This document shows, one piece after another, positions 1-64,000 of a DNA stretch of 64,000 bases (its first letter is position 1; every line of letters starts with the position of its first letter). The DNA comes from a virus. Lineage: Duplodnaviria; Caudoviricetes. A model generated the notes under the pieces. That model did no database searches. It worked only from the letters and a program-made list of their open reading frames with translations, and had not been told where the DNA came from. The DNA is taken from positions 1 through 64,000 of the IMG/VR virus record IMGVR_UViG_2928424016_000001; one strand, 5' to 3'. Both the position numbers and the translations under genes were made by a program.

Positions 1-420
1 ATGAAGGTATTATTGTCGATTAATCCTGAGCACGTGGAAAACATATTCAGGGGTGTTAAAACATTCGAATTCCGGCGAAAAGTTTTTGCTCGGAAGGATG
101 TCCGTACTGTTGTCGTTTATTGTACAATGCCTGTGGGCAGGATTGTTGGTGAATTTGACATTGATACTATACTGGAGGATGCTCCTGATGAAATTTGGGA
201 AAAGACGCAGTTTGGTTCCGGAATTACAAAAGATTTTTTTGATCAATACTTTTCCGAGCGGAAGGTGGCCTATGCATTAAAAATTGGTGAGGTTAGGGAA
301 TACAAGGAATACATAGATCCGAAAGAAGTTCTCGACAATTTTAGTCCACCTCAGTCGTACATGTATATGAAGGAGGAGAGACGAAAACTGGATTGTAGTG
401 ATCAACTGGAGTTTTGGTGA
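1..420 (+). CDS. ASCH domain protein
   Basis: N-terminal LLSINPEHVENIFRGVKTFEFRR matches the ASCH GxKxxExR motif; low GC. Confidence 0.85.
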   Translation: MKVLLSINPEHVENIFRGVKTFEFRRKVFARKDVRTVVVYCTMPVGRIVGEFDIDTILEDAPDEIWEKTQFGSGITKDFFDQYFSERKVAYALKIGEVREYKEYIDPKEVLDNFSPPQSYMYMKEERRKLDCSDQLEFW

Positions 421-953
421 TGTCCAAAACGCGACTTGTAATCGTTTTTGGAGTATCTGGAGCAGGTAAAACTACCGCATGTGCAGAATATGTAAGTTGC
501 AGCAGGGGCGTCGTCCACTTTTCTGCTAGTGCGCTTATGAAGCGGCATCGTAAAACTGCAGGAGCGCGTTCCATCAATGAGGTGATGCAAGATCAGCATC
601 TTCTTGTTGAGCTGGTGCATGCTGCTAGATCAGGCGCTTCTGCATCACTCATGCTTCTGGATGCGCACAGCCTGATCGTCGTCGCGGGAATAGAATTTAT
701 CATTCCGGCCGATATCATAAGGGATATGAAGCCAGATGGCCTTATTTTTGTCAAAGCTGAAGGAGAGTTAATTTTTCAACGGCGCGTTGCTAGAGGAGAT
801 GCAAAAACTGATCTTCCATTGGAAATTGAGATCTCACAGGATAAGGCATTAAAGGCGGCAAAAAATTATGCGGATCAGCTCTCTTGCCCGCTTCTGATCG
901 TTGATGGAGCTCAAGGTATTGATTTGGGTGAAGCTATAAAGGAGTTATTATGA
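414..953 (+). CDS. P-loop NTPase, adenylate/NMP-kinase-like (AAA family annotation likely)
   Basis: Walker A GVSGAGKTT, LLDAH strand, 179 aa; overlaps the ASCH stop. Confidence 0.75.
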   Translation: MVMSKTRLVIVFGVSGAGKTTACAEYVSCSRGVVHFSASALMKRHRKTAGARSINEVMQDQHLLVELVHAARSGASASLMLLDAHSLIVVAGIEFIIPADIIRDMKPDGLIFVKAEGELIFQRRVARGDAKTDLPLEIEISQDKALKAAKNYADQLSCPLLIVDGAQGIDLGEAIKELL

Positions 954-1483
954 ACCGGCTGTAGAATCTTACTCCGCTTACCTTTTGAAAAAACTGCATT
1001 ATTATAACCTATCTCCTGCTTTCCGGGCACGTAGAGGCCATTTTCCACCCCGGTGAGCTTGAATCCGTACCAGTTAAATATTTTTTCAAACGCGGAAAGC
1101 TTGCTAGCGCTGACGGTAAGTCCGGGTTGGTCATCATCTAGCCACTTTAGAAGGCCGTCAAAAACTCTCAGGCCCAGCCCTCTCCCCGCGTGGTGGGGCG
1201 CTACGCGAACCGTACAAATCTTTCGCTCAATGCCATCGTTTTTTGCTATGCCGACCGCTACCAAACTGCCTTCACGGTGTATGGGAAGTAAAAATCGCGT
1301 TCCCTCTCGAAGGCCCGGTACTACTTTATTAATGTACCAATTTTCTATATCGGGATAATCCTCCGATAAAATGCTGATAAAAGATAAGGCTTCCTGCTCG
1401 AGGCTCGTCAACGACAGGCTCCACACGGTCTGAGTGCTCACCTTCAACGGCACCATTGATGTCGTATCTTTTATCAAAACCAT
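911..1483 (-). CDS. GNAT-family acetyltransferase
   Basis: KICTVRVAPHHAGRGLGLRV resembles the acetyl-CoA-binding motif A; AGGA SD upstream. Confidence 0.75.
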   Translation of the reverse strand: MVLIKDTTSMVPLKVSTQTVWSLSLTSLEQEALSFISILSEDYPDIENWYINKVVPGLREGTRFLLPIHREGSLVAVGIAKNDGIERKICTVRVAPHHAGRGLGLRVFDGLLKWLDDDQPGLTVSASKLSAFEKIFNWYGFKLTGVENGLYVPGKQEIGYNNAVFSKGKRSKILQPVHNNSFIASPKSIP

Positions 1484-1556
1484 TCGCGGGATATTCCTAA
1501 TGTTTCGAGTAAACGGGTGATGTTGCGTTTTGGTCTATATTAGCCCTAAACGCATT

Positions 1557-2594
1557 TCAAAGCCATTCCTGAACGGCTGCCGCTGCTAAATTGCCGAGCA
1601 ATCCGAAAAAAAATGCGATAGCCAAGTAAGTCACCAATATTTTCCTGCCGCTTCTACGAGTGTGAAGCTTAACGAATGATGAAAAGTCGGTTACTCCATG
1701 TCCATTTCCCCCTTCTTTCTTCCAGTGGTAAACTACCATCCCCCCTGGAATGCCGCTGGGTACGTAATTATCCCAAGGATCATGTTCGAGAAGTCTGTTC
1801 TTGTGCCATTGTATACTGCTGGCGGCGAGTTCGGAATGTACTGGCAATGCAGTAAGAAACGCTAAAAGGCTAATTTTTACTTTATTGTCTTTCTCATCCG
1901 ATCGAATCCTGTTTTCAATTTGCGGTGGGAGTGTGCGGATCTCATTAAAGCGAAAGTCTATGTATTCTATTTCTTCGAATCCGCTTTGGAAGTTACGGTC
2001 GATCGGCCTAAGTACCTGAATGAACGAGTTAGCCTCTCCGGTCGGCAGATAAATTCTTAGCCTAAAATAGATACGTTCATTTGCTTTAATCTCATGGCTA
2101 ACGGACTCAATAGCTGCCTTTTTGATTGATAGAAGCGTTCCTTCTGGGAGTTTTTCCAAAAACAAATGAGAGGGGTCCAGGCGGTCATCCTGCTTGATGA
2201 ACTTGTGCACGCGACAAAATAGGTTTTCGCTATTTTTAAGTTCAATGCGTGCTGGTGGTGGTGTCGTTGCGCACTGAAGTTTTTCGTTAAATATGCCCTG
2301 TGCGACCGATGTCTGGTCTAATTGCGCGCCCGCATCCTGAATTGAATCTATCTCCACCTTTACAGGTAAATATACGCATATTTGTCGTAAAGGCTTTGGG
2401 TTTGTTACTAAAAGGCCAATCTCCAAAAAATCTCTAGGTGGATGGTTGTCACGACCTTTGAAATCCCTGTCTCCAGCTATACGCCAAAAATTAAAATGAG
2501 TTTCCATAGACGTTTTGGTTACATCGCCATCCGAGATGCACCAAACTGCCATGCTGCCTGCTTTTTTTTGCAGCTTGTTATTGCGTTTACCCAC
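1557..2594 (-). CDS. Hypothetical 345-aa protein with a single C-terminal transmembrane helix
   Basis: Long low-GC ORF; hydrophobic tail ILVTYLAIAFFFGLLGNLAAAAV; same strand as the GNAT. Confidence 0.75.
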   Translation of the reverse strand: MGKRNNKLQKKAGSMAVWCISDGDVTKTSMETHFNFWRIAGDRDFKGRDNHPPRDFLEIGLLVTNPKPLRQICVYLPVKVEIDSIQDAGAQLDQTSVAQGIFNEKLQCATTPPPARIELKNSENLFCRVHKFIKQDDRLDPSHLFLEKLPEGTLLSIKKAAIESVSHEIKANERIYFRLRIYLPTGEANSFIQVLRPIDRNFQSGFEEIEYIDFRFNEIRTLPPQIENRIRSDEKDNKVKISLLAFLTALPVHSELAASSIQWHKNRLLEHDPWDNYVPSGIPGGMVVYHWKKEGGNGHGVTDFSSFVKLHTRRSGRKILVTYLAIAFFFGLLGNLAAAAVQEWL

Positions 2595-2930
2595 TCCTGT
2601 CTTCCCCGTCCTATCCGAATCTTAAGGTGCAATTATAGATAAATTTCAACCAAATGCATACAATAATGACTTTTCAATTTTGGGGAATAGGATTGGGAGA
2701 TTTCGAGAAAAATATTCATTTCTTCGCTGTTATGAAGGTTCGAATGCGATCCTTGAATAAATATTAATCAGACTGGAAAACGTCCCATATTTAAAAAAGA
2801 AAATTCATGCCGGGGTTTGATAGACTTTGTTTGTTAATGGCGTATTTTTGTAAAAACTCTCACTTTTAATTTTGCTTTCTGAATTTAAAAAATATCGCGA
2901 ACCGATTTTTTCCTCCCGTTGAGCATTTTA

Positions 2931-3617
2931 TTAAGGCGGATGCCCCACAAAAATAACCCGGCCCACCACGGCCAGATCCTCCACCCGGTTCGCGTCAAAT
3001 GTCTCGACCGGGTATTTTCCTGCGGTGTTGTCTGAGATCAGCTCCAGCCTGCCGTCCATGCGCCAGTTGGCGCGTTTGACCAGGACGGTGTTGCCGACGT
3101 TGAAGACGTAGATGCGGCCGTGGTCGACGGTGGTCTGGCTGGCGTCGACGATGAGCAGGGAGTTGTCCGGGATCGAGGGCAGCATGCTGTCGCCCGTGGA
3201 CCACATGAGGAAGCAGTGGTCGGGGGAGCCTCCGAGATCTCTCAGGAACTTGCGTTCAAATGCGGTTTCGCTGGTGGGCATCTGGTGGATTGCGATCAGC
3301 CCGTTTCCGGCCGAGGCGCGGACATCGTATTCCGGCATCAGCACCAGATCGTGCTTCGATTCCCTCAACTGCTCAGCGCTGGGGGGGCTTATGAACATCT
3401 CACCCTGGCCGGTAAATAACCAATTGAGATTTACGTTCTTTTCGCGTTGTAAGGTGGCGAGAAACGACCAGTCGGGCGACCTGTCCCCACGTTCGTAATT
3501 CCCCAGCGTACCATCATTCACGCCAATGCTTTCGGCGAATTCACGGCGATCCATACCCTTCCGGATCTGCGCCAGCCGCGCTCCGACGCCATTAGCTATT
3601 TTTGCAGGTCTTCCCAT
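2931..3617 (-). CDS. Phage repressor, XRE HTH + S24 peptidase
   Basis: N-terminal HTH; SAG cleavage site; GDSM catalytic Ser; VKR Lys; divergent from ner. Confidence 0.9.
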   Translation of the reverse strand: MGRPAKIANGVGARLAQIRKGMDRREFAESIGVNDGTLGNYERGDRSPDWSFLATLQREKNVNLNWLFTGQGEMFISPPSAEQLRESKHDLVLMPEYDVRASAGNGLIAIHQMPTSETAFERKFLRDLGGSPDHCFLMWSTGDSMLPSIPDNSLLIVDASQTTVDHGRIYVFNVGNTVLVKRANWRMDGRLELISDNTAGKYPVETFDANRVEDLAVVGRVIFVGHPP

Positions 3618-3700
3618 CAATAAACCATCGAATGGGGTTTACTAAATCCCAAACGATGATATTCTCCTCTATAAATACAGACCAAATCACCCATGAAAAA

Positions 3701-3720
3701 GGAGGCCGGTCAGGGCCTCC
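3701..3720 (+). promoter_or_regulatory. Hairpin in the early (ner) leader, conserved in both prophages
   Basis: GGAGGCC-N6-GGCCTCC; the same stem occurs at 45409-45429. Confidence 0.5.
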
Positions 3721-3742
3721 CCGTTCACAACGAGGACCTACT

Positions 3743-4087
3743 ATGCACCGTGCCCGTATTGCGGACAAGGCAGCGAAACTGCGCCTTGATGAGATAAATC
3801 GCATAAAGGCCAAACTTAATCTGGCCGGTCTCACCTTACTGGCGATCGACCGGGAATATGGGCTGCCGCGCGGCACGGCTGGAAACACGTTGCAGCAGGC
3901 GAACCTCGCCGGTGAACGCGCCATTGCAGCCGCTTTGAAAACCCGTCCGCATCTTTTGTGGCGCAGCCGTTACCATCCGAGTGGCGAGCGGCGCGCACCG
4001 CAACCGGCGGAGAATTATCGCCGGCCTCCCAGTATGCTTGATCGGCGTCAGAAGCATGAAACCGATGGCTCTATGGAGGCTGCGTGA
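3743..4087 (+). CDS. ner: Ner-like DNA-binding protein
   Basis: GERAIAAALKTRPHLLWRSRY motif; first gene divergent from the repressor; start moved to the ATG after GAGG. Confidence 0.85.
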   Translation: MHRARIADKAAKLRLDEINRIKAKLNLAGLTLLAIDREYGLPRGTAGNTLQQANLAGERAIAAALKTRPHLLWRSRYHPSGERRAPQPAENYRRPPSMLDRRQKHETDGSMEAA

Positions 4088-4437
4088 TGGCCCCGCCATT
4101 CAAATTCGACCCCGATTTTCTCGACACGTTGATCGATGCGATCAACATGCACCGTAGTGAACTGTCGGCGGAAAAAGGCAAGCGGTTGGTTTCCGCGCTT
4201 AAATCCCGCTTGAGCAAGGACCTTCTGGAGGAGCATGCGGAACGCTCTCTGATCGATGCCTATAGTGTCGCCCGCCGCCGGCTTTCCGTCGAGCAGGCAG
4301 ATGCTGCGATTGAGCGGGCAGAGCGCCGGATCACTCGTCTCAAGCTTTATCGCCGCCGTCTGGCGCTTTCGGCACAAGAGTTGGCCGAAATCTTTCGGTC
4401 TGCGCAGGCTCGTGCCGAGGAAGAGGGGCAGGAATGA
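4084..4437 (+). CDS. Hypothetical early protein (coiled-coil)
   Basis: Translationally coupled to ner; GGAGG upstream. Confidence 0.65.
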   Translation: MMAPPFKFDPDFLDTLIDAINMHRSELSAEKGKRLVSALKSRLSKDLLEEHAERSLIDAYSVARRRLSVEQADAAIERAERRITRLKLYRRRLALSAQELAEIFRSAQARAEEEGQE

Positions 4438-4756
4438 GCCCCGCCATGATCCGCAACATCCTTTGCCGGTCACCGGTTTCGTTTCTCTCTATCAACGCGT
4501 CGTCAATGCGCGGCAGCGCCTTGCGAAAGCCCTCGATTGAGAACCCGGGAAGAAGAACGTCGAGCGTTATCAGCAGATGCCTGATGATCCTCTCCTGTGC
4601 TGCCAGCATTTCCTTGATCGTCGGGTCCTCCACGTCCGGCAGTTCCTCGTCAGTGTGGCAGCCGGTCCAGTCCTCCATGTGGTGCATCTGGCGCTCAAGT
4701 TCGTTCAGTCTCAGCTCATTTAGGCGGCTCGCCTTCCTGCACCCTCGTCTGATCAT
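4340..4756 (-). CDS. Hypothetical protein, counter-oriented within the early operon
   Basis: GGAG SD upstream; fills the gap between + genes; 3' overlap with 4084-4437. Confidence 0.5.
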   Translation of the reverse strand: MIRRGCRKASRLNELRLNELERQMHHMEDWTGCHTDEELPDVEDPTIKEMLAAQERIIRHLLITLDVLLPGFSIEGFRKALPRIDDALIERNETGDRQRMLRIMAGLIPAPLPRHEPAQTERFRPTLVPKAPDGGDKA

Positions 4757-4945
4757 CGTCGCACTCCGTCATTTAAAGCTGGAGCCAGTTTTCCCGCAAA
4801 GAAAGCCCCCGTTCCGGCTGTCCAGTCCTGCTGTCCGCGCCGCACACCAAGAATTCTCGAAACATCCGAGTCCCGCAATGACAAATCAACAATCCAGAAT
4901 TGTCATCCAAATCCGGCTTCTGACGGTACTGAAGAGGATGAAGCC

Positions 4946-5296
4946 ATGCTGAACCTGTACTCCCAGGCGTCCCTGCATGACGGTGTCTTTCATGCCTGCG
5001 TGATGGCGGTGCGGGACGGTTTTCCGCATCTGACGGCCCAGGCGATCATCGATCCGCCGCATGAATGGTTCGATGCGGCGCTGGCGCGGCAGGTGGTCAT
5101 TCACCTGATGGTTCGGGTGTTTCTGATCCCCAAGCGCCGCGTGGTGGAGCAGCAGGAGCGTTCCCGCGAGGCCGTCAACCGGGCGCTTCGAACCATAGAT
5201 CAGCGCCTGAACACCCCCAGATTTGAAACCCATTACTGCAGGATTGCGGCTGCGGCCCGCGCCTCGCTGACTGCCCGCATGGAGGACGCCGCCTGA
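4946..5296 (+). CDS. DnaA C-terminal (domain IV)-like HTH protein
   Basis: ALARQVVIHLM...RSREAVNRALRTID parallels the DnaA ARQIAMYL...RDHTTV pattern; homolog at 45969. Confidence 0.55.
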   Translation: MLNLYSQASLHDGVFHACVMAVRDGFPHLTAQAIIDPPHEWFDAALARQVVIHLMVRVFLIPKRRVVEQQERSREAVNRALRTIDQRLNTPRFETHYCRIAAAARASLTARMEDAA

Positions 5297-6150
5297 TGGC
5301 CGAGTTCAAAACCATTCCTATCGATCAGATCGTGGTTCCGGAGCGCCTGCGGGCGGTGGAGGAAGATCACGCGCTGGCCATTGCCCAGAGCATTGTCGAA
5401 CACGGTCTGCTCAACCCGATCACCGTTCGCAGCACGCCTGCGGCCAAGGGCGGCAATTATACGCTTGTGGCCGGAGCGCATCGTCTCCGGGCCATGGTGC
5501 TGAATGACGAGAGCACGATTGAGGCCATGGTGGTGGAGGCCGACAAGGCCGAGGCGCAATTGCTGGAGATCACCGAGAACCTGTTTCGCAACGAGCTTTC
5601 GGTGATCGACCGGGCGATTTTCGTGCAGAGCTACCGCGATGTGTGGGAGCAGAAGTATGGGAAAATCACTCCCGGCGGTGACCAAAAATCAAAGCGACAA
5701 GTTGTCGCTTTGGTCGGCAACAGAGCAAATCTGGCGCTTTTGTTTCAAGAGGAGGCTGGGCAAGGCTTCTCTGAACATGTTGCCGAACGCCTTGGCTTTT
5801 CAAAGCGGTCCGTAGAGCGTCTTAACCGGATTGCGCAGAGCTTATCTCCCGGTCTCCGCAAGGCGCTTCGCGGCACGCCTGCCGCCGATAACCAGTCCTT
5901 GCTGCTCAAGCTCGCCAAGGCTGGCCCCAGCAAGCAGGCGGGTATTCTGGCCGGGCTGGAGAAGGAGCCGGATATCAAGAAGGTTCTGGCCTGGGCGAAA
6001 GACCCTGCGCCGCCGATCTCGGATGCCGACAAGCAGGCGATCTTCCTTCACCAGTTGAAGACGGCCTGGAAAGGGGCCGATGAGGCGACGCGCCAGCGGT
6101 TCCTGCAGTCCATCGGGCTGGCAGACGATGTGCAAGAGGCTGCCCAATGA
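5296..6150 (+). CDS. ParB/RepB/Spo0J-family protein
   Basis: GLLNPITVR and LVAGAHRLRA (GxxRxxA) ParB N-terminal motifs; HTH follows. Confidence 0.88.
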   Translation: MAEFKTIPIDQIVVPERLRAVEEDHALAIAQSIVEHGLLNPITVRSTPAAKGGNYTLVAGAHRLRAMVLNDESTIEAMVVEADKAEAQLLEITENLFRNELSVIDRAIFVQSYRDVWEQKYGKITPGGDQKSKRQVVALVGNRANLALLFQEEAGQGFSEHVAERLGFSKRSVERLNRIAQSLSPGLRKALRGTPAADNQSLLLKLAKAGPSKQAGILAGLEKEPDIKKVLAWAKDPAPPISDADKQAIFLHQLKTAWKGADEATRQRFLQSIGLADDVQEAAQ

Positions 6151-6611
6151 GCAAGCCCGATCCTTCCCAACTCGACTTTTTCGCCCAGCCGGTCTTTCCG
6201 GTGCGCGACGGCGCAAAGCAGGTCGATATCGACCGCTACCGCGCCAAGATCAAACGGGCGATGGCGCGCGCCATCCGCGAATGCGACCATGACCGGCCGA
6301 CCATCGCCGCCCGCATGGCGCAATATCTCGGCCTGCCGAATATCAGCAAGGCCACGCTGGACGCCTACACCGCCGAAAGCCGCAATGGCCACGATGTGAC
6401 GCTGATCCGTTTCACCGCTTTCGTGCATGCCACCGGGGCGCTCTGGCTTTGGGATGAGGTGGCCTCCGTGCAGGGCGTGACCGTGTTGATCGGTGACGAG
6501 GCGCGGCTGGCCGAGATTTCCCGGCTGCGGCAGGAGCGCAAACGGATCGAGGCGGAAATCCGCCGCCAGAGCGCCCGCCCGGTGACGCTGGTTCCGAGGG
6601 GGCGGTCATGA
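6147..6611 (+). CDS. Conserved phage early protein (CII-like/HTH, uncharacterised)
   Basis: Coupled ORF; homolog at 47191. Confidence 0.7.
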   Translation: MSKPDPSQLDFFAQPVFPVRDGAKQVDIDRYRAKIKRAMARAIRECDHDRPTIAARMAQYLGLPNISKATLDAYTAESRNGHDVTLIRFTAFVHATGALWLWDEVASVQGVTVLIGDEARLAEISRLRQERKRIEAEIRRQSARPVTLVPRGRS

Positions 6612-8674
6612 AGGAGTGGTTTTCGCTGGCCGAGCTTGCGGAACTGAACCTGCCGGGGTTGCCGGGCAATGCTGCAAGCCTGCATCGTCTCGCCGTCAAC
6701 CAGAATTGGCGCCACCATCCCGGTCTGGCGCGGCAGGTGAAAGGCACGACCAAGAAGATCTGGGAATATCATGTTTCGCTGCTGCCGCATTCGGCGCGGA
6801 CACGGCTGACCATTGCCTCCGGATCGCAAACGCCCGAGCAGTGGCAGGCGATGATGGCGCGCAAAAACCGCATTTGGGCACGGTTTGAAAGGCTTTCAAA
6901 CGAGCATCGAGCGATCTGTAAAACCCGTTTCGAGGTGCTTTGCCGGGTGGAAGCGCTGGCGGCCCAGCCGGGTGTCAGCCGCGCGGCTGCCATTGCCATT
7001 GCAACGGCCGATGCCGGTGTTCAGAAGTCTGCCTATTATGCCTGGAAGGCGCTGACGAAGGATCTCAGCCGGGAGGACTGGCTGGCCGCGCTTGCGCCAT
7101 CGCTGTCGCCCAGCTTTACGATCATGCCGGAGATGGCCGATATCCATCCCGAGGCCTGGATTTTCCTGAAATCCGATTACCTGCGGCCGGAAAGGCCCGC
7201 CTTTGCCGCCTGCTATCGGCGGATGATGAAGGTTGCCAAGCGGGAAAACTGGTCGCCGATCCCCTCCGAACGGTCGCTGCGCCGCCGTTTCGACCGCGAA
7301 GTCGGCAAGGCGGTCACGCTTTTGAAGCGCGAGGGCAGGGACAAGGCAAAGGCGCTCTATCCTGCCCAGCGCCGCAGCCGTGCGGATCTGCATGCCATGC
7401 AGATGGTCAACATGGACGGCCACAAGATCGATGTGTTCGTTTCGGTGCCCTGGGCGAAGAAGCCGGTGCGGTTTTTCCTGATCGGTATTCAGGATCTCTA
7501 TTCCGGCAAGATTGTCGCCTGGCGGCTTTCCGAATCCGAAACCTGGGAAGCGGTGCGGCTGGTGATCGGCGATATGGTCGAGACCTTCGGCATTCCCGAA
7601 GACATCTATATCGACAACGGCAAGGCCTTTGCCAGCAAGTGGATCACCGGCGGTACGGTCAACCGGTTTCGCTTCAAGGTGAAGCCGGAAGATCCGCGCG
7701 GTCTGCTGACGACGCTCGGGATCGAGGTGCACTGGACCCGGCCTTATTCCGGCCAGTCCAAACCCATTGAGCGCGCCTGGCGGGATCTGGCGGAAAACAT
7801 CTCCAAGCATCCCTTCTGCGCCGGGGCCTATACCGGCAACAAGCCGGATGCCAAGCCGGAAAACTATATGGAGCGGGCCATTCCGCTCGAAGATTTCCGG
7901 GCGCATGTCGCCGCGCAGATCGTCGAACACAATGCGCAGGAGGGGCGGCGGGCCGAAAACTGCAAGGGCCGCAGCTTCGACGAGACCTTTGCCGCCTCCA
8001 TGGCCGCGCCGACCACCATCGTCCGGGTGCCGTCCAGGGCGCAGGCCTCGCTTTGGCTTCTCGCCTCCGAGGCGATCAAGACCCAGAAATCGAATGGCGG
8101 GGTGCATTTCCAGGGCAATCGATACTGGCATCCGGCGCTGAACGAATGGGCCGGAAAGCAGGTGATCATCCGCTTCGATCCCGATGCGCTGCACAAGCCG
8201 ATCAAGGTCTATGACCTGAAGAACCGGCTGATCTGCGAAGCAGGCTGCCTGGACGATGCAGGCTTCAGCAACAGGGACGATGCCCGTTCGCATGCGCGGC
8301 TTGCCAAGGCGCACCAGAAGGCGGTGGCCGCCAAGGCCGAGGCGGAAGCGGCACTCACGGCCCAGCAGCTTGGCGAGATCTATTACAAGGGATTGAAGCC
8401 GAAGCCGGTGGACGCGCCGGAGATCATCCGGCCTGCGGTGACGCGGTTGATTACCCGCACCCAGCAGGTGGAAGCGCCTGTCGAGGCAATTTCCGATCAG
8501 CATTTCGAAGACAGTTTTTCCCGCGCGCTGGGCCTGATCCAGGGCGGCGGGATCATTGAATTCCCGCGAGGGAATAGCCTGGCGTCGCGTGTTGCAGACG
8601 CCGGAAACAACGAGCCGAAAAGTAAAGCGTACGGTTCCGGAAAAAAGAAGGGCAGTCCGAAGACTGCCCGATAA
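6608..8674 (+). CDS. Mu-type DDE transposase A
   Basis: N-terminal Mu DNA-binding domain; NMDGH, YIDNG, KPIER catalytic motifs; Mu transposase C-terminal domain. Confidence 0.95.
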   Translation: MKEWFSLAELAELNLPGLPGNAASLHRLAVNQNWRHHPGLARQVKGTTKKIWEYHVSLLPHSARTRLTIASGSQTPEQWQAMMARKNRIWARFERLSNEHRAICKTRFEVLCRVEALAAQPGVSRAAAIAIATADAGVQKSAYYAWKALTKDLSREDWLAALAPSLSPSFTIMPEMADIHPEAWIFLKSDYLRPERPAFAACYRRMMKVAKRENWSPIPSERSLRRRFDREVGKAVTLLKREGRDKAKALYPAQRRSRADLHAMQMVNMDGHKIDVFVSVPWAKKPVRFFLIGIQDLYSGKIVAWRLSESETWEAVRLVIGDMVETFGIPEDIYIDNGKAFASKWITGGTVNRFRFKVKPEDPRGLLTTLGIEVHWTRPYSGQSKPIERAWRDLAENISKHPFCAGAYTGNKPDAKPENYMERAIPLEDFRAHVAAQIVEHNAQEGRRAENCKGRSFDETFAASMAAPTTIVRVPSRAQASLWLLASEAIKTQKSNGGVHFQGNRYWHPALNEWAGKQVIIRFDPDALHKPIKVYDLKNRLICEAGCLDDAGFSNRDDARSHARLAKAHQKAVAAKAEAEAALTAQQLGEIYYKGLKPKPVDAPEIIRPAVTRLITRTQQVEAPVEAISDQHFEDSFSRALGLIQGGGIIEFPRGNSLASRVADAGNNEPKSKAYGSGKKKGSPKTAR
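8641..8669 (-). terminator. Minus-strand intrinsic terminator at the A/B junction
   Basis: GGGCAGTC-CGAA-GACTGCCC preceded on + by AAAAAAGAA. Confidence 0.55.
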
Positions 8675-8711
8675 CAGGCCCGAATGGGCACTTTGACGGA
8701 GCTATAGTTAG

Positions 8712-9755
8712 ATGAACAAACATGTTTTCACAAGCCCATCGCCCGGCCATTATCAGGCCTCATCGTGGGAGCGGCCCCTGCAGGCCCCGGAGGTCTCGGC
8801 AAACAAGAGCGAGGCCGATATCGCCAAATGGGGGGAACTGGTCGACCGGGTGATTGCCGTTGCCCGCCAGTATCGCTGGTCGAAGGCGGAGGTGACCCGC
8901 CGGGCCGGGATGAAGGACGCGACCTTCCATCAATGGTTTTCGGGGCGCTACGAGGGGCGTCTCGATAACCACAACGCCATCATCGAGCAATGGCTGGATG
9001 CTTTGGAGGCTGCGGCAAGCGTGGCCGCGATCATCCCGCAATCGCCTGCCTTCATGCCGCTGCGCGCCTCGACCGAGGTGGTGGAAACGCTGGCCTGGGC
9101 GCAGATCTGCCCCGATCTGGTTATGATCACGCTGGGCGCGGGCATGGGCAAGACGGCGGCCTGCGAATATTTCGCCAACACCCGCCCGCATGTCTATCAC
9201 GCCACCGTTTCGGAAAGCACCAAGACCGTGCACGGCATGCTCACCGAGCTCGCCGAACAATTGGGGGTGCAGGAGAACAATCCCGCCAGGCTGGCACGCG
9301 CCATCGGCGGCAAGGTGAAGCGTACCGGCGAAGGGACGCTGCTGATTGTCGATGAGGGCCAGCATTTGAACGACGAGGCGCTCAACCAGCTTCGCCATTT
9401 CGTCGATGTTTACAAATGCGGGGTGGCGGTGGTCGGCAACTCCGAGGTTTACAGCCGTTTTACCCGAGGCAGGCAGGGGCCTTCCTATGCCCAGCTGAAG
9501 AGCCGGATCGGCAAGCGTCTCCAGCGGGTTCAGCCCTATCCGGAGGATCTGGAGACCTATATCGCCGCCTGGGAGGTGAGCGAGCCTTCCTGCGTCAAGT
9601 TTCTGATGGGCATCGGCATGAAGGGCGGGGCCTTTCGCCAGATCGAGAAAACCGTTCGCATGGCGCGGATGGTGGCAACGGGCGAGGGGGCCGAGGTCAG
9701 CCTCAAATACCTTCAGGCCGCCTGGAAAAACCGCGATGTGGAGGACATGGCATGA
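8712..9755 (+). CDS. Mu B-type transposition AAA+ ATPase
   Basis: N-terminal HTH; GAGMGKT Walker A; LIVDEGQHL Walker B. Confidence 0.95.
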   Translation: MNKHVFTSPSPGHYQASSWERPLQAPEVSANKSEADIAKWGELVDRVIAVARQYRWSKAEVTRRAGMKDATFHQWFSGRYEGRLDNHNAIIEQWLDALEAAASVAAIIPQSPAFMPLRASTEVVETLAWAQICPDLVMITLGAGMGKTAACEYFANTRPHVYHATVSESTKTVHGMLTELAEQLGVQENNPARLARAIGGKVKRTGEGTLLIVDEGQHLNDEALNQLRHFVDVYKCGVAVVGNSEVYSRFTRGRQGPSYAQLKSRIGKRLQRVQPYPEDLETYIAAWEVSEPSCVKFLMGIGMKGGAFRQIEKTVRMARMVATGEGAEVSLKYLQAAWKNRDVEDMA

Positions 9756-10036
9756 TCAGCCTCCAGAGGGAACTTCACGCCGCCGCCAGACGCATCCGCC
9801 AGATGGGCGAGCAGCCGGTAATCGAGGAAAACGTGCTCGATCGCGAGGCCGATCTGCTCGACGGGCTCGCCAGGCTTGCCCGGAATATGGAGCAGGAACT
9901 GGCGGTGCATCGGCTGACAGAAGCCGGCAAGGCCGGGCGGCAGATTGTCGATGCCCTTGCCAGCGAGCAGTTTGCGGATCTCGCCAAGGATGCCGATGCC
10001 AAGATCATCCGCCCGGATTTTGGAGGCCGCTCATGA
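9752..10036 (+). CDS. Hypothetical early protein
   Basis: Coupled start after GAGG; homolog at 50974. Confidence 0.7.
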   Translation: MISLQRELHAAARRIRQMGEQPVIEENVLDREADLLDGLARLARNMEQELAVHRLTEAGKAGRQIVDALASEQFADLAKDADAKIIRPDFGGRS

Positions 10037-10362
10037 ACTGCGCTCCTCTTCCTTCCGATCTGATCAACGCCATTTGCCAGCGGCTGCGTGAGTTCGAGCA
10101 GACCGGCCTGCAACTGGCTCCCGCCCATGTCTCCCGGCTTTTGACCAATCTCCGGACCGTTCGCGAACTGTCGCGGGAGATGGAAGACGATATCCGCATC
10201 CTGGAGCGTCGCCTTCAGGAGGCCGGTGCGCAGGGCACGGGCGGGCGCAAGCCGGGGCCGGTCATCGATATCTCTGCTGGAAATGTGGTCCGCTTTCCGA
10301 CCCGCATGCGCGCCGTCACGCCCCATGACAGCGGACCTTATGACGGTGGAGACGCGGCATGA
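10033..10362 (+). CDS. Hypothetical early protein
   Basis: Coupled start after GGAGG; homolog at 51276. Confidence 0.7.
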   Translation: MNCAPLPSDLINAICQRLREFEQTGLQLAPAHVSRLLTNLRTVRELSREMEDDIRILERRLQEAGAQGTGGRKPGPVIDISAGNVVRFPTRMRAVTPHDSGPYDGGDAA

Positions 10363-10640
10363 AAAAGCTCGTCGTTCCCGTGGAGATCCCGGTCGATCAA
10401 CTGGCCGATGCCGTCGGTCCGCTGGTGATCAGGGCTCTGCGGGCGGCGGAACGCGAGGAAGAGGCGGCCGCTCTGCACCGCCCTCCCATGCAGGCTTTGA
10501 CGCAAGCAGCCCGCGCGCTTTGGCACGCGCTGAACAGGTACGAAACCAGCCAGGGAACGCGGGATGAAAAGCGTGCGCTGAACGCGCTCCTGGCCGCCTC
10601 GAAAGGCGTTCGAAACGCCATCAGAACCATCAAGGATTAG
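10359..10640 (+). CDS. Hypothetical early protein
   Basis: Near-identical copy at 51581. Confidence 0.75.
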   Translation: MKKLVVPVEIPVDQLADAVGPLVIRALRAAEREEEAAALHRPPMQALTQAARALWHALNRYETSQGTRDEKRALNALLAASKGVRNAIRTIKD

Positions 10641-10644
10641 CGAC

Positions 10645-11298
10645 ATGGAAGCCATCATTCTCGAAGAGCCCCGCAGCGACGGGATCACCTTCATCAACGG
10701 CCGTCCCTTTATGGAGGATGCGAAGGGCAATCTTCTGCCGACCGCCAATATCAAGCCGGAAGACAAATTGCAGGATGAAACCGTCCGCAAGATCATGAAA
10801 TACGCCATGGAGCTTTCGGCGCAGGTCGCTCGGTTTCGCGGTCATACCGTTGCCGATCTCGGCGCATTCGATGCGCTGCTCGCCCAGGAATACGGGGCAA
10901 AGATCGGCGGCCAGAAGGGCAACCGTACCTATCAGACCGTCGACGGCAAGATGAAGGTGGTGGTGCAGGTCTCAGACCAGATCAGCTTCGGGCCGCAATT
11001 GCAGATCGCCAAGGGGCTGATCGACGAATGCCTGACGGAATGGTCGGCGGAAAGCCGCCCGGAGATCCAGGCCATCGTCACCCGCGCCTTCAACACCGAC
11101 AAGGAAGGCCAGATCAACAAGTCCGAACTGTTCATGCTGCTGCGCCTCGACATTGCGGACGAGCGCTGGAAGCGGGCGATGGAGGCGATCCGCAATTCGA
11201 TCACCGTCACGGGCTCCAAGGAATATGTGCGCTTCTACACCCGCCAGAGCGCTGCCGATGCCTGGCAGGCCGTGACCATCGATATGGCAAAGGCGTGA
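10645..11298 (+). CDS. DUF3164-family Mu-like phage protein
   Basis: GGxKGNxT, FGPQLQIAK, GSKEYVRFY motifs; near-identical copy at 51868. Confidence 0.85.
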   Translation: MEAIILEEPRSDGITFINGRPFMEDAKGNLLPTANIKPEDKLQDETVRKIMKYAMELSAQVARFRGHTVADLGAFDALLAQEYGAKIGGQKGNRTYQTVDGKMKVVVQVSDQISFGPQLQIAKGLIDECLTEWSAESRPEIQAIVTRAFNTDKEGQINKSELFMLLRLDIADERWKRAMEAIRNSITVTGSKEYVRFYTRQSAADAWQAVTIDMAKA

Positions 11299-11309
11299 GG
11301 AGAAGCGCG

Positions 11310-11546
11310 ATGACCGATCTTTACGCCATGCTGAAAACAAGGAAGGCCTGCCCCGTCTGCGGGCAGGCCGCCATGCCGGTCAACGCCCGGCAGGAGCAGA
11401 TGAAGTTGGTACGCTACGAATGCGGCGCGGCCTTCGGGGTGAGCAGCATTCTCAATGTGATCGACGCCAATCAGCCTTGCCCGATGCCGTCGCAGGCGGC
11501 AGCCGGGCAGATGATGGTCGAAGCGGATCTGGTGGGGTTGGTATGA
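11310..11546 (+). CDS. Small Cys-rich (CPxCG) protein
   Basis: CPVCG...YECG...CP; homolog at 52817. Confidence 0.65.
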   Translation: MTDLYAMLKTRKACPVCGQAAMPVNARQEQMKLVRYECGAAFGVSSILNVIDANQPCPMPSQAAAGQMMVEADLVGLV

Positions 11547-11605
11547 GCTTGGTTTTGAACCCGTCCTCGTTTGGGATCCTTGTTCTCAGATATCCGATAC
11601 GATGC

Positions 11606-12373
11606 TCAAGAACCGATCTCGATCGAGTAGGTTTCACCCAACTTTTTCAGTCCATCAATCAGTTCGTCCAGCGCTTGATAAGATGCGCATATTGTGGCTG
11701 GATAAACTGTAATCTCAAATTCTTTGTCGGCCATTGCATTTCCCCGTCGAATTATTTCGCTGGGATTACAATCTCGTATTGCCTTTGCGGAATTATACAA
11801 CGTTCCCACTTGATCTTGAACTGCGGTCATTTTTGTCGCTACATTTGCATCAAAAAGATCTATTACATTTTCCCATTCTGTGGCGTCATGCAAAACCATA
11901 TTTGCTGTTTCAAAGCATATGTGTACTTCCCTTCGATAATCGTTCAACTTCGCGGCAAGGGAAGAATTTTTCTTGATAAGGCGCTCATATATGTCCTTCA
12001 ATTGCTCACTACTCCCACGATACAATCTCAACGCAGGTATAAGTCGACGTTCGAGTTTCAGCTTGTCAGGTCTCATTTGGAGCTGAATTTGATCGCGATG
12101 GCGTTGCTCAGCCAGGCGATCCGTTTCCTGCATTTGCCTTACAGTGAAATAGGCTGCAGCAACGGCCAATACGCCGGTAATCAGTGTTTGAAAGTCATAA
12201 ATATAATTTCTTATGCAGCTCTGATCTGCTGTTTCTGGTTTCGATGTCCATCTCCCACAAACTAATTCATGAGTTTCGTGGTAGTTCAGAAGCACAGTTG
12301 CGATTATCGCTGTGAAAATTGCGCCCGCGATTGCAGTCCACGGAAACTGCTGTTCTGGATCATTCTTCCTCAT
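11606..12373 (-). CDS. Accessory (moron) membrane-anchored protein
   Basis: Low-GC, opposite strand, two N-terminal hydrophobic segments. Confidence 0.75.
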   Translation of the reverse strand: MRKNDPEQQFPWTAIAGAIFTAIIATVLLNYHETHELVCGRWTSKPETADQSCIRNYIYDFQTLITGVLAVAAAYFTVRQMQETDRLAEQRHRDQIQLQMRPDKLKLERRLIPALRLYRGSSEQLKDIYERLIKKNSSLAAKLNDYRREVHICFETANMVLHDATEWENVIDLFDANVATKMTAVQDQVGTLYNSAKAIRDCNPSEIIRRGNAMADKEFEITVYPATICASYQALDELIDGLKKLGETYSIEIGS

Positions 12374-12438
12374 GCGTCCCCCGGCCAGCGTTCTAACGAG
12401 TCACCACTTGCAACTTTTAGAAGTGTGGAGGTTAACAT

Positions 12439-13086
12439 ATGACCTCCTCCATTGCCGCCATTCATGTCGCCAAGAAGCAACTCGGCCTGGACGAGGACAC
12501 CTACCGCGCCAAGCTCGAAAAGATTACCGGCAAGGCTTCGGTCAAGCTGATGACCGAGGCCGAGCGCCAGGCAGTGCTAACGGTGTTTCGCAAGGAGGGC
12601 TTTGGCCCGGCCGGGACGTCCAGGCGCAAGCCGCTTGCGGGCCGGTATGCGAAAAAGCTTCAGGCCTTGTGGATTGCGGGATGGAACCTCGGCGTTGTCG
12701 CGAACCGGGACGATCAAGCGCTGATTACCTTCGTCACCCGCCAGACTGGCCTCGACCACGTCCGCTTTCTGCACCATGCCGACGATGCCCGCTCGGCCAT
12801 CGAAGGCCTGAAGCGCTGGCTGGCGCGCGAGGCTGGCGTCGGCTTCGGCAACACCAATGGCTATGAGTGGCTGTCGAGCGACGGGGCGAAGATTGCCTGG
12901 GCGCAGTGGAAGCTCCTTTATCCCGGCTGCAGCCTGATCGTCCGTCAGGGTTTTGACCAGGAGGTGTTGGCGCTTGCTGGTGGCGAGGTCCGGTGGATCG
13001 GCGATCTGAAGGCCGGGCACTGGCAGACGGTGATGAACGCGCTCGGCCAGCGCATCCGGGACCGGGGAGGGGCGGGACATGGCTGA
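12439..13086 (+). CDS. gemA: GemA / Mu gp16-like (DUF1018) protein
   Basis: IHVAKKQLGLDEDTYR and IEGLKRW motifs. Confidence 0.88.
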   Translation: MTSSIAAIHVAKKQLGLDEDTYRAKLEKITGKASVKLMTEAERQAVLTVFRKEGFGPAGTSRRKPLAGRYAKKLQALWIAGWNLGVVANRDDQALITFVTRQTGLDHVRFLHHADDARSAIEGLKRWLAREAGVGFGNTNGYEWLSSDGAKIAWAQWKLLYPGCSLIVRQGFDQEVLALAGGEVRWIGDLKAGHWQTVMNALGQRIRDRGGAGHG

Positions 13087-13438
13087 AATCCGCGTGCCTG
13101 CCCATATCCAGACCTATGTCACGGCCATCGGCATCGAGAAGACCGTGCAGTTCCTGCTGGCCTTTGGTGGCTCCTATGTCTACCTCTCGGAAAATCCGCA
13201 GGATCGCTCGCCCGTCGCGCTTGCCATCGGTGCGGCTGCCGCCAGAAAACTGGCCCAGCAGATCGGAGCAGGCGGGTTTCGCTGCCCGACCGGCAAGCCC
13301 TTTATCGCCGCACATTTAAAGTATAATAAGGGCTTCACCATCAACGCCATTGCGCGCCAGCTTCATACGACCGATGTCACGGTCCGCGCCTGGCTGAAAG
13401 CCGGCGAAAGCACCCAGCTCGACCTTTTCGGCACCTGA
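13079..13438 (+). CDS. Mor/C-like late transcription activator
   Basis: FLLAFGGSYVYL N-terminal motif; C-terminal HTH IARQLHTTDVTVRAWL; sits just before the lysis genes. Confidence 0.75.
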   Translation: MAEIRVPAHIQTYVTAIGIEKTVQFLLAFGGSYVYLSENPQDRSPVALAIGAAAARKLAQQIGAGGFRCPTGKPFIAAHLKYNKGFTINAIARQLHTTDVTVRAWLKAGESTQLDLFGT

Positions 13439-13440
13439 CC

Positions 13441-13485
13441 CGCAAACCCTTGTGGCTGTTTTGGTGCGCCCATAACGCGCACAGT
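13441..13485 (+). promoter_or_regulatory. Late promoter (lysis operon), prophage 1
   Basis: CGCAAACCCTTGTGGCTGTTTT-N17-CACAGT; geometry repeated five times in the window. Confidence 0.75.
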
Positions 13486-13537
13486 CGCTCCCAGCAAAGC
13501 CGGTTTTGCCCGGCGTTTTCTCAAGCTGGGACCGATC

Positions 13538-14044
13538 ATGACCAACTGGCCGCAACAGTCTGCCGCTGCCGATTTCTACGGCGCAAATCTCAAAATCACC
13601 AAGGGTGTCGCCGGACCTGATCCGGCCTGGGAAAAGGCAAACCTCGTGCTGGTGCCGATCCCGTGGAAGGCGGTTGCCGCCTGGGATGCCTCGCTTACCA
13701 TCAAATCCTTCCGCGTTCATGCCAAGGTGGCCGAGAGCCTCGGTCGGGTTCTCGGCACTGTCTGGGAGGGTCTCGGACGCTCGCAAAAGGCCGCCGAGGC
13801 AAAGAACCTGCAGCTGATCGGCGGCGGCTATAACTGGCGGCAGATGCGCGGCAAGCCCGCCCTTTCCATGCATGCCTATGGCTGCGCCGTCGATATCGAC
13901 CCGGCCCATAACGGTCTCGGCGATCCCACACCCGACATGGACAGCTGCGTCGTCGCCGCTTTCGAGGCCGAAGGCTGGATCTGGGGCGGCCGCTGGTCGC
14001 CGCAGCGCCGCGACGGCATGCATTTCCAGGCGGCAATCGTATGA
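13538..14044 (+). CDS. Endolysin, M15-family peptidase
   Basis: SMHAYGCAVDID and WGGRW...DGMHFQ zinc-peptidase motifs. Confidence 0.9.
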   Translation: MTNWPQQSAAADFYGANLKITKGVAGPDPAWEKANLVLVPIPWKAVAAWDASLTIKSFRVHAKVAESLGRVLGTVWEGLGRSQKAAEAKNLQLIGGGYNWRQMRGKPALSMHAYGCAVDIDPAHNGLGDPTPDMDSCVVAAFEAEGWIWGGRWSPQRRDGMHFQAAIV

Positions 14045-14217
14045 AGATCAGCCTCAAACGGAAGATCGCTATGACGGCGGTGCTGGCCGGGATCTATCTC
14101 GGTGTCTCTATCGTCTCGGGCTTCATCGTCGGTAACGGCCTGCTGCATGTCGTGGCGGGGGCGCTTCTGGCCATCCCCTTCGGCTGGCTGATCCGCGAGA
14201 CCTGGAGCGACGACTGA
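14041..14217 (+). CDS. Small two-TM protein (holin/antiholin-like); not in the ORF track
   Basis: 58 aa MKISLKRKIAM...RETWSDD; same length and position at 56523-56699. Confidence 0.65.
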   Translation: MKISLKRKIAMTAVLAGIYLGVSIVSGFIVGNGLLHVVAGALLAIPFGWLIRETWSDD

Positions 14218-14489
14218 TGCAAAAGCCGTCCTACACCACCTCGAAACAATGGCTCTGGTGCTCCGGCGCTCTCGCCTGGGCGGTGATCCTGGCGCTGACG
14301 CTGTCTGCCTGCCTTGGCTCGACCCAGGCGGTTGCCTTCGGCACCATTGCCGTGCCGAGCATGGTCGGGCTGATCGTGGCGCTGCTCGGCGTGCACCGCG
14401 CTTTCGGTTCTCTGGACATGCGGGCGATGACACGCGGCCCGAAGCCCGATCCGCCTTGCATTGATCCTCCCGCCGGAGGTCAGTCATGA
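14217..14489 (+). CDS. Holin-like two-TM protein
   Basis: Two hydrophobic helices; near-identical copy in prophage 2. Confidence 0.65.
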   Translation: MQKPSYTTSKQWLWCSGALAWAVILALTLSACLGSTQAVAFGTIAVPSMVGLIVALLGVHRAFGSLDMRAMTRGPKPDPPCIDPPAGGQS

Positions 14490-14839
14490 GCCGTTATCTC
14501 GTCATCGGCCTCGGCATTCTTGCGATTACCGCCGCTATCGTCTGGGGCGCGGTGGCTGCGATCGGCAAGGTCGAGCATCTGGTGGATCAGGCCGCCGCCC
14601 TGGCCCGCAGCGAGCGCGACGCCCATTGGCGGGCGGAGATCGAGGCATCGAACGCCGCCACGCAAAAGCAGATTGCCGAAACCCTCAAGCAAACCATGGC
14701 CGCCGAGGACGCGGCCCGCGATCAGATCGAGGCCGCCAATCAGCGCGCCGATGCCCTGGAGAAGAAGAATGCGTCTCTGCCGGATGATGGCACTGGTGGC
14801 ATTGGCCGCGCTCGCGTCCGGCTGCTCAACGCGCGGTGA
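14486..14839 (+). CDS. Rz-like inner-membrane spanin
   Basis: N-terminal TM followed by coiled coil. Confidence 0.75.
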   Translation: MSRYLVIGLGILAITAAIVWGAVAAIGKVEHLVDQAAALARSERDAHWRAEIEASNAATQKQIAETLKQTMAAEDAARDQIEAANQRADALEKKNASLPDDGTGGIGRARVRLLNAR

Positions 14840-15041
14840 GGGGCCGGTGATCAGGACCGCCTTTATCGAGCGCGAGGTTCCCGCCTTAGCGAAGATCAGA
14901 TGTGCCGACCCCGTGCCCCTGCCGGACCGGACGCTTTCCGAGGCCGAGGCCACCCGCTTCTGGGGATCGGACCGCACGGCGCTTCGCACCTGCGAGGCCC
15001 GCCGGGCCGCTGCCGTTTCGGGGATGGCGCATGTTCAGTAA
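14784..15041 (+). CDS. Rz1-like outer-membrane lipoprotein spanin
   Basis: Lipobox ALASGC, Pro-rich; overlaps the i-spanin 3' end. Confidence 0.75.
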   Translation: MMALVALAALASGCSTRGEGPVIRTAFIEREVPALAKIRCADPVPLPDRTLSEAEATRFWGSDRTALRTCEARRAAAVSGMAHVQ

Positions 15042-15249
15042 CGTCCATTTCGAACTGGCCGAGGAGCGGGTGGAGCGGGAGCGCGACGCCAAGGTCGCCG
15101 CTGCCCGTGCCGCGCTGAAAAAGCTCGGGGAGATGCAATGTCTCGATTGCGGACTGGCCATCGCCCCGGAGCGGCGGCTTGCCTATCCGGCGGCCAGCCG
15201 TTGCCTTGATTGCCAGATCCATGTCGAGCGGGAGGCGATAGGCCGATGA
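15031..15249 (+). CDS. TraR/DksA C4-type zinc-finger protein
   Basis: CLDCG...ERRLAYPAASRCLDCQ. Confidence 0.85.
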   Translation: MFSNVHFELAEERVERERDAKVAAARAALKKLGEMQCLDCGLAIAPERRLAYPAASRCLDCQIHVEREAIGR

Positions 15250-15629
15250 TCCTCGATATGACCGCCATCGGCGTCCTGATCTCGCTGGCTCTCAACAGCA
15301 TCAACCTGCTCACGCAGTTTCGCACCATGCTGTCGACCGGCGAGAAGAAGCTCGAAGAGCGGATGGTGAAAGTGGAAGCGAAGCTCGTCGAATACGACCG
15401 GCGCATCCAGTCGCTCGAAAGCGAGCTCAAGCATCTGCCCGATCGCGGCACCACCCACCGTCTGGAACTGTCCATGGCGGAAATCGCCGGGCGTCTCAAC
15501 ACCATCGAAGTCGCCCAGGCAGGGCGATTTTCCGCCATGGAGCAGAAGCTCGCCCCCATCCAGGCCATGGGTGAGCGGCTGAACGAAGTCCTTTTGGAGC
15601 AAGCGAAAAATGAACAGCATCGCAGTTGA
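15246..15629 (+). CDS. DUF2730-like membrane protein
   Basis: N-terminal TM, coiled coil, LKHLPD motif. Confidence 0.7.
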   Translation: MILDMTAIGVLISLALNSINLLTQFRTMLSTGEKKLEERMVKVEAKLVEYDRRIQSLESELKHLPDRGTTHRLELSMAEIAGRLNTIEVAQAGRFSAMEQKLAPIQAMGERLNEVLLEQAKNEQHRS

Positions 15630-15927
15630 TTACGAGAAACTGACCAGGGAGAAGGCGCGCCTCGTCATCCTTCAGGAACTGGCCAAGCAGCCGAGCGAAA
15701 GCCTGTCGTCTGCCTTGCTGTCACCGGCGCTGCGCCTCAACGCGATCTATCAGGATCGGCCCTGGCTCAACCAGCAGATCGAATATCTGCGCAATCTCGG
15801 TGCGCTCACCGTGATCGACATCGATGACGAGATCAAACTTGCCACGCTCTCCGATTACGGCAAGCGGCATCTCGACCGGGAAATCACCATTGAGGGCGTT
15901 GCCCGCCCGCGCCGTCCGGGGATCTGA
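15610..15927 (+). CDS. Winged-helix phage protein (Mu gp26-like position)
   Basis: RLVILQELA motif; position before the small terminase. Confidence 0.7.
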   Translation: MNSIAVDYEKLTREKARLVILQELAKQPSESLSSALLSPALRLNAIYQDRPWLNQQIEYLRNLGALTVIDIDDEIKLATLSDYGKRHLDREITIEGVARPRRPGI

Positions 15928-15929
15928 CC

Positions 15930-16526
15930 ATGGGACGCGGGCGGCTGAGCGGCATTGAACTGTTGCCGGAGGAATGCGGACCGATCGTCGCCTGGGCGGC
16001 CGAGGCCTTGCAGGACCGCGACCGGACCCAGACCGATATCTATCAGGAATTCGTCTCCAGGCTTCAGGCGCTCGAACAGGAATATCGCGGCGAGCTGGAA
16101 ATCCGTATTCCTTCCTTCAGCGCCTTCAACCGCTATTCCGTACGGCTGGCGGAGATGACACGGCGGCTGAACGAGACCCGCGATATCGCCACTGCCATTG
16201 CCGGAAAGTTCGATGCGCAGGCAAGCGACGACCTGACCCTGATCGCGGCGGAAGCGATCAAGACACTGATCTTCGAACTTCTGACCGGCAAGGGTGAAGC
16301 CGGGATCGATCCGAAAGGTGCCATGGCGCTTGCCAATGCGCTGCGCGCCTCCGCCCAGGCGCAATCGGTTTCCTCCGAGCGCCGCCGCAAGGTCGAGGCC
16401 GATTTCAAGCAGAAGGCGGAAAAGGTGTTTGCCACGGTGTCCACCCAGATGGACGCCCAAGGCAAGCCCGACGGGCAGGAGGTGCTGCGCAAGATCCGCG
16501 AAGATATTTACGGGATCTTCGAATGA
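15930..16526 (+). CDS. Terminase small subunit, DUF3486 / Mu gp27-like
   Basis: MGRGRLSGIELLP start, SAFNRY motif; directly upstream of TerL. Confidence 0.8.
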   Translation: MGRGRLSGIELLPEECGPIVAWAAEALQDRDRTQTDIYQEFVSRLQALEQEYRGELEIRIPSFSAFNRYSVRLAEMTRRLNETRDIATAIAGKFDAQASDDLTLIAAEAIKTLIFELLTGKGEAGIDPKGAMALANALRASAQAQSVSSERRRKVEADFKQKAEKVFATVSTQMDAQGKPDGQEVLRKIREDIYGIFE

Positions 16527-17887
16527 GGCCGTCGCCCGCCGTTCCCCTTTATGGCTATCAGCAGCGCTGGCTGCGCGACCGCTCCCGCTTCAAGCTTGGC
16601 ATGTTCGCCCGCCAGACCGGCAAGACCTTCACCACCACGCTGGAAACCGTCGATACCTGCTTTGAGGCGGCCGTCTCCGGCAAGCGCGAGCGCTGGGTGG
16701 TGCTGTCGCGCGGGGAGCGTCAGGCGCGCGAAGCGATGAACGAGGGGATCAAGGTCCATTGCAAGGCCTATGATCTCGCCTTTCAGGAGGCCGAGTTCGA
16801 TTGGGAAGGCGAGAGCGGCACCCACAAGGCGCTGGAAGTGACGCTGCCGCATGGCTCGAAGATCACGGCGCTGCCGGCCAATCCCGATACGGCGCGCGGC
16901 TTTTCCGCCAATGTGTTTCTGGACGAGTTCGCCTTTCATAAGGACAGCCAGCAGATCTGGCGGGCGCTCTTTCCCGTCATCTCCAAGGGCTGGAGCATTC
17001 GCGTCACCTCGACCCCGAACGGTAAGAGCAACAAGTTCTACGAGCTTGCGACCGGACCGGAGAGCGATCCCTGGAGCCGTCATATCGTCGATATCTATCA
17101 GGCCGTCCGCGACGGGCTGCCGCGCGACATCGAAGAATTGCGGGCAGGTCTGGCGGATGAGGATAGCTGGGCGCAGGAATTCGAACTGAAATGGCTCGAT
17201 GAGGCGAGCGCCTGGCTCTCCTACGATCTGATTTCCTCCTGCGAGGACGAGAAGGCCGGTGACCCGGAAGGCTATCAAGGCAATGTCTGCTTTGTCGGAC
17301 GCGATATCGGCCGGCGTGAAGACCTGCATGTGATCTGGGTCTGGGAGCAGATCGGTGACGTCCTTTGGGAGCGCGAGCGCATCGAGCAGAAGCGCGCCAC
17401 CTTTGCCGAGATGGACGAGGCCTTTGACGATGTAATGCGGCGCTACCGGGTCGGCCGGGCCTGTATCGACCAGACCGGCATGGGCGAGAAGGTGACCGAA
17501 GACGCGCAGCGCCGCTATGGCAGCCGCGTCGAAGGCGTGCTGTTCACCGCGCCCAACAAGCTCGTCATGGCGACACGCGGCAAGGAGCGGTTCGAGGATC
17601 GCACCGTGCGTATCCGCCAGGGCGACCAGAAGCTTCGGGCCGATCTGCACAAGCTGCGCAAGGTGGCGTCTGCCACCGGCGCGCCGCGCTTTGTCGCCGA
17701 GCGCGATGACGACCATGCCGACCGCACCTGGGCGGCCTTTCTCGGCATCCACGCCGCCGATGGGCTGGTCGGCGAATATGCCTATCAGCCGGCCCCTGCG
17801 CCGAAATCCCGATTTTCCGAAAGCCAGACCGCGGATGAGCAGCCCTACCGGATGGCGTCGATGCGTAACAAACGCGGAGGCTATTGA
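16523..17887 (+). CDS. terL: Terminase large subunit (Mu gp28-like)
   Basis: ARQTGKT, FLDEFAF, GRDIG, DHADRTWA motifs. Confidence 0.93.
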   Translation: MRPSPAVPLYGYQQRWLRDRSRFKLGMFARQTGKTFTTTLETVDTCFEAAVSGKRERWVVLSRGERQAREAMNEGIKVHCKAYDLAFQEAEFDWEGESGTHKALEVTLPHGSKITALPANPDTARGFSANVFLDEFAFHKDSQQIWRALFPVISKGWSIRVTSTPNGKSNKFYELATGPESDPWSRHIVDIYQAVRDGLPRDIEELRAGLADEDSWAQEFELKWLDEASAWLSYDLISSCEDEKAGDPEGYQGNVCFVGRDIGRREDLHVIWVWEQIGDVLWERERIEQKRATFAEMDEAFDDVMRRYRVGRACIDQTGMGEKVTEDAQRRYGSRVEGVLFTAPNKLVMATRGKERFEDRTVRIRQGDQKLRADLHKLRKVASATGAPRFVAERDDDHADRTWAAFLGIHAADGLVGEYAYQPAPAPKSRFSESQTADEQPYRMASMRNKRGGY

Positions 17888-19440
17888 TGGCCCAGCTTCT
17901 CGACCAGTATGGCAACCCGATCCGCCCAACCCAGATGAAGCAGGAGCAGGCTGCGCCGACCGTGATCGGCGTGCGCCGCCCGGTCGGCAATCATCAGGCT
18001 CCGGGTCTTACCCCGCCCAAGCTTGCCCGCATCCTGCGCGAATCGCTCGACGGCGATCCGGAGCGCTATCTGGAACTGGCCGAGGATATGGAGGAGCGCA
18101 ACGAACACTATGCCGGTGTTCTCGGTGTCCGCAAACGCCAGGTCTCGGGGCTGGAGATTACGGTGGAGGCGGCAAGCGATGCCGCCGACGATGTCGCTGA
18201 CGCCGATCTCGTCCGCGAGGTTGTCGAGCGTGACGATCTCGAAGACGAGCTTTTCGACATTCTGGATGCGATCGGCAAGGGCTTTTCCGCCACGGAAATC
18301 CTCTGGGACACATCGGAAAGCCAGTGGACGGTCGATACTCTCAAATGGCGCGACCCGCGCTGGTTCGTCTTCGATCAGGCCGACAAGGAAACCATCCGGT
18401 TGCGCAGCCCGGCAGGCGAGGAGGATCTCTGGCCCGGCAAGTGGATCGTACACCGCGCCAAGATCAAGTCCGGCCTGACGATCCGGGGCGGGCTGGCGCG
18501 CTCTGCCGCCTGGGCCTATCTCTTCAAGGCCTTCACCGCGTCCGATTGGGGGATTTTCTGCGAGGCCTACGGTCAGCCCTTGCGGCTCGGCAAATATGGA
18601 GAAAATGCCTCCGAGGTTGACAAGGAGGTGCTGCTGCGCGCCGTCAGCAATATTGCCTCGGACTTTGCCGCCACCATTCCCGAAAGCATGGTGATCGAGT
18701 TCGTCCAGGCGACCATCACCGGCAGCATCGATCTTTATGAACGCCGCTCCGACTGGCTGGACCGGCAGATCTCCAAGCTGGTGCTGGGCCAGACGGCGAC
18801 CACCGATGCGCAGGCCGGCGGCTATGCGGTCGGCAAGGTGCATGACGGCGTGCGCGAAGATATCGAGCGCGCCGATGCCCGCCAGCTGGCCGCCACGCTG
18901 AACCGCGATCTCGTCATTCCGCTGGTCTCGCTCAATCGCGGCCGGCGCAAGAAATATCCGAAGATCCGCATCGGCCGACCTGACGATATCGACATCGACA
19001 GCCTGGTCGGCAATGTCGTCAAGCTGGTGCCGCTCGGGCTTAAGGTCGGCATGTCCACCATGCGCGACCGGATCGGCCTGCCGGACCCCGGCAAGGATGA
19101 GGAACTGCTGGCGCCTGCCGCAGCCCCGGAACCGCCGCCCGCCGATCAGGCAAAGGCAAAGCCGCCCGCCATCGCCACCCAGAGCCAGATGGGCTTTGCC
19201 GCTCATGACGCCATCGACCTGGCCGCCGCTAGCATCACTGCCGAGAACTGGCAGGAGATGACGCCGCCGGTGGTCGACGGGCTGAGCGAGGCCTTGAGCC
19301 AGGCGACGTCCATCGAAGACGTGCAGGCCATCCTGGCGCGGCAGGTCAGTACCATGGGCGTCAATGCCTTTGTCGAGCTTCTGGCGCGTGCGGCTTTTTC
19401 GGCGCGGATCGCAGGTGAAGCCGATGAGGCCTTGTCGTGA
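17887..19440 (+). CDS. Portal protein (DUF935 / Mu gp29-like)
   Basis: YGQPLRLGKY, ISKLVLGQT, GKVHDGVR motifs. Confidence 0.92.
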   Translation: MAQLLDQYGNPIRPTQMKQEQAAPTVIGVRRPVGNHQAPGLTPPKLARILRESLDGDPERYLELAEDMEERNEHYAGVLGVRKRQVSGLEITVEAASDAADDVADADLVREVVERDDLEDELFDILDAIGKGFSATEILWDTSESQWTVDTLKWRDPRWFVFDQADKETIRLRSPAGEEDLWPGKWIVHRAKIKSGLTIRGGLARSAAWAYLFKAFTASDWGIFCEAYGQPLRLGKYGENASEVDKEVLLRAVSNIASDFAATIPESMVIEFVQATITGSIDLYERRSDWLDRQISKLVLGQTATTDAQAGGYAVGKVHDGVREDIERADARQLAATLNRDLVIPLVSLNRGRRKKYPKIRIGRPDDIDIDSLVGNVVKLVPLGLKVGMSTMRDRIGLPDPGKDEELLAPAAAPEPPPADQAKAKPPAIATQSQMGFAAHDAIDLAAASITAENWQEMTPPVVDGLSEALSQATSIEDVQAILARQVSTMGVNAFVELLARAAFSARIAGEADEALS

Positions 19441-20732
19441 CGGCGACCATTCAGGCGATAAAGCCTGAAGACGCCATCAAGGCGCTGAAGGCGCGCGGTC
19501 AAACGCTGGCCCCGTCCTTTTCCTGGCAGGACGTCTATGCCGAGGAACACGCCCGGCAGTTCACGGTCGCCAAGTCTGCCGGTTTCGACATTCTGACCGA
19601 TCTGTTTGACGGCGTTCAAACGGTTCTGGATGAAGGGATTGCGGTCGAAAAGGCGATCAGGACGATTACGCCGATCCTGCAGGCCAAGGGCTGGTGGGGC
19701 GTGCAGCAGGTCACCGATCCGCTGACCGGCAAAACCGGTCCGGCGCAGCTTGGTTCGCCCCGCCGCCTGCAACTGATCTTCGATGCGAACCTCCGGGTGT
19801 CTTATGCTGCCGGTCATTGGGCCGCCTTCGAGCGCAACAAGGCGCGCCGTCCCTGGCTGCGCTATGTCTGCGTTCTCGACGGACGCACCCGGCCGGAGCA
19901 TCGCAAGCGGCACAATCTCTGCCTTCCGGTCGATCATCCCTATTGGGACACCTGGGCACCGCCTTGCGGCTGGAATTGCCGCTGCACCTTGCAGAGCTTG
20001 TCGGACCGCGATGTCGATCGCATGCGCGGGCAGTTGACCTTCACGCCGCCGGACGACGATCTGGTGACTTTCACCAACAAGCGCACCGGTGAGGTCCGGA
20101 TGATCCCGCGCGGCATCGATCCGGGCTGGGACCATAATCCCGGCAACGCCGGATACCGCGCTTTCGATGCGGCCGAGAAGCTGATCGATGCACCGCCGAT
20201 CCTGGCCGCGCAAGTAAACAAGGACCCGGACTGGCTGGTAAAGCCACTCGGCGATGATTTCGCCCGCTGGTTCGATGCGGCAATGGCCGGCGGCCGGGTC
20301 GACCGCTCCATCGTCGTCGTCGGGGCCTTGTCCGAGGAGGTTCTGGCCGCGCTCGCAAGGACGGGCATCGCGCCCGGGAGCGGGGCGATCACGCTCACCC
20401 AGCAGACGGCGCTGCATATGCTGCGCGATAGCAAGGCGAGCGCGGGCAGGGGCGTCGACGCCGCCGTGCTGCGACAGCTACCGGCCAATCTCAGCCGTCC
20501 GAGGGCGGTGCTGCGCGACAGACGCGACGGTGCGCTTCTTTATGTCTTCGACAGCGGACACGATCCGCGCCTGGCCAAGATCGTCGTGAAGGTCGATTTT
20601 GAGACCAAGGCCCGCCCGCCTGGCGGAAAGCCGCAGTCGATCAAAACCAATTCGATCCGCACGGCGGGTCTCGTCGATGCGGTGACGCTTGCCGATCCGT
20701 CTGCCTATGAGGTGTTGTCGGGGAAGATTTGA
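19437..20732 (+). CDS. MuF (gp30-like) minor head protein with a C-terminal PBECR2-like nuclease extension
   Basis: RTRPEH...PPCGWNCRC MuF motif; extra ~185-aa domain HMLRDSK...PRAVLRD...LLYVF...NSIRTAG. Confidence 0.85.
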   Translation: MTATIQAIKPEDAIKALKARGQTLAPSFSWQDVYAEEHARQFTVAKSAGFDILTDLFDGVQTVLDEGIAVEKAIRTITPILQAKGWWGVQQVTDPLTGKTGPAQLGSPRRLQLIFDANLRVSYAAGHWAAFERNKARRPWLRYVCVLDGRTRPEHRKRHNLCLPVDHPYWDTWAPPCGWNCRCTLQSLSDRDVDRMRGQLTFTPPDDDLVTFTNKRTGEVRMIPRGIDPGWDHNPGNAGYRAFDAAEKLIDAPPILAAQVNKDPDWLVKPLGDDFARWFDAAMAGGRVDRSIVVVGALSEEVLAALARTGIAPGSGAITLTQQTALHMLRDSKASAGRGVDAAVLRQLPANLSRPRAVLRDRRDGALLYVFDSGHDPRLAKIVVKVDFETKARPPGGKPQSIKTNSIRTAGLVDAVTLADPSAYEVLSGKI

Positions 20733-20835
20733 TGGCCACCGGGGGGTACGCCACCTTCCCCGTAACAGTGTCGCCGTTGCCAGGACGGGATCACTGAACC
20801 GGACCGGCGATTTCCCGGTTGTCGCGGCGGCCATC
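20731..20835 (+). ncRNA. Candidate cloverleaf ncRNA immediately downstream of MuF (prophage 1)
   Basis: Closing stem GATGGCC/GGCCATC plus three hairpins; core conserved and co-varying with 63149-63248. Confidence 0.6.
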
Positions 20836-21042
20836 TCCTCCATCATACGCCGATGAGGCGGGATTTCAACGGGGCGCACAGAAGGCCACAGACGCGCAGC
20901 AAGCGTTCGGATGGGCGACGACACCGGCAAGCCCCCAGAAACGCGCCCACGGAGTTTGAAGACGGTTTGAATTCGAAGCCTTGTCTCTCTCCCGCGTCGT
21001 GTTATGTCTTGAAGGACCGTCTCATTGCCACCGGGCCTTATC

Positions 21043-21087
21043 CGCAAACCCTTGTGGCTGTTTTTGCTTAAAGCGCCGGGGCACTCT
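21043..21087 (+). promoter_or_regulatory. Late promoter (head operon), prophage 1
   Basis: CGCAAACCCTTGTGGCTGTTTT-N17-CACTCT. Confidence 0.75.
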
Positions 21088-21093
21088 TGCCCC

Positions 21094-22176
21094 ATGACGA
21101 AAAACACCCAAACCCACCCTTCGAGCCTTATCGCCACCCATGCCGTCATGCTGGGCGGTGCCGATGCCGTTTCGCCGGAAGAGGGCAGCACCGGCCACTG
21201 GACCCTGCTGATGCCGCTCGGCTCATTTTCCGGCCGTGACGGTCGCGGTCCCTATTCGGTCAACGGCATGGACGGCATGCAGGCGGTGATCGCCGCGACC
21301 GCCCAGCGCGCCGGCACCACCGATCTCGTGGTCGATTACGATCACCAGACGCAGTTTTCCGCCGTGCCGGGTGTCGGCGGCCAGGCACCGGCCGCCGGCT
21401 GGATCAAGCAACTCGAAGCGCGGCCCGACGGTCTCTACGGCCGGATCGAGTGGACGGAAAAGGCCGTCCAGAGCATCCGCGCCGGGGAATATCGCTACAT
21501 CTCGCCCGCCTATCACCACGATCCGAGCGGCCGCGTGCTGCGGCTGATTTCGGCGGGGCTCACCAACGTGCCCAATCTCGACCTCGCGGCGGTTGCCGCC
21601 AGCGCCCAGCAAACCCGTGCTCAACAGAACCAGGAAAACGATATGAAGACGATTGCCGCCGCCTTGGGGCTTTCCGAGGACGCGGATGAGAGCGCCATTC
21701 TCACCGCGATCAACAGTGTCCTGACCGGCAATGCGGCCATTGCCGCTGCCGCCGGGCTTTCCGCCTCCGCCAAGCCGACCGAGATCGTCACGGCGATCCA
21801 GTCGGCCCGCAGCGAGGTTGACCCGACGCGCTTCGTGCCGATCGAGCAGGTCACGGCCCTCCAGAACGGTTTGAAGGCCCTTCAAACCAAGATTGAAGGC
21901 GAGGAGGCCGAAATCGCCGTCCACCGCGCCATCACCGAAGGCCGTCTGGCACCAGCGCTCAAAAACTGGGGCCTCGACCTTCACAAGAAGGACCCGGCCG
22001 CCTTCAAGGCCTTTGCCGACGCTTCTCCGGTTCTGACCGCCACGCAGCGCGCGGGCGTTGCCCCGCCCGGCACGGGCGCGGACACCGATCTGACGAGCGA
22101 AGATCTGGCGGTGATGAGCCAGATGGGTCTCAGCAAGGAAACCTTCCTCAAGGCCAAGAAAGGCGGTGACGCATGA
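21094..22176 (+). CDS. Mu gpI-like prohead protease with in-frame internal scaffold (gpZ-like, ATG 21643)
   Basis: VVDYDHQT, AAGWI, YRYISP, LTNVPNL motifs; AGGA-ATG internal start. Confidence 0.9.
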   Translation: MTKNTQTHPSSLIATHAVMLGGADAVSPEEGSTGHWTLLMPLGSFSGRDGRGPYSVNGMDGMQAVIAATAQRAGTTDLVVDYDHQTQFSAVPGVGGQAPAAGWIKQLEARPDGLYGRIEWTEKAVQSIRAGEYRYISPAYHHDPSGRVLRLISAGLTNVPNLDLAAVAASAQQTRAQQNQENDMKTIAAALGLSEDADESAILTAINSVLTGNAAIAAAAGLSASAKPTEIVTAIQSARSEVDPTRFVPIEQVTALQNGLKALQTKIEGEEAEIAVHRAITEGRLAPALKNWGLDLHKKDPAAFKAFADASPVLTATQRAGVAPPGTGADTDLTSEDLAVMSQMGLSKETFLKAKKGGDA

Positions 22177-22580
22177 CGGCGTTGACCATCGACCGCAACA
22201 CGCCCCAGCGCTCGGGCGATAACCGCAACTTTCCGGTCAAGGGGGCAACGACGCTCTTCGCCGGATCAATGGTGGCGCTCAGCGAAAACGGCTTTCTGGT
22301 GCCGGCCAGTACCCTTGCCAATCTGAAGGTCGTCGGCCGCAACGAGCGGCGGATCGTCAATCAGGGCGCGGACGGCGACCAGCGCGCCGATGTCAAGGCT
22401 GGCATCTTCCGCTTTGAAAACTCCACCGGCGGTGACGCCATCACCCTGGTCGATATCGGATCGGACTGCTTTGCCGTCGACGATCAGACGGTCGCCAGAA
22501 CCTCCAATTCCTCCGCGCGTCCCGTGGCCGGCACGATCTTCGATGTCGACGATGACGGCGTGTGGGTCAAATTCTCCTGA
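22173..22580 (+). CDS. Head decoration/cement-like protein
   Basis: Between protease and capsid; ends GVWVKF. Confidence 0.7.
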   Translation: MTALTIDRNTPQRSGDNRNFPVKGATTLFAGSMVALSENGFLVPASTLANLKVVGRNERRIVNQGADGDQRADVKAGIFRFENSTGGDAITLVDIGSDCFAVDDQTVARTSNSSARPVAGTIFDVDDDGVWVKFS

Positions 22581-22590
22581 GAGGACGTCC

Positions 22591-23487
22591 ATGCTGATTA
22601 CCCGCCAATCGCTCCAGTCGGCCTATGTCGGCTTCAACGCGGCCTTCCAGGCTGGCCTTGGAATGGCCACCTCGCAGTGGTCGCGGATCGCGACCCTGAT
22701 TACCTCGACCACCAAGACGCAGGAATATGGCTGGCTCGGCCAGTTTCCGGGCATGCGCGAATGGATCGGCGACCGCGTGGTCAACGGTCTTGCCAGCCAC
22801 GGCTATACGCTGACCAACAAGTCCTATGAAACGACGATCGGCGTCGACCGTGACGATTTCGAAGACGACAATCTCGGCATCTATGGGCCGATGTTCCAGC
22901 AGCTTGGCCAGAACGCAGCGCTCTTTCCCGACCAGCTGGTCTGGGGGCTCCTGAAGAACGGTTTCGGCACGAAGTGCTATGACGGCCAGTATTTCTTCGA
23001 CACCGATCATCCGGTGCTCGATGCCAAGGGCAACGTCAATTCCGTGGCCAATACCGATGGCGGCAATGGCACGGCCTGGTTCCTGATCGACGATACACGC
23101 GCCTTGAAACCGCTGATCTACCAGAGCCGCAAGCCCTTCACCAACCTGATCCGCAAGGACCAGGAGAGCGACGACAACGTCTTCTTCAAGAAGGAATATG
23201 TCTACGGTCTCGACGGTCGCTGCCAGGTCGGTTTCGGCTTCTGGCAACAGGCCTGGGGCTCGAAGCAGACGCTCGATGTCACCAGCTACGAGGCGGCCCG
23301 CGTCGGTCTCGGCAGCCTGAAGGCCGATTACGGCAATCCGCTTGCTATCAATCCGCGCCTTTTGATCGTGCCGCCGTCGCTGGAAGGGGCGGCCCGCAAG
23401 ATCGTCGGTAACCAGCTGACCGACAATGGCGGCACCAACCAGTGGTACGGCACGGCCGAGGTGCTGGTTTCGCCCTGGCTTTCCTGA
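22591..23487 (+). CDS. Major capsid protein, Mu gpT-like
   Basis: YGWLGQFPGMREWIGDR, YDGQYFFDTDHPV motifs. Confidence 0.93.
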   Translation: MLITRQSLQSAYVGFNAAFQAGLGMATSQWSRIATLITSTTKTQEYGWLGQFPGMREWIGDRVVNGLASHGYTLTNKSYETTIGVDRDDFEDDNLGIYGPMFQQLGQNAALFPDQLVWGLLKNGFGTKCYDGQYFFDTDHPVLDAKGNVNSVANTDGGNGTAWFLIDDTRALKPLIYQSRKPFTNLIRKDQESDDNVFFKKEYVYGLDGRCQVGFGFWQQAWGSKQTLDVTSYEAARVGLGSLKADYGNPLAINPRLLIVPPSLEGAARKIVGNQLTDNGGTNQWYGTAEVLVSPWLS

Positions 23488-23601
23488 TCCGTCATCCCCG
23501 CAATGCCTCCCAGGGCAAGGGCCGTCAGCTTCGGCTGGCGGTTCCTGATGCAAGCGCCGGCTTCGACGGCTTTTCCATCAGGAACCGAAAAGGACCCCAT
23601 C

Positions 23602-23943
23602 ATGGCTTCGAAGAAAGACGAGACCGCCGGCACGGAAAAAAGCTGGCTGGACGAATTCCGGACCGTCACCGAGGACGAATTCAAAAAGCTCTATCCGTTG
23701 ACCCATGCGCTGATGCGCGCCTGGGATAGGGCGGTGGAGCCGGTCTTGCGGGTGGTCTCCACGGATGCCGGTTTGCGGCGCGGCGATCTCGCGCATCCGG
23801 CGACGCCGGTGCTGCATGATCTCAAGACCCTGCATCCGGCCAAAATAGAGCAGATCCTGGCTGAGCCCGCCCTGATTACCGAACTGGTGGAAAAGCCGGA
23901 TGAGCCGGTCCCGGCTGACGATGCCAAGTCGGCGCAAGGCTGA
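23602..23943 (+). CDS. Hypothetical virion-associated protein
   Basis: AAGGA SD; position after the capsid gene. Confidence 0.65.
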   Translation: MASKKDETAGTEKSWLDEFRTVTEDEFKKLYPLTHALMRAWDRAVEPVLRVVSTDAGLRRGDLAHPATPVLHDLKTLHPAKIEQILAEPALITELVEKPDEPVPADDAKSAQG

Positions 23944-23952
23944 GGCGGGTCC

Positions 23953-24390
23953 ATGGCCTATTGCACCAAGCAGGATCTGATCGAGCGGTTCGGGGAGCGG
24001 GAACTGATCCAGTTGACCGATCGCGCCACGCCGCCCGCCGGGGCGATGGACGACACGATCATTGCCCGCGCCATTGCGGATGCCACCGCGCTTGCGGACG
24101 GCTATATCGGTAAGGCCTACAGCCTGCCGCTGGTGACCGTGCCGGAGGTGCTGGTGAAGCTCACCGCAGACGTCGCCCGCTACTATCTGCATTTCAAGGG
24201 CGTCGAAAGAGACAGCCCGATCCAGCGCAGCCATGACCAGGCGCTTTCCTATTTCCGGGATGTCGCCAGAGGCATCGTGCAATTGATCGAGACCGAAACC
24301 GGCGAGACGCCGCCGGTCTCCGGTGGCGGTCAGGTCAAGGTCGTGGCTCCGGACCGGACCTTCTCCCGCAAGACGCTGAAGGGCTATTGA
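23953..24390 (+). CDS. Head-tail adaptor, Mu gp36 / DUF1320-like
   Basis: YCTKQDLIERFGERELIQLTD motif. Confidence 0.88.
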   Translation: MAYCTKQDLIERFGERELIQLTDRATPPAGAMDDTIIARAIADATALADGYIGKAYSLPLVTVPEVLVKLTADVARYYLHFKGVERDSPIQRSHDQALSYFRDVARGIVQLIETETGETPPVSGGGQVKVVAPDRTFSRKTLKGY

Positions 24391-24391
24391 G

Positions 24392-24967
24392 ATGGCCGGG
24401 ACTTCCATCGAGATCCGGGACGGATTGACGCCGACGCTGGAGCGTCTCGTCAGCGTGTCAGATAATCCGGCTGCGATCATGAGCGATGTCGCGGCCTATC
24501 TGCTCACCTCGACCCAGCAGCGCTTCGAGCAGGAGATTGGGCCGGACGGGCAGAAGTGGAAGCCGCTGAAACCCCGCACGGCGGCCCAGAGGATCGGCAA
24601 GGGCCGCGTGAAGCGTGGCAGCGAGCATATTCTCGTTCGCACCGGGCGGCTGAAGAACAGTCTCACCGCTGCCTCCGATGCCGTCAGCGCGACCGTCGGC
24701 ACCAATGTTGAATATGCCGCGATCCACCAGTTCGGGGGCGTGATCCGTCAGACGGCCCGATCCCAGACGCTCAGCCTGAAGCGCATTCGCGGCTCAAAAC
24801 AGGTCCGTTTCGTCAGGGCCGGAGCCAAGGGCGCGGTCGAGCGCGAGGTGACGATCGGCGCGCGGCAGATCGTCATGCCAGCCCGTCCCTATCTCGGCAT
24901 CAACGATGCCGACCGGGCCGAGATCGCCACCATCATCATGACCGACTTCGGAAAGGCTGTGGAATGA
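24392..24967 (+). CDS. Phage virion morphogenesis protein (Mu gpG-like)
   Basis: VGTNVEYAAIHQFGG and MPARPYLG motifs. Confidence 0.88.
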   Translation: MAGTSIEIRDGLTPTLERLVSVSDNPAAIMSDVAAYLLTSTQQRFEQEIGPDGQKWKPLKPRTAAQRIGKGRVKRGSEHILVRTGRLKNSLTAASDAVSATVGTNVEYAAIHQFGGVIRQTARSQTLSLKRIRGSKQVRFVRAGAKGAVEREVTIGARQIVMPARPYLGINDADRAEIATIIMTDFGKAVE

Positions 24968-25380
24968 TCGTCTTCGAAATCATCGACCGGCTGAAGCAGG
25001 CAGGCACGCCCTTCGTCATCGTCGAAGGGGCGAACGAACTGGCGGAGGTCAAGGACCGGCCGGGGAATACGCCTGCGGCCTATGTCTTCGTCAGCGGCGA
25101 GGCCTCGGAAGACAATCAGCGGCTGACCGGGCCGATCCTGCAGCGCACCGCCGTCGACCTCTCCGTGGTGATCATCACCGAGAATGCCGGCGGCGCGGAA
25201 GATGCGGCCCGCGACATCGAGACCCTGAAGGCGTTCACCCGTGGCTTGCTCCTCGGCTTCACGCCCGCCGATGCCGAGCCGCTGGAACACATTACCGGGC
25301 GGCTGCAGCAGGCGAGAGACGGCATGGTCTGGTTCGAGGATGTTTTCGGCACGGCCTTTTATCAGGAGGAACAGCCATGA
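24964..25380 (+). CDS. Tail terminator-like protein (Mu gp37-like)
   Basis: PAAYV, LLGFTP motifs; position. Confidence 0.7.
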   Translation: MIVFEIIDRLKQAGTPFVIVEGANELAEVKDRPGNTPAAYVFVSGEASEDNQRLTGPILQRTAVDLSVVIITENAGGAEDAARDIETLKAFTRGLLLGFTPADAEPLEHITGRLQQARDGMVWFEDVFGTAFYQEEQP

Positions 25381-25547
25381 CGAACCCGCAGACGGGCGGC
25401 AGCTATCTGCGCAATCCGGACGGCAGCCTGACCCGAATCGAGATTGCCGCCTTCAAACCAGCCGAGCCGGAACAGCCCGCCGCCCAGCCTTCGAGCGAAA
25501 CGCCGGAGGCGCAAGACGAGACCAGCGCCAAGAAGGGAAAGGCCTGA
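25377..25547 (+). CDS. Small hypothetical protein (not in the ORF track)
   Basis: GGAGG SD; MTNPQTGGSYLRNPDGSL. Confidence 0.6.
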   Translation: MTNPQTGGSYLRNPDGSLTRIEIAAFKPAEPEQPAAQPSSETPEAQDETSAKKGKA

Positions 25548-25550
25548 GCC

Positions 25551-26477
25551 ATGACGAAATACGCACGCAACAAGGCCCTGCTGGTGAAGCTTGAGGCGAC
25601 CTATGGCGAGGATGCCGCCCCGACCGGGGCGGCCAATGCCATGCAGGCGGGGAATTTCAACTTCGAGCCGCTGCTGGGCACTGATGTCAGCCGCGACCTG
25701 ATCCTTCCTTACATGGGCCATCAGGGCGTGATCCTGACCGGCAACTATGCCCGCCTCGCCTTCGATGTCGAGGTGGCGGGATCGGGTGCGGCCGGAACCG
25801 TACCGGCCTGGGGCGTTCTGATGCGGGCCTGCGGCATGGCCGAGGTGATCACGGCGGCAACGGATGTCAAATACACGCCGGTTTCCCGCGATTTCGAGGC
25901 CGCCTCGATCTATTTCGTCAATGACGGCATCAAGCATGTGCTGCTCGGCGCACGCGGCACCTGGAAGCTTTCGATGCAGCCGAGCCAGATTGCCCGTTTC
26001 AGCTATACGCTGACCGGTCTTCTCGGCACGATCACCGATGACGCCAACCCGGTAATCGACCTCACCAAATTCATCAAGCCGGTTCCGGTTTCCAAGGCAA
26101 ACACCACGTTTTCGCTGCTCGGCTATGCCGGGGCCTGCGAGGCGTTTTCCTTCGATCTGGCGGGCGATATCCAGCCGCGCCTGCTGATCAATGAAGAGAG
26201 CATCGAATATACCGACCGGCAGATGACCGGCGAGGCGACGATGGCCGCGACCTCGCTTGCCACCGTCGACTGGTTCGGCAAGGCGCTTTCCCACGAGACC
26301 GGCGTATTGGCTGCCCAGCATGGCAAGGCGGCGGGCAATATCGTCCAGTTCGATGCACCGCGCGTGCAGATCGGCCGCACGACCTATGAGGAGAACCAGA
26401 AGATCCTCAACAACAAGATGCCGATGATGTTGCTGCCGAGCGCCGGCAACGACGAATTCACCATCACCGTCAAGTAG
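25551..26477 (+). CDS. Major tail tube protein (non-contractile)
   Basis: 308 aa, before chaperone and tape measure; no sheath gene. Confidence 0.82.
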   Translation: MTKYARNKALLVKLEATYGEDAAPTGAANAMQAGNFNFEPLLGTDVSRDLILPYMGHQGVILTGNYARLAFDVEVAGSGAAGTVPAWGVLMRACGMAEVITAATDVKYTPVSRDFEAASIYFVNDGIKHVLLGARGTWKLSMQPSQIARFSYTLTGLLGTITDDANPVIDLTKFIKPVPVSKANTTFSLLGYAGACEAFSFDLAGDIQPRLLINEESIEYTDRQMTGEATMAATSLATVDWFGKALSHETGVLAAQHGKAAGNIVQFDAPRVQIGRTTYEENQKILNNKMPMMLLPSAGNDEFTITVK

Positions 26478-26509
26478 GCCCTGAAGGGCGTTCAAAGAGG
26501 CTTTGAAGC

Positions 26510-26956
26510 ATGTTCAAACTCGTACCCACCCTGACTGCCTGGTGGCCCGTTTCCGTGCTGGAACCGGATAATGACAATCCCGGCACGCTGAAGGAGGCGA
26601 CGTTCGAGGTCGAACTGGTGATCCGGGGCAAGGACGAACTGAAGCCCTATGACGATCAGCGCGCCGACCTGATCAACCGGCTGCCGTCAGCCGAGGATTA
26701 TGCCACCGATCTGAGGGCTGCCTCCGACGCGGCGACCCGGGTGAGGGCAGAGATCGAGGATCATGACCGGCGCATGTTTCACCTGATGGTCAGCAACTGG
26801 CGGGGCGTGGTCGATGCCGATGACCAGCCACTGCCGTTCAGCCCTGATACTCTCGACATGGCGCTCGGCTTTGACCGTATCCGCGTGGCGCTGAACCGCG
26901 CCTATGAAGAAGCCGTCTCGAACGACAAGGCCCGATTGGGAAACTTGAAGAACTAG
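26510..26956 (+). CDS. Tail assembly chaperone (G-like)
   Basis: Position; ends with slippery G-GGA-AAC. Confidence 0.8.
   Translation: MFKLVPTLTAWWPVSVLEPDNDNPGTLKEATFEVELVIRGKDELKPYDDQRADLINRLPSAEDYATDLRAASDAATRVRAEIEDHDRRMFHLMVSNWRGVVDADDQPLPFSPDTLDMALGFDRIRVALNRAYEEAVSNDKARLGNLKN
26938..26944 (+). other. -1 programmed ribosomal frameshift heptamer GGGAAAC
   Basis: In-frame XXXYYYZ; the -1 frame is open from 26938 into the 27013-27312 ORF. Confidence 0.85.
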
Positions 26957-27012
26957 CCCAAAGCTGGGCGCGGCATCGGACCGGCAAGATCGACCGGACG
27001 AAGCCGCAGATC

Positions 27013-27312
27013 GTGACCGAGAGCGTGCGCGACGAATTCGCGGCTTTCGGTCTGGTGGTCGAGGTGGAAGAGGCGGGCGAGGTGATCCATCCGGTCGCCG
27101 CCTGCAATTGGCAAAGCCTCACGGCCTTTCTCGCCTGTGACACGCAATGGCGGGTCGTCGGTGTCGGGCTCGGCGGCATGATCTGGATCGGCCTCGATTA
27201 CACCGCCTGCGATGTCGTCTTCCGGCGCGGGCACTTTGCCGATCAGGCCTGGGACGATGTGCGGGTGATGGAGGAAGCGGCGCTGCCGATCCTCAACAGC
27301 GGAGAGGAATGA
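27013..27312 (+). CDS. DUF1799-like chaperone T segment (GT fusion)
   Basis: TQWR...GLDY motif; reached by the -1 shift. Confidence 0.78.
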   Translation: MTESVRDEFAAFGLVVEVEEAGEVIHPVAACNWQSLTAFLACDTQWRVVGVGLGGMIWIGLDYTACDVVFRRGHFADQAWDDVRVMEEAALPILNSGEE

Positions 27313-30300
27313 TGGCCGCCCCTTTGAAACTTGGCATCACCGTCGCCATGGATGCAAGCGGTGTTACGGCCGGTGCGCAGGCCACCCGGCAGGCGATTGC
27401 AGGCATCGGCACGGAAGCTGTCACCAGCGCCACGAAGCTGCAGAAGCTGGTCGATGCCGAGCTCGGTCTTGCCCGCCCGGCGGCCAATTCCAATTCGCGC
27501 GCCGCAGACATTGCCGCCTATGGTGCCGAGCTCGACCGGCTGCGCGCCAAATTCAACCCGCTCTATGCCGTCACCGCCACCTACAAGACGGCGGTGGCCG
27601 AGATCCGCCAGGCGCATCGGCTGGGTGCGATTTCCGCCGATGAGATGACGGCGGCGATCAGCCGGCAGCGGCAGGCGACCCTTGCCTCGATCGATGCGAT
27701 CAAGGGACGCAATGCCGCGATCAGGGCGGGGCAGGGTGGTGGTGGGGCAAACACGTCCTTTGCCGCCACCAATACGATGTATCAGTTTCAGGATATCGCC
27801 ACGACCGCCGCCATGGGGATGAGCCCGGCGATGATCGGCCTGCAGCAGGGCAGCCAGATTGCCGGTGCCTATGCCGGATTGTCCCTGAAGGATGCCGCCA
27901 AGACCACAGCCTCGGCGCTGACCTCTCTTCTCAGCCCAACCTCAATCGCAGCAATCGCGCTTACCGCCGGTGCGGCTGCCGCGATCCAGTTCGGCATGGG
28001 GCTGTCGCAGTCGAGCAGTGACGCCAAGAAGCTTGAAGAGGTGCTGGGCAGCCATGCGGAGACGGTCGAGCGGCTGAAGAAGCAATATGGCGATCTGGGC
28101 TCGGCGATCAAATCCGCCATGCCGATCGGCGGCGCGGGCTTTACCGACGCCTCCGCCCGAAACGAGATCGCCACGCTGGAAACGGCGATCAAGAAACAGT
28201 CGGAAGACCTTGCCACGAGCTTCGGCGGTTTCTTGAAGGGCGGCCTGCTCGGCTCTTCCACCGCCGGGCTCGACGCGCTCCTTTCCACCGATGCCTCGCC
28301 GTTCCAGAAACAGGTCAACGATCTTTTGACCTCGGTGCGGGCGGGCAAGGGCGATCTCAGCACCTTCCAGACCGAGATCGAGAGCGCCTTCGATGCGCTT
28401 CGCCAGTCCAGCGATGCACCGGCCAAACTGAACGCGGAGATGGAGCGGCTGACGGCCGCCGCGCAGGATGCCTTTTCCGTTTCGCCGAAGTTCGAGCCGT
28501 TCCAGGCCGAAATCGCCAAGCTGACCCTCGGCCTTAAAAACGGCAATGCCGACCTCTCTGACTTCGCGACTAATGTCAGCCGGATCGGGCAGTTGAACGG
28601 CCTTCAGAAGGTGGCCGACGAGGTGATCCTCGCCTCGAAGGGGGCCGTAGAGCTGGCCGAGACCTTGCGCGAGGTCCGGGCGATCATCCAGCAGATGGAT
28701 CGGGAGGACACGCGCTCCGGCCTGTCCGCCCAGCGCGAGACGGCACGCTATGTGAACCTTCGGGCGGCGGCTCTGCAGGACGCCAATGCAAAGTTTGCCG
28801 CCGATCAGCAGTTGATCCTGGCTCAGACCAATGCCGAGAAGCTTGCAGCGATCGAGGCGCGGGTGCGTGCCTCGGCCAGAGAGGACGGCGACAAGGATGG
28901 CGGCTTGCAGGCGCGGATCGACCGGGAACTGACCGCCGAGCGCAACAGGCAGGCGGTGGAGGCGCGCAATGCCACGCTCGCGCGGACCGAAAGCATCCAG
29001 CAGACCATCGCCCAGCAGCGGCTTGAGCTTTCTCTGATCGGTCAGACGACGGCGGCGCGGGAAGAGCAGCTTTTTGCCGAACAGCAGATTTCGACCATCC
29101 GGCAGGAGGCGGCCCGGACGGGTGCGGCAATCGACGAGCAGGAAATCAGCCGTATCCGCCAGAAGGCTGCCGAATACGGGCGGCTGAAGGCCGAGATCGA
29201 GGCGGCCAATTATCTGCAGAGCCAGACCGCAAATCTCGACCGGCTGCGCTATCAGACGGCGATCGCCACGCAGCCGGTATCGCAGCAGTCGGCGCTTCTG
29301 GCGCAATATGATGCCGAGGTCAAAATCCGCGAGCTTGGAGCCGATCCGACATCGGACCGGGCCGAAGCGATCCGGCGGGTGGCGCGTGAGACAGCCGCCT
29401 GGAACACTCAGCTTGCCAGAACCACCGAGGCCTGGAACGCCGTCCAGCAATCGGCCGGCAACACCATCGACAGCATTGTCGACGGTCTTTCCTCCGGCAA
29501 TATCAAGGATGCCCTGAAGACCATCGTCAGCGACATCAACAAGACCTTTCTGGAACTGGCGATCAAGAACCCGATCAAGAACGCCTTGCTCGGCACGAGC
29601 TCCGGCACCTTGAGCGATGTCGGCGGCATCGGCGGCATCTTCTCCCGGCTGTTCGGCGGCGGCTCGTCCAGTGCCACGTCGCTTGCCAGCAAGGCGCTCG
29701 GCCAGTCGGTGGGCACCATGCAGGTGGCGGCCGGAACCGTGATGCTGAATGGCGGGGTGACCGGCGGCCTGACCACTTTGCTTGGTGGCACTCAGACTGC
29801 TGCCAACAGCAATTCCAGCCTTCTCGATCTTTCCTCCTATCGCAAGGCCATCTCCTCGATCGAAAGCGGCGGCAACTATTCCGCGCTCGGGCCGCTCACC
29901 GCCTCCGGCGACCGCGCTTACGGGGCCTATCAGGTCATGGGCGCGAACATTCCCTCCTGGACGAAGGCAACGCTCGGCACGTCGATGACGCCGAACGAAT
30001 TCCTGGCGAGTTCAGAAGCGCAGGATGCGGTGTTCAATAAGTATTTCGGGGCCTCGGTTGCCAAATACGGCAATGCCCAGGATGCCGCCTCGGTGTGGTT
30101 TTCCGGCCGTCCGCTGTCGAGTGCCGCCAATGCCTCGGACGCTCTCGGCACGACCAGCACCGCCTATGTCGACAAGTTCAATTCAGCGCTCGGCAATGTC
30201 ACCGGATCGACCAACAGCGCCGCTTCCGGGCTGAGCGGTCTGAACAGCGCCACCGGCGTTGCCGCCAAGGGGCTGGACGGTCTGGGCTCCGGCCTCGGCA

Positions 30301-30848
30301 AGTTCGGCCAGATCCTGGCGCAGGCACAGGCCTCCGGCAATGGCGGGCTCGTATCGCTCCTCGGCAGCCTCACCTCCTACGGTCAGTCGGTCTTCAATTC
30401 GTCGAGCCAGTTCCAGTCGGCGATCTTGAATGGCGGTATCGGGCTTTATTCCAGCGGCGGCTATACCGGCGACGGTGGCCTCTATGAACCGGCCGGTGTT
30501 GTCCACAAGGGCGAAATCGTCTGGAGCCAGGCCGACATTGCCCGTGCAGGCGGCATGCATACGGTCGAGGCCATGCGGCTTGGCAAGCGCGGCTATGCCG
30601 ATGGCGGTGTCGTCGACAGCTATCCGACGCCGAAGCGCCTCTGGTCGCCCGCCAACGGCAATGACGGTTCCGGCAAGAGCCTCTCGATGCCGCGCAGCGC
30701 CACCATCACCCTCAACATGGCGGGAGCCTATGGCAAGGACGAGATGCGCGCCGAAGCCTATGCCGGCATGCAGGCGGCGCTCGATGAATATGACCGGGCG
30801 ATGCCGGACCGCATGCAGGAGATCAGCGCGCATCCGAGGTGGCGATAA
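27309..30848 (+). CDS. Tape measure protein with a lysozyme/transglycosylase-like domain
   Basis: Ala-rich helical body; IESGGNY...GAYQVM; C-terminal GGYTG...AGVVHKGE. Confidence 0.92.
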   Translation: MMAAPLKLGITVAMDASGVTAGAQATRQAIAGIGTEAVTSATKLQKLVDAELGLARPAANSNSRAADIAAYGAELDRLRAKFNPLYAVTATYKTAVAEIRQAHRLGAISADEMTAAISRQRQATLASIDAIKGRNAAIRAGQGGGGANTSFAATNTMYQFQDIATTAAMGMSPAMIGLQQGSQIAGAYAGLSLKDAAKTTASALTSLLSPTSIAAIALTAGAAAAIQFGMGLSQSSSDAKKLEEVLGSHAETVERLKKQYGDLGSAIKSAMPIGGAGFTDASARNEIATLETAIKKQSEDLATSFGGFLKGGLLGSSTAGLDALLSTDASPFQKQVNDLLTSVRAGKGDLSTFQTEIESAFDALRQSSDAPAKLNAEMERLTAAAQDAFSVSPKFEPFQAEIAKLTLGLKNGNADLSDFATNVSRIGQLNGLQKVADEVILASKGAVELAETLREVRAIIQQMDREDTRSGLSAQRETARYVNLRAAALQDANAKFAADQQLILAQTNAEKLAAIEARVRASAREDGDKDGGLQARIDRELTAERNRQAVEARNATLARTESIQQTIAQQRLELSLIGQTTAAREEQLFAEQQISTIRQEAARTGAAIDEQEISRIRQKAAEYGRLKAEIEAANYLQSQTANLDRLRYQTAIATQPVSQQSALLAQYDAEVKIRELGADPTSDRAEAIRRVARETAAWNTQLARTTEAWNAVQQSAGNTIDSIVDGLSSGNIKDALKTIVSDINKTFLELAIKNPIKNALLGTSSGTLSDVGGIGGIFSRLFGGGSSSATSLASKALGQSVGTMQVAAGTVMLNGGVTGGLTTLLGGTQTAANSNSSLLDLSSYRKAISSIESGGNYSALGPLTASGDRAYGAYQVMGANIPSWTKATLGTSMTPNEFLASSEAQDAVFNKYFGASVAKYGNAQDAASVWFSGRPLSSAANASDALGTTSTAYVDKFNSALGNVTGSTNSAASGLSGLNSATGVAAKGLDGLGSGLGKFGQILAQAQASGNGGLVSLLGSLTSYGQSVFNSSSQFQSAILNGGIGLYSSGGYTGDGGLYEPAGVVHKGEIVWSQADIARAGGMHTVEAMRLGKRGYADGGVVDSYPTPKRLWSPANGNDGSGKSLSMPRSATITLNMAGAYGKDEMRAEAYAGMQAALDEYDRAMPDRMQEISAHPRWR

Positions 30849-31486
30849 TGGCGGCCCTTGCCCTTTCCGAATTGTTCGATCTTCTGCCGATTGCCTCGGT
30901 GACCTGGTCGATCCAGCGCAATGACGAGTTTGACATGCTGGGCTCCGGCGATGTCTGGCAGGCCGAGCTTGCTGTGCCGCTGTGGACGGCGGAGATCTCG
31001 CTTGGGACCTCCAGGAACGACGAGGCGACAGAGGTCGCGGCGCTGATCCGCAGCCTGGACGGGGTGCGCACGGCTTTTCTGGTTTGCGATCCGATCCGGT
31101 CCTATCCGCTGCTCGATCCGCAAGGGGTGAGCATTGCCGGTCACGCCATCACCATCCGCGAGATCGGCGCGGATCGGGTGACGGCGCGTATGACCGGCTT
31201 TCCACCCGGCTATACCCTTTCCAGAGGCGACAAGCTGCAGATCACCTATGGCGGCCAGATCGCCTTTGTCGAGGTAAGCCGGACGATGGCTGCCGATGCC
31301 GAGGGTCATCTCGATGCGCCGATCTTCCCGCGCCTGCCGCTGGCGATTGCTGCCGGCATGGCAGTGACGCTCGCCCGGCCGGCCTGTCCGATGATCATCG
31401 TTCCCGAAAGCCATAATCCGGGCGAGGCCCGCCGGACGACGACATCCGGGGCAGGTTTCAAAACCATGCAGAAGCGGAGGACCTGA
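30848..31486 (+). CDS. Distal tail-like protein
   Basis: Directly after the tape measure gene. Confidence 0.7.
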   Translation: MAALALSELFDLLPIASVTWSIQRNDEFDMLGSGDVWQAELAVPLWTAEISLGTSRNDEATEVAALIRSLDGVRTAFLVCDPIRSYPLLDPQGVSIAGHAITIREIGADRVTARMTGFPPGYTLSRGDKLQITYGGQIAFVEVSRTMAADAEGHLDAPIFPRLPLAIAAGMAVTLARPACPMIIVPESHNPGEARRTTTSGAGFKTMQKRRT

Positions 31487-32115
31487 TGCGGGATATCGAT
31501 AGCGCCACCTTGACCGCGCTGGAGCGCGCGCCGATTGACGGCTTTGCCCCGAGAACGCTCGCCTGGTTCACCGCAAAGGAACGCACGACCGGCAATTCTG
31601 TCGGGCGCGGCTTCTGGTCCGGGGATGAGGATCTGAACCTGACGGTGTTCGGCGGCATTGACGGGTCGCTGGTCAGCCGTCCCTATCTTGCGGCGGGCAA
31701 TCTCTTGAAGATCAGTGATATTCCGCAGACCTCGGATTTTACCGTCCAGACGATCACCATCGACATTTCCCAGATCGCTACCGCCGCCCGCCAGCTGGTG
31801 CGCGAATACGATTTGAGGCTCGGCAAGATCGAGATCCACGAATTGCTGATCGATCCGAAGACCGGCGAACAGATCGCGCCGGGCATGATCATCTTCATGG
31901 GCGAGATCGACGGCGCACCGATCAAGACGCCACGTGCCGGCGGAACGGGATCGGCCTCGATCAAGGCCGTTTCGGATGTCATGTCGATGCTGACCCGCTC
32001 CAATCCGGTCAAAAGCTCCTATGAGGGCCAGAAGGTGCGCCAGGACGACCAGTGGGGAAAGGACACCGCCGTGATCGCCACCTGGAAGATCGCCTGGGGC
32101 CAGAAGTCCACCTGA
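31486..32115 (+). CDS. Tail hub/baseplate-like protein
   Basis: GFWSGD motif; position. Confidence 0.65.
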   Translation: MRDIDSATLTALERAPIDGFAPRTLAWFTAKERTTGNSVGRGFWSGDEDLNLTVFGGIDGSLVSRPYLAAGNLLKISDIPQTSDFTVQTITIDISQIATAARQLVREYDLRLGKIEIHELLIDPKTGEQIAPGMIIFMGEIDGAPIKTPRAGGTGSASIKAVSDVMSMLTRSNPVKSSYEGQKVRQDDQWGKDTAVIATWKIAWGQKST

Positions 32116-32198
32116 GCATGCCGCTTGCGATGTGAGCCCGATTTGCTATGTATTTGAAAGGTTCTTGAAGGGTGTTTGAAGCCCCTTCAAACCGCCCC

Positions 32199-32243
32199 CA
32201 CAAACGCTTGTGGCTGTTTTGCCGCCATGCCTTGAGCCAGTTT
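32199..32243 (+). promoter_or_regulatory. Late promoter (tail-tip operon), prophage 1
   Basis: CACAAACGCTTGTGGCTGTTTT-N17-CAGTTT. Confidence 0.72.
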
Positions 32244-32312
32244 GCTCGGCATGCACCAGATCCGCAAAATCCACTCTGCCTTGCCTGATCACGCTCCTTC
32301 GGGGGCGCGCTG

Positions 32313-32741
32313 ATGCAGACGCTTGTGCGGGTGAAGGACTGGCGGTCACGGTTCGAGGCGGCAATCGACGAGATCAAGGCGCGGCCTTTCGAATGGTCCG
32401 TCCATGATTGCGGACCGGGCCTTGCCGGCCGTCTGGTCGAGGCGGTGACCGGTGTCGATCTGACAGCCTCCTTTTCCCCCATGCCCTATCATGACGAGGC
32501 GAGTGCCGCCGCCGTCATCCGGGCGGCGGGCTTCGAGACGCTCGGCGCGCTGGTCGCCTCGCTGCTGCCGGAGATCCATCCGAGCCAGGCGCAGATCGGC
32601 GACATTGCGGCCATTGCCTATGACGGGCCGATCGGCCATGCGCTGGGCGTGGTGAACGGCGAGCGGATCTTCGTGCTGCGTCCGCAGGGGCTCGGAACCG
32701 TCAGCCTGCTTCAGGCGACGATGGCCTTCAGGGTGGGCTGA
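32313..32741 (+). CDS. NlpC/P60-like tail assembly protein (DUF6950-like)
   Basis: FEWSVHDC...GDIA...HALGV motifs. Confidence 0.72.
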   Translation: MQTLVRVKDWRSRFEAAIDEIKARPFEWSVHDCGPGLAGRLVEAVTGVDLTASFSPMPYHDEASAAAVIRAAGFETLGALVASLLPEIHPSQAQIGDIAAIAYDGPIGHALGVVNGERIFVLRPQGLGTVSLLQATMAFRVG

Positions 32742-35700
32742 ATGGTCTTCAAAACCGTTTCCATTCTGCTCTTCCTGCTGATCTCGGCCGACGCCGCTTA
32801 TGCCGGGCCGGTGGGTGCGGCGGTGGCCGCAGTCGGCTCGTTCTTTGCCACCGGCATCGGCAGCATGGTCGGCCGGGTGGTGATCGGGCTTGGCCTGTCG
32901 CTCTTGCAGAAGGCGTTGACGGGCAAGAACAAGACCGCTGCCGCCGGCCAGGTGCTGGAAATCAAGATGGGCGAAGACCAGCCGATGAGCTTCATCATCG
33001 GCTCGCGTGCCGTGGGCGGGCGGCGGAAATATATCGGCACCTGGGGCAGCGACGGCAGCACGCCGAATGCGTTTCTCACCGACGTCATCGAGCTTTCCAA
33101 CCTGCCGTCCTATGCTGGGCCGCAGGGCCTCAACAGTGTCTGGATCGACGACAAGAAATGCACCGTCGACTGGTCGCGGCCGCATGCCGACGGGCGCGGC
33201 TATCCGATCACCGAGTTTCGCAAGAACGGCAAGGATTATCTCTGGCTCAAATATTATGACGGCACCCAGACGGCAGCCGACAGCTTTCTGGTCGCAAAAT
33301 TCGGCGGCAATGCCGACCGGCCCTATGCCTCCGACCGGATCGGGCGCGGCGTGCAATACATCATCCTGACGGCCCGCTATAACACCGACCTGTTTTCCGG
33401 CATGCCGACCGGCATTTATGAACCGAAGCCGACGCCGTTTTACGATCCGCGCAGGGACAGCACCAATGGCGGCAGCGGCACGCATCGCTGGAACGATCCC
33501 TCCACCTACGAGCCGACGCTCAATCCGATCACCGCCGCCTACAACATCGCACGCGGCATCTATTATGACGGCGACTGGTTTTATGGCGGCCAGAATGTCT
33601 CGGCGCACCGCCTGCCGAATGCCTCCTGGTTTGCCGCCGCCAATGAATGCGACCGCACCGTCAACGATGCCGCGCAGTTTCGCTGCGGACTGGAAGTGAC
33701 GCTCGATACCGAGCCGCTCGACGTGCTGGAGGATCTGCGCATTGCCTGCGCCGGCCGCTTTGCCGAGGTCGGCGGCTTCATCAAGCCGCTGGTCGGTGCG
33801 CCGGGCTCCGCCGTCTATTCCTTCGACGACGATGGCATCGTCGTCAGCAAGGATCAGGATTTCGAGCCGTTCCCGTCGCTCAAATCCACCCATAACCGGG
33901 TGGCCGGCACCTATCCGGAGCCGGAGGAGAAATGGGCGACCAAGGACGCGCCGGAAAGCCGCAACCTGACGCTCGAAGCAGAAGACGGCAATCGCTCGCT
34001 GCCGGTCTCGGTCTCCTTTGCCGCCGTGCCCTATTCGGCGCAGGTGCAGTCGCTGATCGAGACTATGGTGAAGGAGCAGCGCCGCTTCCGCACCCATGTT
34101 GTGACCCTGCCGCCGCTGGCTGCCGCGCTGGAGCCGAACGACGTCGTCGCCTGGACGTCGGAGCGCAATGCCTATGCCAACAAGAAGTTTCTGGTCACGG
34201 CCAATAACGGCCAGTCCGGCATGCTGCGGCAGGTGTCGCTGACGGAGATCGACCCTTCCGATTACGATCCGCCGGAAACGATTGTCGCGCCGGTGATCGG
34301 CTGGACAGGGCCGGTGACCGCTCCCGTCCAGGCGATGACAGGGTTTCAGGTCGAGGCGGGATCGGTGACCGATGCCGACAGCCAGCAGCGCCGCCCGGCC
34401 ATCGTCGTGTCCTGCGCCAGCGATCTCGATGATGTGGCCCGCGTCTGGATCAAGATCCGCGTCAAGGCGACCGGCATCGTCGTGCTCGACACCGATGCGC
34501 TGCCCTACGGCGCGCCGGCCCGATGGACGCTCTCCGGCACCTGGTGCCTGGCGCTAACCGAATACGAGGTGCAGGGCAAGCTGGTGCCGGTGACGGCGCG
34601 GGAAACCGACTGGTCTGCCTGGATCGACGTGACGACGCTCAATCTGTCGGAATCCTCCGATGTGCTCGACGGCTCTATCGTCACGTCAAAGCTCGCCGAT
34701 GCGGCGGTGACGGCCGCCAAGATCATGGACGAGGCGATCACCAGCCTGAAGCTCGCCGACGATGCCGTGACCACCGCCAAGCTTGCGGTCGCAGCGGTGA
34801 CCTCCGAGATCCTGGCCGCCGGTGCGGTGACGGCGGCGAAGCTCGCTGATGCGGCCGTAACGGCCACTGCCCTGGCGGCGGGTGTGGTCGATGCCACCAA
34901 GCTTGCCGCGAGCATCGAAGCGGTCAAGGTGGTCACGGCGCTGCCAACCAGCCGGGTCGCGGCCTATGTGACCTATAACGGCGTGAGCTATCGCTGGAAC
35001 GGTTCGGCCTATGTCAATTCGGTGGCGACCTCCGAACTGACCGGACAGATCATCAGTTCGCAGGTGGCGGATGCGGCCATCCAGGCGGCAAAGCTGGCCG
35101 ACAGTGCGGTGACCACGGTAAAGATCGCGGCCAATGCCGTGACGGCGGATCAGGTAGCGGCAGGCGCGATCACCGCCAAGCACCTGGTGCTGACGGATTT
35201 CACGAACCTGGTGCCGGACAACCAGATGCAGGACCCCGGCAATTCCTGGTCCGGCGCGGGCTGGAGTTCGTGGAGCGATGCCTATCTCGGCGGCATGGCC
35301 TCCAAATCCCAGATGGTCTACACCTATGTGGCGGGCCAGACCGGCTATAGCGCCGCGCTGATCAGCCGGATGTTTCCGGTGGTGGCCGGGGCGCAGTATC
35401 GCGTCACCGGCTCCAGCTATTCCAATGGCAAGCAGGCCCCGCTGCTGCGCATTCACTGGTTCACAGTGACGGGCGCGGAAATCTCGTTCTCGGCCATTCT
35501 CGATGTCAGTGGCGGTTCCACCTCCAGCTATCTGACGGCGACGGTCAATGTCACGGCTCCAGCCGGCGCAGTCTATGGCCGTATCCAGGCCTATGTGCAG
35601 CGCTCGAACATCAACAACCACGTCTATGTCGGCGGCTTTGTCGTCAACCGGCGCAATGCCGCCGAACTGATCGTCGATGGCTCGATCACCGCCAATGCCT

Positions 35701-37307
35701 TGACGGCCGGGGCGGTGACCTCCGACAAGATCGCGGCGAATGCCGTGACGACGGCGGCAATTGCAGCAGGCGCGGTTTCGGCCGATCAGATTGCGGCGGG
35801 AGCGATCACCACCGACAAGATCGGCGCTGGGGCCGTGACCACCGGGAAGCTGGCGGTCGGCACGGGGGCAAACTGGTTCGTCAACTCCGATTGTCAGGCG
35901 GGAAAGACCTATTGGCTGCTGGCCGGGACCAGCGGCGGCACCTGGGAGTTTTCGGTTCGGACCACCGACAATTGGGCTCCACCGGGCGGAGCCTTCCAGA
36001 TCGTCCAGACGGATGCATCCACGGCAAGCTATTATGCCGATCTGGTGCAATGCGATGCCAATGGCGCGACCAAATATTGGGATGTGGTGGCCGGGAACTG
36101 GTATGAGGTTTCCTGCTACAGCTACGGCCATAGGGGCAGCGGCTTCTCCGCCTATCTCGTCTTCACCAAGGCGGATGGGACATGGGTAAGCGCCGGGCAG
36201 TTGTGGGGCGTCGGCGCAGCGCAGAATGGCGATCCGCAAAACAGCCTTGCCAGCTATCTGCGGCCCTGGGCGAAGGCGCAGGCTCCAGCCGGGGCCGTCA
36301 AGGCCTATGTCATCTTCCGGGCGCAGGGCTCGGCCACGGCTGGGGTCATCAACTCCTTCCTTTGGCTGACCCGGATGTATTTCGGGGAGGCGACGGCCAA
36401 CCAGTCGCAGCCGTCTGCCTGGCAACCTGCAGGGGCAACGCTGATCAATGGCGGCAGCATCGTCGCCTCGGCTATCACCACCGATCTGCTTGCAGCCAAT
36501 GCCGTCACGGCGGCAAAGCTGGCTGCGGGGTCGGTGACAGCGGACAAGATCGTGGCGGGGTCTGTTACTGCAGACAAGATTGCGGCATCCTCGATCACGG
36601 GCGACAAGATCGCCGCCAATACCATCGGCGCGAACAACATTGCAGCGAACGCGGTCACCGCCAAGCAGCTGGTGCTGACGGATTTCACCAATCTGGTGCC
36701 GGACAACCAGATGCAGGACCCGGGCAATTCGTGGTCCGGTTCGGGCTGGAGTTCGTGGACCGACGCCTATCTGGGCGGCATGGCCTCGAAATCGCAGATG
36801 CGGTTCATCTACGCGGCAGGCAGTGGTTACACCGATGGGCTGATCAGCCGGTTATTCCCGGTCACGGCCAATGCGCAGTACCGCGTCACCGGCTCGGCCT
36901 ATTCCAACGGCACTCAGGCCCCGTTGCTTCGGATCATCTGGTATAATTCCGCTGGTGCTCAGCTGAGCTATATCGACTTCGGAAACTGGGTCGGAGGCAC
37001 CGGCTCGGGCATCGTGACAGCGACGATGAACGTGACCGCTCCAGCCGGTGCCACGCAAGCCCGCGTAGCGGCTTATGTCTACCTGCCGAACACCAACAGC
37101 GATGTCTATGTCGGCGGCTTCGTCGTCAACAAACGCAACGCCGCCGACCTGATCGTCGATGGCGCGATCACCGCCAACCAGCTTTCCGTCAATTCGCTCT
37201 CCGCCATTACCGCCAATCTGGGAACCGTCACCGCCGGGGTCATTCAGGCGTCGAACGGCAAGATGGTGATCAATCTCGGGGCAGGGTCCATGGAGTGGTA
37301 CGAATGA
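32742..37307 (+). CDS. Tail tip / host-specificity protein (J-like) with duplicated receptor-binding-like modules
   Basis: 1521 aa; AVTxxK[LI]AAG-type repeats; two copies of the LTDFTNLVPDNQMQDPGNSWSG module. Confidence 0.88.
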   Translation: MVFKTVSILLFLLISADAAYAGPVGAAVAAVGSFFATGIGSMVGRVVIGLGLSLLQKALTGKNKTAAAGQVLEIKMGEDQPMSFIIGSRAVGGRRKYIGTWGSDGSTPNAFLTDVIELSNLPSYAGPQGLNSVWIDDKKCTVDWSRPHADGRGYPITEFRKNGKDYLWLKYYDGTQTAADSFLVAKFGGNADRPYASDRIGRGVQYIILTARYNTDLFSGMPTGIYEPKPTPFYDPRRDSTNGGSGTHRWNDPSTYEPTLNPITAAYNIARGIYYDGDWFYGGQNVSAHRLPNASWFAAANECDRTVNDAAQFRCGLEVTLDTEPLDVLEDLRIACAGRFAEVGGFIKPLVGAPGSAVYSFDDDGIVVSKDQDFEPFPSLKSTHNRVAGTYPEPEEKWATKDAPESRNLTLEAEDGNRSLPVSVSFAAVPYSAQVQSLIETMVKEQRRFRTHVVTLPPLAAALEPNDVVAWTSERNAYANKKFLVTANNGQSGMLRQVSLTEIDPSDYDPPETIVAPVIGWTGPVTAPVQAMTGFQVEAGSVTDADSQQRRPAIVVSCASDLDDVARVWIKIRVKATGIVVLDTDALPYGAPARWTLSGTWCLALTEYEVQGKLVPVTARETDWSAWIDVTTLNLSESSDVLDGSIVTSKLADAAVTAAKIMDEAITSLKLADDAVTTAKLAVAAVTSEILAAGAVTAAKLADAAVTATALAAGVVDATKLAASIEAVKVVTALPTSRVAAYVTYNGVSYRWNGSAYVNSVATSELTGQIISSQVADAAIQAAKLADSAVTTVKIAANAVTADQVAAGAITAKHLVLTDFTNLVPDNQMQDPGNSWSGAGWSSWSDAYLGGMASKSQMVYTYVAGQTGYSAALISRMFPVVAGAQYRVTGSSYSNGKQAPLLRIHWFTVTGAEISFSAILDVSGGSTSSYLTATVNVTAPAGAVYGRIQAYVQRSNINNHVYVGGFVVNRRNAAELIVDGSITANALTAGAVTSDKIAANAVTTAAIAAGAVSADQIAAGAITTDKIGAGAVTTGKLAVGTGANWFVNSDCQAGKTYWLLAGTSGGTWEFSVRTTDNWAPPGGAFQIVQTDASTASYYADLVQCDANGATKYWDVVAGNWYEVSCYSYGHRGSGFSAYLVFTKADGTWVSAGQLWGVGAAQNGDPQNSLASYLRPWAKAQAPAGAVKAYVIFRAQGSATAGVINSFLWLTRMYFGEATANQSQPSAWQPAGATLINGGSIVASAITTDLLAANAVTAAKLAAGSVTADKIVAGSVTADKIAASSITGDKIAANTIGANNIAANAVTAKQLVLTDFTNLVPDNQMQDPGNSWSGSGWSSWTDAYLGGMASKSQMRFIYAAGSGYTDGLISRLFPVTANAQYRVTGSAYSNGTQAPLLRIIWYNSAGAQLSYIDFGNWVGGTGSGIVTATMNVTAPAGATQARVAAYVYLPNTNSDVYVGGFVVNKRNAADLIVDGAITANQLSVNSLSAITANLGTVTAGVIQASNGKMVINLGAGSMEWYE
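35167..35697 (+). repeat. Intragenic module copy A (pairs with 36652-37176); boundaries approximate
   Basis: Near-identical first ~35 codons and shared YVGGFVVNxRNAAxLIVDG end. Confidence 0.85.
36652..37176 (+). repeat. Intragenic module copy A'; boundaries approximate
   Basis: Repeat of 35167-35697. Confidence 0.85.
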
Positions 37308-37699
37308 GCCGGGGCTTCATCAAACCGGTCAACGGCTCTTTCCGGATGCGGATCGTGAAGGCGGGCTATGACGCCAACAACTTCTCCATTCCGCAGAATG
37401 CCGTGGTCTTTGACAGCGACGCCTTGAGCTATCTTCAGGTTTTTCTGAGCGGCTCGCTTTTGATCTCCAGCGCTCAAGGAGCGGCCAAGCTGGTGACCTG
37501 GCCGTCGCTCGGCTTCATTCCCATAGCCTGGGCAGCGCACAAGAAGGACGGGGCCTATATCGCGCCGATCACCACGAACCGCACCGATTACAATATTGGC
37601 GAGGTGCTGGTGGAGGCGGATGGGCTGACGGTCGAGACCCGCAGCCTCAATTATCCGGTCTATCTCGATTATGTCGTCTGGAGGAGCCAGGCGCTATGA
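37295..37699 (+). CDS. Minor tail protein (paralog 1)
   Basis: RIVKAGYD N-terminal motif; coupled. Confidence 0.65.
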   Translation: MVRMSRGFIKPVNGSFRMRIVKAGYDANNFSIPQNAVVFDSDALSYLQVFLSGSLLISSAQGAAKLVTWPSLGFIPIAWAAHKKDGAYIAPITTNRTDYNIGEVLVEADGLTVETRSLNYPVYLDYVVWRSQAL

Positions 37700-38091
37700 C
37701 CAAGCGGGCCGTCTTCAATCCGTCCATTCCGGTTTTCCGCGTTTCGGCTCCCGGTGTCGATGTCGACAGCGCCAGCCAAAGCCAGCTGCTGCTCGATGAG
37801 CGGGTGTTTTCCGGTCAGCTTTATCTCTCCGGCTATGTGGCGCGCAATTCCCAGACCGCCCTGACCATCACCTTTCCCTCGCTCGGCTATGTGCCGGTGG
37901 TGGTGGTCAACAACGTGTTTTCCGATGGCCGGATTACCTATCCCACCGGCTACAAGACCCAGAATGGCGGGTCCACCTTTGTCGTGCCCGTCATCAACTA
38001 CACGGTCACGGCGTCTGCCATTACCTTCAACTTCGTTTCCGATGCCGCGATCACCGGGGCCTATTACATGATCTTCCGGAGGTCGCTCTGA
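37696..38091 (+). CDS. Minor tail protein (paralog 2)
   Basis: RVSAPGVD N-terminal motif. Confidence 0.65.
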   Translation: MTKRAVFNPSIPVFRVSAPGVDVDSASQSQLLLDERVFSGQLYLSGYVARNSQTALTITFPSLGYVPVVVVNNVFSDGRITYPTGYKTQNGGSTFVVPVINYTVTASAITFNFVSDAAITGAYYMIFRRSL

Positions 38092-38534
38092 TGGCGCGGG
38101 TTCGGATCGATGCCTCCGGGATCAGGATTGCCGTTGCAGGCCACAGCGTCGATGACGGCGACCAGTATCTGGCCTTTTCCAGCGGCGCGGCCTGTCTTGC
38201 AATCTATATGCGCGGCGTGGCGGCGATGAGCGGCGCGGAGACCGTGAAGATCGGCAGCGGCAACAGCGCCTTCAACTGCCGACGCCTGACGATCAGCTTC
38301 GGCAAGACCTTCTCCGCTCCGCCCATCGTGCTCTTCGGCTTCAAGATGCCGAATTACCCGCAACTGATGCTGCCGACCTACGCGATCATCTTCAGCGGCG
38401 TGGTCAGCGGCTCCACCTACTTTTCCTATCTGCCGAACTTCGTGAATGTCGGGACCAGTGCCTTCGAGTTCTGGACCGGCGTCACCAACATGGAAAGCCT
38501 CTCTTACGTCGTCCTGGAGAACACGCTGGCATGA
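38091..38534 (+). CDS. Minor tail protein (paralog 3)
   Basis: RIAVAGHS N-terminal motif. Confidence 0.65.
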   Translation: MARVRIDASGIRIAVAGHSVDDGDQYLAFSSGAACLAIYMRGVAAMSGAETVKIGSGNSAFNCRRLTISFGKTFSAPPIVLFGFKMPNYPQLMLPTYAIIFSGVVSGSTYFSYLPNFVNVGTSAFEFWTGVTNMESLSYVVLENTLA

Positions 38535-38935
38535 TCGTCTGTCACACGAACGGAACCATCTTCAACGTCCTGTCCGATCCCATTCCGGAGGGCATGGCCG
38601 AGCATCTGAGCCAGCAGGGCATCAGCTTCATTGAGGTGGAGAGCACCGAAAGCGCCCAGCATGTCTGCGCCCATTACCACGTCTTTGAAGGGTGTTTGAA
38701 CCCGCTTCAAGAGATGGACTTGCCCGCCGCAATCACACTGCAGCCGGGCGGCACCACGGTGTTCGACGGCCTGCCTGATCCGTGCACGGTGGCGATCGAT
38801 GACGAGGCGCAGACGGTGAGCGGCGGCCATCTCGAATTCGAGGCCGCCGATGCCGGGACTTATCTGCTGGTGTTCACGGCTTCCGGCTACCGGCCCAGAA
38901 CGGTGGAGGTGACGGTCGATGAAGCTGCTGCTTAA
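38531..38935 (+). CDS. Hypothetical tail-associated protein
   Basis: Coupled ORF. Confidence 0.65.
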   Translation: MIVCHTNGTIFNVLSDPIPEGMAEHLSQQGISFIEVESTESAQHVCAHYHVFEGCLNPLQEMDLPAAITLQPGGTTVFDGLPDPCTVAIDDEAQTVSGGHLEFEAADAGTYLLVFTASGYRPRTVEVTVDEAAA

Positions 38936-39314
38936 GAAGGACCTGGCGCAGGTGAGGGCCTTGGCCATCGAAGGCATTGAAGAGGCCTTCGCCGCTCTGC
39001 TCGAAGAGGTCTATCCGTCAGCCAAGTCGAAGATCTACGCGCTGAAGGAGCGGGCAGCGACCGATCTTGTCCGGTTCGGGACCTCCTCTGTTCTCACGCA
39101 ATCGGAAGCGCAGCGCACGGGCTTAAGCGAGGCCGCAGCAGCCGCACTGATCCTGGAGCGCCATGCCGAAACGGCGGCAAGGATCGCCCGCATCGAGGCG
39201 GCGCGGCTGAGCACCAAGCGCGAGATCGAGGCGGCGACATCTGCCCCTGCCATCACCCGGCTTATCGAGGCCGCCCATTCCTTCATCCAGCAACAGCGAG
39301 GCGAGAATGTATAG
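38919..39314 (+). CDS. Hypothetical tail-fibre-assembly-like protein
   Basis: Coupled ORF; IEAARLSTKREIEAA motif. Confidence 0.6.
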   Translation: MKLLLKKDLAQVRALAIEGIEEAFAALLEEVYPSAKSKIYALKERAATDLVRFGTSSVLTQSEAQRTGLSEAAAAALILERHAETAARIARIEAARLSTKREIEAATSAPAITRLIEAAHSFIQQQRGENV

Positions 39315-39912
39315 TGTGAACAGCATGTATGAAGCCATGGTCGATGGCGTGATCGTCGAGGTCACGGCTGGACGCTCCAGTCGCTGGGCTGCGATGGCGG
39401 CCTGGTGGCTCGGCCGCCAGCAGATCCTGAGCGCCCGCGACTTCTGGTACGGCGTCGCCGCCCACATGACCAATGGGCTTTCGGCGGAAGAACAGCAGTC
39501 GATCCAGGATCAGTTGTTGAGCGACGAGAAGGCCTATCTGTCCACCGTCACCGAACTGCCGGCCATTCCGGCCTTCGTCACCAGCACGATCGACGGCTGG
39601 GTCAACGTGCCGGTGTCGGATGAGGTGCTGAAGCGTCGCTACCAGCTGGCGATCCAGGAGATGATGAACGCCAAGGCGCGCGAACGCGGCTATGACAGCA
39701 TGACCACCGCCGTCACCTATTCTGGCGACAAGAATGCCACCTTCGCGGCCGAGGCTGCGGCGCTCAAAGACTGGCGCTCCGATGTCTGGGTCTATTCGCT
39801 GGCCGAGCTTGAGAAGGTGATCGCCAAGCAGCGGCCGATCCCGACCATCGCCGATTTCCTCACCGAGCTTCCGGCCTTCTCCTGGCCGACCACGCAAAGC
39901 GGCGAGGGCTGA
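39307..39912 (+). CDS. DUF4376-like tail fibre assembly protein
   Basis: AKARERGYDSM...AAALKDWRSDVW C-terminal motif. Confidence 0.65.
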   Translation: MYSVNSMYEAMVDGVIVEVTAGRSSRWAAMAAWWLGRQQILSARDFWYGVAAHMTNGLSAEEQQSIQDQLLSDEKAYLSTVTELPAIPAFVTSTIDGWVNVPVSDEVLKRRYQLAIQEMMNAKARERGYDSMTTAVTYSGDKNATFAAEAAALKDWRSDVWVYSLAELEKVIAKQRPIPTIADFLTELPAFSWPTTQSGEG

Positions 39913-39915
39913 GCC

Positions 39916-40125
39916 ATGGGCATTCTGGAAACGGCACTGCGAGAACGCAACCGGCTGCTGGAACAGCAGGCCGATCACTATGCTGGGGCAGTCGACAGCC
40001 TGTCGAACCGGCTGGCCGAGGCGCTGCGGCGGCTGGCTCCGCATGATCCGGACTATGTGCGTGCTGAAGCGCCGGACCTGGTGCCGGTCGCGAGCGACCC
40101 GCCGGAAGACACACAGGCACCATGA
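39916..40125 (+). CDS. Small hypothetical protein
   Basis: GAGG SD; coiled-coil. Confidence 0.6.
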   Translation: MGILETALRERNRLLEQQADHYAGAVDSLSNRLAEALRRLAPHDPDYVRAEAPDLVPVASDPPEDTQAP

Positions 40126-40130
40126 ACGTG

Positions 40131-40244
40131 CATCCGGCTGATGCCTCCATAGGAAGCAGCCGGGTGGTGGGGTGCTGAAACACCCCAACGACGGGCCAAA
40201 GTTTGGCGACCTAACCCGTCCGACAGCGTCAAACGATAACCGTC
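40131..40244 (+). promoter_or_regulatory. Multi-hairpin leader upstream of the methyltransferase
   Basis: Stems CATCCGGCTG/CAGCCGGGTG, GGGGTG/CACCCC, GACGGG/CCCGTC, CGAC/GTCG. Confidence 0.5.
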
Positions 40245-40298
40245 GCACCCGTACCCTGCAGGGCCGGACCTGTGTGACTGAGTCGTGAGAACTTGGAA

Positions 40299-41111
40299 AT
40301 GGCGAATCGTGAGGCCTTCCGGCCCGTTCCGAACACCCAGCCGCCGGCCGCATGGATCGGCGGCAAGCGCAGCCTTGCCCCGCGCCTGGTCAAGATGATC
40401 GAGGCCATACCGCATCAGACCTATGCCGAACCCTTCATCGGCATGGGCGGTGTGTTTTTCCGCAGGCGATCTGCACCGAAGACCGAGGTGATCAACGACC
40501 GCAACGGCGAGGTCGTGAACCTCTTCCGCATCCTGCAGCGGCACTATCCGCAGTTCATGGATACGCTCAAATTCCAGATCACCAGCCGCCGCGAGTTCGA
40601 CCGGCTGAAGGCCTGCGATCCGTCAACGCTCACCGATCTGGAACGAGCAGCGCGCTTCATCTATCTGCAAAAGCTCGCTTTCGGCGGCAAGGTCGCAGGC
40701 CAGAATTTTGGCGTGCAGCACAATGGCAGCGCCCGGTTCAACCTGACGCGCCTCGCACCGCTGCTCGAAGACGTCCACGAGCGTCTGGCCGGTGTCATCA
40801 TTGAGAACCTCGACTGGCTGGCCTTCATCAACTGCTACGACCGGCCCGGCGTGCTGTTCTATCTCGATCCGCCTTATTTCGGTTGTGAGGATGATTACGG
40901 CAAAGCGCTGTTCGCTCGGGATCAGTTCGAGGTTCTTGCAGCGCGTTTAAAGACGCTTCAAGGACGGTTTATCCTGTCGATAAATGATCGTCCGGAGGTT
41001 CGGGAGATCTTTGCGGGGTTTCCGGTGGCGGTGGCGGAGTTGTCGTATTCGGTGTCTGGCGGGAAGGGGACGGAGGCGCGGGAGTTGATTTATTGGAGTG
41101 AGGAGGGGTGA
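40299..41111 (+). CDS. DNA adenine methyltransferase, D12 class (Dam-like), at the Mu mom position
   Basis: WIGGK, YAEPFIGMGGV, VINDRN, YLDPPY motifs. Confidence 0.93.
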   Translation: MANREAFRPVPNTQPPAAWIGGKRSLAPRLVKMIEAIPHQTYAEPFIGMGGVFFRRRSAPKTEVINDRNGEVVNLFRILQRHYPQFMDTLKFQITSRREFDRLKACDPSTLTDLERAARFIYLQKLAFGGKVAGQNFGVQHNGSARFNLTRLAPLLEDVHERLAGVIIENLDWLAFINCYDRPGVLFYLDPPYFGCEDDYGKALFARDQFEVLAARLKTLQGRFILSINDRPEVREIFAGFPVAVAELSYSVSGGKGTEARELIYWSEEG

Positions 41112-41211
41112 AATTGGAAGCGCATGCTTGAGAACAGCTTTGCCTTTTCATATCGGACATAACGGGCATCCTCTAAGGAGCCAGAAAACGGACGTGCCTC
41201 TATGCGGTATC

Positions 41212-41239
41212 ATGTCGGCTGTGCGCCAACACCGGACAT
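41212..41239. repeat. REP-like imperfect palindrome (family also at 42108-42134, 42575-42601, 42620-42657)
   Basis: ATGTCGG...CCGGACAT; shared TGxCxGxT...CGGAC pattern. Confidence 0.55.
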
Positions 41240-41350
41240 TGTGCCTGCCGCAAAACTCCCTATTCTGCGTCGGCACAAAAGTCAGGAAAACAAGTGTCGC
41301 TTTAATCAGGATTTTTGCGACACCGAAAACAGGGAATCGCCCGTAAGACC

Positions 41351-41953
41351 ATGATCGACGCAGCCGCCTGCATCATAGACCTTTATCGTCGCCATGCTGG
41401 TGCATGGGCAACCGCGCGCGGCACGGTGTTGTTGGAGCGCGCATGGATCGAGCGATTTGCCGATATGCTGCGGCGAGGGGCGGCGGTGCTTGACATTGGA
41501 TGCGGATCGGGCGAGCCGATCGCCCGTTACCTTGCCACCAGAGGTCATCCGATTACTGGCGTGGACAGCTCGCCCGAGATGATCGACCTATTTCGAGCAA
41601 ATCTACCAGGCGAAACGGTGGAAGTGGCCGATATGCGCTCGCTGAAACTAGATCGGAGATATGGCGGGCTGATCACTTGGGATAGCTTCTTCCACCTTGC
41701 GCCTCACGATCAGCGCATGATGTTCCCCATCTTCCGGGACCATGCCGAACCGAAGGCTCCATTGCTATTCACAAGTGGCCCCGTCTTCGGCGAGGCCATC
41801 GGCACGCTGGGAGGGGAACCCCTCTATCATGCCAGCCTCGACCCTGAAGAATACCGCCTGCTGCTCGACCGGAACGGCTTTGAAGTTGTGGCCCATGTTG
41901 TGCAAGACGCTGACTGCGGCGGGCGCACAGTCTGGCTTGCGCGTCAGCGGTAG
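41351..41953 (+). CDS. Class I SAM-dependent methyltransferase
   Basis: VLDIGCGSG motif I; GVDSS; WDSFFHL. Confidence 0.9.
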   Translation: MIDAAACIIDLYRRHAGAWATARGTVLLERAWIERFADMLRRGAAVLDIGCGSGEPIARYLATRGHPITGVDSSPEMIDLFRANLPGETVEVADMRSLKLDRRYGGLITWDSFFHLAPHDQRMMFPIFRDHAEPKAPLLFTSGPVFGEAIGTLGGEPLYHASLDPEEYRLLLDRNGFEVVAHVVQDADCGGRTVWLARQR

Positions 41954-42206
41954 CCGTAGGATTGTCACGCAATTCCTGACAATCGCGACAGATCTACCGC
42001 GCCTAAATATGAAGAGGGAATTTCTGTCGCGCAACTCGGGTGCAAACATCAGCGTTTCGCGACCGACTTGTGCGATGGCCAATGACCGATTTGGCTTGAC
42101 AAGCGTCTTCCGCTTCGCGCCATCAGCGGACGTTGCCCTGGTCCTAGATGTCGCTATCTCTGCTATAGAGAAAACTGGCAATCTTGGTATTTTTAGCGAG
42201 GGAAAA

Positions 42207-42578
42207 ATGCATCCTGAGGAAACACTCAAGCAGTATCAAGCCAATATCAATTTGCATGATTTTGAGAAGTTGGTACCGATAATCTCTTCCGATGCGATAT
42301 TCTGGTTCAATGACGGATCATTTTGTGGACTGCAACAGATACGCCAAGCTTTTGAGGCGACTTGGCAAAATTTTCCTCTTGAAAAATATTGGTTGGAGAA
42401 CCTCAAATGGGCAACCTACTCTGACGATGCTGCCGCCTGCACTTATCATTTCCGCTGGAGAGCAGTGATTGAAAATAGACCGATTGAAGGCGGCGGCCGA
42501 GGCACCACTATTCTTCGGAGAGAAAAGGATATTTGGAAGATCGTTCACGAACACCTGAGCCAGTTCCCTAAAGAATGA
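42207..42578 (+). CDS. NTF2-like / DUF4440 protein
   Basis: GRGTTIL...WKIVHEHLS C-terminal motif. Confidence 0.85.
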   Translation: MHPEETLKQYQANINLHDFEKLVPIISSDAIFWFNDGSFCGLQQIRQAFEATWQNFPLEKYWLENLKWATYSDDAAACTYHFRWRAVIENRPIEGGGRGTTILRREKDIWKIVHEHLSQFPKE

Positions 42579-42901
42579 CCGCTTTGGGCCGAACCCGGAC
42601 AACTGCCTCTGATGCCTGAGTGTCGGTTTACGGCTTGCAACTCCCCAATATCGGACAGTCCACTTCTATCGGCCCTAAACGGTCTTTATATGGGCTTCAA
42701 ATACCCTTCAAACATTCTTCAAAAGAACCGAAACTCTTTCAAAAATCGTCGGATTTGAAGCCAGCAAGGATTTTGCTCCGGTGATTCGATATCGTCGGCG
42801 TGCAGCCAAAGCAGTTCTGGAGGGGCCATTCAAAGAAAGCCGATTGCTGGGCTTCGAGCGATTGTGGAGCGATGGTGCTGTCATCAACACAGGAGATGAC
42901 A

Positions 42902-43123
42902 ATGACCGACGAAAACAAGAAAATAGCCTTCACTTCGATGATCAAGGCCATGCAACATGAAGCGATGGACTTGATAAACCGGATCGACATTGCAGCCGTC
43001 GATATGGAGGAAAAGCGCTGCAACAGCGCTGTTGGGGCTTTATGCACGGTGGATGAAAGCCTTGAGCGCATTGCCGCCCTGCTTTCCGGTGTCAGGGCCA
43101 TTCACCGCATGACGCCATTCTGA
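42902..43123 (+). CDS. Small hypothetical protein
   Basis: AGGAG SD, 73 aa. Confidence 0.65.
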   Translation: MTDENKKIAFTSMIKAMQHEAMDLINRIDIAAVDMEEKRCNSAVGALCTVDESLERIAALLSGVRAIHRMTPF

Positions 43124-43541
43124 AACGACCGAATCGTAGAACGAAAAGGCCAAGACCGGGGCTCTTTTTTTGGATCGGGCTACTTTGATAGCCTTTTTAC
43201 AAATTTCATTTTTCCGGTTCTTGGTTGTTGTCTGACAAATAGAATTGGAAAAGGCGGGATTATCCGGGAATAACCGGGATCAACTGGAAAAGGCCGAAAA
43301 TACAAGACGTTGTGCGGAAGCAGGTGAAATCCTGACATCGCGGTTTTGACAGGCCGAACTGGAGAAAAACCGACCGCTCCCTAAGCGAGCGGCGAAATCG
43401 GGCCGATCTTCAAAGACACCTTCAAAAACCCTTAGAACGGCTTTTAGACGGCTTCAAACCGTTGAAAATCAACAACAGTGCTTTTTGGCGAGGACATCGG
43501 CGTTGGATTTTTGCAGGGCGATTTTTTGCCTGAACGTCAAT

Positions 43542-43639
43542 TTGAGGTTCCGCACTTGCGCGGAACCTCAATTTTTTTGCGAAAAATGCAATTTTATCAG
43601 ATGGATAGAAGGTTTGAGAGTGAAAAGAGGGTTCCGCAC
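43542..43639. repeat. Transposon-end-like sites GGTTCCGC(A/G)C x3 (one inverted)
   Basis: TTGAGGTTCCGC/GCGGAACCTCAA 12-bp inverted repeat plus a direct copy at 43630-43639. Confidence 0.6.
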
Positions 43640-43726
43640 AATTTTTATCCCGGCCGGTTAAGCCGCAAGAGCTCTTAACCATCCGCTTTTAGGATGAGCC
43701 GCCAAAGTTTTCAGATGGAGGGAATT

Positions 43727-44050
43727 GTGAAAGCGAGCAGCGGAATAGCAATCTTGGGCGCGGCACTGCTGGCGGGCTGCCAGGCGCAACTGAATGTCCT
43801 TGAAGCGCATGGAAACCTGAGGGTTGAAAAGTCAACGCTGCAGGGAAGCGACTATGCCGTTTATATCAAGAATGTCGTCGATTTCGGTCTGAACCCTGAC
43901 GATCGGGAAACACGGTTCAAGATTGCGACGGACTATATGAAAGCCCAGTGCCCAGCAGGCACGGTTGTCTCCAGCGATGAAATTACAACTGGACGCTACT
44001 TAACGGGCCGTGCTGCCAAGACATATATTGTCTATATCCGGTGTAGATAA
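43727..44050 (+). CDS. Lipoprotein (accessory)
   Basis: GGAGGG SD, GTG start, lipobox LLAGC. Confidence 0.75.
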   Translation: MKASSGIAILGAALLAGCQAQLNVLEAHGNLRVEKSTLQGSDYAVYIKNVVDFGLNPDDRETRFKIATDYMKAQCPAGTVVSSDEITTGRYLTGRAAKTYIVYIRCR

Positions 44051-44059
44051 ATGTGATGA

Positions 44060-44422
44060 ATGGGCCAGCAGAAATATCAGATCAAGGCCTGGAGACGGGC
44101 ATATGGCATGAAGCAGGAGGACCTGGCTCGTCGAGCTGGGTTGTCCGTCCCCACGATCTCGGCTGCAGAGCGGGCTAGGCGTGAGCCGCATCCATCCACG
44201 CTGCAGGCCATCGCCCGTGTATTTGGTCTGGACGATCCTGCAGCGCTCCGGCAGGAGCCGCCGCGCTCGGCGCCAGTGAGCGACACGCTCAGTGAGGATC
44301 TTGCGCGAGCGAGCCGGGTTATCGGCGCTTTGGCTGAGATCGCGGCCAATGACTATCGGCGAATTCCATTAGTGATGCGGGATCTGCAGAGAATGCGTGA
44401 GCAGTCTCGCATACGCCGATAA
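44060..44422 (+). CDS. XRE-family HTH protein
   Basis: MKQEDLARRAGLSVPTISAAERARREP. Confidence 0.85.
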   Translation: MGQQKYQIKAWRRAYGMKQEDLARRAGLSVPTISAAERARREPHPSTLQAIARVFGLDDPAALRQEPPRSAPVSDTLSEDLARASRVIGALAEIAANDYRRIPLVMRDLQRMREQSRIRR

Positions 44423-44782
44423 GCCTGCACCGGTGGCAACCAGCAATCACCTCAGCATATCGCAGCTCGTCGCTGGATAGGGTGCCGGCAAACTCGATGA
44501 TGCTGTTGTGCAGTTCCATAAATACCCCTTTATATATGGGGTATATTAAACATCACTAATTGATTAGCTGTAACTTATGTTGGAAAAAAAACTTAAAACA
44601 TTTTAGGGCGATTTTCATGAATTGCCCTCACTTTTCACGGGATTTCGACTGAGAAATTTTAAGTGCCGAATCGCTCATAAATAGTTGTCTTCTAAAAGCT
44701 TTTGACTCGGTAGCAATTGCGCGATTTAAGACACGTAAGGCGCGCGCCCCTTTGAAAGTATTGGGTAAAAGTAAGGGGTAAC

Positions 44783-44971
44783 ATGCATAGACGTGAGTTT
44801 ATGCGGCTATTGGCCATGGGGCCAATCAGCCGTCGGGTACATTCGCAATTTTCAACGACGCTGGGCGACCTGGAGCGGACGGCGAGGGCGGTTTACGGGC
44901 CGCTGTCGCTAAACATCGTCCACTGTAGGGACGAGCCTGTACCGCTGGTTATTTATGCAGTTCGTGATTGA
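44783..44971 (+). CDS. Small hypothetical protein convergent with the repressor
   Basis: AAGGGG SD after an AT-rich spacer. Confidence 0.45.
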   Translation: MHRREFMRLLAMGPISRRVHSQFSTTLGDLERTARAVYGPLSLNIVHCRDEPVPLVIYAVRD

Positions 44972-45317
44972 CGATCGACCGCATCATTCCAAGCACAAGC
45001 TGCTGCCTCGCAGGCGGCAGCTTTCTTATTTCAACTGCCAGCTCAGCCACAAGGCCAGCCTCGGCAACACCTTCGGACGAGAGCATCTCTCCCTGTCCAG
45101 TAGCCAGCCAATTTAGATTGATGTTGAGCATCTCACGATAGGCCGCGAGAACGCTGGCCGTTGGCTCCGTATCGCCACGTTCATACGATGCCATCGTGTT
45201 TTTGGCGACCCCCAATCGGGCAGCCCATTGATCTCGTTCTGGATCCCCAAAATGTCGCCGGATTTCTCGCAAACGCGCCCCGAGCGGCGTTTTCGGCGCT
45301 GCCTCTGGTCTTGCCAA
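44949..45317 (-). CDS. Phage repressor, XRE HTH without a peptidase domain
   Basis: LGARL...LGVAKNTMASYERGDTEP...NLNWLATGQGEM; TTG start; divergent from ner. Confidence 0.85.
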   Translation of the reverse strand: MARPEAAPKTPLGARLREIRRHFGDPERDQWAARLGVAKNTMASYERGDTEPTASVLAAYREMLNINLNWLATGQGEMLSSEGVAEAGLVAELAVEIRKLPPARQQLVLGMMRSIVNHELHK

Positions 45318-45447
45318 ATTATCTCAAATTAAACCCTAAACTCAGTTTACAAAACCGAGATATTGGTTTAACCCTTTCTGTGTTCGCAGAATTAACCACC
45401 CCGAAAAAGGAGGCCGTTGCAGGGCCTCCCTTCAGGAAGGATCACTT

Positions 45448-45789
45448 ATGCATAATACCGCCCAAACCGGCAAGACCAGCCGCGCGGAGCGCCTCCGGTT
45501 AGAAGAGGTTGCCCGTGTTAAATCGCTGCTTATCCGCAACAAACTGACGCTGACCCAGATCGATCAGCAGTATGATTTGCCGTCAGGCACCGCTGGCAAC
45601 ACTGTTCATGAACCGCATTTGGCGGGCGAGCGCGCGATCGCTGCGGCTCTGAAAACTCGTCCTCATCTCCTGTGGCGGTCCCGCTATTACCCTGATGGAT
45701 CGCGCAAGAATCCCCAACCTGCCGAAAACTATCGAAACGGTCGCCGACAGACGACCGATGCGCAGCACCAATCCCAGGTCGCCGCATGA
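45448..45789 (+). CDS. ner: Ner-like protein
   Basis: GERAIAAALKTRPHLLWRSRY. Confidence 0.85.
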   Translation: MHNTAQTGKTSRAERLRLEEVARVKSLLIRNKLTLTQIDQQYDLPSGTAGNTVHEPHLAGERAIAAALKTRPHLLWRSRYYPDGSRKNPQPAENYRNGRRQTTDAQHQSQVAA

Positions 45790-45881
45790 TGTGGAGCGGA
45801 AGCGTGGCTGCTCTAGCCTGCCATTCTAGGATCAAAGGGGCCGTTGCCCCCGGCTGTCAGACATCAGCCCCGCTCCACATC
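45788..45881. ncRNA. Candidate multibranch RNA element in the early operon
   Basis: 12-bp perfect closing stem GATGTGGAGCGG/CCGCTCCACATC with internal hairpins. Confidence 0.45.
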
Positions 45882-45968
45882 ACGACGATCTCGCATTTTC
45901 GAGCGTTCGCCAATGACGAAAACACTCACCCAATTTGGCATGACTGCATGGCGGCGGGCAGGGCGGCC

Positions 45969-46349
45969 ATGATCAACCTGTATGACCAGTCTGAGGTCTA
46001 TAACGTGAACCTCAGGGCCTGCATTCGCGCCGTATATGAAGGCTTTCCCCATCTAGCTCTGCGCGACATCATCGATCCGCCCCACGAAATGTTTGACGCT
46101 GCCTTGGCGCGACAGATCGTGATGCATTTGATGGTTCGCGAGTTCCACTGGCCCAAGCGCCGTGTCGTCGAGGTGGAGGGGCGGTCGCGCGAGGCCATCA
46201 ATAGAGCGCTGCGGACAATAGAGGATCGGTTGATCCTGGATCGCTTCGCCACCCACTATCAATCCATTGCCGATCGGGCGCGCGACCTGTTCTCGCTCAG
46301 CCTCACCGGCAACGATTTCCCCGAATTTGACATGGACGAGGTTGCCTGA
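45969..46349 (+). CDS. DnaA C-terminal-like HTH protein
   Basis: Homolog of 4946-5296; start chosen by alignment. Confidence 0.55.
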   Translation: MINLYDQSEVYNVNLRACIRAVYEGFPHLALRDIIDPPHEMFDAALARQIVMHLMVREFHWPKRRVVEVEGRSREAINRALRTIEDRLILDRFATHYQSIADRARDLFSLSLTGNDFPEFDMDEVA

Positions 46350-47194
46350 TGGCTACGCTCAAGAGCCTACCTTTATCGTCGATCGCCATAGGCGAACGCG
46401 CCCGGCCGGTTGACCTGGAGCATGCAGCCGCGATTGCTGGCAGCATGGTGGATCGAGGACTGATCAACCCAATCACGGTTCGCAACACCCCGGCTGCCAA
46501 CGGCGGCAAGACGCCTTACACGCTGATCGCAGGCGGCCACCGCCTGGAAGCCGCCCGGATGAACGGGTGGGAAGAAATCGACGCCATTGTGCTGACGGCT
46601 GACAGCGCCGAGGCGCAGTTGATAGAGATTTCCGAAAACCTCTATCGCAATGAGCTGTCCGCTCTTGATCGCGGCCTCTTCGTCACGAAATATCGCGAAA
46701 TTTATGAGGAAAAACACGGGAAAGTGGAGCGCGGAGGCGACAGAAAATCAAAGTCCAACGATTGGACTTTGATTTTCGCCCCCGGCAAGGAACTATCCGA
46801 GCGCGTTCAAGAGCGCCTCGGGATTGGCCGGAGCACATATTTCAACCTGACCCTGATCGGTCAAAAACTGGACCCCGCCTTGCGTCAGGCGGTGCGCGGC
46901 ACGGCAGCCGAGTACGACCAGAAAAAGCTCCTAAAGCTCGCCAAGCTCTCCCGTGACGAGCAGGTCAAGGTTGCGGCTGCCCTGCGTGAAGACAAGAACG
47001 TCGATGTTGTCTTCGAATGGCTGAAGGGGCCGAAGGCCACACCGCCTGCAGAGAGCGTCCAGGCTGGCATTTTGAAGAAGCTGTTGGCTGCCTGGGATGA
47101 TGCCTCGCCTGAAACCCGCGACGATTTCCTGCAACAGATCGGAATGGCTGGCTCTGACGCCTTGATGCAGCAGATCCGCGAGGAGGCAGCATGA
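46349..47194 (+). CDS. ParB/RepB/Spo0J-family protein
   Basis: GLINPITVR, LIAGGHRLEA. Confidence 0.88.
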   Translation: MATLKSLPLSSIAIGERARPVDLEHAAAIAGSMVDRGLINPITVRNTPAANGGKTPYTLIAGGHRLEAARMNGWEEIDAIVLTADSAEAQLIEISENLYRNELSALDRGLFVTKYREIYEEKHGKVERGGDRKSKSNDWTLIFAPGKELSERVQERLGIGRSTYFNLTLIGQKLDPALRQAVRGTAAEYDQKKLLKLAKLSRDEQVKVAAALREDKNVDVVFEWLKGPKATPPAESVQAGILKKLLAAWDDASPETRDDFLQQIGMAGSDALMQQIREEAA

Positions 47195-47649
47195 AGCCGT
47201 CTTCCTCACAACTCGATCTGTTCATTGAACAGGCGTTTCCGGTTCGCATGGCTGCGGAACGGATCGACATTGATCGGTTCCGCGCTCGTTTGAAGCGGGC
47301 GATGACCCGCGCCATCCGCGAGTGCCCCTACGATCGTCCGACCATTGCCGCTCGTATGGCGCATTATCTGGGACTGCCGAACGTTTCGAAGTCGGCGCTC
47401 GATGCCTATACGGCAGAGAGCAAGACCAGCCACGACATTAGCTTGGTTCGCTTCAAGGCGTTCGTCCGTGCCACCGGCGCGGTTTGGCTTTGGGATGTGG
47501 TCGTGTCCGACGACGGATTGCTGCTCCTGCAGGGTGACGAAGCGCGCCTCGCGGAGATTGCCTATCGGCAGCAGAAGATCCGCGAAGAGCAGGCCCAGCT
47601 GAAGGCATTGCTGGCGACCCCGGTGACGATCAAGCGGGGGCGCAAATGA
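47191..47649 (+). CDS. Conserved early protein
   Basis: Homolog of 6147-6611. Confidence 0.7.
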   Translation: MKPSSSQLDLFIEQAFPVRMAAERIDIDRFRARLKRAMTRAIRECPYDRPTIAARMAHYLGLPNVSKSALDAYTAESKTSHDISLVRFKAFVRATGAVWLWDVVVSDDGLLLLQGDEARLAEIAYRQQKIREEQAQLKALLATPVTIKRGRK

Positions 47650-47879
47650 CGCTCAAGAAAATTTCCATCATCGGACAGATTGCCGAGATCGAACGCGAGA
47701 TTGCCCAGCGGCAGCAGCAGTATCCCCGTCTCGTCCGTGAGGGGAAGATGCGTGAGGAAGAGCGCGTCATGCTGATGGACCGCATCCTTGCGGTTCGGGC
47801 CACGCTGATGTTCTGCCGTGCGCATGAAGCCGATATCCGGGCGTTCATCGCCGCCAAGAAGGCCGGGGTGTCGGCATGA
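47646..47879 (+). CDS. Hypothetical early protein
   Basis: Coupled; EIEREIAQRQQQYPRLV; absent from prophage 1. Confidence 0.7.
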   Translation: MTLKKISIIGQIAEIEREIAQRQQQYPRLVREGKMREEERVMLMDRILAVRATLMFCRAHEADIRAFIAAKKAGVSA

Positions 47880-49876
47880 AGGAATGGTTCACCCTTTCCG
47901 AATTGGTTGCCGCCCGGCTGCCTGACATGCCGGCCAGCATTGACGGCTATGATCGGCTTGTCTCCCGCCAGGGCTGGCGCGCATCACCGATGAAGTATCG
48001 CAAGGCCAGCGGTGCCAAGGGCGGTGGTGGCTATGAATACCATTATTCGCTTCTGCCGAACGCCGCCCGTCAGAAACTGGCGTTCCTGCACACGGAGATC
48101 GAACCGCAGCGCAATTCGGCTTCAAAGGCGATTTGGGCGAAGTTTGAAGCGCTGACGAACGAACATAAGGCCATCTGCCGCAGCCGGCTGAACATCATTC
48201 TCGAAGTCGAGCAGCTGCAGGCCTCCGGTATCAGCGCCATGGATGCGCTGACGCATGCCTGCAGGAAGGCCGGGATCAGCAAAGCCACCTTTTACGGGTG
48301 GCGCAAGATGCTCGCCGGTCACGCGCGCCAGGACTGGCTGGCCGCTCTGGCGCCGAGTTTTTCGGCTGCGGCAGATGGCGTGGTCAGCAGGGTTGCTGAA
48401 TGCCATCCGGAGGCGTGGGCGGTACTCTGCTCCGACTATCTCCGGGCGGAGGAGCCGAAGTTCTCAGCCTGCTACCGGCGCATGATGTCGACGGCAAAGA
48501 AAAAGGGCTGGGCTCCAATCCCTTCCGAGCGGACCCTGCGCCGCCGGCTCGACCAGGAAGTGCCGGAGGCCGTGCAGACCCTCGCCCGCAAGGGCAAGGA
48601 CGCCGCCAAGAAGCTATTCCCGGCTCAGCGTCGATCCGTTTCGCACCTGATGGCGATGCAGATCGTCAATACCGACGGCCACAAGCTGGACCTTCGGGTG
48701 CAGATGCCAAACCGGACGGAAGTAACCCGCATTTTCCTGATGGCCATGCAGGACGTCTACAGCCGCAAGATCCTGTCCTGGGTTCTAACCGAAGCTGAGA
48801 CCTGGGAGGCGGTGCGGACGATCATCGGCAACATGATCGAGCAGCACGGCATCCCGGAGCATCTCTACATGGACAACGGCCGGGCTTTTGCGTCGAAGAA
48901 GATCTCCGGCGGAGCCAAGAGCCGCCATCGTTTCAAGATCACGGAAGACGAGGTTGCCGGTCTGCTGACGACGCTCGGCATCGAGCCGCATTTCGTGACA
49001 CCCTACAGCGGCCAGTCCAAACCGATCGAGCGCGGCTGGGGCGATTTGGCCGAAGAGATCTGCAAACACCCTGCCATGGCCGGCTGCTATACCGGCCGCA
49101 GCACACAGCACAAGCCGCACAACTACGGTCAGCGGGCCGTCCCGTTCGACGAGCTGGAAGCACACGTCGCGATGTGTATCGACGAGCACAACGCCCGCGT
49201 CGGCCGCCGCACGGAGACCGCGAAGGGGCGGAGCTTCGACGAGGTCTTTGCCGAAAGCATGGCAGATCCGGCGAACCTCGTTCGGTTCGCGTCCGAGGCG
49301 CAACGGTCGCTCTGGATGCTGACCGCCGAGACGATTTCGGCCCGCAAACCCGACGGCTCGATCCACCTTTACGGAAACCGTTACTGGCATCTGGCACTCA
49401 ACAACTGGATCGGCAAGAAGCTCACCGTGCGCTTCGATCCGTCCAACCTGCATGGCGCCGTCAAGGTCTACGATCCCCAAGGGCGGTTGATCTGTGATGC
49501 GGCCTGCGTTGAGGACACCGGATTCGATTGCCAGAACGCTGCCCGCGACATCGCACGCGCCCGCAAGACCAAGCAGAACGCCGACAAAGCGGCTCTCGAT
49601 AGCGCACGGCGTCTGTCTGACCTGCAGCTGAAGGAACTGATGGGACGGACCCGCGACAAGCCTGCACCGGCAAAGCCCAGCCGCCCCGTCGTCACCCGAC
49701 TGATCACGCGCACGCCTGTGGCGGTTGCTCAACCAGAGCCGGAGATCATCGACGACAGGCAGTTTGAAGAGAATTTCGCACGAGGTCTCGCCCGCATCGC
49801 GGGCGGAGAGGGGGCGATTATCGAATTCCCGCAGGGGGATAAAACGACGGCGGGCCGTCGCGCACGCCGGAAATGA
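47876..49876 (+). CDS. Mu-type DDE transposase A
   Basis: NTDGH, YMDNG, KPIER. Confidence 0.95.
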   Translation: MKEWFTLSELVAARLPDMPASIDGYDRLVSRQGWRASPMKYRKASGAKGGGGYEYHYSLLPNAARQKLAFLHTEIEPQRNSASKAIWAKFEALTNEHKAICRSRLNIILEVEQLQASGISAMDALTHACRKAGISKATFYGWRKMLAGHARQDWLAALAPSFSAAADGVVSRVAECHPEAWAVLCSDYLRAEEPKFSACYRRMMSTAKKKGWAPIPSERTLRRRLDQEVPEAVQTLARKGKDAAKKLFPAQRRSVSHLMAMQIVNTDGHKLDLRVQMPNRTEVTRIFLMAMQDVYSRKILSWVLTEAETWEAVRTIIGNMIEQHGIPEHLYMDNGRAFASKKISGGAKSRHRFKITEDEVAGLLTTLGIEPHFVTPYSGQSKPIERGWGDLAEEICKHPAMAGCYTGRSTQHKPHNYGQRAVPFDELEAHVAMCIDEHNARVGRRTETAKGRSFDEVFAESMADPANLVRFASEAQRSLWMLTAETISARKPDGSIHLYGNRYWHLALNNWIGKKLTVRFDPSNLHGAVKVYDPQGRLICDAACVEDTGFDCQNAARDIARARKTKQNADKAALDSARRLSDLQLKELMGRTRDKPAPAKPSRPVVTRLITRTPVAVAQPEPEIIDDRQFEENFARGLARIAGGEGAIIEFPQGDKTTAGRRARRK

Positions 49877-49904
49877 CACTGACCCGCAATGTGGTCGGCA
49901 AATC

Positions 49905-49930
49905 AAAAAAAAGAGCGTGCAAATGCACGC
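49905..49930 (-). terminator. Minus-strand intrinsic terminator at the A/B junction
   Basis: A8 then GCGTGC-AAAT-GCACGC on +. Confidence 0.55.
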
Positions 49931-49954
49931 CCAAGCCAAACAGGGGCAAAGTAC

Positions 49955-50977
49955 ATGAAAAAACCAATGAGCACAAACGGCGGCTGGGACTTTCCAAATC
50001 CGTCCGCCGAGTTTTTGGCCAAACATTCGGGGGATGACGTTGAGACCTGGCGCAGTTTAGTGGCGCAGGTGATTGAGGCAGCCAATGCAGGCGGCTTTAC
50101 CAAGGCGGACGTTGCGCGCCGCGCTGGTGTCGCAGAGGGAACGTTCAGCCAGTGGGCTTCGGGAAAATATCCCGGTGTCCTCGCCAATGTGAATGCGCAG
50201 GTCAGCAAGTGGCTGGATGCTCTGGAGCAAAGCGCCAGTCTGTCTGCTGCCATGCCGACGTCACCGGATTTCGTGAAAACCAGCACCGGCGTGGATGTCT
50301 ACAATGTGCTGCTCTACGCGCAGGTGACTGGCGGCTTTACCATCATCACGCTGCCCAGCGGTTTCGGCAAAACCACGGCAGCGCGGCAGTTTTGCCGGAC
50401 CAGGCCGCACGCATGGATGGCTACGATATCGCCGCATACCAAGACCGTGCATGGGATGCTGATCGAACTGGCCTCTGAACTGGAGGTACTGGAACACAAT
50501 CCGGCGCGATTGGTCCGGGCAATTGGACGTAAGTTGAACCGGGTGGGAGAGGGTTCGCTCCTCATCATCGACGAGGCGCAAAACCTGTTGCCTGAGGCGG
50601 TAAACCAGCTTCGACATTTCGTAGATGTCTACAAATGCGGTGTTTGCCTGATGGGTAACGAGGAGACCGCTGTCGCCTTCGTAAAGGATAAGGGCACCGT
50701 CAGCAGCAGGGCACAGGTCGCCACCCGTATCGACCGTCGACTGACGGGCGGCACGCACAATCCGCAGGACGCAACGGCACTGATTGCTGCCTGGAGCATT
50801 ACCGACCCCGATTGCGTGCGGTTCCTGCAAAACGTGGCGACCAAGCCCGGATCTTTGCGCAACATCGACCGCACGATCAAGGCGGCGCAGATGTTGGCCC
50901 TTGGCGACGATGCGGATCTGGCGCTGACGCATCTGACGGCAGCATGGCGCAACCGCAATATCGGAGATCTCGCATGA
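49955..50977 (+). CDS. Mu B-type AAA+ ATPase
   Basis: PSGFGKT, LIIDEAQNL. Confidence 0.95.
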   Translation: MKKPMSTNGGWDFPNPSAEFLAKHSGDDVETWRSLVAQVIEAANAGGFTKADVARRAGVAEGTFSQWASGKYPGVLANVNAQVSKWLDALEQSASLSAAMPTSPDFVKTSTGVDVYNVLLYAQVTGGFTIITLPSGFGKTTAARQFCRTRPHAWMATISPHTKTVHGMLIELASELEVLEHNPARLVRAIGRKLNRVGEGSLLIIDEAQNLLPEAVNQLRHFVDVYKCGVCLMGNEETAVAFVKDKGTVSSRAQVATRIDRRLTGGTHNPQDATALIAAWSITDPDCVRFLQNVATKPGSLRNIDRTIKAAQMLALGDDADLALTHLTAAWRNRNIGDLA

Positions 50978-51279
50978 GGTCTCTGAAACTATCCGACGCG
51001 CTCGGCCAGCTCATGGATAATTTCCAGTGCTTTGCGGATTTGCCGGGTGGCGCGATCGCCACCATCGACGGAGACGATGCTCGCCAATTTTATGCCGTGT
51101 TGCGCAGCATGCGAGCCATGGCGCTCAACATGGAGATCGAACTGGATTGCCATCGTGACATCGAGGCAAGCCGGGATCGCCGCGAAGCCGCTGATGCCGA
51201 AGCCACCAAGGCGCTGGGTGATCTGCTGGTCGAGGCTGGTGGCAAGATCTTGCGCCCCGATTTTCGGGGGCGGACATGA
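50974..51279 (+). CDS. Hypothetical early protein
   Basis: Homolog of 9752-10036. Confidence 0.7.
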   Translation: MRSLKLSDALGQLMDNFQCFADLPGGAIATIDGDDARQFYAVLRSMRAMALNMEIELDCHRDIEASRDRREAADAEATKALGDLLVEAGGKILRPDFRGRT

Positions 51280-51584
51280 CGAATATCCCGAAAGCATCTG
51301 ACCTGCTCCGACTGGTCTGTGACCGGATCATTGAGCAACGGCAGACGGGCCTCTCCCTGACACCCGGAGCGACAGTGGCGTTCGCCACCAACCTGCGGAC
51401 AGTGCACGAATTGGTGCTGCAGTTGGAAGAAGAGGTGGAAATTCTCGAAGAGCAGGTGCGCGTCATACAGACGCGCACGGCAGCCCCTGCCGCCCAGGAC
51501 CCGCTGACCAGCAATGTCGTGCCACTGCCGCGCCGTCGCCGGTTCGCGGTCGTGCCTCCGTCGGATGGAGGTGATGCGGCATGA
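51276..51584 (+). CDS. Hypothetical early protein
   Basis: Homolog of 10033-10362. Confidence 0.7.
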   Translation: MTNIPKASDLLRLVCDRIIEQRQTGLSLTPGATVAFATNLRTVHELVLQLEEEVEILEEQVRVIQTRTAAPAAQDPLTSNVVPLPRRRRFAVVPPSDGGDAA

Positions 51585-51862
51585 AAAAGCTCGTCGTACC
51601 CGTCGAGATCCCGGTGGATCAGTTGGTCGAGGCTATCGGCCCCCCTGTCATCAAGGCTCTGCGGGCGGCTGAGCGTGAAGAAGAGGCGGCGGCTCTGCAC
51701 CGCCCTCCCATGCAGGCACTGACGCACGCAGCCCGTGCCCTTTGGCACGCGCTGAACCGCTACGAAACCAGCCAGGGGACACGCGATGAAAAGCGTGCGC
51801 TGAACGCTCTCCTGGCTGCCTCAAAGGGCGTTCGAAACGCCATCAAAACCATCAAGGAATAG
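51581..51862 (+). CDS. Hypothetical early protein
   Basis: Near-identical to 10359-10640. Confidence 0.75.
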   Translation: MKKLVVPVEIPVDQLVEAIGPPVIKALRAAEREEEAAALHRPPMQALTHAARALWHALNRYETSQGTRDEKRALNALLAASKGVRNAIKTIKE

Positions 51863-51867
51863 AAAAA

Positions 51868-52521
51868 ATGGAAGCTGTCATTCTCGAAGAGACCCGTAGC
51901 GACGGGATCACCATCATCAGCGGCCGTCCGTTCATGGAAGATGCCAAGGGCAATCTTCTACCGGTCGGCAATATCAAGCCGGAAGACAAGCTGCAGGACG
52001 AAACCGTCCGCAAGATCATGAAATACGCCATGGAGCTTTCGGCGCAGGTCGCCCGGTTTCGCGGTCATACCGTTGCCGATCTCGGCGCATTCGATGCGCT
52101 GCTCGCCCAGGAATACGGCGCAAAGATCGGGGGCCAGAAGGGCAACCGCACCTATCAGACCATCGACGGCAAGATGAAGGTGGTGGTGCAGGTGGCTGAT
52201 CAGATCAGCTTCGGTCCGCAGTTGCAGATCGCCAAGGGGCTGATCGACGAGTGCCTGGTGGAGTGGTCGGCCGAGAGCCGCCCGGAGATCCAGGCCATCG
52301 TCACCCGCGCCTTCAACACCGACAAGGAAGGCCAGATCAACAAGTCTGAACTGTTCATGCTGCTGCGCCTCGACATCGAAGACGAGCGCTGGAACCGCGC
52401 GATGGAGGCGATCCGCAACTCGATCACCGTCACGGGCTCCAAGGAGTATGTCCGGTTCTACACCCGCCAGAGCGCTGCCGATGCCTGGCAGGCCGTGACC
52501 ATCGATCTGGCCAAGGCATGA
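51868..52521 (+). CDS. DUF3164-family protein
   Basis: Near-identical to 10645-11298. Confidence 0.85.
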   Translation: MEAVILEETRSDGITIISGRPFMEDAKGNLLPVGNIKPEDKLQDETVRKIMKYAMELSAQVARFRGHTVADLGAFDALLAQEYGAKIGGQKGNRTYQTIDGKMKVVVQVADQISFGPQLQIAKGLIDECLVEWSAESRPEIQAIVTRAFNTDKEGQINKSELFMLLRLDIEDERWNRAMEAIRNSITVTGSKEYVRFYTRQSAADAWQAVTIDLAKA

Positions 52522-52820
52522 GGAGAATGGCGATGACGAAAAGATTTGTCTTTAACGTGACGACGCGGGTGGCCGTTTACATCGAGCCTGAGAAGCTTGC
52601 TCCCCTCATGCCTGAATTTAACGCCTCGATCTCCGATTTTGGCGATGGCGAAGATGCCTTGGAGCGTCATGCAGAACACATTGCACAGTTGGCGGCTCAC
52701 GGCGTGTGCGACTTCAATCCCAATGATTTCGTTGAAGGATATGGCATCGTGAAGGACGCAGGGATTGATGTCATTGTCACGAACGACGTCATCTGCGAGC
52801 GTTTAGGAGGTGCAGCATGA
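52518..52820 (+). CDS. Hypothetical protein
   Basis: Coupled ORF, absent from prophage 1. Confidence 0.65.
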   Translation: MRRMAMTKRFVFNVTTRVAVYIEPEKLAPLMPEFNASISDFGDGEDALERHAEHIAQLAAHGVCDFNPNDFVEGYGIVKDAGIDVIVTNDVICERLGGAA

Positions 52821-53086
52821 ACCACCTTTACGCTCGACTGAAAGCGGAGACGACTTGCCCCGTTTGCGGCTCGCCCGTTATGCCCATCACCCAACAGCAG
52901 GAACAGCTGCACATCGTTCGCTACCAGTGCAGCGCTGTTTTCGGGGTGAGCGACATCCTGCAGGTCGTCAACATCTACGATCCGTGCCCAACGCCTTCCC
53001 AGGTGGCTGCCAGCCATCTGATGACTGAGGCCGAATTGGCAGCTGAAAATCAGCATGAGCAGTCTCGTCAGGAGGTCGTTCTTTGA
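52817..53086 (+). CDS. Small Cys-rich (CPxCG) protein
   Basis: Homolog of 11310-11546. Confidence 0.65.
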   Translation: MNHLYARLKAETTCPVCGSPVMPITQQQEQLHIVRYQCSAVFGVSDILQVVNIYDPCPTPSQVAASHLMTEAELAAENQHEQSRQEVVL

Positions 53087-53283
53087 TGAGTACGATCTAT
53101 CTCTGCGAGGCATCTCGCCTGAAGAAGTATTCCGCCGCTGTGAAGGGCTCCCAGGCTGTCGTCACAATCGAAATCTCGGTTTCCGACCACGGCTCCCTTG
53201 GGTTCCTCCTGGAAGAACTTTCCAAAATTGAAAAAGCACAGAAGGCATGCGGCCTGACGCCGCCTAAGCCGACGAAGCCGTGA
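53083..53283 (+). CDS. Hypothetical protein
   Basis: Coupled ORF. Confidence 0.6.
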   Translation: MMSTIYLCEASRLKKYSAAVKGSQAVVTIEISVSDHGSLGFLLEELSKIEKAQKACGLTPPKPTKP

Positions 53284-53942
53284 AAGGATCCCCTATGACA
53301 TCCTCCATCGCAGCTATCCACGTCGCCAAGAAGCAGCTCGGCCTGGACGACGACACTTATCGCGCCAAGCTCGAAAAGATCACCGGCAAGGCCTCGGTCA
53401 AGCTGATGACCGAGGCCGAGCGCCAGACGGTGCTGACGGTGTTTCGCAACGAAGGCTTCGCGCCGGCTCCGGCCGGCGCAGGCAAACGCAAGTCGCTGAC
53501 CGGAAAATTCGCCAAGAAGCTCCAGGCGCTCTGGATTGCGGGCTGGAACCTCGGTGTTGTCGAGAACCGTGACGATGCCGCGCTGCTCGCCTTCGTCACC
53601 CGGCAGACCGGGCTGGACCATGTCCGCTTTCTCCACCATGCCGACGATGCCCGCTCGGCCATCGAAGGCCTGAAGCGGTGGCTGGCGCGCGAGGCGGGCG
53701 TTAGCTTCGGGAATAACAACGGCTATGACTGGCTGTCGAGCGACGGGGCGAAGATCGCCTGGGCGCAGTGGAGGATCCTCTATCCCGGCTGCAGCCTGAT
53801 CGTCCGTCAGGGTTTTGACCAGGAGGTGATGGCGCTTGCCGGTGATGACGTTCGGTGGATCGGGGATCTAACAGCCAGACACTGGCAGTTGGTAATGAAC
53901 GCATTCGGTGAACGGGTTCGAGCGAGGAAGGGCGGTGCTTGA
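53280..53942 (+). CDS. gemA: GemA / Mu gp16-like protein
   Basis: Highly similar to 12439-13086. Confidence 0.88.
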   Translation: MKGSPMTSSIAAIHVAKKQLGLDDDTYRAKLEKITGKASVKLMTEAERQTVLTVFRNEGFAPAPAGAGKRKSLTGKFAKKLQALWIAGWNLGVVENRDDAALLAFVTRQTGLDHVRFLHHADDARSAIEGLKRWLAREAGVSFGNNNGYDWLSSDGAKIAWAQWRILYPGCSLIVRQGFDQEVMALAGDDVRWIGDLTARHWQLVMNAFGERVRARKGGA

Positions 53943-53974
53943 TGCTTGGAGACCCCATGCTCGCGCAGTTTGCG

Positions 53975-54595
53975 TCACCATCCGTGCTTAGGAGGTTCTA
54001 TAATCGTGGACCCGTAACCAAGGTAAACGGTGCGGTCTCCATCCAGCAGAAACTCTCCGCGCACACCGAATTCGACCGGACGTCTCGGAACTTCACTTTG
54101 CCAGCTGCAGCAGAAGGTCAAACCAACTTTCTCTGGCTGCATGTTCGGGCCACAGCCGGCGAGGCGCAACGGTATGTCAAATCTATGGGCGCGGTTTCTG
54201 GAAGCTCTAAGCAGGGAAATTATTGCGCTAGCAGTATCCTTTCCATCCTCAAACACGATGATGCCCTCACGATAATCAAGCGCCAGTTCATGGATCAACA
54301 TCGGCCGACGATTATGATTCACGATCTCAATTACAATGGTGGCGTGAGAAGTAAATTCTTCGAAATCCCGTTGATAAACAGAGAAGGACGGAGGGATATC
54401 GCCGAGGACCGCGTCTGCTTGGCGCTTTGCTTGACGGGCAGAGTGAAGTGCAAAAGCTGCAGAAAGCAATGCGAACAATGCAGATGCTGCGGAAATCAGC
54501 AGATCGGGTTTAAGTTCAATCATTTCCCTGGTTTCCAAACATCTAAAGCTGTTGCCTATGATCCAGGCGCACAGCTTAAGCATAACCTCGCTCAA
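53975..54595 (-). CDS. Accessory (moron) protein with an N-terminal TM
   Basis: Lower GC, opposite strand; LLISAASALFALLSAAFAL; true start may be internal. Confidence 0.65.
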   Translation of the reverse strand: MSEVMLKLCAWIIGNSFRCLETREMIELKPDLLISAASALFALLSAAFALHSARQAKRQADAVLGDIPPSFSVYQRDFEEFTSHATIVIEIVNHNRRPMLIHELALDYREGIIVFEDGKDTASAIISLLRASRNRAHRFDIPLRLAGCGPNMQPEKVGLTFCCSWQSEVPRRPVEFGVRGEFLLDGDRTVYLGYGSTIIEPPKHGW

Positions 54596-54681
54596 CCCAA
54601 AGCCAAGGCTGTGGATAGGTACAGATCTCCCACAGACTCTAATCCTTCTATTTTTTCAGCAACAAGCGGAAAGGTGGATTC

Positions 54682-55122
54682 GTGATGGTCGCCTATGGCT
54701 TTAAATCATTTTTCGCCCCACAGATCGAGGACGGTACCAAGACCCACACGATCAGGGGCTATCGCCGCCGCCATGCCCATGTCGGCGAGCCTATCCAACT
54801 GTATCAGGGGATGCGGACACGCTACTGCCGGGCGATCATAGAGGACCCCGTCTGCATTGCGGTGTTGCCGATCGTGATCATGTCGACAGATCTGATAGAT
54901 GCCGGCATTGCCTACATTGCCATCGATGGGCAGCCGCTGCATCGGGACGAGATCGAGCCTTTCGCCGCCTCAGACGGGTTTGATCCGTTGCGCCTGGCTG
55001 GCCATGCGCCGGCCAAGCTGATAGGCGCGACGGCACGCGAAACCATGGGGCGTTTCTGGCGGCAGAGCTATGGCCAAAGTGTCTTCCAAGGCGTTCTTAT
55101 AAAGTGGGAGCCGCGCCCATGA
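54682..55122 (+). CDS. ASCH/PUA-like phage protein
   Basis: IEDGTKTHTIR...GEPIQLYQGMRT. Confidence 0.65.
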   Translation: MMVAYGFKSFFAPQIEDGTKTHTIRGYRRRHAHVGEPIQLYQGMRTRYCRAIIEDPVCIAVLPIVIMSTDLIDAGIAYIAIDGQPLHRDEIEPFAASDGFDPLRLAGHAPAKLIGATARETMGRFWRQSYGQSVFQGVLIKWEPRP

Positions 55123-55373
55123 GGAAGCCTCCCGCCAACCCAATGCCGGAAACCGGCTTCACCATTGCCGTCGTCACCGACCATGCTGTTCTTCGCTTCC
55201 TGGAGCGCAGGCACGGCATTGATGTCGAGGCGATCCGCGCAGAGATCCGCGACTTGTGCACCACCGGCGTCCGCTTTGGCGCTGCCAAGGTGATCGCGGA
55301 TGGGATGAAGTTTGTCATCCAGGACCAAGATGTCGTGACCTGCTTCCGTGTTCAGCAGGGCAAGAGGATCTGA
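55119..55373 (+). CDS. Hypothetical phage protein
   Basis: VTDHAVLRFLER motif. Confidence 0.65.
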   Translation: MRKPPANPMPETGFTIAVVTDHAVLRFLERRHGIDVEAIRAEIRDLCTTGVRFGAAKVIADGMKFVIQDQDVVTCFRVQQGKRI

Positions 55374-55567
55374 TGATGACGCCCGCGCTGCCTCTTTTTC
55401 TCACGGACGATTTGAAGAGGCTGCGAGACCGGCGTGAAGCGCTTTTGAAGCGCCTTCAAACCATGCGCCCGCACGAGCGTGGCAGATATGAAAAACTCGG
55501 AGAATTGAAAGCCGTGACGAAGGAAATCCTGATCATCGAGCAGCAGTTGGAGGTGCGCCGTGGCTGA
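55373..55567 (+). CDS. Small hypothetical protein
   Basis: Coupled on both sides. Confidence 0.6.
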   Translation: MMTPALPLFLTDDLKRLRDRREALLKRLQTMRPHERGRYEKLGELKAVTKEILIIEQQLEVRRG

Positions 55568-55919
55568 GATCCGCGTGCCCGCCCATATCCAGCCGTATGT
55601 GACGGCGATCGGCATCGAGCAGGCTATCGAATTCCTGCTCGCCTTCGGCGGCTCCTATGTCTATCTTTCGGAGAACCCTCAGAAGGGTTCGTCAGTCGCC
55701 GCAGAAATGGGGATGGACGCAGCTATGCGGTTGGCAGCAAAGGTCGGCTCTGGTGCTTTATACGTGCCGACAGCAAAGCCCTTTATCGCCAGCCATTTAA
55801 AGTATAATAAGGGCCTGAACACGAACGATATTGCCCGCAAGCTGCACACGACCCACAAGACAGTTAGCAAGTGGCTACGTTCCGGTGAAGCCAATCAACT
55901 CGATCTCTTCGATTATTGA
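55560..55919 (+). CDS. Mor/C-like late activator
   Basis: Homolog of 13079-13438 with a different recognition helix (HKTVSKWL). Confidence 0.75.
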   Translation: MAEIRVPAHIQPYVTAIGIEQAIEFLLAFGGSYVYLSENPQKGSSVAAEMGMDAAMRLAAKVGSGALYVPTAKPFIASHLKYNKGLNTNDIARKLHTTHKTVSKWLRSGEANQLDLFDY

Positions 55920-55920
55920 C

Positions 55921-55966
55921 CCGGTCACCCTACCGGCTGTTTTGACACGCCCATAACGAGCAAATT
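55921..55966 (+). promoter_or_regulatory. Late promoter (lysis operon), prophage 2
   Basis: CCGGTCACCCTACCGGCTGTTTT-N17-CAAATT. Confidence 0.75.
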
Positions 55967-55976
55967 CGATCTCAGC

Positions 55977-56001
55977 AAAGCCGGTCTTGCCCGGCTTTTT
56001 T
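55977..56001 (+). terminator. Terminator/attenuator-like hairpin in the endolysin leader
   Basis: AAAGCCGG-TCTTGC-CCGGCTTTTTT; equivalent at 13496-13519. Confidence 0.5.
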
Positions 56002-56019
56002 CTTTCGCTGGGAACGATC

Positions 56020-56526
56020 ATGAACAACTGGCCGAAACAGTCCGCCGTCGCCGATTTCTACGGCAGCAATCTCAAAATCACCAAGGGTGTCGCCGGGCCT
56101 GATCCGGCCTGGGAGAAGGCAAACCTCGTGCTGGTGCCGATCCCGTGGAAGGCTGTTGCCGCTTGGGACGCCTCTCTGCCCATCAAATCCTTCCGCGTTC
56201 ATGCCAAGTGCGCCGATAGCCTCGGCCGCGTCCTCGGCAATATCTGGGACGCGTTTTGGCGGAACCAGAAGAACATCGAGGGCGCTGGCATCCATCTGAT
56301 CGGCGGCGGCTATAACTGGCGGCAGATGCGCGGCAAGGCTGCCCTTTCCATGCACGCCTATGGCTGCGCCGTGGATCTCGATCCGGCCAACAACGGTCTC
56401 GGCGATCCGACGCCCGACATGGATGAGCGTGTCGTGGATGCGTTTGAAGACGAAGGCTGGATCTGGGGCGGCCGCTGGTCGCCGCAGCGCCGCGACGGCA
56501 TGCATTTCCAGGCGGCAATCGTATGA
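56020..56526 (+). CDS. Endolysin, M15-family peptidase
   Basis: Homolog of 13538-14044. Confidence 0.9.
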   Translation: MNNWPKQSAVADFYGSNLKITKGVAGPDPAWEKANLVLVPIPWKAVAAWDASLPIKSFRVHAKCADSLGRVLGNIWDAFWRNQKNIEGAGIHLIGGGYNWRQMRGKAALSMHAYGCAVDLDPANNGLGDPTPDMDERVVDAFEDEGWIWGGRWSPQRRDGMHFQAAIV

Positions 56527-56699
56527 AGATCAGCATCAGACGGAAGGTGGCTATGACGGCGGTGCTGGCCAGTATCTATCTGGCCGTCTGCACCGGCGCA
56601 TCGTGGATTGCCGGTCACGCCCTGCTGAATGCCGTTGTCGCCGCTCTCCTGGCCGTTCCCTTTGCGTGGCTGATCCGTGAGACTTGGAGCGACGACTGA
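56523..56699 (+). CDS. Small two-TM protein
   Basis: Homolog of 14041-14217. Confidence 0.65.
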   Translation: MKISIRRKVAMTAVLASIYLAVCTGASWIAGHALLNAVVAALLAVPFAWLIRETWSDD

Positions 56700-56971
56700 T
56701 GGAGCGGCCGTCCTACACCACCTCGAAACAATGGCTCTGGTGCTCCGGCGCTCTCGCCTGGGCGGTGATCCTGGCGCTGACGCTGTCGGCCTGCCTCGGC
56801 TCGGATCAGGCGGTCGCCTTCGGCACCATCGCCGTGCCGAGCATGGTTGGCCTGATCGTGGCGCTGCTCGGCGTCCACCGCGCCTTCGGTTCTCTGGACA
56901 TGCGGGCGATGACGCGCGGCCCGAAGCCCGATCCGCCTTGTTTTGATCCTCCCGCCGGAGGTCAGTCATGA
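56699..56971 (+). CDS. Holin-like protein
   Basis: Near-identical to 14217-14489. Confidence 0.65.
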   Translation: MERPSYTTSKQWLWCSGALAWAVILALTLSACLGSDQAVAFGTIAVPSMVGLIVALLGVHRAFGSLDMRAMTRGPKPDPPCFDPPAGGQS

Positions 56972-57321
56972 ACCGTTATCTCGTGATCGGCCTCGGCGCT
57001 CTTGCGATTACCGCCGCTATCGTCTGGGGCGGGGTTGCTGCGGTCAGCAAGGTCGAGAGCCTGGTAGATAAAGCCGCAGCCTCGGCTCGCAGCGAGCGCG
57101 ACAATTACTGGCGCGCCGAGATCGAGAAATCGAACGCGGCTGCCCAGGCAAAGATTGCCGAAACCCTCAAGCAAACCATGGCCGCACAGGATGCGGCCCG
57201 CGATCAGATCGAGGCCGCCAACCAGCGTGCCGATGCATTGGAGAAACAGAATGTGTCTTTGCCGGATGATGGCACTGGTGGCATTAGCCGCGCTCGCGTC
57301 CGGCTGCTCAATCAGCGCTGA
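56968..57321 (+). CDS. Rz-like i-spanin
   Basis: Homolog of 14486-14839. Confidence 0.75.
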   Translation: MNRYLVIGLGALAITAAIVWGGVAAVSKVESLVDKAAASARSERDNYWRAEIEKSNAAAQAKIAETLKQTMAAQDAARDQIEAANQRADALEKQNVSLPDDGTGGISRARVRLLNQR

Positions 57322-57526
57322 CACCCCGCCCGTCGTCAAGACAGTCTATGTCGAGCGCGAGGTCCCGGAGGCATCCAAGGTGCCCTGCGCCGCCCCTGTT
57401 TCGCTGCCGGATCGGCGGCTGAGTGAGCCGGAAAGCGCGACCTATTGGGGGCAAGATCGGACGGCGCTGCGCACCTGCGAGGCCCGTCGCGCCGCTGCCG
57501 TCTCGGGGGGCGCCAATGTTCAGTAA
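57266..57526 (+). CDS. Rz1-like o-spanin lipoprotein
   Basis: Lipobox ALASGC. Confidence 0.75.
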   Translation: MMALVALAALASGCSISADTPPVVKTVYVEREVPEASKVPCAAPVSLPDRRLSEPESATYWGQDRTALRTCEARRAAAVSGGANVQ

Positions 57527-57734
57527 TGCCCATTTTGAATTGGCCGAGGAACGGGTGGAGCAAGAGCGAGAGGCGCAGGTCGCGGCAGCCCGGGCGGATC
57601 TCCGGAGGGATGGCGCAGACGAGTGCGTCGATTGCGGGCAGCAGATCCCGCTGGCGCGCAGGCGCGCCTATCCGGCTGCTTCGCGCTGCATCAACTGTCA
57701 GACCGAGATCGAGCGGGAGGTGTATTGCCGATGA
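57516..57734 (+). CDS. TraR/DksA C4 zinc finger
   Basis: CVDCG...RCINCQ. Confidence 0.85.
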   Translation: MFSNAHFELAEERVEQEREAQVAAARADLRRDGADECVDCGQQIPLARRRAYPAASRCINCQTEIEREVYCR

Positions 57735-58066
57735 TCCTCGATTTGACAGCTATTGCGAGCTTTATTGCCGTTGCACTTTCCGGTCTCAATCTGCTGGCCT
57801 TGATCCGCAACATGTTGTCGTCCGGCGAGCGAAAACTGGATGAGAGGATCACCAAGGTTGAGGGCACCCTGATTGAACATGACCGCCGTGTTCAGGCTGT
57901 TGAGGGGGAGCTGAAGCACATGCCCGACAAGGAGACAGTCCAGAAACTCCAGCTGGATATGGCAGAGATGAAGGCTCAACTGACTGCCATGGTGAAGGCG
58001 ACGGAAGCGACGGAACGGGCGACGCGCCGGGTCGAGGATTTTTTGCTGAAGCGTGGGGCTGACTAA
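57731..58066 (+). CDS. DUF2730-like membrane protein
   Basis: N-terminal TM; LKHMPD. Confidence 0.7.
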   Translation: MILDLTAIASFIAVALSGLNLLALIRNMLSSGERKLDERITKVEGTLIEHDRRVQAVEGELKHMPDKETVQKLQLDMAEMKAQLTAMVKATEATERATRRVEDFLLKRGAD

Positions 58067-58365
58067 TGAGTGATTTCAACGAGTTTTTGACGGAGGATGC
58101 GCGCCTGGTCGTTCTCAAGGCCTTGGCGCAGGAGAGCAACGCGACCCTGAATGAAACGATCTTGACCCGCATACTGGAGATGTTCGGGCATAATCGGTCG
58201 CGTGAGTGGGTGCGGACCCAGCTTTCAAAGTTGTCAGAGCTTGGGGCCGTGCGCACGACGCAGGCCGGGAGCGTGGTCATCGCATCGCTAACCCAGGCTG
58301 GTCTCGATCACGTGGAGCGCCGGTCGTTCATCTCTGGCATCGCCAAGCCGTCGCTGGGGGGCTGA
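58066..58365 (+). CDS. Winged-helix phage protein
   Basis: ARLVVLKALAQ...SREWVRTQL. Confidence 0.72.
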   Translation: MSDFNEFLTEDARLVVLKALAQESNATLNETILTRILEMFGHNRSREWVRTQLSKLSELGAVRTTQAGSVVIASLTQAGLDHVERRSFISGIAKPSLGG

Positions 58366-58368
58366 CGT

Positions 58369-58938
58369 ATGGCCGGCCGAGGACGTCTTTCCAATCTCGA
58401 CCAGTTGCCCGAGGAGGCGCAGGACGATCTGATCTGGGCGATCAGTGAGCTAAACCAGCGCCGGCGCTCCCAGGCTGATATCCTGTTCGAGTTCAACGAT
58501 CGGCTTGAAGCCAAAGGCATCGAGCCTGTTTCCAGGTCGGCGTTCAATCGCCGCGCTACGCGTCTGGCAAGGCGAACCATGCAACTGGAAGAGCGCCGGT
58601 TTATCTATGCCGGGGTTGCCGAGCGTCTGACCCCCGACGAAGTCGGCAAGACCGATCTCGTGCTTGGTGAGTTCCTGAAAACCCTGATCGACGATCTCCT
58701 GGACAAAGAAGAGATGGGGACCAAGAACGCCATGGAACTGGCGAAGGCCTATAAGGAGACGCTGGTCGCGCAACGCCATTCAATTGAGTTGCGCCGGAAG
58801 GCCGAAGAGCAGGCGAAAGCCAAGCTTATCAAGGCCGTCGATCAGGTCGCTGGGGCTGTCCAATCTGGTGAAAAGCCGGACGGCCAGGAAGTCTTGCGCA
58901 AGATCCGCGAAGACATCTACGGGATCTTTGAAAAATGA
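58369..58938 (+). CDS. Terminase small subunit, DUF3486-like
   Basis: GRGRLS, SRSAFNR; C-terminus shared with prophage 1. Confidence 0.8.
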   Translation: MAGRGRLSNLDQLPEEAQDDLIWAISELNQRRRSQADILFEFNDRLEAKGIEPVSRSAFNRRATRLARRTMQLEERRFIYAGVAERLTPDEVGKTDLVLGEFLKTLIDDLLDKEEMGTKNAMELAKAYKETLVAQRHSIELRRKAEEQAKAKLIKAVDQVAGAVQSGEKPDGQEVLRKIREDIYGIFEK

Positions 58939-60296
58939 AGTCCCCAGCCGTTCCTCTTTATGGCTACCAGCAGCGCTGGCTGCTCGATCGCTCACGCTTC
59001 AAGCTCGGCATGTTCGCCCGCCAGACCGGTAAGACCTTTACGACCACGCTGGAGACGGTTGACACCTGCTTTGAAGCCGCCGTGTCCGGAAAGCGTGAGC
59101 GTTGGGTGATCCTGTCGCGCGGGGAGCGTCAGGCGCGCGAAGCGATGAACGAGGGGATCAAGGTCCATTGCAAGGCCTATGATCTCGCTTTTCAGGAGGC
59201 GGAGTTCGATTGGGAAGGCGAGAGCGGCACCCACAAGGCGCTGGAAGTGACGCTGCCGCATGGCTCGAAGATCACTGCGCTGCCGGCCAATCCCGATACG
59301 GCGCGCGGCTTTTCCGCCAATGTGTTTCTGGACGAGTTCGCCTTTCATAAGGACAGCCAGCAGATCTGGCGGGCGCTCTTTCCCGTCATCTCCAAGGGCT
59401 GGAGCATTCGCGTTACCTCGACCCCGAACGGCAAGAGCAACAAGTTCTACGAGCTTGCGACCGGACCGGAGAGCGATCCCTGGAGCCGTCATATTGTCGA
59501 TATCTATCAGGCCGTCCGCGACGGGCTGCCGCGTGACATCGAAGAATTGCGCGCGGGTCTGGCGGACGAGGATAGCTGGGCGCAGGAATTCGAACTGAAA
59601 TGGCTCGATGAGGCAAGTGCCTGGCTCTCCTATGAGCTGATTTCCTCCTGCGAGGACGAGAAGGCCGGTGATCCGGAGGGCTATCAGGGCAATGTCTGCT
59701 TTGTCGGGCGCGATATCGGCCGGCGCGAAGACCTGCATGTCATCTGGGTTTGGGAGCAGATCGGTGACGTCCTTTGGGAGCGGGAGCGCATCGAGCAGAA
59801 GCGCGCCACCTTTGCCGAGATGGACGAGGCCTTCGACGATGTGATGCGGCGCTACCGGGTCGGCCGGGCCTGTATCGACCAGACCGGCATGGGCGAGAAG
59901 GTGACCGAAGACGCGCAGCGCCGCTATGGCAGCCGCATCGAAGGCGTGCTGTTTACCGCGCCCAACAAGCTCGTCATGGCGACACGCGGCAAGGAGCGGT
60001 TCGAGGATCGTACCGTGCGTATCCGCCAGGGCGACCAGAAGCTTCGGGCCGATCTGCACAAGCTGCGCAAGGTGGCGTCTGCCACAGGTGCGCCGCGCTT
60101 TGTCGCCGAGCGCGATGACGACCATGCCGACCGCACCTGGGCGGCCTTCCTCGGCATCCACGCCGCCGATGGGCTGGTTGGCGAATATGCCTATCAGCCG
60201 GCCCCAGCGCCGAAACCCCGATTTTCCGAAAGCCAGACCGAGGATGAACAGCCCTACCGGATGGCGTCGATGCGCAACAAACGCGGAGGCTATTGA
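58935..60296 (+). CDS. terL: Terminase large subunit
   Basis: Nearly identical to 16523-17887. Confidence 0.93.
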   Translation: MKSPAVPLYGYQQRWLLDRSRFKLGMFARQTGKTFTTTLETVDTCFEAAVSGKRERWVILSRGERQAREAMNEGIKVHCKAYDLAFQEAEFDWEGESGTHKALEVTLPHGSKITALPANPDTARGFSANVFLDEFAFHKDSQQIWRALFPVISKGWSIRVTSTPNGKSNKFYELATGPESDPWSRHIVDIYQAVRDGLPRDIEELRAGLADEDSWAQEFELKWLDEASAWLSYELISSCEDEKAGDPEGYQGNVCFVGRDIGRREDLHVIWVWEQIGDVLWERERIEQKRATFAEMDEAFDDVMRRYRVGRACIDQTGMGEKVTEDAQRRYGSRIEGVLFTAPNKLVMATRGKERFEDRTVRIRQGDQKLRADLHKLRKVASATGAPRFVAERDDDHADRTWAAFLGIHAADGLVGEYAYQPAPAPKPRFSESQTEDEQPYRMASMRNKRGGY

Positions 60297-61852
60297 TGGC
60301 CCAGGTTCTCGACCAGTACGGCAACCCGATCCGCCCGACCCAGATGAAGCAGGAGCAGGCCGCACCGACCGTGATCGGCGTGCGCCGCCCGGTCGGCAAT
60401 CATCAGGCTCCGGGTCTCACGCCGCCCAAGCTTGCCCGCATCCTGCGCGAATCGCTCGACGGCGATCCAGAGCGCTATCTGGAACTGGCCGAGGATATGG
60501 AGGAGCGCAACGAACATTATGCCGGTGTTCTCGGTGTCCGCAAACGGCAGGTCTCGGGGCTGGAGATCACGGTGGAGGCGGCAAGCGATGCCGCCGACGA
60601 TGTCGCTGCTGCTGATCTCGTGCGCGATGTGATTGACCGCGACGACCTTGAGGATGAGCTGTTCGATATTCTCGATGCTGTCGGCAAAGGGTTTTCAGCA
60701 ACTGAGATCATTTGGGACACGTCGGAGGGCCAGTGGACGGTCGACGCGCTGAAATGGCGTGATCCGCGCTGGTTCGTGTTCGACCGCAATGATGGCGAGA
60801 CACTGCGCCTTCGCGGTCCAGCGGGTGACGAGGATCTATGGCCGGCCAAATGGATCGTCCATCGCTCCAAGATCAAGTCCGGCCTGACGATCCGGGGCGG
60901 GCTGGCGCGCTCTGCCGCCTGGGCCTATTTGTTCAAGACGTTCACTGCGTCTGACTGGGCGATCTTTTGCGAGGCCTACGGTCAGCCGCTTCGGATCGGG
61001 AAATACGGCGAGAACGCGTCTGAAGAGGACAAAGCTATCCTGCTTCGCGCCGTCTCTTCGGTGGCCTCAGACTTTGCCGCCACGATCCCTGAGGGCATGC
61101 TGATCGAGTTCGTCCAGGCGTCAATCACTGGCAGCATCGACCTTTATGAGCGGCGCGCCGACTGGCTTGATCGCCAGATCTCCAAGCTTGTCTTGGGCCA
61201 GACCGGGACGACGGACGCGCAGGCGGGCGGCTATGCGGTCGGCAAGGTGCATGACGGTGTGCGCGAAGATATCGAGCGCGCCGATGCCCGTCAGCTTGCC
61301 GCCACGCTGAACCGCGATCTCATTATTCCGCTGGTCTCGCTCAACCTCGGGCCGCGCAAGAAATATCCGAAGATCCGTATCGGCCGTCCGGACGAGACCG
61401 ATATCAACAATCTGGTTTCGAACGTCGTCAAGTTGGTGCCGCTGGGCCTGAAGGTGGGCATGTCGACCATGCGCGACAAGCTCGGTCTACCCGATCCCGA
61501 CAAGGATGAGGAATTACTCATGCCCCGCGCCGCAGCGCGCGCGCAGCCATCTGACCAGCAAGACCAGCCATTACCGACAGCCATAGCCGCGCAAAGCCAA
61601 GCTGCTGCGGCCAATCATGATGCGATTGATCTTGCATCTGCCAGGATCACGGACGACAACTGGCAGGAAATGACCCCGCCCGTAGTCGATGGCCTGGCCG
61701 AAGCGTTGAGTGGGGCAGCCTCGGTCGAGGAAGCGCAGGCCATCATGGCGCGCCACGTCAGCGCCATGGGCGTCAATGCCTTCGTGCAGCAGCTCGCCCG
61801 CGCGGCGTTTGCGGCGAGGATCTCCGGAGAAGCTGACGAGGCCCTTTCATGA
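60296..61852 (+). CDS. Portal protein (DUF935)
   Basis: Homolog of 17887-19440. Confidence 0.92.
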   Translation: MAQVLDQYGNPIRPTQMKQEQAAPTVIGVRRPVGNHQAPGLTPPKLARILRESLDGDPERYLELAEDMEERNEHYAGVLGVRKRQVSGLEITVEAASDAADDVAAADLVRDVIDRDDLEDELFDILDAVGKGFSATEIIWDTSEGQWTVDALKWRDPRWFVFDRNDGETLRLRGPAGDEDLWPAKWIVHRSKIKSGLTIRGGLARSAAWAYLFKTFTASDWAIFCEAYGQPLRIGKYGENASEEDKAILLRAVSSVASDFAATIPEGMLIEFVQASITGSIDLYERRADWLDRQISKLVLGQTGTTDAQAGGYAVGKVHDGVREDIERADARQLAATLNRDLIIPLVSLNLGPRKKYPKIRIGRPDETDINNLVSNVVKLVPLGLKVGMSTMRDKLGLPDPDKDEELLMPRAAARAQPSDQQDQPLPTAIAAQSQAAAANHDAIDLASARITDDNWQEMTPPVVDGLAEALSGAASVEEAQAIMARHVSAMGVNAFVQQLARAAFAARISGEADEALS

Positions 61853-63144
61853 CCGCGACGATCGCGGCACTCAAACCTGAAGACGCGATCAAGGCGCTGA
61901 AAGCACGCGGTGAAACGCTGGCTCCATCCTTCTCATGGCAAGATGTCTACGCAGAGGAACATGCCCAGCAGCTCACGGTCGCAAAATCTGCTGGCTTCGA
62001 CATCCTCACGGATCTGTTCGACGGCCTTCAAACCAGCCTTGCAGAGGGAAAGACATTCCGGGACTTTGCCAGCCAGATCACGCCGATCCTGCAGGCCAAG
62101 GGCTGGTGGGGTGTACAGCAGGTCACTGATCCGCTGACCGGCGAGCGCCGTAAAGCGCAGCTCGGCTCGACCAGTCGCCTGCAACTGATCTTCAACGCCA
62201 ATATGCGTGTGTCCTATGCGGCAGGGCATTGGGCAGCCTTTGAGCGTAATAAGGCCCGCCGGCCCTGGCTGCGTTATGTGTGCATTCTTGATGACCGGAC
62301 CCGACCGGAGCATCGCAAGCGGCACAATCTCTGCCTTCCGGTCGATCATCCCTATTGGGACACCTGGGCACCGCCTTGCGGGTGGAATTGCCGCTGCACC
62401 TTGCAGAGCCTGTCGGATCGGGACGTCGAACGCATGCGGGGCGAGCTGAAGTTTACGCCGCCCGATGATGACTTCGTCGCCTTCACCAACAAGCGCACAG
62501 GTGAGATCCGGATGATCCCGCGCGGCATCGATCCAGGCTGGGATCATAATCCCGGCAAGGCGGGATACCGTGCCTTCGACGCGGCCGAGAAGCTGATCGC
62601 CGCGCCGCCTGTCATGGCCGCCCAGGTCAACAAAGATCCGGACTGGCTGATCAAGCCACTGGGCGACGACTTTGCCCGTTGGTTCGATGCGGCGACGGCC
62701 GGCGGGCGCGTCGATCGCTCGATCGTCGTCGTCGGTGCTTTGTCGGACGATGTCCTGTCGTCGCTTGCCAAAGGCGGGATCACGCCGCAGTCCGGTGCGA
62801 TCACCCTGACGCAGCAGGTAGCGCTGCACATGGTGCGTGACGCAAAAGCGGGCGCTGGCAAGGCGGTTGATATGGCCGCTCTGCGGCAGTTGCCCTTCAA
62901 TCTCAACCGGCCTCGGGCGGTGCTGCGCGACAGGCGCGATGGTGCGCTTCTTTATGTCTTCGATAGCGGCCAAGATCCGCGCCTGGCGAAGGTCGTGGTG
63001 AAAATCGATTTTGCTGACAAGGGCCGGCCACCTGGGGGAAAGGCGCAAACGATCGTCACCAATTCAATCCGGACGGCTGGTCTGGTCGAGACGCGCGTCC
63101 TGACCGACAAAAACACCTACGACCTGATGAGCGGAACGATTTAG
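61849..63144 (+). CDS. MuF minor head protein with a PBECR2-like C-terminal extension
   Basis: Homolog of 19437-20732, same length. Confidence 0.85.
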   Translation: MTATIAALKPEDAIKALKARGETLAPSFSWQDVYAEEHAQQLTVAKSAGFDILTDLFDGLQTSLAEGKTFRDFASQITPILQAKGWWGVQQVTDPLTGERRKAQLGSTSRLQLIFNANMRVSYAAGHWAAFERNKARRPWLRYVCILDDRTRPEHRKRHNLCLPVDHPYWDTWAPPCGWNCRCTLQSLSDRDVERMRGELKFTPPDDDFVAFTNKRTGEIRMIPRGIDPGWDHNPGKAGYRAFDAAEKLIAAPPVMAAQVNKDPDWLIKPLGDDFARWFDAATAGGRVDRSIVVVGALSDDVLSSLAKGGITPQSGAITLTQQVALHMVRDAKAGAGKAVDMAALRQLPFNLNRPRAVLRDRRDGALLYVFDSGQDPRLAKVVVKIDFADKGRPPGGKAQTIVTNSIRTAGLVETRVLTDKNTYDLMSGTI

Positions 63145-63148
63145 GAGA

Positions 63149-63248
63149 TGTGGCCATCAAGGGGGTACGCCACTCTCCCCGTAACAGTAGCCTGCGTTGC
63201 AGGGCACCAAACCGGACGTGCGATTTCCCGGTTGTCATGATGGCCACA
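63149..63248 (+). ncRNA. Candidate cloverleaf ncRNA downstream of MuF (prophage 2)
   Basis: Perfect 11-bp closing stem TGTGGCCATCA/TGATGGCCACA; conserved core. Confidence 0.6.
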
Positions 63249-63456
63249 AAGTCAAAATACGCGTCACGGGCATGGAATTCAAGGAGGCCCGATTTAAGCG
63301 CCACAGACGCGCGTGGAGCGCTCTTTCGGGCGGTGGCGCGCGCCGAACCCGAAAGAGCGCTCCACGGGCTTCAAACCGGCTTCAAAATCGAAGCCTTGCC
63401 TCATCCCTCGATCATGATATGAGTTTCCTGTCCGCTTCGGATCAGGTCGCGCTCAT

Positions 63457-63502
63457 CCGGTCACCCTACCGGCTGTTTTCAAATTGAGCGCCGGGGCAAT
63501 CT
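63457..63502 (+). promoter_or_regulatory. Late promoter (head operon), prophage 2
   Basis: CCGGTCACCCTACCGGCTGTTTT-N17-CAATCT. Confidence 0.75.
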
Positions 63503-63508
63503 CGCCCC

Positions 63509-64000
63509 ATGACGAAACGCACCCAAACACTCTTTCCCGGCCTTGTCGCCGCTCACTCCATGATGCTGTCCGACACAGCGTTGCCGGCTGATGGCGCGTC
63601 GGGTCGCTGGATCATGTTGTTGCCGATCGGATCGTTTTCCGGCCGGGATGGTCGCGGTCCTTATTCGGTCGACGGCATGGACGGCATGCAGGCGGTGATC
63701 GCCGCGACCGCGCAGCGCGCTGGCAGCGCCGACCTCGTGGTCGATTACGATCATCAGACGCAGTTTGCGGCCGTTCCGGGTGTCGGCGGGCAAGCGCCGG
63801 CAGCAGGCTGGATCAAGCAACTCCAAGCCCGTGCCGACGGTCTCTACGGCCTCGTCGAATGGACGGCAAAGGCTGCGCAGTCCATTCGCGCCGAGGAATA
63901 TCGCTACATCTCTCCGGTCTATCAGCACGATAAGAGCGGTCGGGTGCTGCGGCTGATTTCCGCCGGCCTTACCAACGTGCCCAATCTCGATCTTGCGGCC
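63509..64000 (+). CDS. Mu gpI-like protease (partial, runs off the window)
   Basis: LVVDYDHQT, AAGWI, YRYISP, LTNVPNL; homolog of 21094. Confidence 0.9.
   Translation, partial: MTKRTQTLFPGLVAAHSMMLSDTALPADGASGRWIMLLPIGSFSGRDGRGPYSVDGMDGMQAVIAATAQRAGSADLVVDYDHQTQFAAVPGVGGQAPAAGWIKQLQARADGLYGLVEWTAKAAQSIRAEEYRYISPVYQHDKSGRVLRLISAGLTNVPNLDLAA

Follow-up and report, generated by a model that had tools for sequence, protein, structure and literature searches.

A structured small RNA beside the Mu F gene as a candidate antidote to a predicted RNase domain

The window, a 64,000-nucleotide stretch of an IMG/VR virus record (IMGVR_UViG_2928424016_000001; Duplodnaviria, Caudoviricetes), carries two Mu-like prophages, each with a gene for MuF, a gp30-like head morphogenesis or pilot protein. 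The prophage 1 gene occupies 19437..20732 on the plus strand and encodes 431 residues; that of prophage 2, at 61849..63144 on the same strand, encodes a 431-residue protein of the same architecture, in which the His, Arg and Lys residues discussed below are retained. The prophage 1 protein belongs to the Pfam family Phage_Mu_F (PF04233), which it matches over residues 64-185 (E 2.8e-16) with 60.7 bits against a gathering cut-off of 29.6, and it aligns with coliphage Mu gp30 from residue 10 to 385 by BLASTP (E 8e-60) and from 10 to 387 by tblastn. The next late gene, a Mu I-type head protease/scaffold gene, lies at 21094..22176 on the plus strand (Pfam Mu-like_Pro, E 2.5e-94). A first-pass annotation of this DNA had drawn attention to a further C-terminal MuF domain of ~185 aa, and Phage_Mu_F is indeed confined to residues 64-185, with ~190 C-terminal residues outside it. 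Its description of this part as an extra domain has to be dropped, since it is an ancestral part of Mu F and can be aligned with coliphage Mu gp30 up to residue 385. It had also remarked that no immunity protein gene follows; in an alignment of the MuF–protease spacers of the two prophages, a 2-nt gap past the RNA element described below disrupts any common reading frame, and such a gene appears to be missing here.

The C-terminal part of MuF (~170-190 aa) comprises a predicted MuF-C/PBECR-like RNase domain at residues 262-431 of the prophage 1 protein (20220..20729, plus strand), recognised by conserved residues, AF2 modelling, VIA-align and HMMs. The AF2 model of the domain (pLDDT 92) has helices followed by five strands; the BECR fold is defined by an N-terminal helix and, after it, an antiparallel sheet of 4-5 strands. 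One helix bears His327 (codon 20415-20417), Arg330 and Lys333 in a His-x2-Arg-x2-Lys arrangement, whose three residues are invariant or almost so among 29-44 relatives; in a 29-sequence alignment of the C-terminal domain, His327 and Arg330 are invariant and Lys333 occurs in at least 90% of the sequences. Coliphage Mu gp30 has a residue other than histidine at the position aligned to His327. With the MuF_C HMM, the window MuF scored 12.8 bits, below the gathering cut-off of 27.6. Among the 29 relatives, 14 matched MuF_C (best E 2.9e-5), four PBECR3 and three PBECR2, with no E-value better than 2.9e-5 for any of these profiles. VIA-align ranked BrnT (Z 5.0) and the colicin D tRNase (4.3) best, along with CdiA-CT, RelE and HigB, all at low scores (Z 3.5-5.0). 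Foldseek against the PDB gave no match at E 0.001 or better for the whole MuF or the domain alone, and a PDB sequence-profile search with MuF returned just a fragment of colicin E5, at chance level and aligned to the wrong region of the protein. The C-terminus of Mu gp30 has been placed in the MuF-C/PBECR clade of BECR-fold predicted RNases (Iyer, Burroughs, Anand, de Souza and Aravind 2017, PMC5512222; PF18819, PF18809-PF18814). Because the domain is homologous to Mu gp30, matches MuF_C, PBECR3 and PBECR2 below threshold and has BECR toxins leading its fold search, at low Z, its membership of this clade is supported by these comparisons, and RNase activity is predicted for it. The PBECR-type likeness that the first-pass annotation had recognised by eye holds up on the same grounds, the profile and structure searches it had suggested yielding matches below the gathering score in the first case and none by Foldseek in the second.

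Touching the MuF stop codon, at 20731..20835, lies the multi-stem element of ~105 nt that had been described there; we call its family class A and place it on the minus strand, for reasons given below. The same fold follows the prophage 2 MuF at 63149..63248 (minus strand; spacer alignment and CM matches), with compensatory changes in the closing stem and diverged flanking DNA, again as noted at first pass. These are the only two copies in the genome, one per prophage. The RNA forms a four-way junction, with a closing stem, P1, that is a continuous 11-bp helix on the minus strand, a hairpin P2 with an 11-nt loop, a variable hairpin P3 and a hairpin P4 with a 12-nt loop. Across 53 distinct class A sequences, 91.4% of cells are paired, against 39-47% (~42%) when the partners are slid; the covariation score is 0.54, against 0.10 or less for slid partners, and both sides vary in 20 of the 25 pairs. 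The first hairpin had been drawn with 7 bp and a 5-nt loop. The hairpin exists, but covariation backs just four of its pairs, GGGG/CCCC, and the fifth pair, a G.U, is necessarily open on the minus strand, giving the loop its 11 nt. A kiss between the loops CGCC and GGCG, also suggested earlier, is partly borne out: three pairs are invariant and the fourth covaries in part, clean covariation being found only in the equivalent kiss of a sister family. Loop and junction sequences are almost invariant from Alphaproteobacteria to Desulfovibrionaceae while the stems drift. Single-sequence folding energy is unremarkable on either strand (z -1.5 to -2.2) and equal between the two. On comparative rather than thermodynamic grounds, the RNA element is real. 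Indels that are not multiples of three and covarying stems led us to reject it as coding sequence, and the two genome copies, together with its rarity across the order, as a dispersed repeat of the RIME or REP type.

The sister family, class C, accompanies a second type of MuF domain, the C-type, and shares the architecture of class A. In this family, 97.3% of cells are paired versus 30-60% with partners slid, and all cells of the loop-loop helix pair (100%), covariation appearing at two positions. The cultured Ochrobactrum phage POA1180 bears a compact relative of the class C RNA. Rfam 15, which includes skipping-rope, hammerhead, twister-sister and hatchet, has no gathering-score match in the window; with cmscan at E up to 10, no family matched the element and only chance-level matches fell elsewhere in 20650-21150. 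A known Rfam family or ribozyme was rejected for want of a match, as was a tRNA or tRNA-like gene, ARAGORN finding 0 genes in the window. A blastn search of the RNA against cultured phages gave no match, and neither the papers searched nor PMC5512222 describes an RNA partner for MuF or PBECR. By these comparisons the element appears to be a previously undescribed small RNA gene, and classes A and C are two new RNA families with covariation support.

The strand of the RNA was judged from promoters and from wobble pairs. A promoter scan found one sigma-70-like site, against 0.1 expected, for the prophage 1 RNA (TTGAAA-16-TATGAT, 20842..20869, minus strand), with a predicted start at ~20835, the first base of P1. 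In prophage 2, a promoter-like site (TTGAAT-17-TATTTT, 63254..63282, minus strand) was read by eye with 8/12 matches, under the scan threshold. The two sites are placed alike relative to P1, ending 4-7 nt ahead of the closing stem, and a minus-strand -35/-10 pair ending 2-14 nt (peak 4-6) before P1 was found at 32 of 52 class A and 12 of 16 class C loci, compared with 0-2 sites in control windows. Read as the plus strand, the core helices hold 34 A.C oppositions and 13 G.U pairs, and an A/C mismatch in the closing stem of the window's element reads as G.U when the minus strand is taken; at one column pair, 34 sequences have a plus-strand G.U, which opposes the minus-strand reading. No clear intrinsic terminator was found after the minus-strand RNA. 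Because of the promoter position and the balance of G.U against A.C, the element is most likely a separate minus-strand small-RNA gene convergent with MuF, rather than the 3' terminus of the MuF transcript, which had been the first supposition. A plus-strand cis element of that transcript, such as a 3'-UTR stabiliser, terminator, processing site or co-translational binding site, would suit the contact with the stop codon, the opposing G.U column and the equal folding energies. We consider it highly improbable in view of the position-locked minus-strand promoter in most loci, the excess of A.C in plus-strand helices, the closing-stem mismatch and the absence of a U-tract after the element on the plus strand.

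A convergent gene also brings to mind a cis-antisense regulator, type I-like or similar to lambda OOP, which, by pairing with the MuF/late mRNA at its complementary 3' end or by colliding with late transcription, would curb leaky RNase expression, its fold serving mainly stability. The predicted minus-strand transcript reaches into the MuF stop codon, and the RNA would be required just where the domain appears active, both in keeping with such a role. Pure antisense would leave intramolecular helices unconstrained, yet four helices and the class C kiss covary; moreover, loops and junctions stay nearly invariant over the phylogenetic range given above, and the known overlap of the RNA with coding sequence is a few codons at most. 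We therefore hold antisense control to be unlikely.

To relate the RNAs to the domains, we counted co-occurrence in 136 distinct MuF relatives. The class A RNA stands beside 53 of the 62 A-type domains with the histidine, and the class C RNA beside 16 of 20 such C-type domains. Neither RNA accompanies a His-less domain (0/5 A-type and 0/5 C-type, from several lineages), a short MuF (0/42) or an ART-toxin MuF (0/2). Cross-class pairs of domain and RNA do not occur in this set, nor does either RNA apart from a His-bearing domain. All CM matches begin -11 to +31 nt from the MuF stop and lie on the same DNA strand, so that the linkage proposed at first pass, tested with covariance models, is sustained: matches sit solely beside this domain, at a constant spacing from the stop, and never by MuFs without the domain or its histidine. 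A search of 150 genomes of the order gave an RNA match in just one besides the genome itself; on that contig, a translated MuF-C domain tail precedes the RNA, where tblastn with the window MuF gives no match. Nine His-bearing A-type domains lack a strong match. With filters off, weak matches appeared right after the stop at five of them (L043, L063, L069, L157 and L166); of the other four, L072 had no match on the same strand, and three lay outside the filter-off search. The RNA is present in a single copy per locus, except for two tandem copies at L070 and L076 (Desulfovibrionaceae). On a tree of the N-terminal module, nine well-supported independent contrasts were available, with the RNA concordant in ~6 and opposite in ~0.3 (median sign-test p 0.03). 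In coliphage Mu, the histidine is missing and gene G follows immediately after F. Physical adjacency alone could yield much of the co-inheritance of RNA and domain.

Adjacency and shared descent are also what would tie the two together if the RNA were an unrelated accessory gene, a moron with, for example, an anti-defence or regulatory function in a hot spot between F/G and I. The corresponding interval in Pseudomonas Mu-like phages holds accessory anti-CRISPR genes, which counts towards this explanation, as does a spacer that is present whether or not the RNA is there. Also in its favour, the equivalent G-I spacer of coliphage Mu contains the strong gyrase site, which is central in the genome, strongly cleaved by DNA gyrase and required in replication; a gyrase site would not be expected to show helix covariation. 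An unrelated gene is at odds with two domain types that each have their own RNA type and no cross pairs, and with at least ten distinct His-less domains from several lineages, all devoid of an RNA that never occurs without a His-bearing domain. We judge it very unlikely.

The position after the MuF stop is not always filled by an RNA. Two loci retain the histidine and have no RNA directly behind the stop: in L028 the stop is overlapped by a small ORF, and in L022 a small ORF lies 25 nt further on, with a weak CM match just past it. ART-type MuFs are followed by a translationally coupled ORF of 67-71 aa. These small and coupled ORFs lead us to view the position as behaving like an immunity slot. 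At L104 it is taken by a gene on the opposite strand, and in Ralstonia phage YO088_1, which keeps His/Arg/Lys, gene G lies directly after F and no RNA was found within ~870 nt. The same ORFs bear on whether the RNA might instead be a substrate, cofactor or cargo of the RNase domain, being processed by it, acting as a folding scaffold, or being packaged with MuF and delivered to the next host. Co-occurrence and class-specific pairing would fit such a part equally well, joint loss of the histidine and the RNA would be equally expected, RNA binding has been suggested for MuF-C (Iyer et al. 2017, PMC5512222), and tandem copies occur at the two Desulfovibrionaceae loci. The ORFs at L022 and L028 and after the ART-type MuFs are simpler to understand under immunity, the L022 case being tempered by its weak CM match, and the variable hairpin speaks against a conserved mimic of a cleavage site; a substrate, cofactor or cargo thus appears distinctly improbable.

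Since the RNA is found only where the domain keeps its catalytic histidine, we propose that it is probably a dedicated partner of the RNase-like domain, with antidote as its most likely role. MuF would end in a PBECR-type, BECR-fold, metal-independent RNase domain with an intact, catalytic-looking His/Arg/Lys helix, and since MuF is a virion protein, the domain would presumably be taken into the particle and delivered along with the DNA. From its own sigma-70-type promoter on the opposite strand, independently of late transcription, the ~105-nt RNA would be made and would fold into the four-way junction with its two conserved loops kissing. Bound to the RNase domain, the RNA would keep it inactive both in the lysogen and in cells producing virus. 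The RNA may thereby stand in for the immunity protein usual after MuF-borne toxin domains, and domain, RNA and promoter may be exchanged between phages as a single cassette. We put the probability of this reading as a whole, an RNase domain neutralised by an adjacent convergent small RNA, at roughly 0.45; the structure and position of the RNA, its promoter-like site and its restriction to His-bearing domains are observed, and RNase activity, transcription and strand of the RNA, direct binding and neutralisation are inferred.

MuF polymorphic toxins of temperate phages, reportedly described by Jamet and colleagues in 2017, resemble the present proteins in joining a MuF N-terminal module to a swappable C-terminal effector, which among the relatives studied here is an A-type RNase, a C-type RNase, an ART or none. 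They would also share an immunity determinant immediately downstream, although this is a protein ORF in those toxins and would be an RNA gene here. Like the MuF-C/PBECR clade (PMC5512222), our domain forms the C-terminus of a Mu F orthologue, is homologous to the Mu gp30 C-terminus and, in its predicted structure, has a helix bearing a conserved His followed by an antiparallel sheet; unlike the MuF-C of coliphage Mu, which is predicted to be inactive, it has the His/Arg/Lys set, and it comes with a putative partner RNA, none being described in that paper or the others searched. Type III toxin-antitoxin systems (ToxIN, CptIN, TenpIN) likewise combine a predicted endoRNase with an adjacent, dedicated, structured and pseudoknot-like RNA on mobile elements, and direct neutralisation of protein by RNA, as in those systems, is what we propose. 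They differ in their Kid/MazF-like ToxN, as opposed to a predicted BECR fold, in tandem RNA repeats that the toxin processes, as opposed to a single 100-nt unit, and in an RNA that lies upstream on the same transcript, separated by a terminator, where ours is downstream, most likely convergent and served by its own promoter; moreover, the RNase here forms part of a structural protein of the virion. The small hydrophobic toxin peptides of type I systems, whose mRNAs pair with an antisense RNA, contrast with the putative toxin here, 170 aa of a 431-aa protein that form a soluble-looking domain; our RNA may overlap the 3' end of the MuF mRNA. Skipping-rope (Weinberg et al. 2017; RF02924) is similarly a structured RNA in a phage context, as an orphan motif; it has no sequence or structure match to our RNA, whose four-way junction has loops that would kiss.

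Domains of the MuF-C/PBECR type occur widely in phages and lack immunity proteins, and their prediction as RNases dates from 2017. If our reading is true, the dedicated RNA would account for the ability of a phage to incorporate a ribonuclease into its capsid and yet not poison late protein synthesis. The reading would also mean a new RNA-antitoxin architecture, in which one folded RNA runs convergent to the toxin gene under its own promoter, and RNA immunity for effectors injected by phages. More generally, and with somewhat less than an even chance of being right, we suggest that virion-borne PBECR RNases are held in check by separately transcribed structured RNAs, in at least two and probably more kissing-loop four-way-junction families that are matched to domain subtype and exchanged as cassettes. 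Two new RNA families would thereby be given a concrete, testable function.

Two related Mu-like prophages lie within the window, spaced about 42.4 kb apart, and each has the gene order terminase, Mu-type portal, MuF, a ~360-nt spacer, Mu I-type protease and gpT capsid. MuF occupies 19437-20732 in prophage 1 (431 aa) and 61849-63144 in prophage 2. The spacer between genes F and I keeps a GC hairpin (GGGGCA...GCCCC) adjoining the protease ATG in both prophages (21078-21096 and 63493-63511), which could be a translational control element, and the rest of it contains short blocks common to both (20880-21060 and 63290-63475); in coliphage Mu, a strong gyrase site sits in the equivalent spacer.

The first-pass annotation treated the C-terminal domain of MuF as an extra, PBECR2-like add-on. 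The Pfam family Phage_Mu_F matches the prophage 1 protein at aa 64-185 only. The add-on claim is not borne out, as coliphage Mu gp30 aligns with residues 10-385 (E 8e-60); matches in many Mu-like phages extend across more than 85% of the protein. Iyer et al. 2017 (PMC5512222) took the C-terminal part of Mu gp30 as the defining MuF-C domain, within the PBECR clade of predicted BECR-fold RNases, and predicted Mu's own copy to be inactive and its orthologues active; the PBECR domain is already published. Direct HMM support is weak: the window protein scores 12.8 bits against MuF_C, which is matched by 14 of 29 relatives (best E 2.9e-5), with matches to PBECR3 or PBECR2 in a few. For aa 262-431, AlphaFold gives a confident model (pLDDT 92), and BECR toxins top an exhaustive structural comparison, with BrnT (Z 5.0) and colicin D tRNase (4.3) followed by CdiA-CT toxins, RelE and HigB, all at low Z. 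Foldseek searches with MuF or its C-terminal domain returned no match. We regard the modelled fold as consistent with BECR, short of proof. Helix residues His327, Arg330 and Lys333 are invariant or nearly so across 29-44 MuF relatives; Mu lacks a histidine at the position matching His327.

Directly 3' of the MuF stop is an element of ~105 nt (class A RNA; 20731-20835 and 63149-63248). As first proposed, the same fold follows both MuFs, with compensatory changes in the closing stem amid diverged flanks. When the two copies were used to build a covariance model, it matched 25 of 80 related genomic loci; a refined version matched 27 of these 80 (E up to 0.05) and, among 80 viral contigs, 31. Every match lay at the MuF stop, which upholds the linkage that the first-pass annotation had put forward for checking. 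A second, tandem copy occurs in two of the 27 genomic loci. In L070 and L076 (Desulfovibrionaceae/Mailhella), the tandem pair lies at 4279-4382 and 4393-4496, the copy nearer the stop being the divergent one, reminiscent of antitoxin repeat arrays. The fold is a four-way junction comprising P1 (10 bp), P2 (4 bp, invariant 11-nt loop), a variable P3 and P4 (6 bp, 12-nt loop). Across 53 distinct sequences, the main helices (three) together with the loop contact have 91.4% of their cells paired, versus 39-47% for slid partners, and 20 of 25 pairs show changes on both sides. In relatives with a MuF of about 403-405 aa, the C-terminal domain is of another type (C-type), weakly related to the A-type (hhalign E 8e-4, His aligned), and a separate RNA, class C, occupies the same position with the same architecture. 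The proposed class A loop-loop kiss comprises three invariant pairs; in class C the corresponding helix between the loops is paired in 100% of cases and shows compensatory changes at two positions, evidence for the kiss in class A and class C alike. The element is not accounted for by any Rfam family, tRNA or dispersed repeat; both RNAs are absent from Rfam 15, and neither the families nor their pairing with His-bearing MuF-C domains was found in the literature searched.

The RNA is most likely transcribed from the minus strand. In prophage 1, a sigma-70-like site (TTGAAA-16-TATGAT, 20869-20842, minus strand; one site versus 0.1 expected) predicts that transcription begins with P1's first base, and prophage 2 has a promoter-like minus-strand site (TTGAAT-17-TATTTT) in the same register. 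Among distinct loci, 32 of 52 with class A RNA and 12 of 16 with class C RNA have a -35/-10 pair whose end lies 2-14 nt ahead of P1, versus 0-2 in control windows. Core helices contain plus-strand A.C, equivalent to minus-strand G.U, over G.U by 34 to 13, and the closing-stem A/C mismatch noted at first corresponds to a G.U pair on the minus strand. One column is G.U on the plus strand and no clear terminator of a minus-strand RNA was found, leaving the assignment short of certain; a plus-strand cis element, which that column would fit, appears very improbable. Antisense control of the MuF mRNA by a minus-strand transcript is a rather unlikely alternative.

Among 136 distinct MuF proteins, class A RNA follows 53 of 62 with a His-bearing A-type domain, and class C RNA follows 16 of 20 with a His-bearing C-type domain; no cross-class pair was seen. 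The RNA follows none of the His-less A-type (five) or C-type (five) proteins, the 42 short MuFs without a C-terminal domain or the two ART-toxin MuFs. A tree of 245 N-terminal MuF residues requires a minimum of 16 changes for one trait and 21 for the other, and in nine well-supported independent contrasts the RNA goes with the active-looking domain (about six the same way, 0.3 opposite, median p 0.03). An accessory RNA sharing only linkage with the domain is improbable in our estimation. A role as substrate, cofactor or cargo of the predicted RNase domain would also pair RNA with domain, and we judge it unlikely.

A search for weak matches covered six of the nine His-bearing A-type proteins lacking a strong match; it placed one at the expected spot in five (L043, L063, L069, L157, L166) and none on that strand in L072. 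A small ORF overlaps the MuF stop in L028; in L022 one lies 25 nt past it, with a weak RNA match just beyond. L104, an exception, has an opposite-strand insert; in another, Ralstonia phage YO088_1, the motif is kept, gene G follows F and the RNA was not detected within about 870 nt. In L091 (G055:C325), a MAG contig, three CRISPR-like repeats at 61-nt spacing abut the end of a truncated MuF-C coding sequence, after which comes a class A RNA (1154-1308, 1310-1596); this could be a chimeric assembly via a phage-matching spacer or a prophage remnant next to an array.

A lineage with a 414-aa His-bearing MuF (L166, 3248-3365; L171) is followed by another folded element with a T-arm-like hairpin, in which ARAGORN found no tRNA; farther downstream are sub-threshold matches to sRNA-Xcc1 (RF02221; 4000-4094 in L166 and 3066-3159 in L171; 46.7 and 37.4 bits versus a gathering score of 53). 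A third His-bearing C-terminal domain type (~430 aa; L078, L087, L089, L158) precedes ~45 conserved nt past the MuF stop, possibly an additional class of RNA, judged from few distinct sequences. Behind ART-type MuFs lies a coupled ORF of 67-71 aa; in L051 (4359-4574) and L052 (4373-4576), this conserved ORF overlaps the stop of ADPrib_exo_Tox MuFs (E 1.3e-11), has no Pfam family and is likely an immunity protein. In the cultured Ochrobactrum phage POA1180, a possible experimental model, a compact 66-nt class C relative (2079-2144) lies directly 3' of a 402-aa MuF, and visual inspection of its minus strand shows a -35/-10 pair that stops 7 nt ahead of the closing stem, the same promoter geometry.

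The most likely reading, to which we give a probability of roughly 0.45, is that the small RNA would bind and neutralise the predicted RNase domain. In this phage group, the C-terminal slot of MuF resembles one for polymorphic effectors and the position after it resembles an immunity slot, which for predicted RNase-type effectors appears to be occupied by a structured small-RNA gene.

What the first reader, a model, noticed from the sequence alone, without database searches (positions are those of the whole stretch)
61849..63248. Independent copy of the MuF-nuclease + cloverleaf RNA unit with compensatory changes
Seen: 4 nt after the stop, the closing stem is a different sequence but perfectly paired (TGTGGCCATCA/TGATGGCCACA). 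Hairpin 1 keeps GGGGT-ACGCC-AC with CTCT in place of CCTT (both pair with the G-run by wobble). The middle hairpin is replaced (CCTGC/GCAGG). GTAACAGT and AACCGGAC..GCGATTTCCCGGTTGTC are invariant, while downstream DNA is unalignable until the promoter. Structure is conserved with sequence turnover, which supports a functional RNA. The two alleles allow a cognate versus non-cognate specificity test.
Basis: partly seen in the sequence, partly recalled or inferred. Interest (0 to 1): 0.8.

Follow-up and report, generated by a model that had tools for sequence, protein, structure and literature searches.

The report
Antisense small-RNA gene behind phage MuF
Both Mu-like prophages in this window carry, just after the head-protein gene MuF, a conserved 100-base folded RNA gene that appears to be read backwards from its own promoter. 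It was found only where MuF keeps an intact predicted RNA-cutting tail, so it is probably that enzyme's RNA partner or antidote, a pairing I could not find in print.

Summary
A 100-nt four-helix element (63149-63248) starts 4 nt after the MuF stop. A second copy (20731-20835) has different but still paired stems.

It belongs to a family of at least 45 distinct sequences in Alphaproteobacteria, Desulfovibrionales, Nitrospirota and Elusimicrobia. Covariation is strong: 28 of 30 pairs show compensatory changes. No Rfam family or tRNA matches.

The interpretation needs one major correction, the strand:
- A sigma-70-type promoter (TTG, 16-18 nt, NATNNT) points into the element from downstream in 25 of 36 loci and in none on the MuF side.
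- G-U pairs outnumber A-C 85 to 26 on the minus strand.

So this is a separate antisense small-RNA gene, not a MuF 3'UTR.

The MuF C-terminal domain is homologous to phage Mu's MuF-C (hhalign 98.6%), a predicted BECR-fold RNase. Every locus that keeps its H-x2-R-x2-K motif has an RNA gene. Three lineages that lost the motif, phage Mu included, have none.

Best reading (about 0.5): a tRNA-shaped RNA partner of the virion-borne RNase, most likely its inhibitor. No expression or binding data exist. Earlier notes of this scan describe sister RNAs behind MuF on other DNA.

The parts
61849..63144 (+). MuF (gp30/F-like minor head protein) gene of prophage 2, 431 aa
   Evidence: ORF list. Pfam Phage_Mu_F matches residues 60-185, E 3.5e-19. 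PHROG 220 'minor head protein and DNA pilot' matches residues 3-391. It lies between the portal gene (60293-61852) and the gpI protease gene (from 63509).
62542..63141 (+). C-terminal 200 aa of MuF: MuF-C / PBECR-like domain with invariant H, K, D, N and near-invariant R and K
   Evidence: hhalign against the phage Mu gp30 C-terminus: probability 98.6%, E 8.5e-16. Sub-threshold Pfam MuF_C, PBECR2 or PBECR3 matches in 8 of 10 members. Invariant columns. AlphaFold pLDDT 89.9 and 86.8. The best structural neighbours are BECR or RelE-type RNase toxins, Z 6.3 to 4.
63149..63248 (-). Small-RNA gene, copy 2: four-way junction P1-P2-P3-P4, read on the minus strand
   Evidence: Covariance-model hits at 94.1 and 90.5 bits. 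Covariation. Strand from the promoter and from G-U/A-C counts.
63254..63282 (-). Predicted sigma-70-type promoter of the RNA gene. The -35 TTGAAT is at 63282-63277, the spacer is 17 nt, and the -10 TATTTT is at 63259-63254. The predicted start is about 63248.
   Evidence: Read from the sequence. This copy matches 8 of 12 consensus positions, below the scan tool's cut-off. The same architecture is found in 25 of 36 family members against 1.3% of random windows.
19437..20732 (+). MuF gene of prophage 1, 431 aa, 82% identical to copy 2
20731..20835 (-). Small-RNA gene, copy 1. Its last paired bases overlap the MuF stop codon.
   Evidence: Covariance-model hits at 92.5 and 103.2 bits. Alignment with copy 2.
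20842..20869 (-). Promoter of copy 1: TTGAAA, 16 nt, TATGAT (10 of 12 consensus positions)
   Evidence: Found by the consensus scan on the minus strand; 0.1 such sites expected in shuffles.

Best explanation
The element is a separate gene for a stable, roughly 100-nt structured RNA. It is transcribed from the minus strand, convergent with MuF, from its own sigma-70-type promoter, and starts at the first base of the closing helix.

The RNA folds into a four-way junction whose order of arms matches a tRNA: long closing helix, hairpin P2, variable two-part hairpin P3, a 4-nt linker, then hairpin P4 next to the 3' strand. The P2 and P4 loops probably pair with each other (CGCC with GGCG), like a tRNA elbow.

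Its function is tied to the C-terminal MuF-C/PBECR domain of the neighbouring MuF, a predicted BECR-fold RNase carried in the virion. Most likely the RNA binds that domain as a pseudo-substrate and keeps it inactive. That would protect the producing cell during assembly, and the lysogen when kin phages inject the enzyme. In short, an RNA 'immunity' factor in the place where other MuF toxins have an immunity protein.

Shown here: the family, the fold, the promoter signal, the strand bias, the homology of the protein domain, and the co-occurrence. Inferred: transcription itself, the RNA ends, binding, inhibition and RNase activity.
For: (1) Real RNA structure. 28 of 30 pairs have changes on both sides; covariation score 0.539 against 0.163 in shuffles and at most 0.111 in slid registers. 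An alignment not fitted to the model recovers P1, P2 and P4.

(2) Own promoter on the minus strand. TTG, 16-18 nt, NATNNT ends 4-11 nt before P1 in 25 of 36 loci, 0 of 36 on the other side and 1.3% of random windows. The scan tool finds it for copy 1. Each of three tandem copies in L192 has its own -10 box.

(3) Strand.
- G-U 85 against A-C 26 on the minus strand, on an alignment fitted in the plus sense.
- In P3 alone, 45 against 22 with a strand-neutral stem finder.
- The minus strand folds better in 26 of 35 sequences, by 2.9 kcal/mol on average.

(4) Loop-loop pairing. It is kept by compensatory changes in L074 and L060 and between the three L192 copies, and by wobble in L020 and L183.

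(5) The protein partner. The C-domain is homologous to Mu gp30 MuF-C, which Iyer et al. 2017 class as a PBECR predicted RNase, inactive in Mu itself (PMC5512222). The structural neighbours are BrnT, colicin D, RelE, HigB and CdiA-CT RNases.

(6) Coupling.
- Every locus whose C-domain keeps the His motif and whose MuF reading frame runs to its stop has an RNA gene behind it: detected by the model, or seen by eye as a divergent or enlarged form, or as a T-arm-bearing cousin.
- The two lineages with H, R and K replaced have no match.
- Phage Mu has V, G and A at those places, its F gene overlaps G, and it has no match.
- The 49 loci whose MuF has another tail or none have no match, although their N-domains are up to 68% identical to the query, more than in many RNA-positive loci.

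(7) Action in trans is plausible. Tandem arrays exist, and so does a pair of copies away from any MuF.
Against: - The promoter, the start and especially the 3' end are predictions, and no terminator follows the RNA.
- The strand lean is about 3 to 1, not absolute. The sequences are related, so the counts are not independent.
- One conserved G.T next to the P4 loop would pair only on the plus strand.
- RNase activity of MuF-C is unproven. Pfam matches are below threshold, Foldseek finds nothing, and the VIA Z-scores of 6.3 or less lie in the range where a shared arrangement can be chance.
- The coupling to the motif rests on only three independent losses.
- Co-occurrence cannot tell an inhibitor from a substrate, cofactor or cargo.
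Confidence: 0.5

Rival explanations
1. The RNA is a substrate, cofactor or cargo of MuF-C rather than its inhibitor. The domain might process the RNA's 3' end, need it to fold or to enter the procapsid, or carry it into the next host.
For: It shares the co-occurrence with the intact motif. No terminator follows the RNA, so the 3' end must be made by cleavage or trimming. Iyer et al. suggest an RNA-binding role for MuF-C.
Against: The promoter looks constitutive and independent of the late genes, which fits a protective factor present before MuF better than a late assembly cofactor. Phage Mu assembles without such an RNA.
Confidence: 0.15
2. It is an anti-defence decoy: a tRNA-shaped RNA that soaks up a host tRNA-directed nuclease or other defence protein, and sits beside MuF only because the F-I gap is a hot spot for accessory genes.
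For: The arm order is tRNA-like, and the cousins in L079 and L085 carry a canonical T-arm sequence. Copies occur away from MuF and in arrays. From my own knowledge, Pseudomonas Mu-like phages keep anti-CRISPR genes at the equivalent place.
Against: It does not explain why the RNA is missing exactly where the H/R/K motif of MuF-C is lost, nor why the RNA abuts the MuF stop within a few bases in nearly all loci.
Confidence: 0.1
3. It regulates in cis or by antisense. Convergent transcription from the RNA promoter, or pairing with read-through MuF transcripts, would end or silence the upstream late operon before the head promoter. The fold would only stabilise the RNA.
For: It sits convergently at the end of the lysis-to-F operon and back to back with the late promoter upstream of gpI. 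There are precedents such as lambda OOP (own knowledge).
Against: The loops and junctions are invariant over phyla while the stems drift, and a loop-loop tertiary contact covaries. That points to a specific three-dimensional shape, not a stabiliser. The RNA hardly overlaps the MuF coding sequence. Orphan and tandem copies occur in the other orientation to the head genes. The link to catalytic residues is left unexplained.
Confidence: 0.1
4. One reading: the element is on the plus strand, in the 3' untranslated end of the MuF mRNA, and is cut out or bound there by the nuclease domain.
For: The plus strand is certainly transcribed during late growth and folds nearly as well for the two window copies. 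One conserved G.T beside a loop pairs only on that strand. The element abuts the stop codon.
Against: There is no promoter-independent reason for the conserved -35 and -10 boxes that face the element. A.C mismatches are common on the plus strand, where the minus strand has G.U. Copies occur with no MuF upstream.
Confidence: 0.07
5. It is a DNA-level site, such as a gyrase, packaging or regulator site, and not an RNA.
For: Phage Mu has its strong gyrase site in the G-I gap (annotation).
Against: The stems change by compensatory substitutions with G-U tolerance, and arm sequences differ freely between phages. A double-stranded protein-binding site would not behave so.
Confidence: 0.03

Closest known systems
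Type III toxin-antitoxin systems (ToxIN, CptIN, TenpIN)
   Same: If the best reading is right, a structured RNA directly neutralises a protein endoribonuclease and is encoded next to it on a phage-related element. Arrays of RNA copies occur (L192, L151).
   Different: - The RNA gene is convergent with its own promoter. It is not a repeat array upstream of the toxin in one operon.
- The RNA is one 100-nt four-way junction, not 34-36-nt pseudoknot repeats.
- The protein is a BECR-like domain fused to a virion head protein, not a ToxN/AbiQ-fold protein.
- Binding and processing are untested.
MuF polymorphic toxins with immunity proteins (Jamet et al. 2017, PMC5576092)
   Same: An N-terminal MuF domain carries a variable C-terminal effector, often a nuclease, in temperate phages. 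A protective factor is expected immediately downstream.
   Different: [quoted passage not shown] Here no conserved ORF follows, and an RNA gene takes the place. That paper treats Mu GpF as a single-domain protein.
MuF-C / PBECR predicted RNase domains (Iyer et al. 2017, PMC5512222; Pfam PF18819, PF18810, PF18812)
   Same: The C-terminal domain is homologous to Mu gp30 MuF-C and keeps a conserved histidine, as the active PBECR clades do.
   Different: That paper describes no RNA partner or immunity factor. Pfam models reach only sub-threshold scores on this subfamily.
tRNA and phage-encoded tRNA-like RNAs
   Same: A four-way junction with the same order of arms, a 4-nt linker where tRNA has its variable loop, at most one base between the last hairpin and the 3' strand, and loop-loop contact between the first and last hairpins. 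Related MuF-C genes in L079 and L085 are followed by RNAs with a canonical T-arm sequence.
   Different: Not called by ARAGORN or by Rfam's tRNA model. It has a 10-11 bp closing helix, 12-nt loops, no 7-nt anticodon loop and no single-stranded CCA end.
Phage antisense and immunity RNAs (lambda OOP, P22 sar, P1/P7 c4, P4 CI)
   Same: A small prophage-encoded RNA with its own promoter, convergent with or antisense to a phage operon (own knowledge).
   Different: Those act by base pairing with a complementary transcript. This RNA scarcely overlaps MuF, and its conserved parts are loops and junctions with no target found in the window.
Earlier notes of this scan on other genomes (e1-248131, e1-1905967, e1-5266111, e1-2648716), and an unnamed candidate next to Phage_Mu_F genes in Capnocytophaga (Fremin and Bhatt 2021, PMC8040213, supplement)
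   Same: Backward-facing small-RNA genes directly behind MuF genes with PBECR-type tails. The RNA is absent where the histidine motif is lost.
   Different: A look-up by sequence found no look-alike of this RNA among the scan's windows. Those RNAs are 80-87 nt and tRNA-like, whereas this family has its own loops. Whether the published candidate is related is unknown.

Membership tests
Any Rfam 15 family | Covariance-model match at or near the gathering score | tested here: not met
   No match at gathering level in the whole window. At E up to 10 the only matches in 63100-63520 are chance miRNA-like hits to a neighbouring hairpin.
tRNA (RF00005) | Cloverleaf with 7-bp acceptor stem, D-arm, 7-nt anticodon loop and T-loop, as detected by ARAGORN or the Rfam model | tested here: not met
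   ARAGORN finds no gene in the window or in 11 related loci. No RF00005 match. Only the order of arms and the junction lengths resemble tRNA.
Type III toxin-antitoxin | Antitoxin RNA encoded as tandem short repeats upstream of the toxin gene, in the same orientation, separated by a terminator | tested here: not met
   The usual case is a single 100-nt gene, convergent with MuF, with its own promoter. Arrays of 2-3 full genes occur in L151 and L192.
Type III toxin-antitoxin | Toxin of the ToxN/AbiQ endoribonuclease fold | tested here: inconclusive
   The structural neighbours listed are RelE/BrnT, colicin D and CdiA-CT type RNases. No ToxN-type chain is among the 50 rows shown.
Type III toxin-antitoxin | The RNA binds and inhibits the protein directly | not testable with these tools
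   The complex predictor takes proteins only. Needs biochemistry.
Phage_Mu_F (PF04233) | Pfam model above the gathering score | tested here: met
   70 bits against a cut-off of 29.6, residues 60-185.
MuF-C / PBECR (PF18819, PF18810, PF18812) | Pfam model above the gathering score | tested here: not met
   The best score is 20.4 bits against a cut-off of 27.6. MuF_C, PBECR2 or PBECR3 match weakly in 8 of 10 members, always over the same stretch.
MuF-C / PBECR | Homology to the C-terminal domain of phage Mu gp30, the type MuF-C | tested here: met
   hhalign probability 98.6%, E 8.5e-16, 187 aligned columns.
MuF-C / PBECR | BECR (barnase-EndoU-colicin E5/D-RelE) fold | tested here: inconclusive
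   For the 121-aa model the top rows are BrnT (Z 6.3, 76 residues aligned, rmsd 3.8), colicin D (5.4) and RelE (5.1), and most of the next 30 are BECR toxins. All Z-scores are below 8, and Foldseek finds nothing.
MuF-C / PBECR | Conserved catalytic-type histidine (active clades) | tested here: met
   H, K, D and N are invariant and R and K nearly so in 29 sequences. Whether they are catalytic is untested.
MuF polymorphic toxin with immunity protein | [quoted passage not shown] | tested here: not met
   Only unconserved ORFs lie in the spacer. The two copies differ there by indels that are not multiples of three.

The most novel reading that the evidence does not exclude
Mu-like phages of many phyla carry a two-part module not yet described: a BECR-fold RNase riding in the virion on the MuF head protein, and a dedicated tRNA-shaped 'immunity RNA'. 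The prophage would make this RNA constitutively to neutralise the enzyme, both its own and that injected by superinfecting kin. This would be an RNA-based counterpart of toxin-immunity pairs, and a new class of RNA inhibitor of a protein RNase that arose from a tRNA-like scaffold.
Probability: 0.35. Interest if true: 0.85.

Novelty: new variant of a known kind. Interest (0 to 1): 0.72.

Why it matters
MuF is one of the commonest phage head proteins, and the role of its C-terminal tail is unknown even in phage Mu.

A conserved RNA gene that appears only where that tail keeps enzyme-like residues gives a direct handle on the question. It predicts an activity (RNase), a regulator (the RNA), and a reason for a prophage to express something from the middle of its silent late region.

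If the RNA is an inhibitor, it widens the small set of RNA-against-protein antidotes (type III systems) to a new protein fold, a new RNA architecture and a virion-delivered effector. It would also add a new layer to superinfection immunity.

At the least, it is an uncatalogued structured RNA class with strong covariation, a probable tertiary contact and a clear genomic address, ready for a covariance model and for experiment.

Tried and rejected
- **Rfam.** Gathering and permissive thresholds gave nothing relevant.
- **ARAGORN.** No tRNA or tmRNA.
- **blastn against 50,697 phage records.** The RNA had no match.
- **Targets for the conserved loops.** The 9-mer and 8-mer complements occur in the window no more often than chance outside the elements themselves.
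- **Read-through or frameshift signal.** Rejected: the frame after the stop is open for 33 codons in copy 2 but closes after 11 in copy 1, in another register (read).
- **Intrinsic terminator for either strand.** No stem plus T-run at the element.
- **Riboswitch leader.** No gene lies downstream on the minus strand in the usual arrangement.
- **Foldseek against the PDB.** Neither the 200-aa nor the 121-aa model gave a significant match. A sequence profile against PDB chains gave none either.
- **MAFFT-only alignment.** It could not align P3. P3 was recovered only after a model with a hand-written P3 was built, so its counts lean towards that structure.
- **Weak model hits.** Those at window 7278-7376 and 27564-27655 and at L171 6146-6239 lie inside genes and were treated as false.
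- **Pleomorphomonas-type loci (L011, L012, L022, L023).** They keep a P2-like hairpin but no recognisable whole RNA. I could not decide whether this is a decayed or a remodelled copy.
- **Scan look-up by sequence.** No look-alike window.
Full report
**1. What is there**

The window holds two Mu-like prophages. In each, the portal gene is followed by a 431-aa MuF gene, a spacer of about 365 nt, and the gpI protease gene.

The finding concerns prophage 2.
- MuF lies at 61849-63144. A 100-nt element at 63149-63248 starts 4 nt after the stop.
- Its 11-nt end arms pair perfectly and enclose three hairpins.
- The copy in prophage 1 (20731-20835) keeps the loops, the linker and the third hairpin letter for letter. 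It has other, still paired, letters in the closing helix and a different middle hairpin.
- The invariant 17-mer occurs twice in the window against 0.02 expected. The element occurs only twice in the genome.

**2. A family with strong covariation**

MuF relatives were fetched from virus and genome collections, and a loop-anchored pattern scan was added. Together they gave many loci with the same element directly behind MuF.

Two covariance models find 46 true matches, 45 of them distinct. The hosts are Rhizobiales and other Alphaproteobacteria, Nitratidesulfovibrio and Desulfovibrio, a Nitrospirota genome and an Elusimicrobia bin.

On the model-fitted alignment:

| Measure | Observed | Control |
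|---|---|---|
| Cells that form a standard pair | 85.8% | 63.6% in shuffles |
| Pairs with changes on both sides | 28 of 30 | - |
| Covariation score | 0.539 | 0.163 in shuffles (0 of 500 reach it); at most 0.111 in slid registers |

RNAalifold on plain MAFFT alignments, which are not fitted to any model, recovers three of the four helices. The family is sporadic, as expected for phage cargo: 1 of 150 other genomes of the order has it. No Rfam family and no tRNA caller recognises it.

**3. The strand**

- *Promoter.* A few bases beyond the element's downstream end, nearly every member has a hexamer that reads NATNNT on the minus strand, with TTG 16-18 nt further on. The spacers between them are not conserved. 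Scored blindly, 25 of 36 loci have this promoter ending 4-11 nt before the first paired base. None of 36 has it on the MuF side, and 1.3% of random windows from the same loci have it.
- *Window copies.* For copy 1 the consensus scan reports TTGAAA, 16 nt, TATGAT at 20869-20842. Copy 2 has TTGAAT, 17 nt, TATTTT at 63282-63254, which is 8 of 12 matches and just under that tool's cut-off.
- *Arrays.* In a low-GC relative, three tandem copies each have their own -10 box.
- *Pair chemistry.* Over 30 pairs and 45 sequences, G-U outnumbers A-C 85 to 26 when read on the minus strand, even though the alignment was fitted in the plus sense. One P3 position alternates between G-U (24 sequences) and G-C (13).
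- *Strand-neutral check.* A stem finder that treats both strands alike gives 45 against 22 in P3.
- *Energies.* The minus strand folds better in 26 of 35 sequences.
- *Contrary signal.* A conserved G.T next to one loop would pair only on the plus strand. It never covaries within the main group.

I conclude, at about 0.85, that this is an independent minus-strand RNA gene whose transcript begins at the closing helix. Its 3' end is unknown. No terminator follows, so it must be made by trimming or cleavage back to the helix.

**4. Architecture on the minus strand**

The order of parts is:
- P1, 10-11 bp
- a 4-nt joint
- P2, 6 bp with a 12-nt loop that begins GAAA
- P3 directly after P2, in two parts, free in sequence and length, and even carrying a 75-nt insertion in L061
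- a 4-nt joint
- P4, 4 bp with a 12-nt loop
- at most one base
- the 3' strand of P1

The P2 and P4 loops carry CGCC and GGCG. This contact is kept by wobble in L020 and L183. It is kept by double changes in L074 (CGCU with AGCG) and L060 (UCGGU with ACCGA), and between the three L192 copies.

The order of arms, the joint lengths and a contact between the first and last loops resemble a tRNA without an anticodon loop. This is a resemblance only, since the tRNA membership tests fail.

**5. The neighbour**

Pfam sees only the N-terminal Phage_Mu_F domain. The last 200 residues are nevertheless conserved.
- They carry an invariant H, K, D and N and near-invariant R and K, arranged as H-x2-R-x2-K and then D, K and N.
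- They give sub-threshold MuF_C, PBECR2 or PBECR3 matches in 8 of 10 members.
- They align to the C-terminus of phage Mu gp30 with hhalign probability 98.6%.

Iyer et al. 2017 define that Mu domain (MuF-C) as a PBECR domain, a predicted RNase of the barnase-EndoU-colicin-RelE fold. They call it inactive in Mu itself and probably active in its orthologues.

AlphaFold models are confident (pLDDT 89.9 and 86.8). For the isolated 121-aa domain the best structural neighbours are BrnT (Z 6.3), colicin D (5.4), RelE (5.1), and then mostly HigB, YoeB, YafQ, ParE and CdiA-CT toxins. These Z-scores are modest and Foldseek is silent. The fold is therefore supported but not proven, and the activity is untested.

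**6. Coupling of the RNA and the domain**

A profile of the C-domain finds it in every RNA-positive locus where the MuF end was captured. The exception is L151, discussed in section 7.

| Loci | State of the MuF tail | RNA gene behind MuF |
|---|---|---|
| All loci with an intact MuF gene and the His kept | H kept; R, K, K and N kept in most | Always present: model match, divergent four-way junction seen by eye (L040, L057, L064, L073), enlarged form (L061), or T-arm-bearing RNA (L079, L085) |
| Pleomorphomonas type | H, R and K replaced | No match |
| L013/L077 type | H, R and K replaced | No match |
| Phage Mu | V, G and A at those places; F overlaps G, so no room for a gene | No match |
| 49 loci | Another C-terminal tail or none | No match, although their N-domains are up to 68% identical to the query, more than in many positive loci |

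The RNA thus follows the tail, and apparently its catalytic-type residues, rather than MuF as such. The caveat is that this rests on three independent losses, and the loci are related.

**7. Variations**

- L192 has three tandem RNA genes behind the domain.
- One provirus has the usual copy behind MuF plus two tandem copies 25 kb away. These sit upstream of two Mor-like activator genes and a gpI gene, in the same direction as those genes, with no MuF-C nearby.

So the RNA can be duplicated and can stand apart from MuF. That argues for action in trans.

**8. Mechanism**

The best-supported reading is that the RNA is the dedicated partner of the MuF-C RNase. The most likely form is a pseudo-substrate inhibitor. 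BECR toxins commonly cut tRNA, and a tRNA-shaped RNA lacking an anticodon loop could occupy the enzyme without being consumed.

A promoter of housekeeping type would keep the RNA present in the lysogen and before late genes fire. That would protect against the cell's own enzyme during assembly and against enzyme injected by related phages. It is the role that small immunity ORFs are proposed to play for other MuF toxins.

The steps from promoter to transcript, and from neighbourhood to binding and inhibition, are inference. The rivals are substrate, cofactor or cargo; decoy for a host nuclease; antisense or interference regulator; plus-strand 3'UTR element; and DNA site. They are weighed in their own section.

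The two window alleles share all loops and joints, so I expect cross-protection rather than allele specificity.

**9. What is known**

I found no paper that describes an RNA gene behind MuF. The nearest printed item is an unnamed candidate next to Phage_Mu_F genes in Capnocytophaga, in a 2021 supplement.

Earlier notes of this scan, on other genomes, describe backward-facing tRNA-like or folded RNAs behind MuF genes with PBECR tails, and the same rule that the RNA is lacking where the histidine is lost. Those are unchecked AI notes.
- I reached the strand assignment before reading them.
- I tested the motif rule on this family independently.
- A look-up by sequence shows that this RNA family had not been seen in the scan.

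**10. Verdict**

This is a real, uncatalogued structured small-RNA family with its own promoter, genetically coupled to a predicted virion-borne RNase.

- Confidence that it is a minus-strand RNA gene: about 0.85.
- Confidence that it is functionally tied to MuF-C: about 0.65.
- Confidence that it is specifically an inhibitor: about 0.35-0.4.

Noticed in passing
window 63306-63372: A long, near-perfect GC-rich hairpin (about 19 bp of stem) lies between the RNA promoter and the late promoter in prophage 2 only. Prophage 1 has unrelated sequence there. It gave chance miRNA-like Rfam hits.
   Followed up: no
window 63300-63312 and 20887-20899: A conserved 13-nt block lies 12-20 nt upstream of the RNA promoter's -35 box, seen from the minus strand. 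It is shared with L009, L014, L017 and L098 while the flanks drift. It may be a regulator site for the RNA promoter.
   Followed up: no
L151 6693-6797 and 6806-6907 (IMG/VR provirus 2643221835_000002): Two tandem RNA genes with no MuF-C nearby. They point the same way as two Mor-like activator genes and a gpI gene just downstream. The same provirus has the usual copy behind MuF at 31619-31720.
   Followed up: partly
L192 1365-1839: Three tandem, diverged RNA genes behind one MuF-C gene in a lower-GC virus contig. Each has its own -10 box, and the loop-loop tetrads differ compensatorily between the copies.
   Followed up: partly
L079 about 3120-3202; L085 about 1610-1737: MuF genes with a homologous, motif-intact C-domain (Rhodocyclaceae and Burkholderiaceae bins) are followed on the minus strand by a closed RNA. 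Its last hairpin carries a canonical tRNA T-arm sequence. Neither ARAGORN nor Rfam calls it a tRNA.
   Followed up: partly
L175 3675-3748 (Ochrobactrum phage POA1180, KX669658): A cultured phage whose MuF has a different tail carries a smaller three-way folded element right after the MuF stop, with a -10-like box facing it. It does not match the model.
   Followed up: partly
L048, L051, L055, L059, first 45 nt after the MuF stop: MuF genes of Jiella, Fulvimarina and Aurantimonas, which have another C-terminal domain, share a nearly identical 45-nt block just after the stop. It may be a different downstream element.
   Followed up: no
L010 (IMG/VR 643348505_000006, second prophage): The MuF C-domain breaks off after about 142 of 200 profile positions and unrelated sequence follows. 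The RNA gene is missing there.
   Followed up: no
window 61849-64000 compared with phage Mu (L197): These prophages have no G (gp31) gene between F and I. In Mu, F overlaps G, and the G-I gap holds the annotated gyrase cut site.
   Followed up: no
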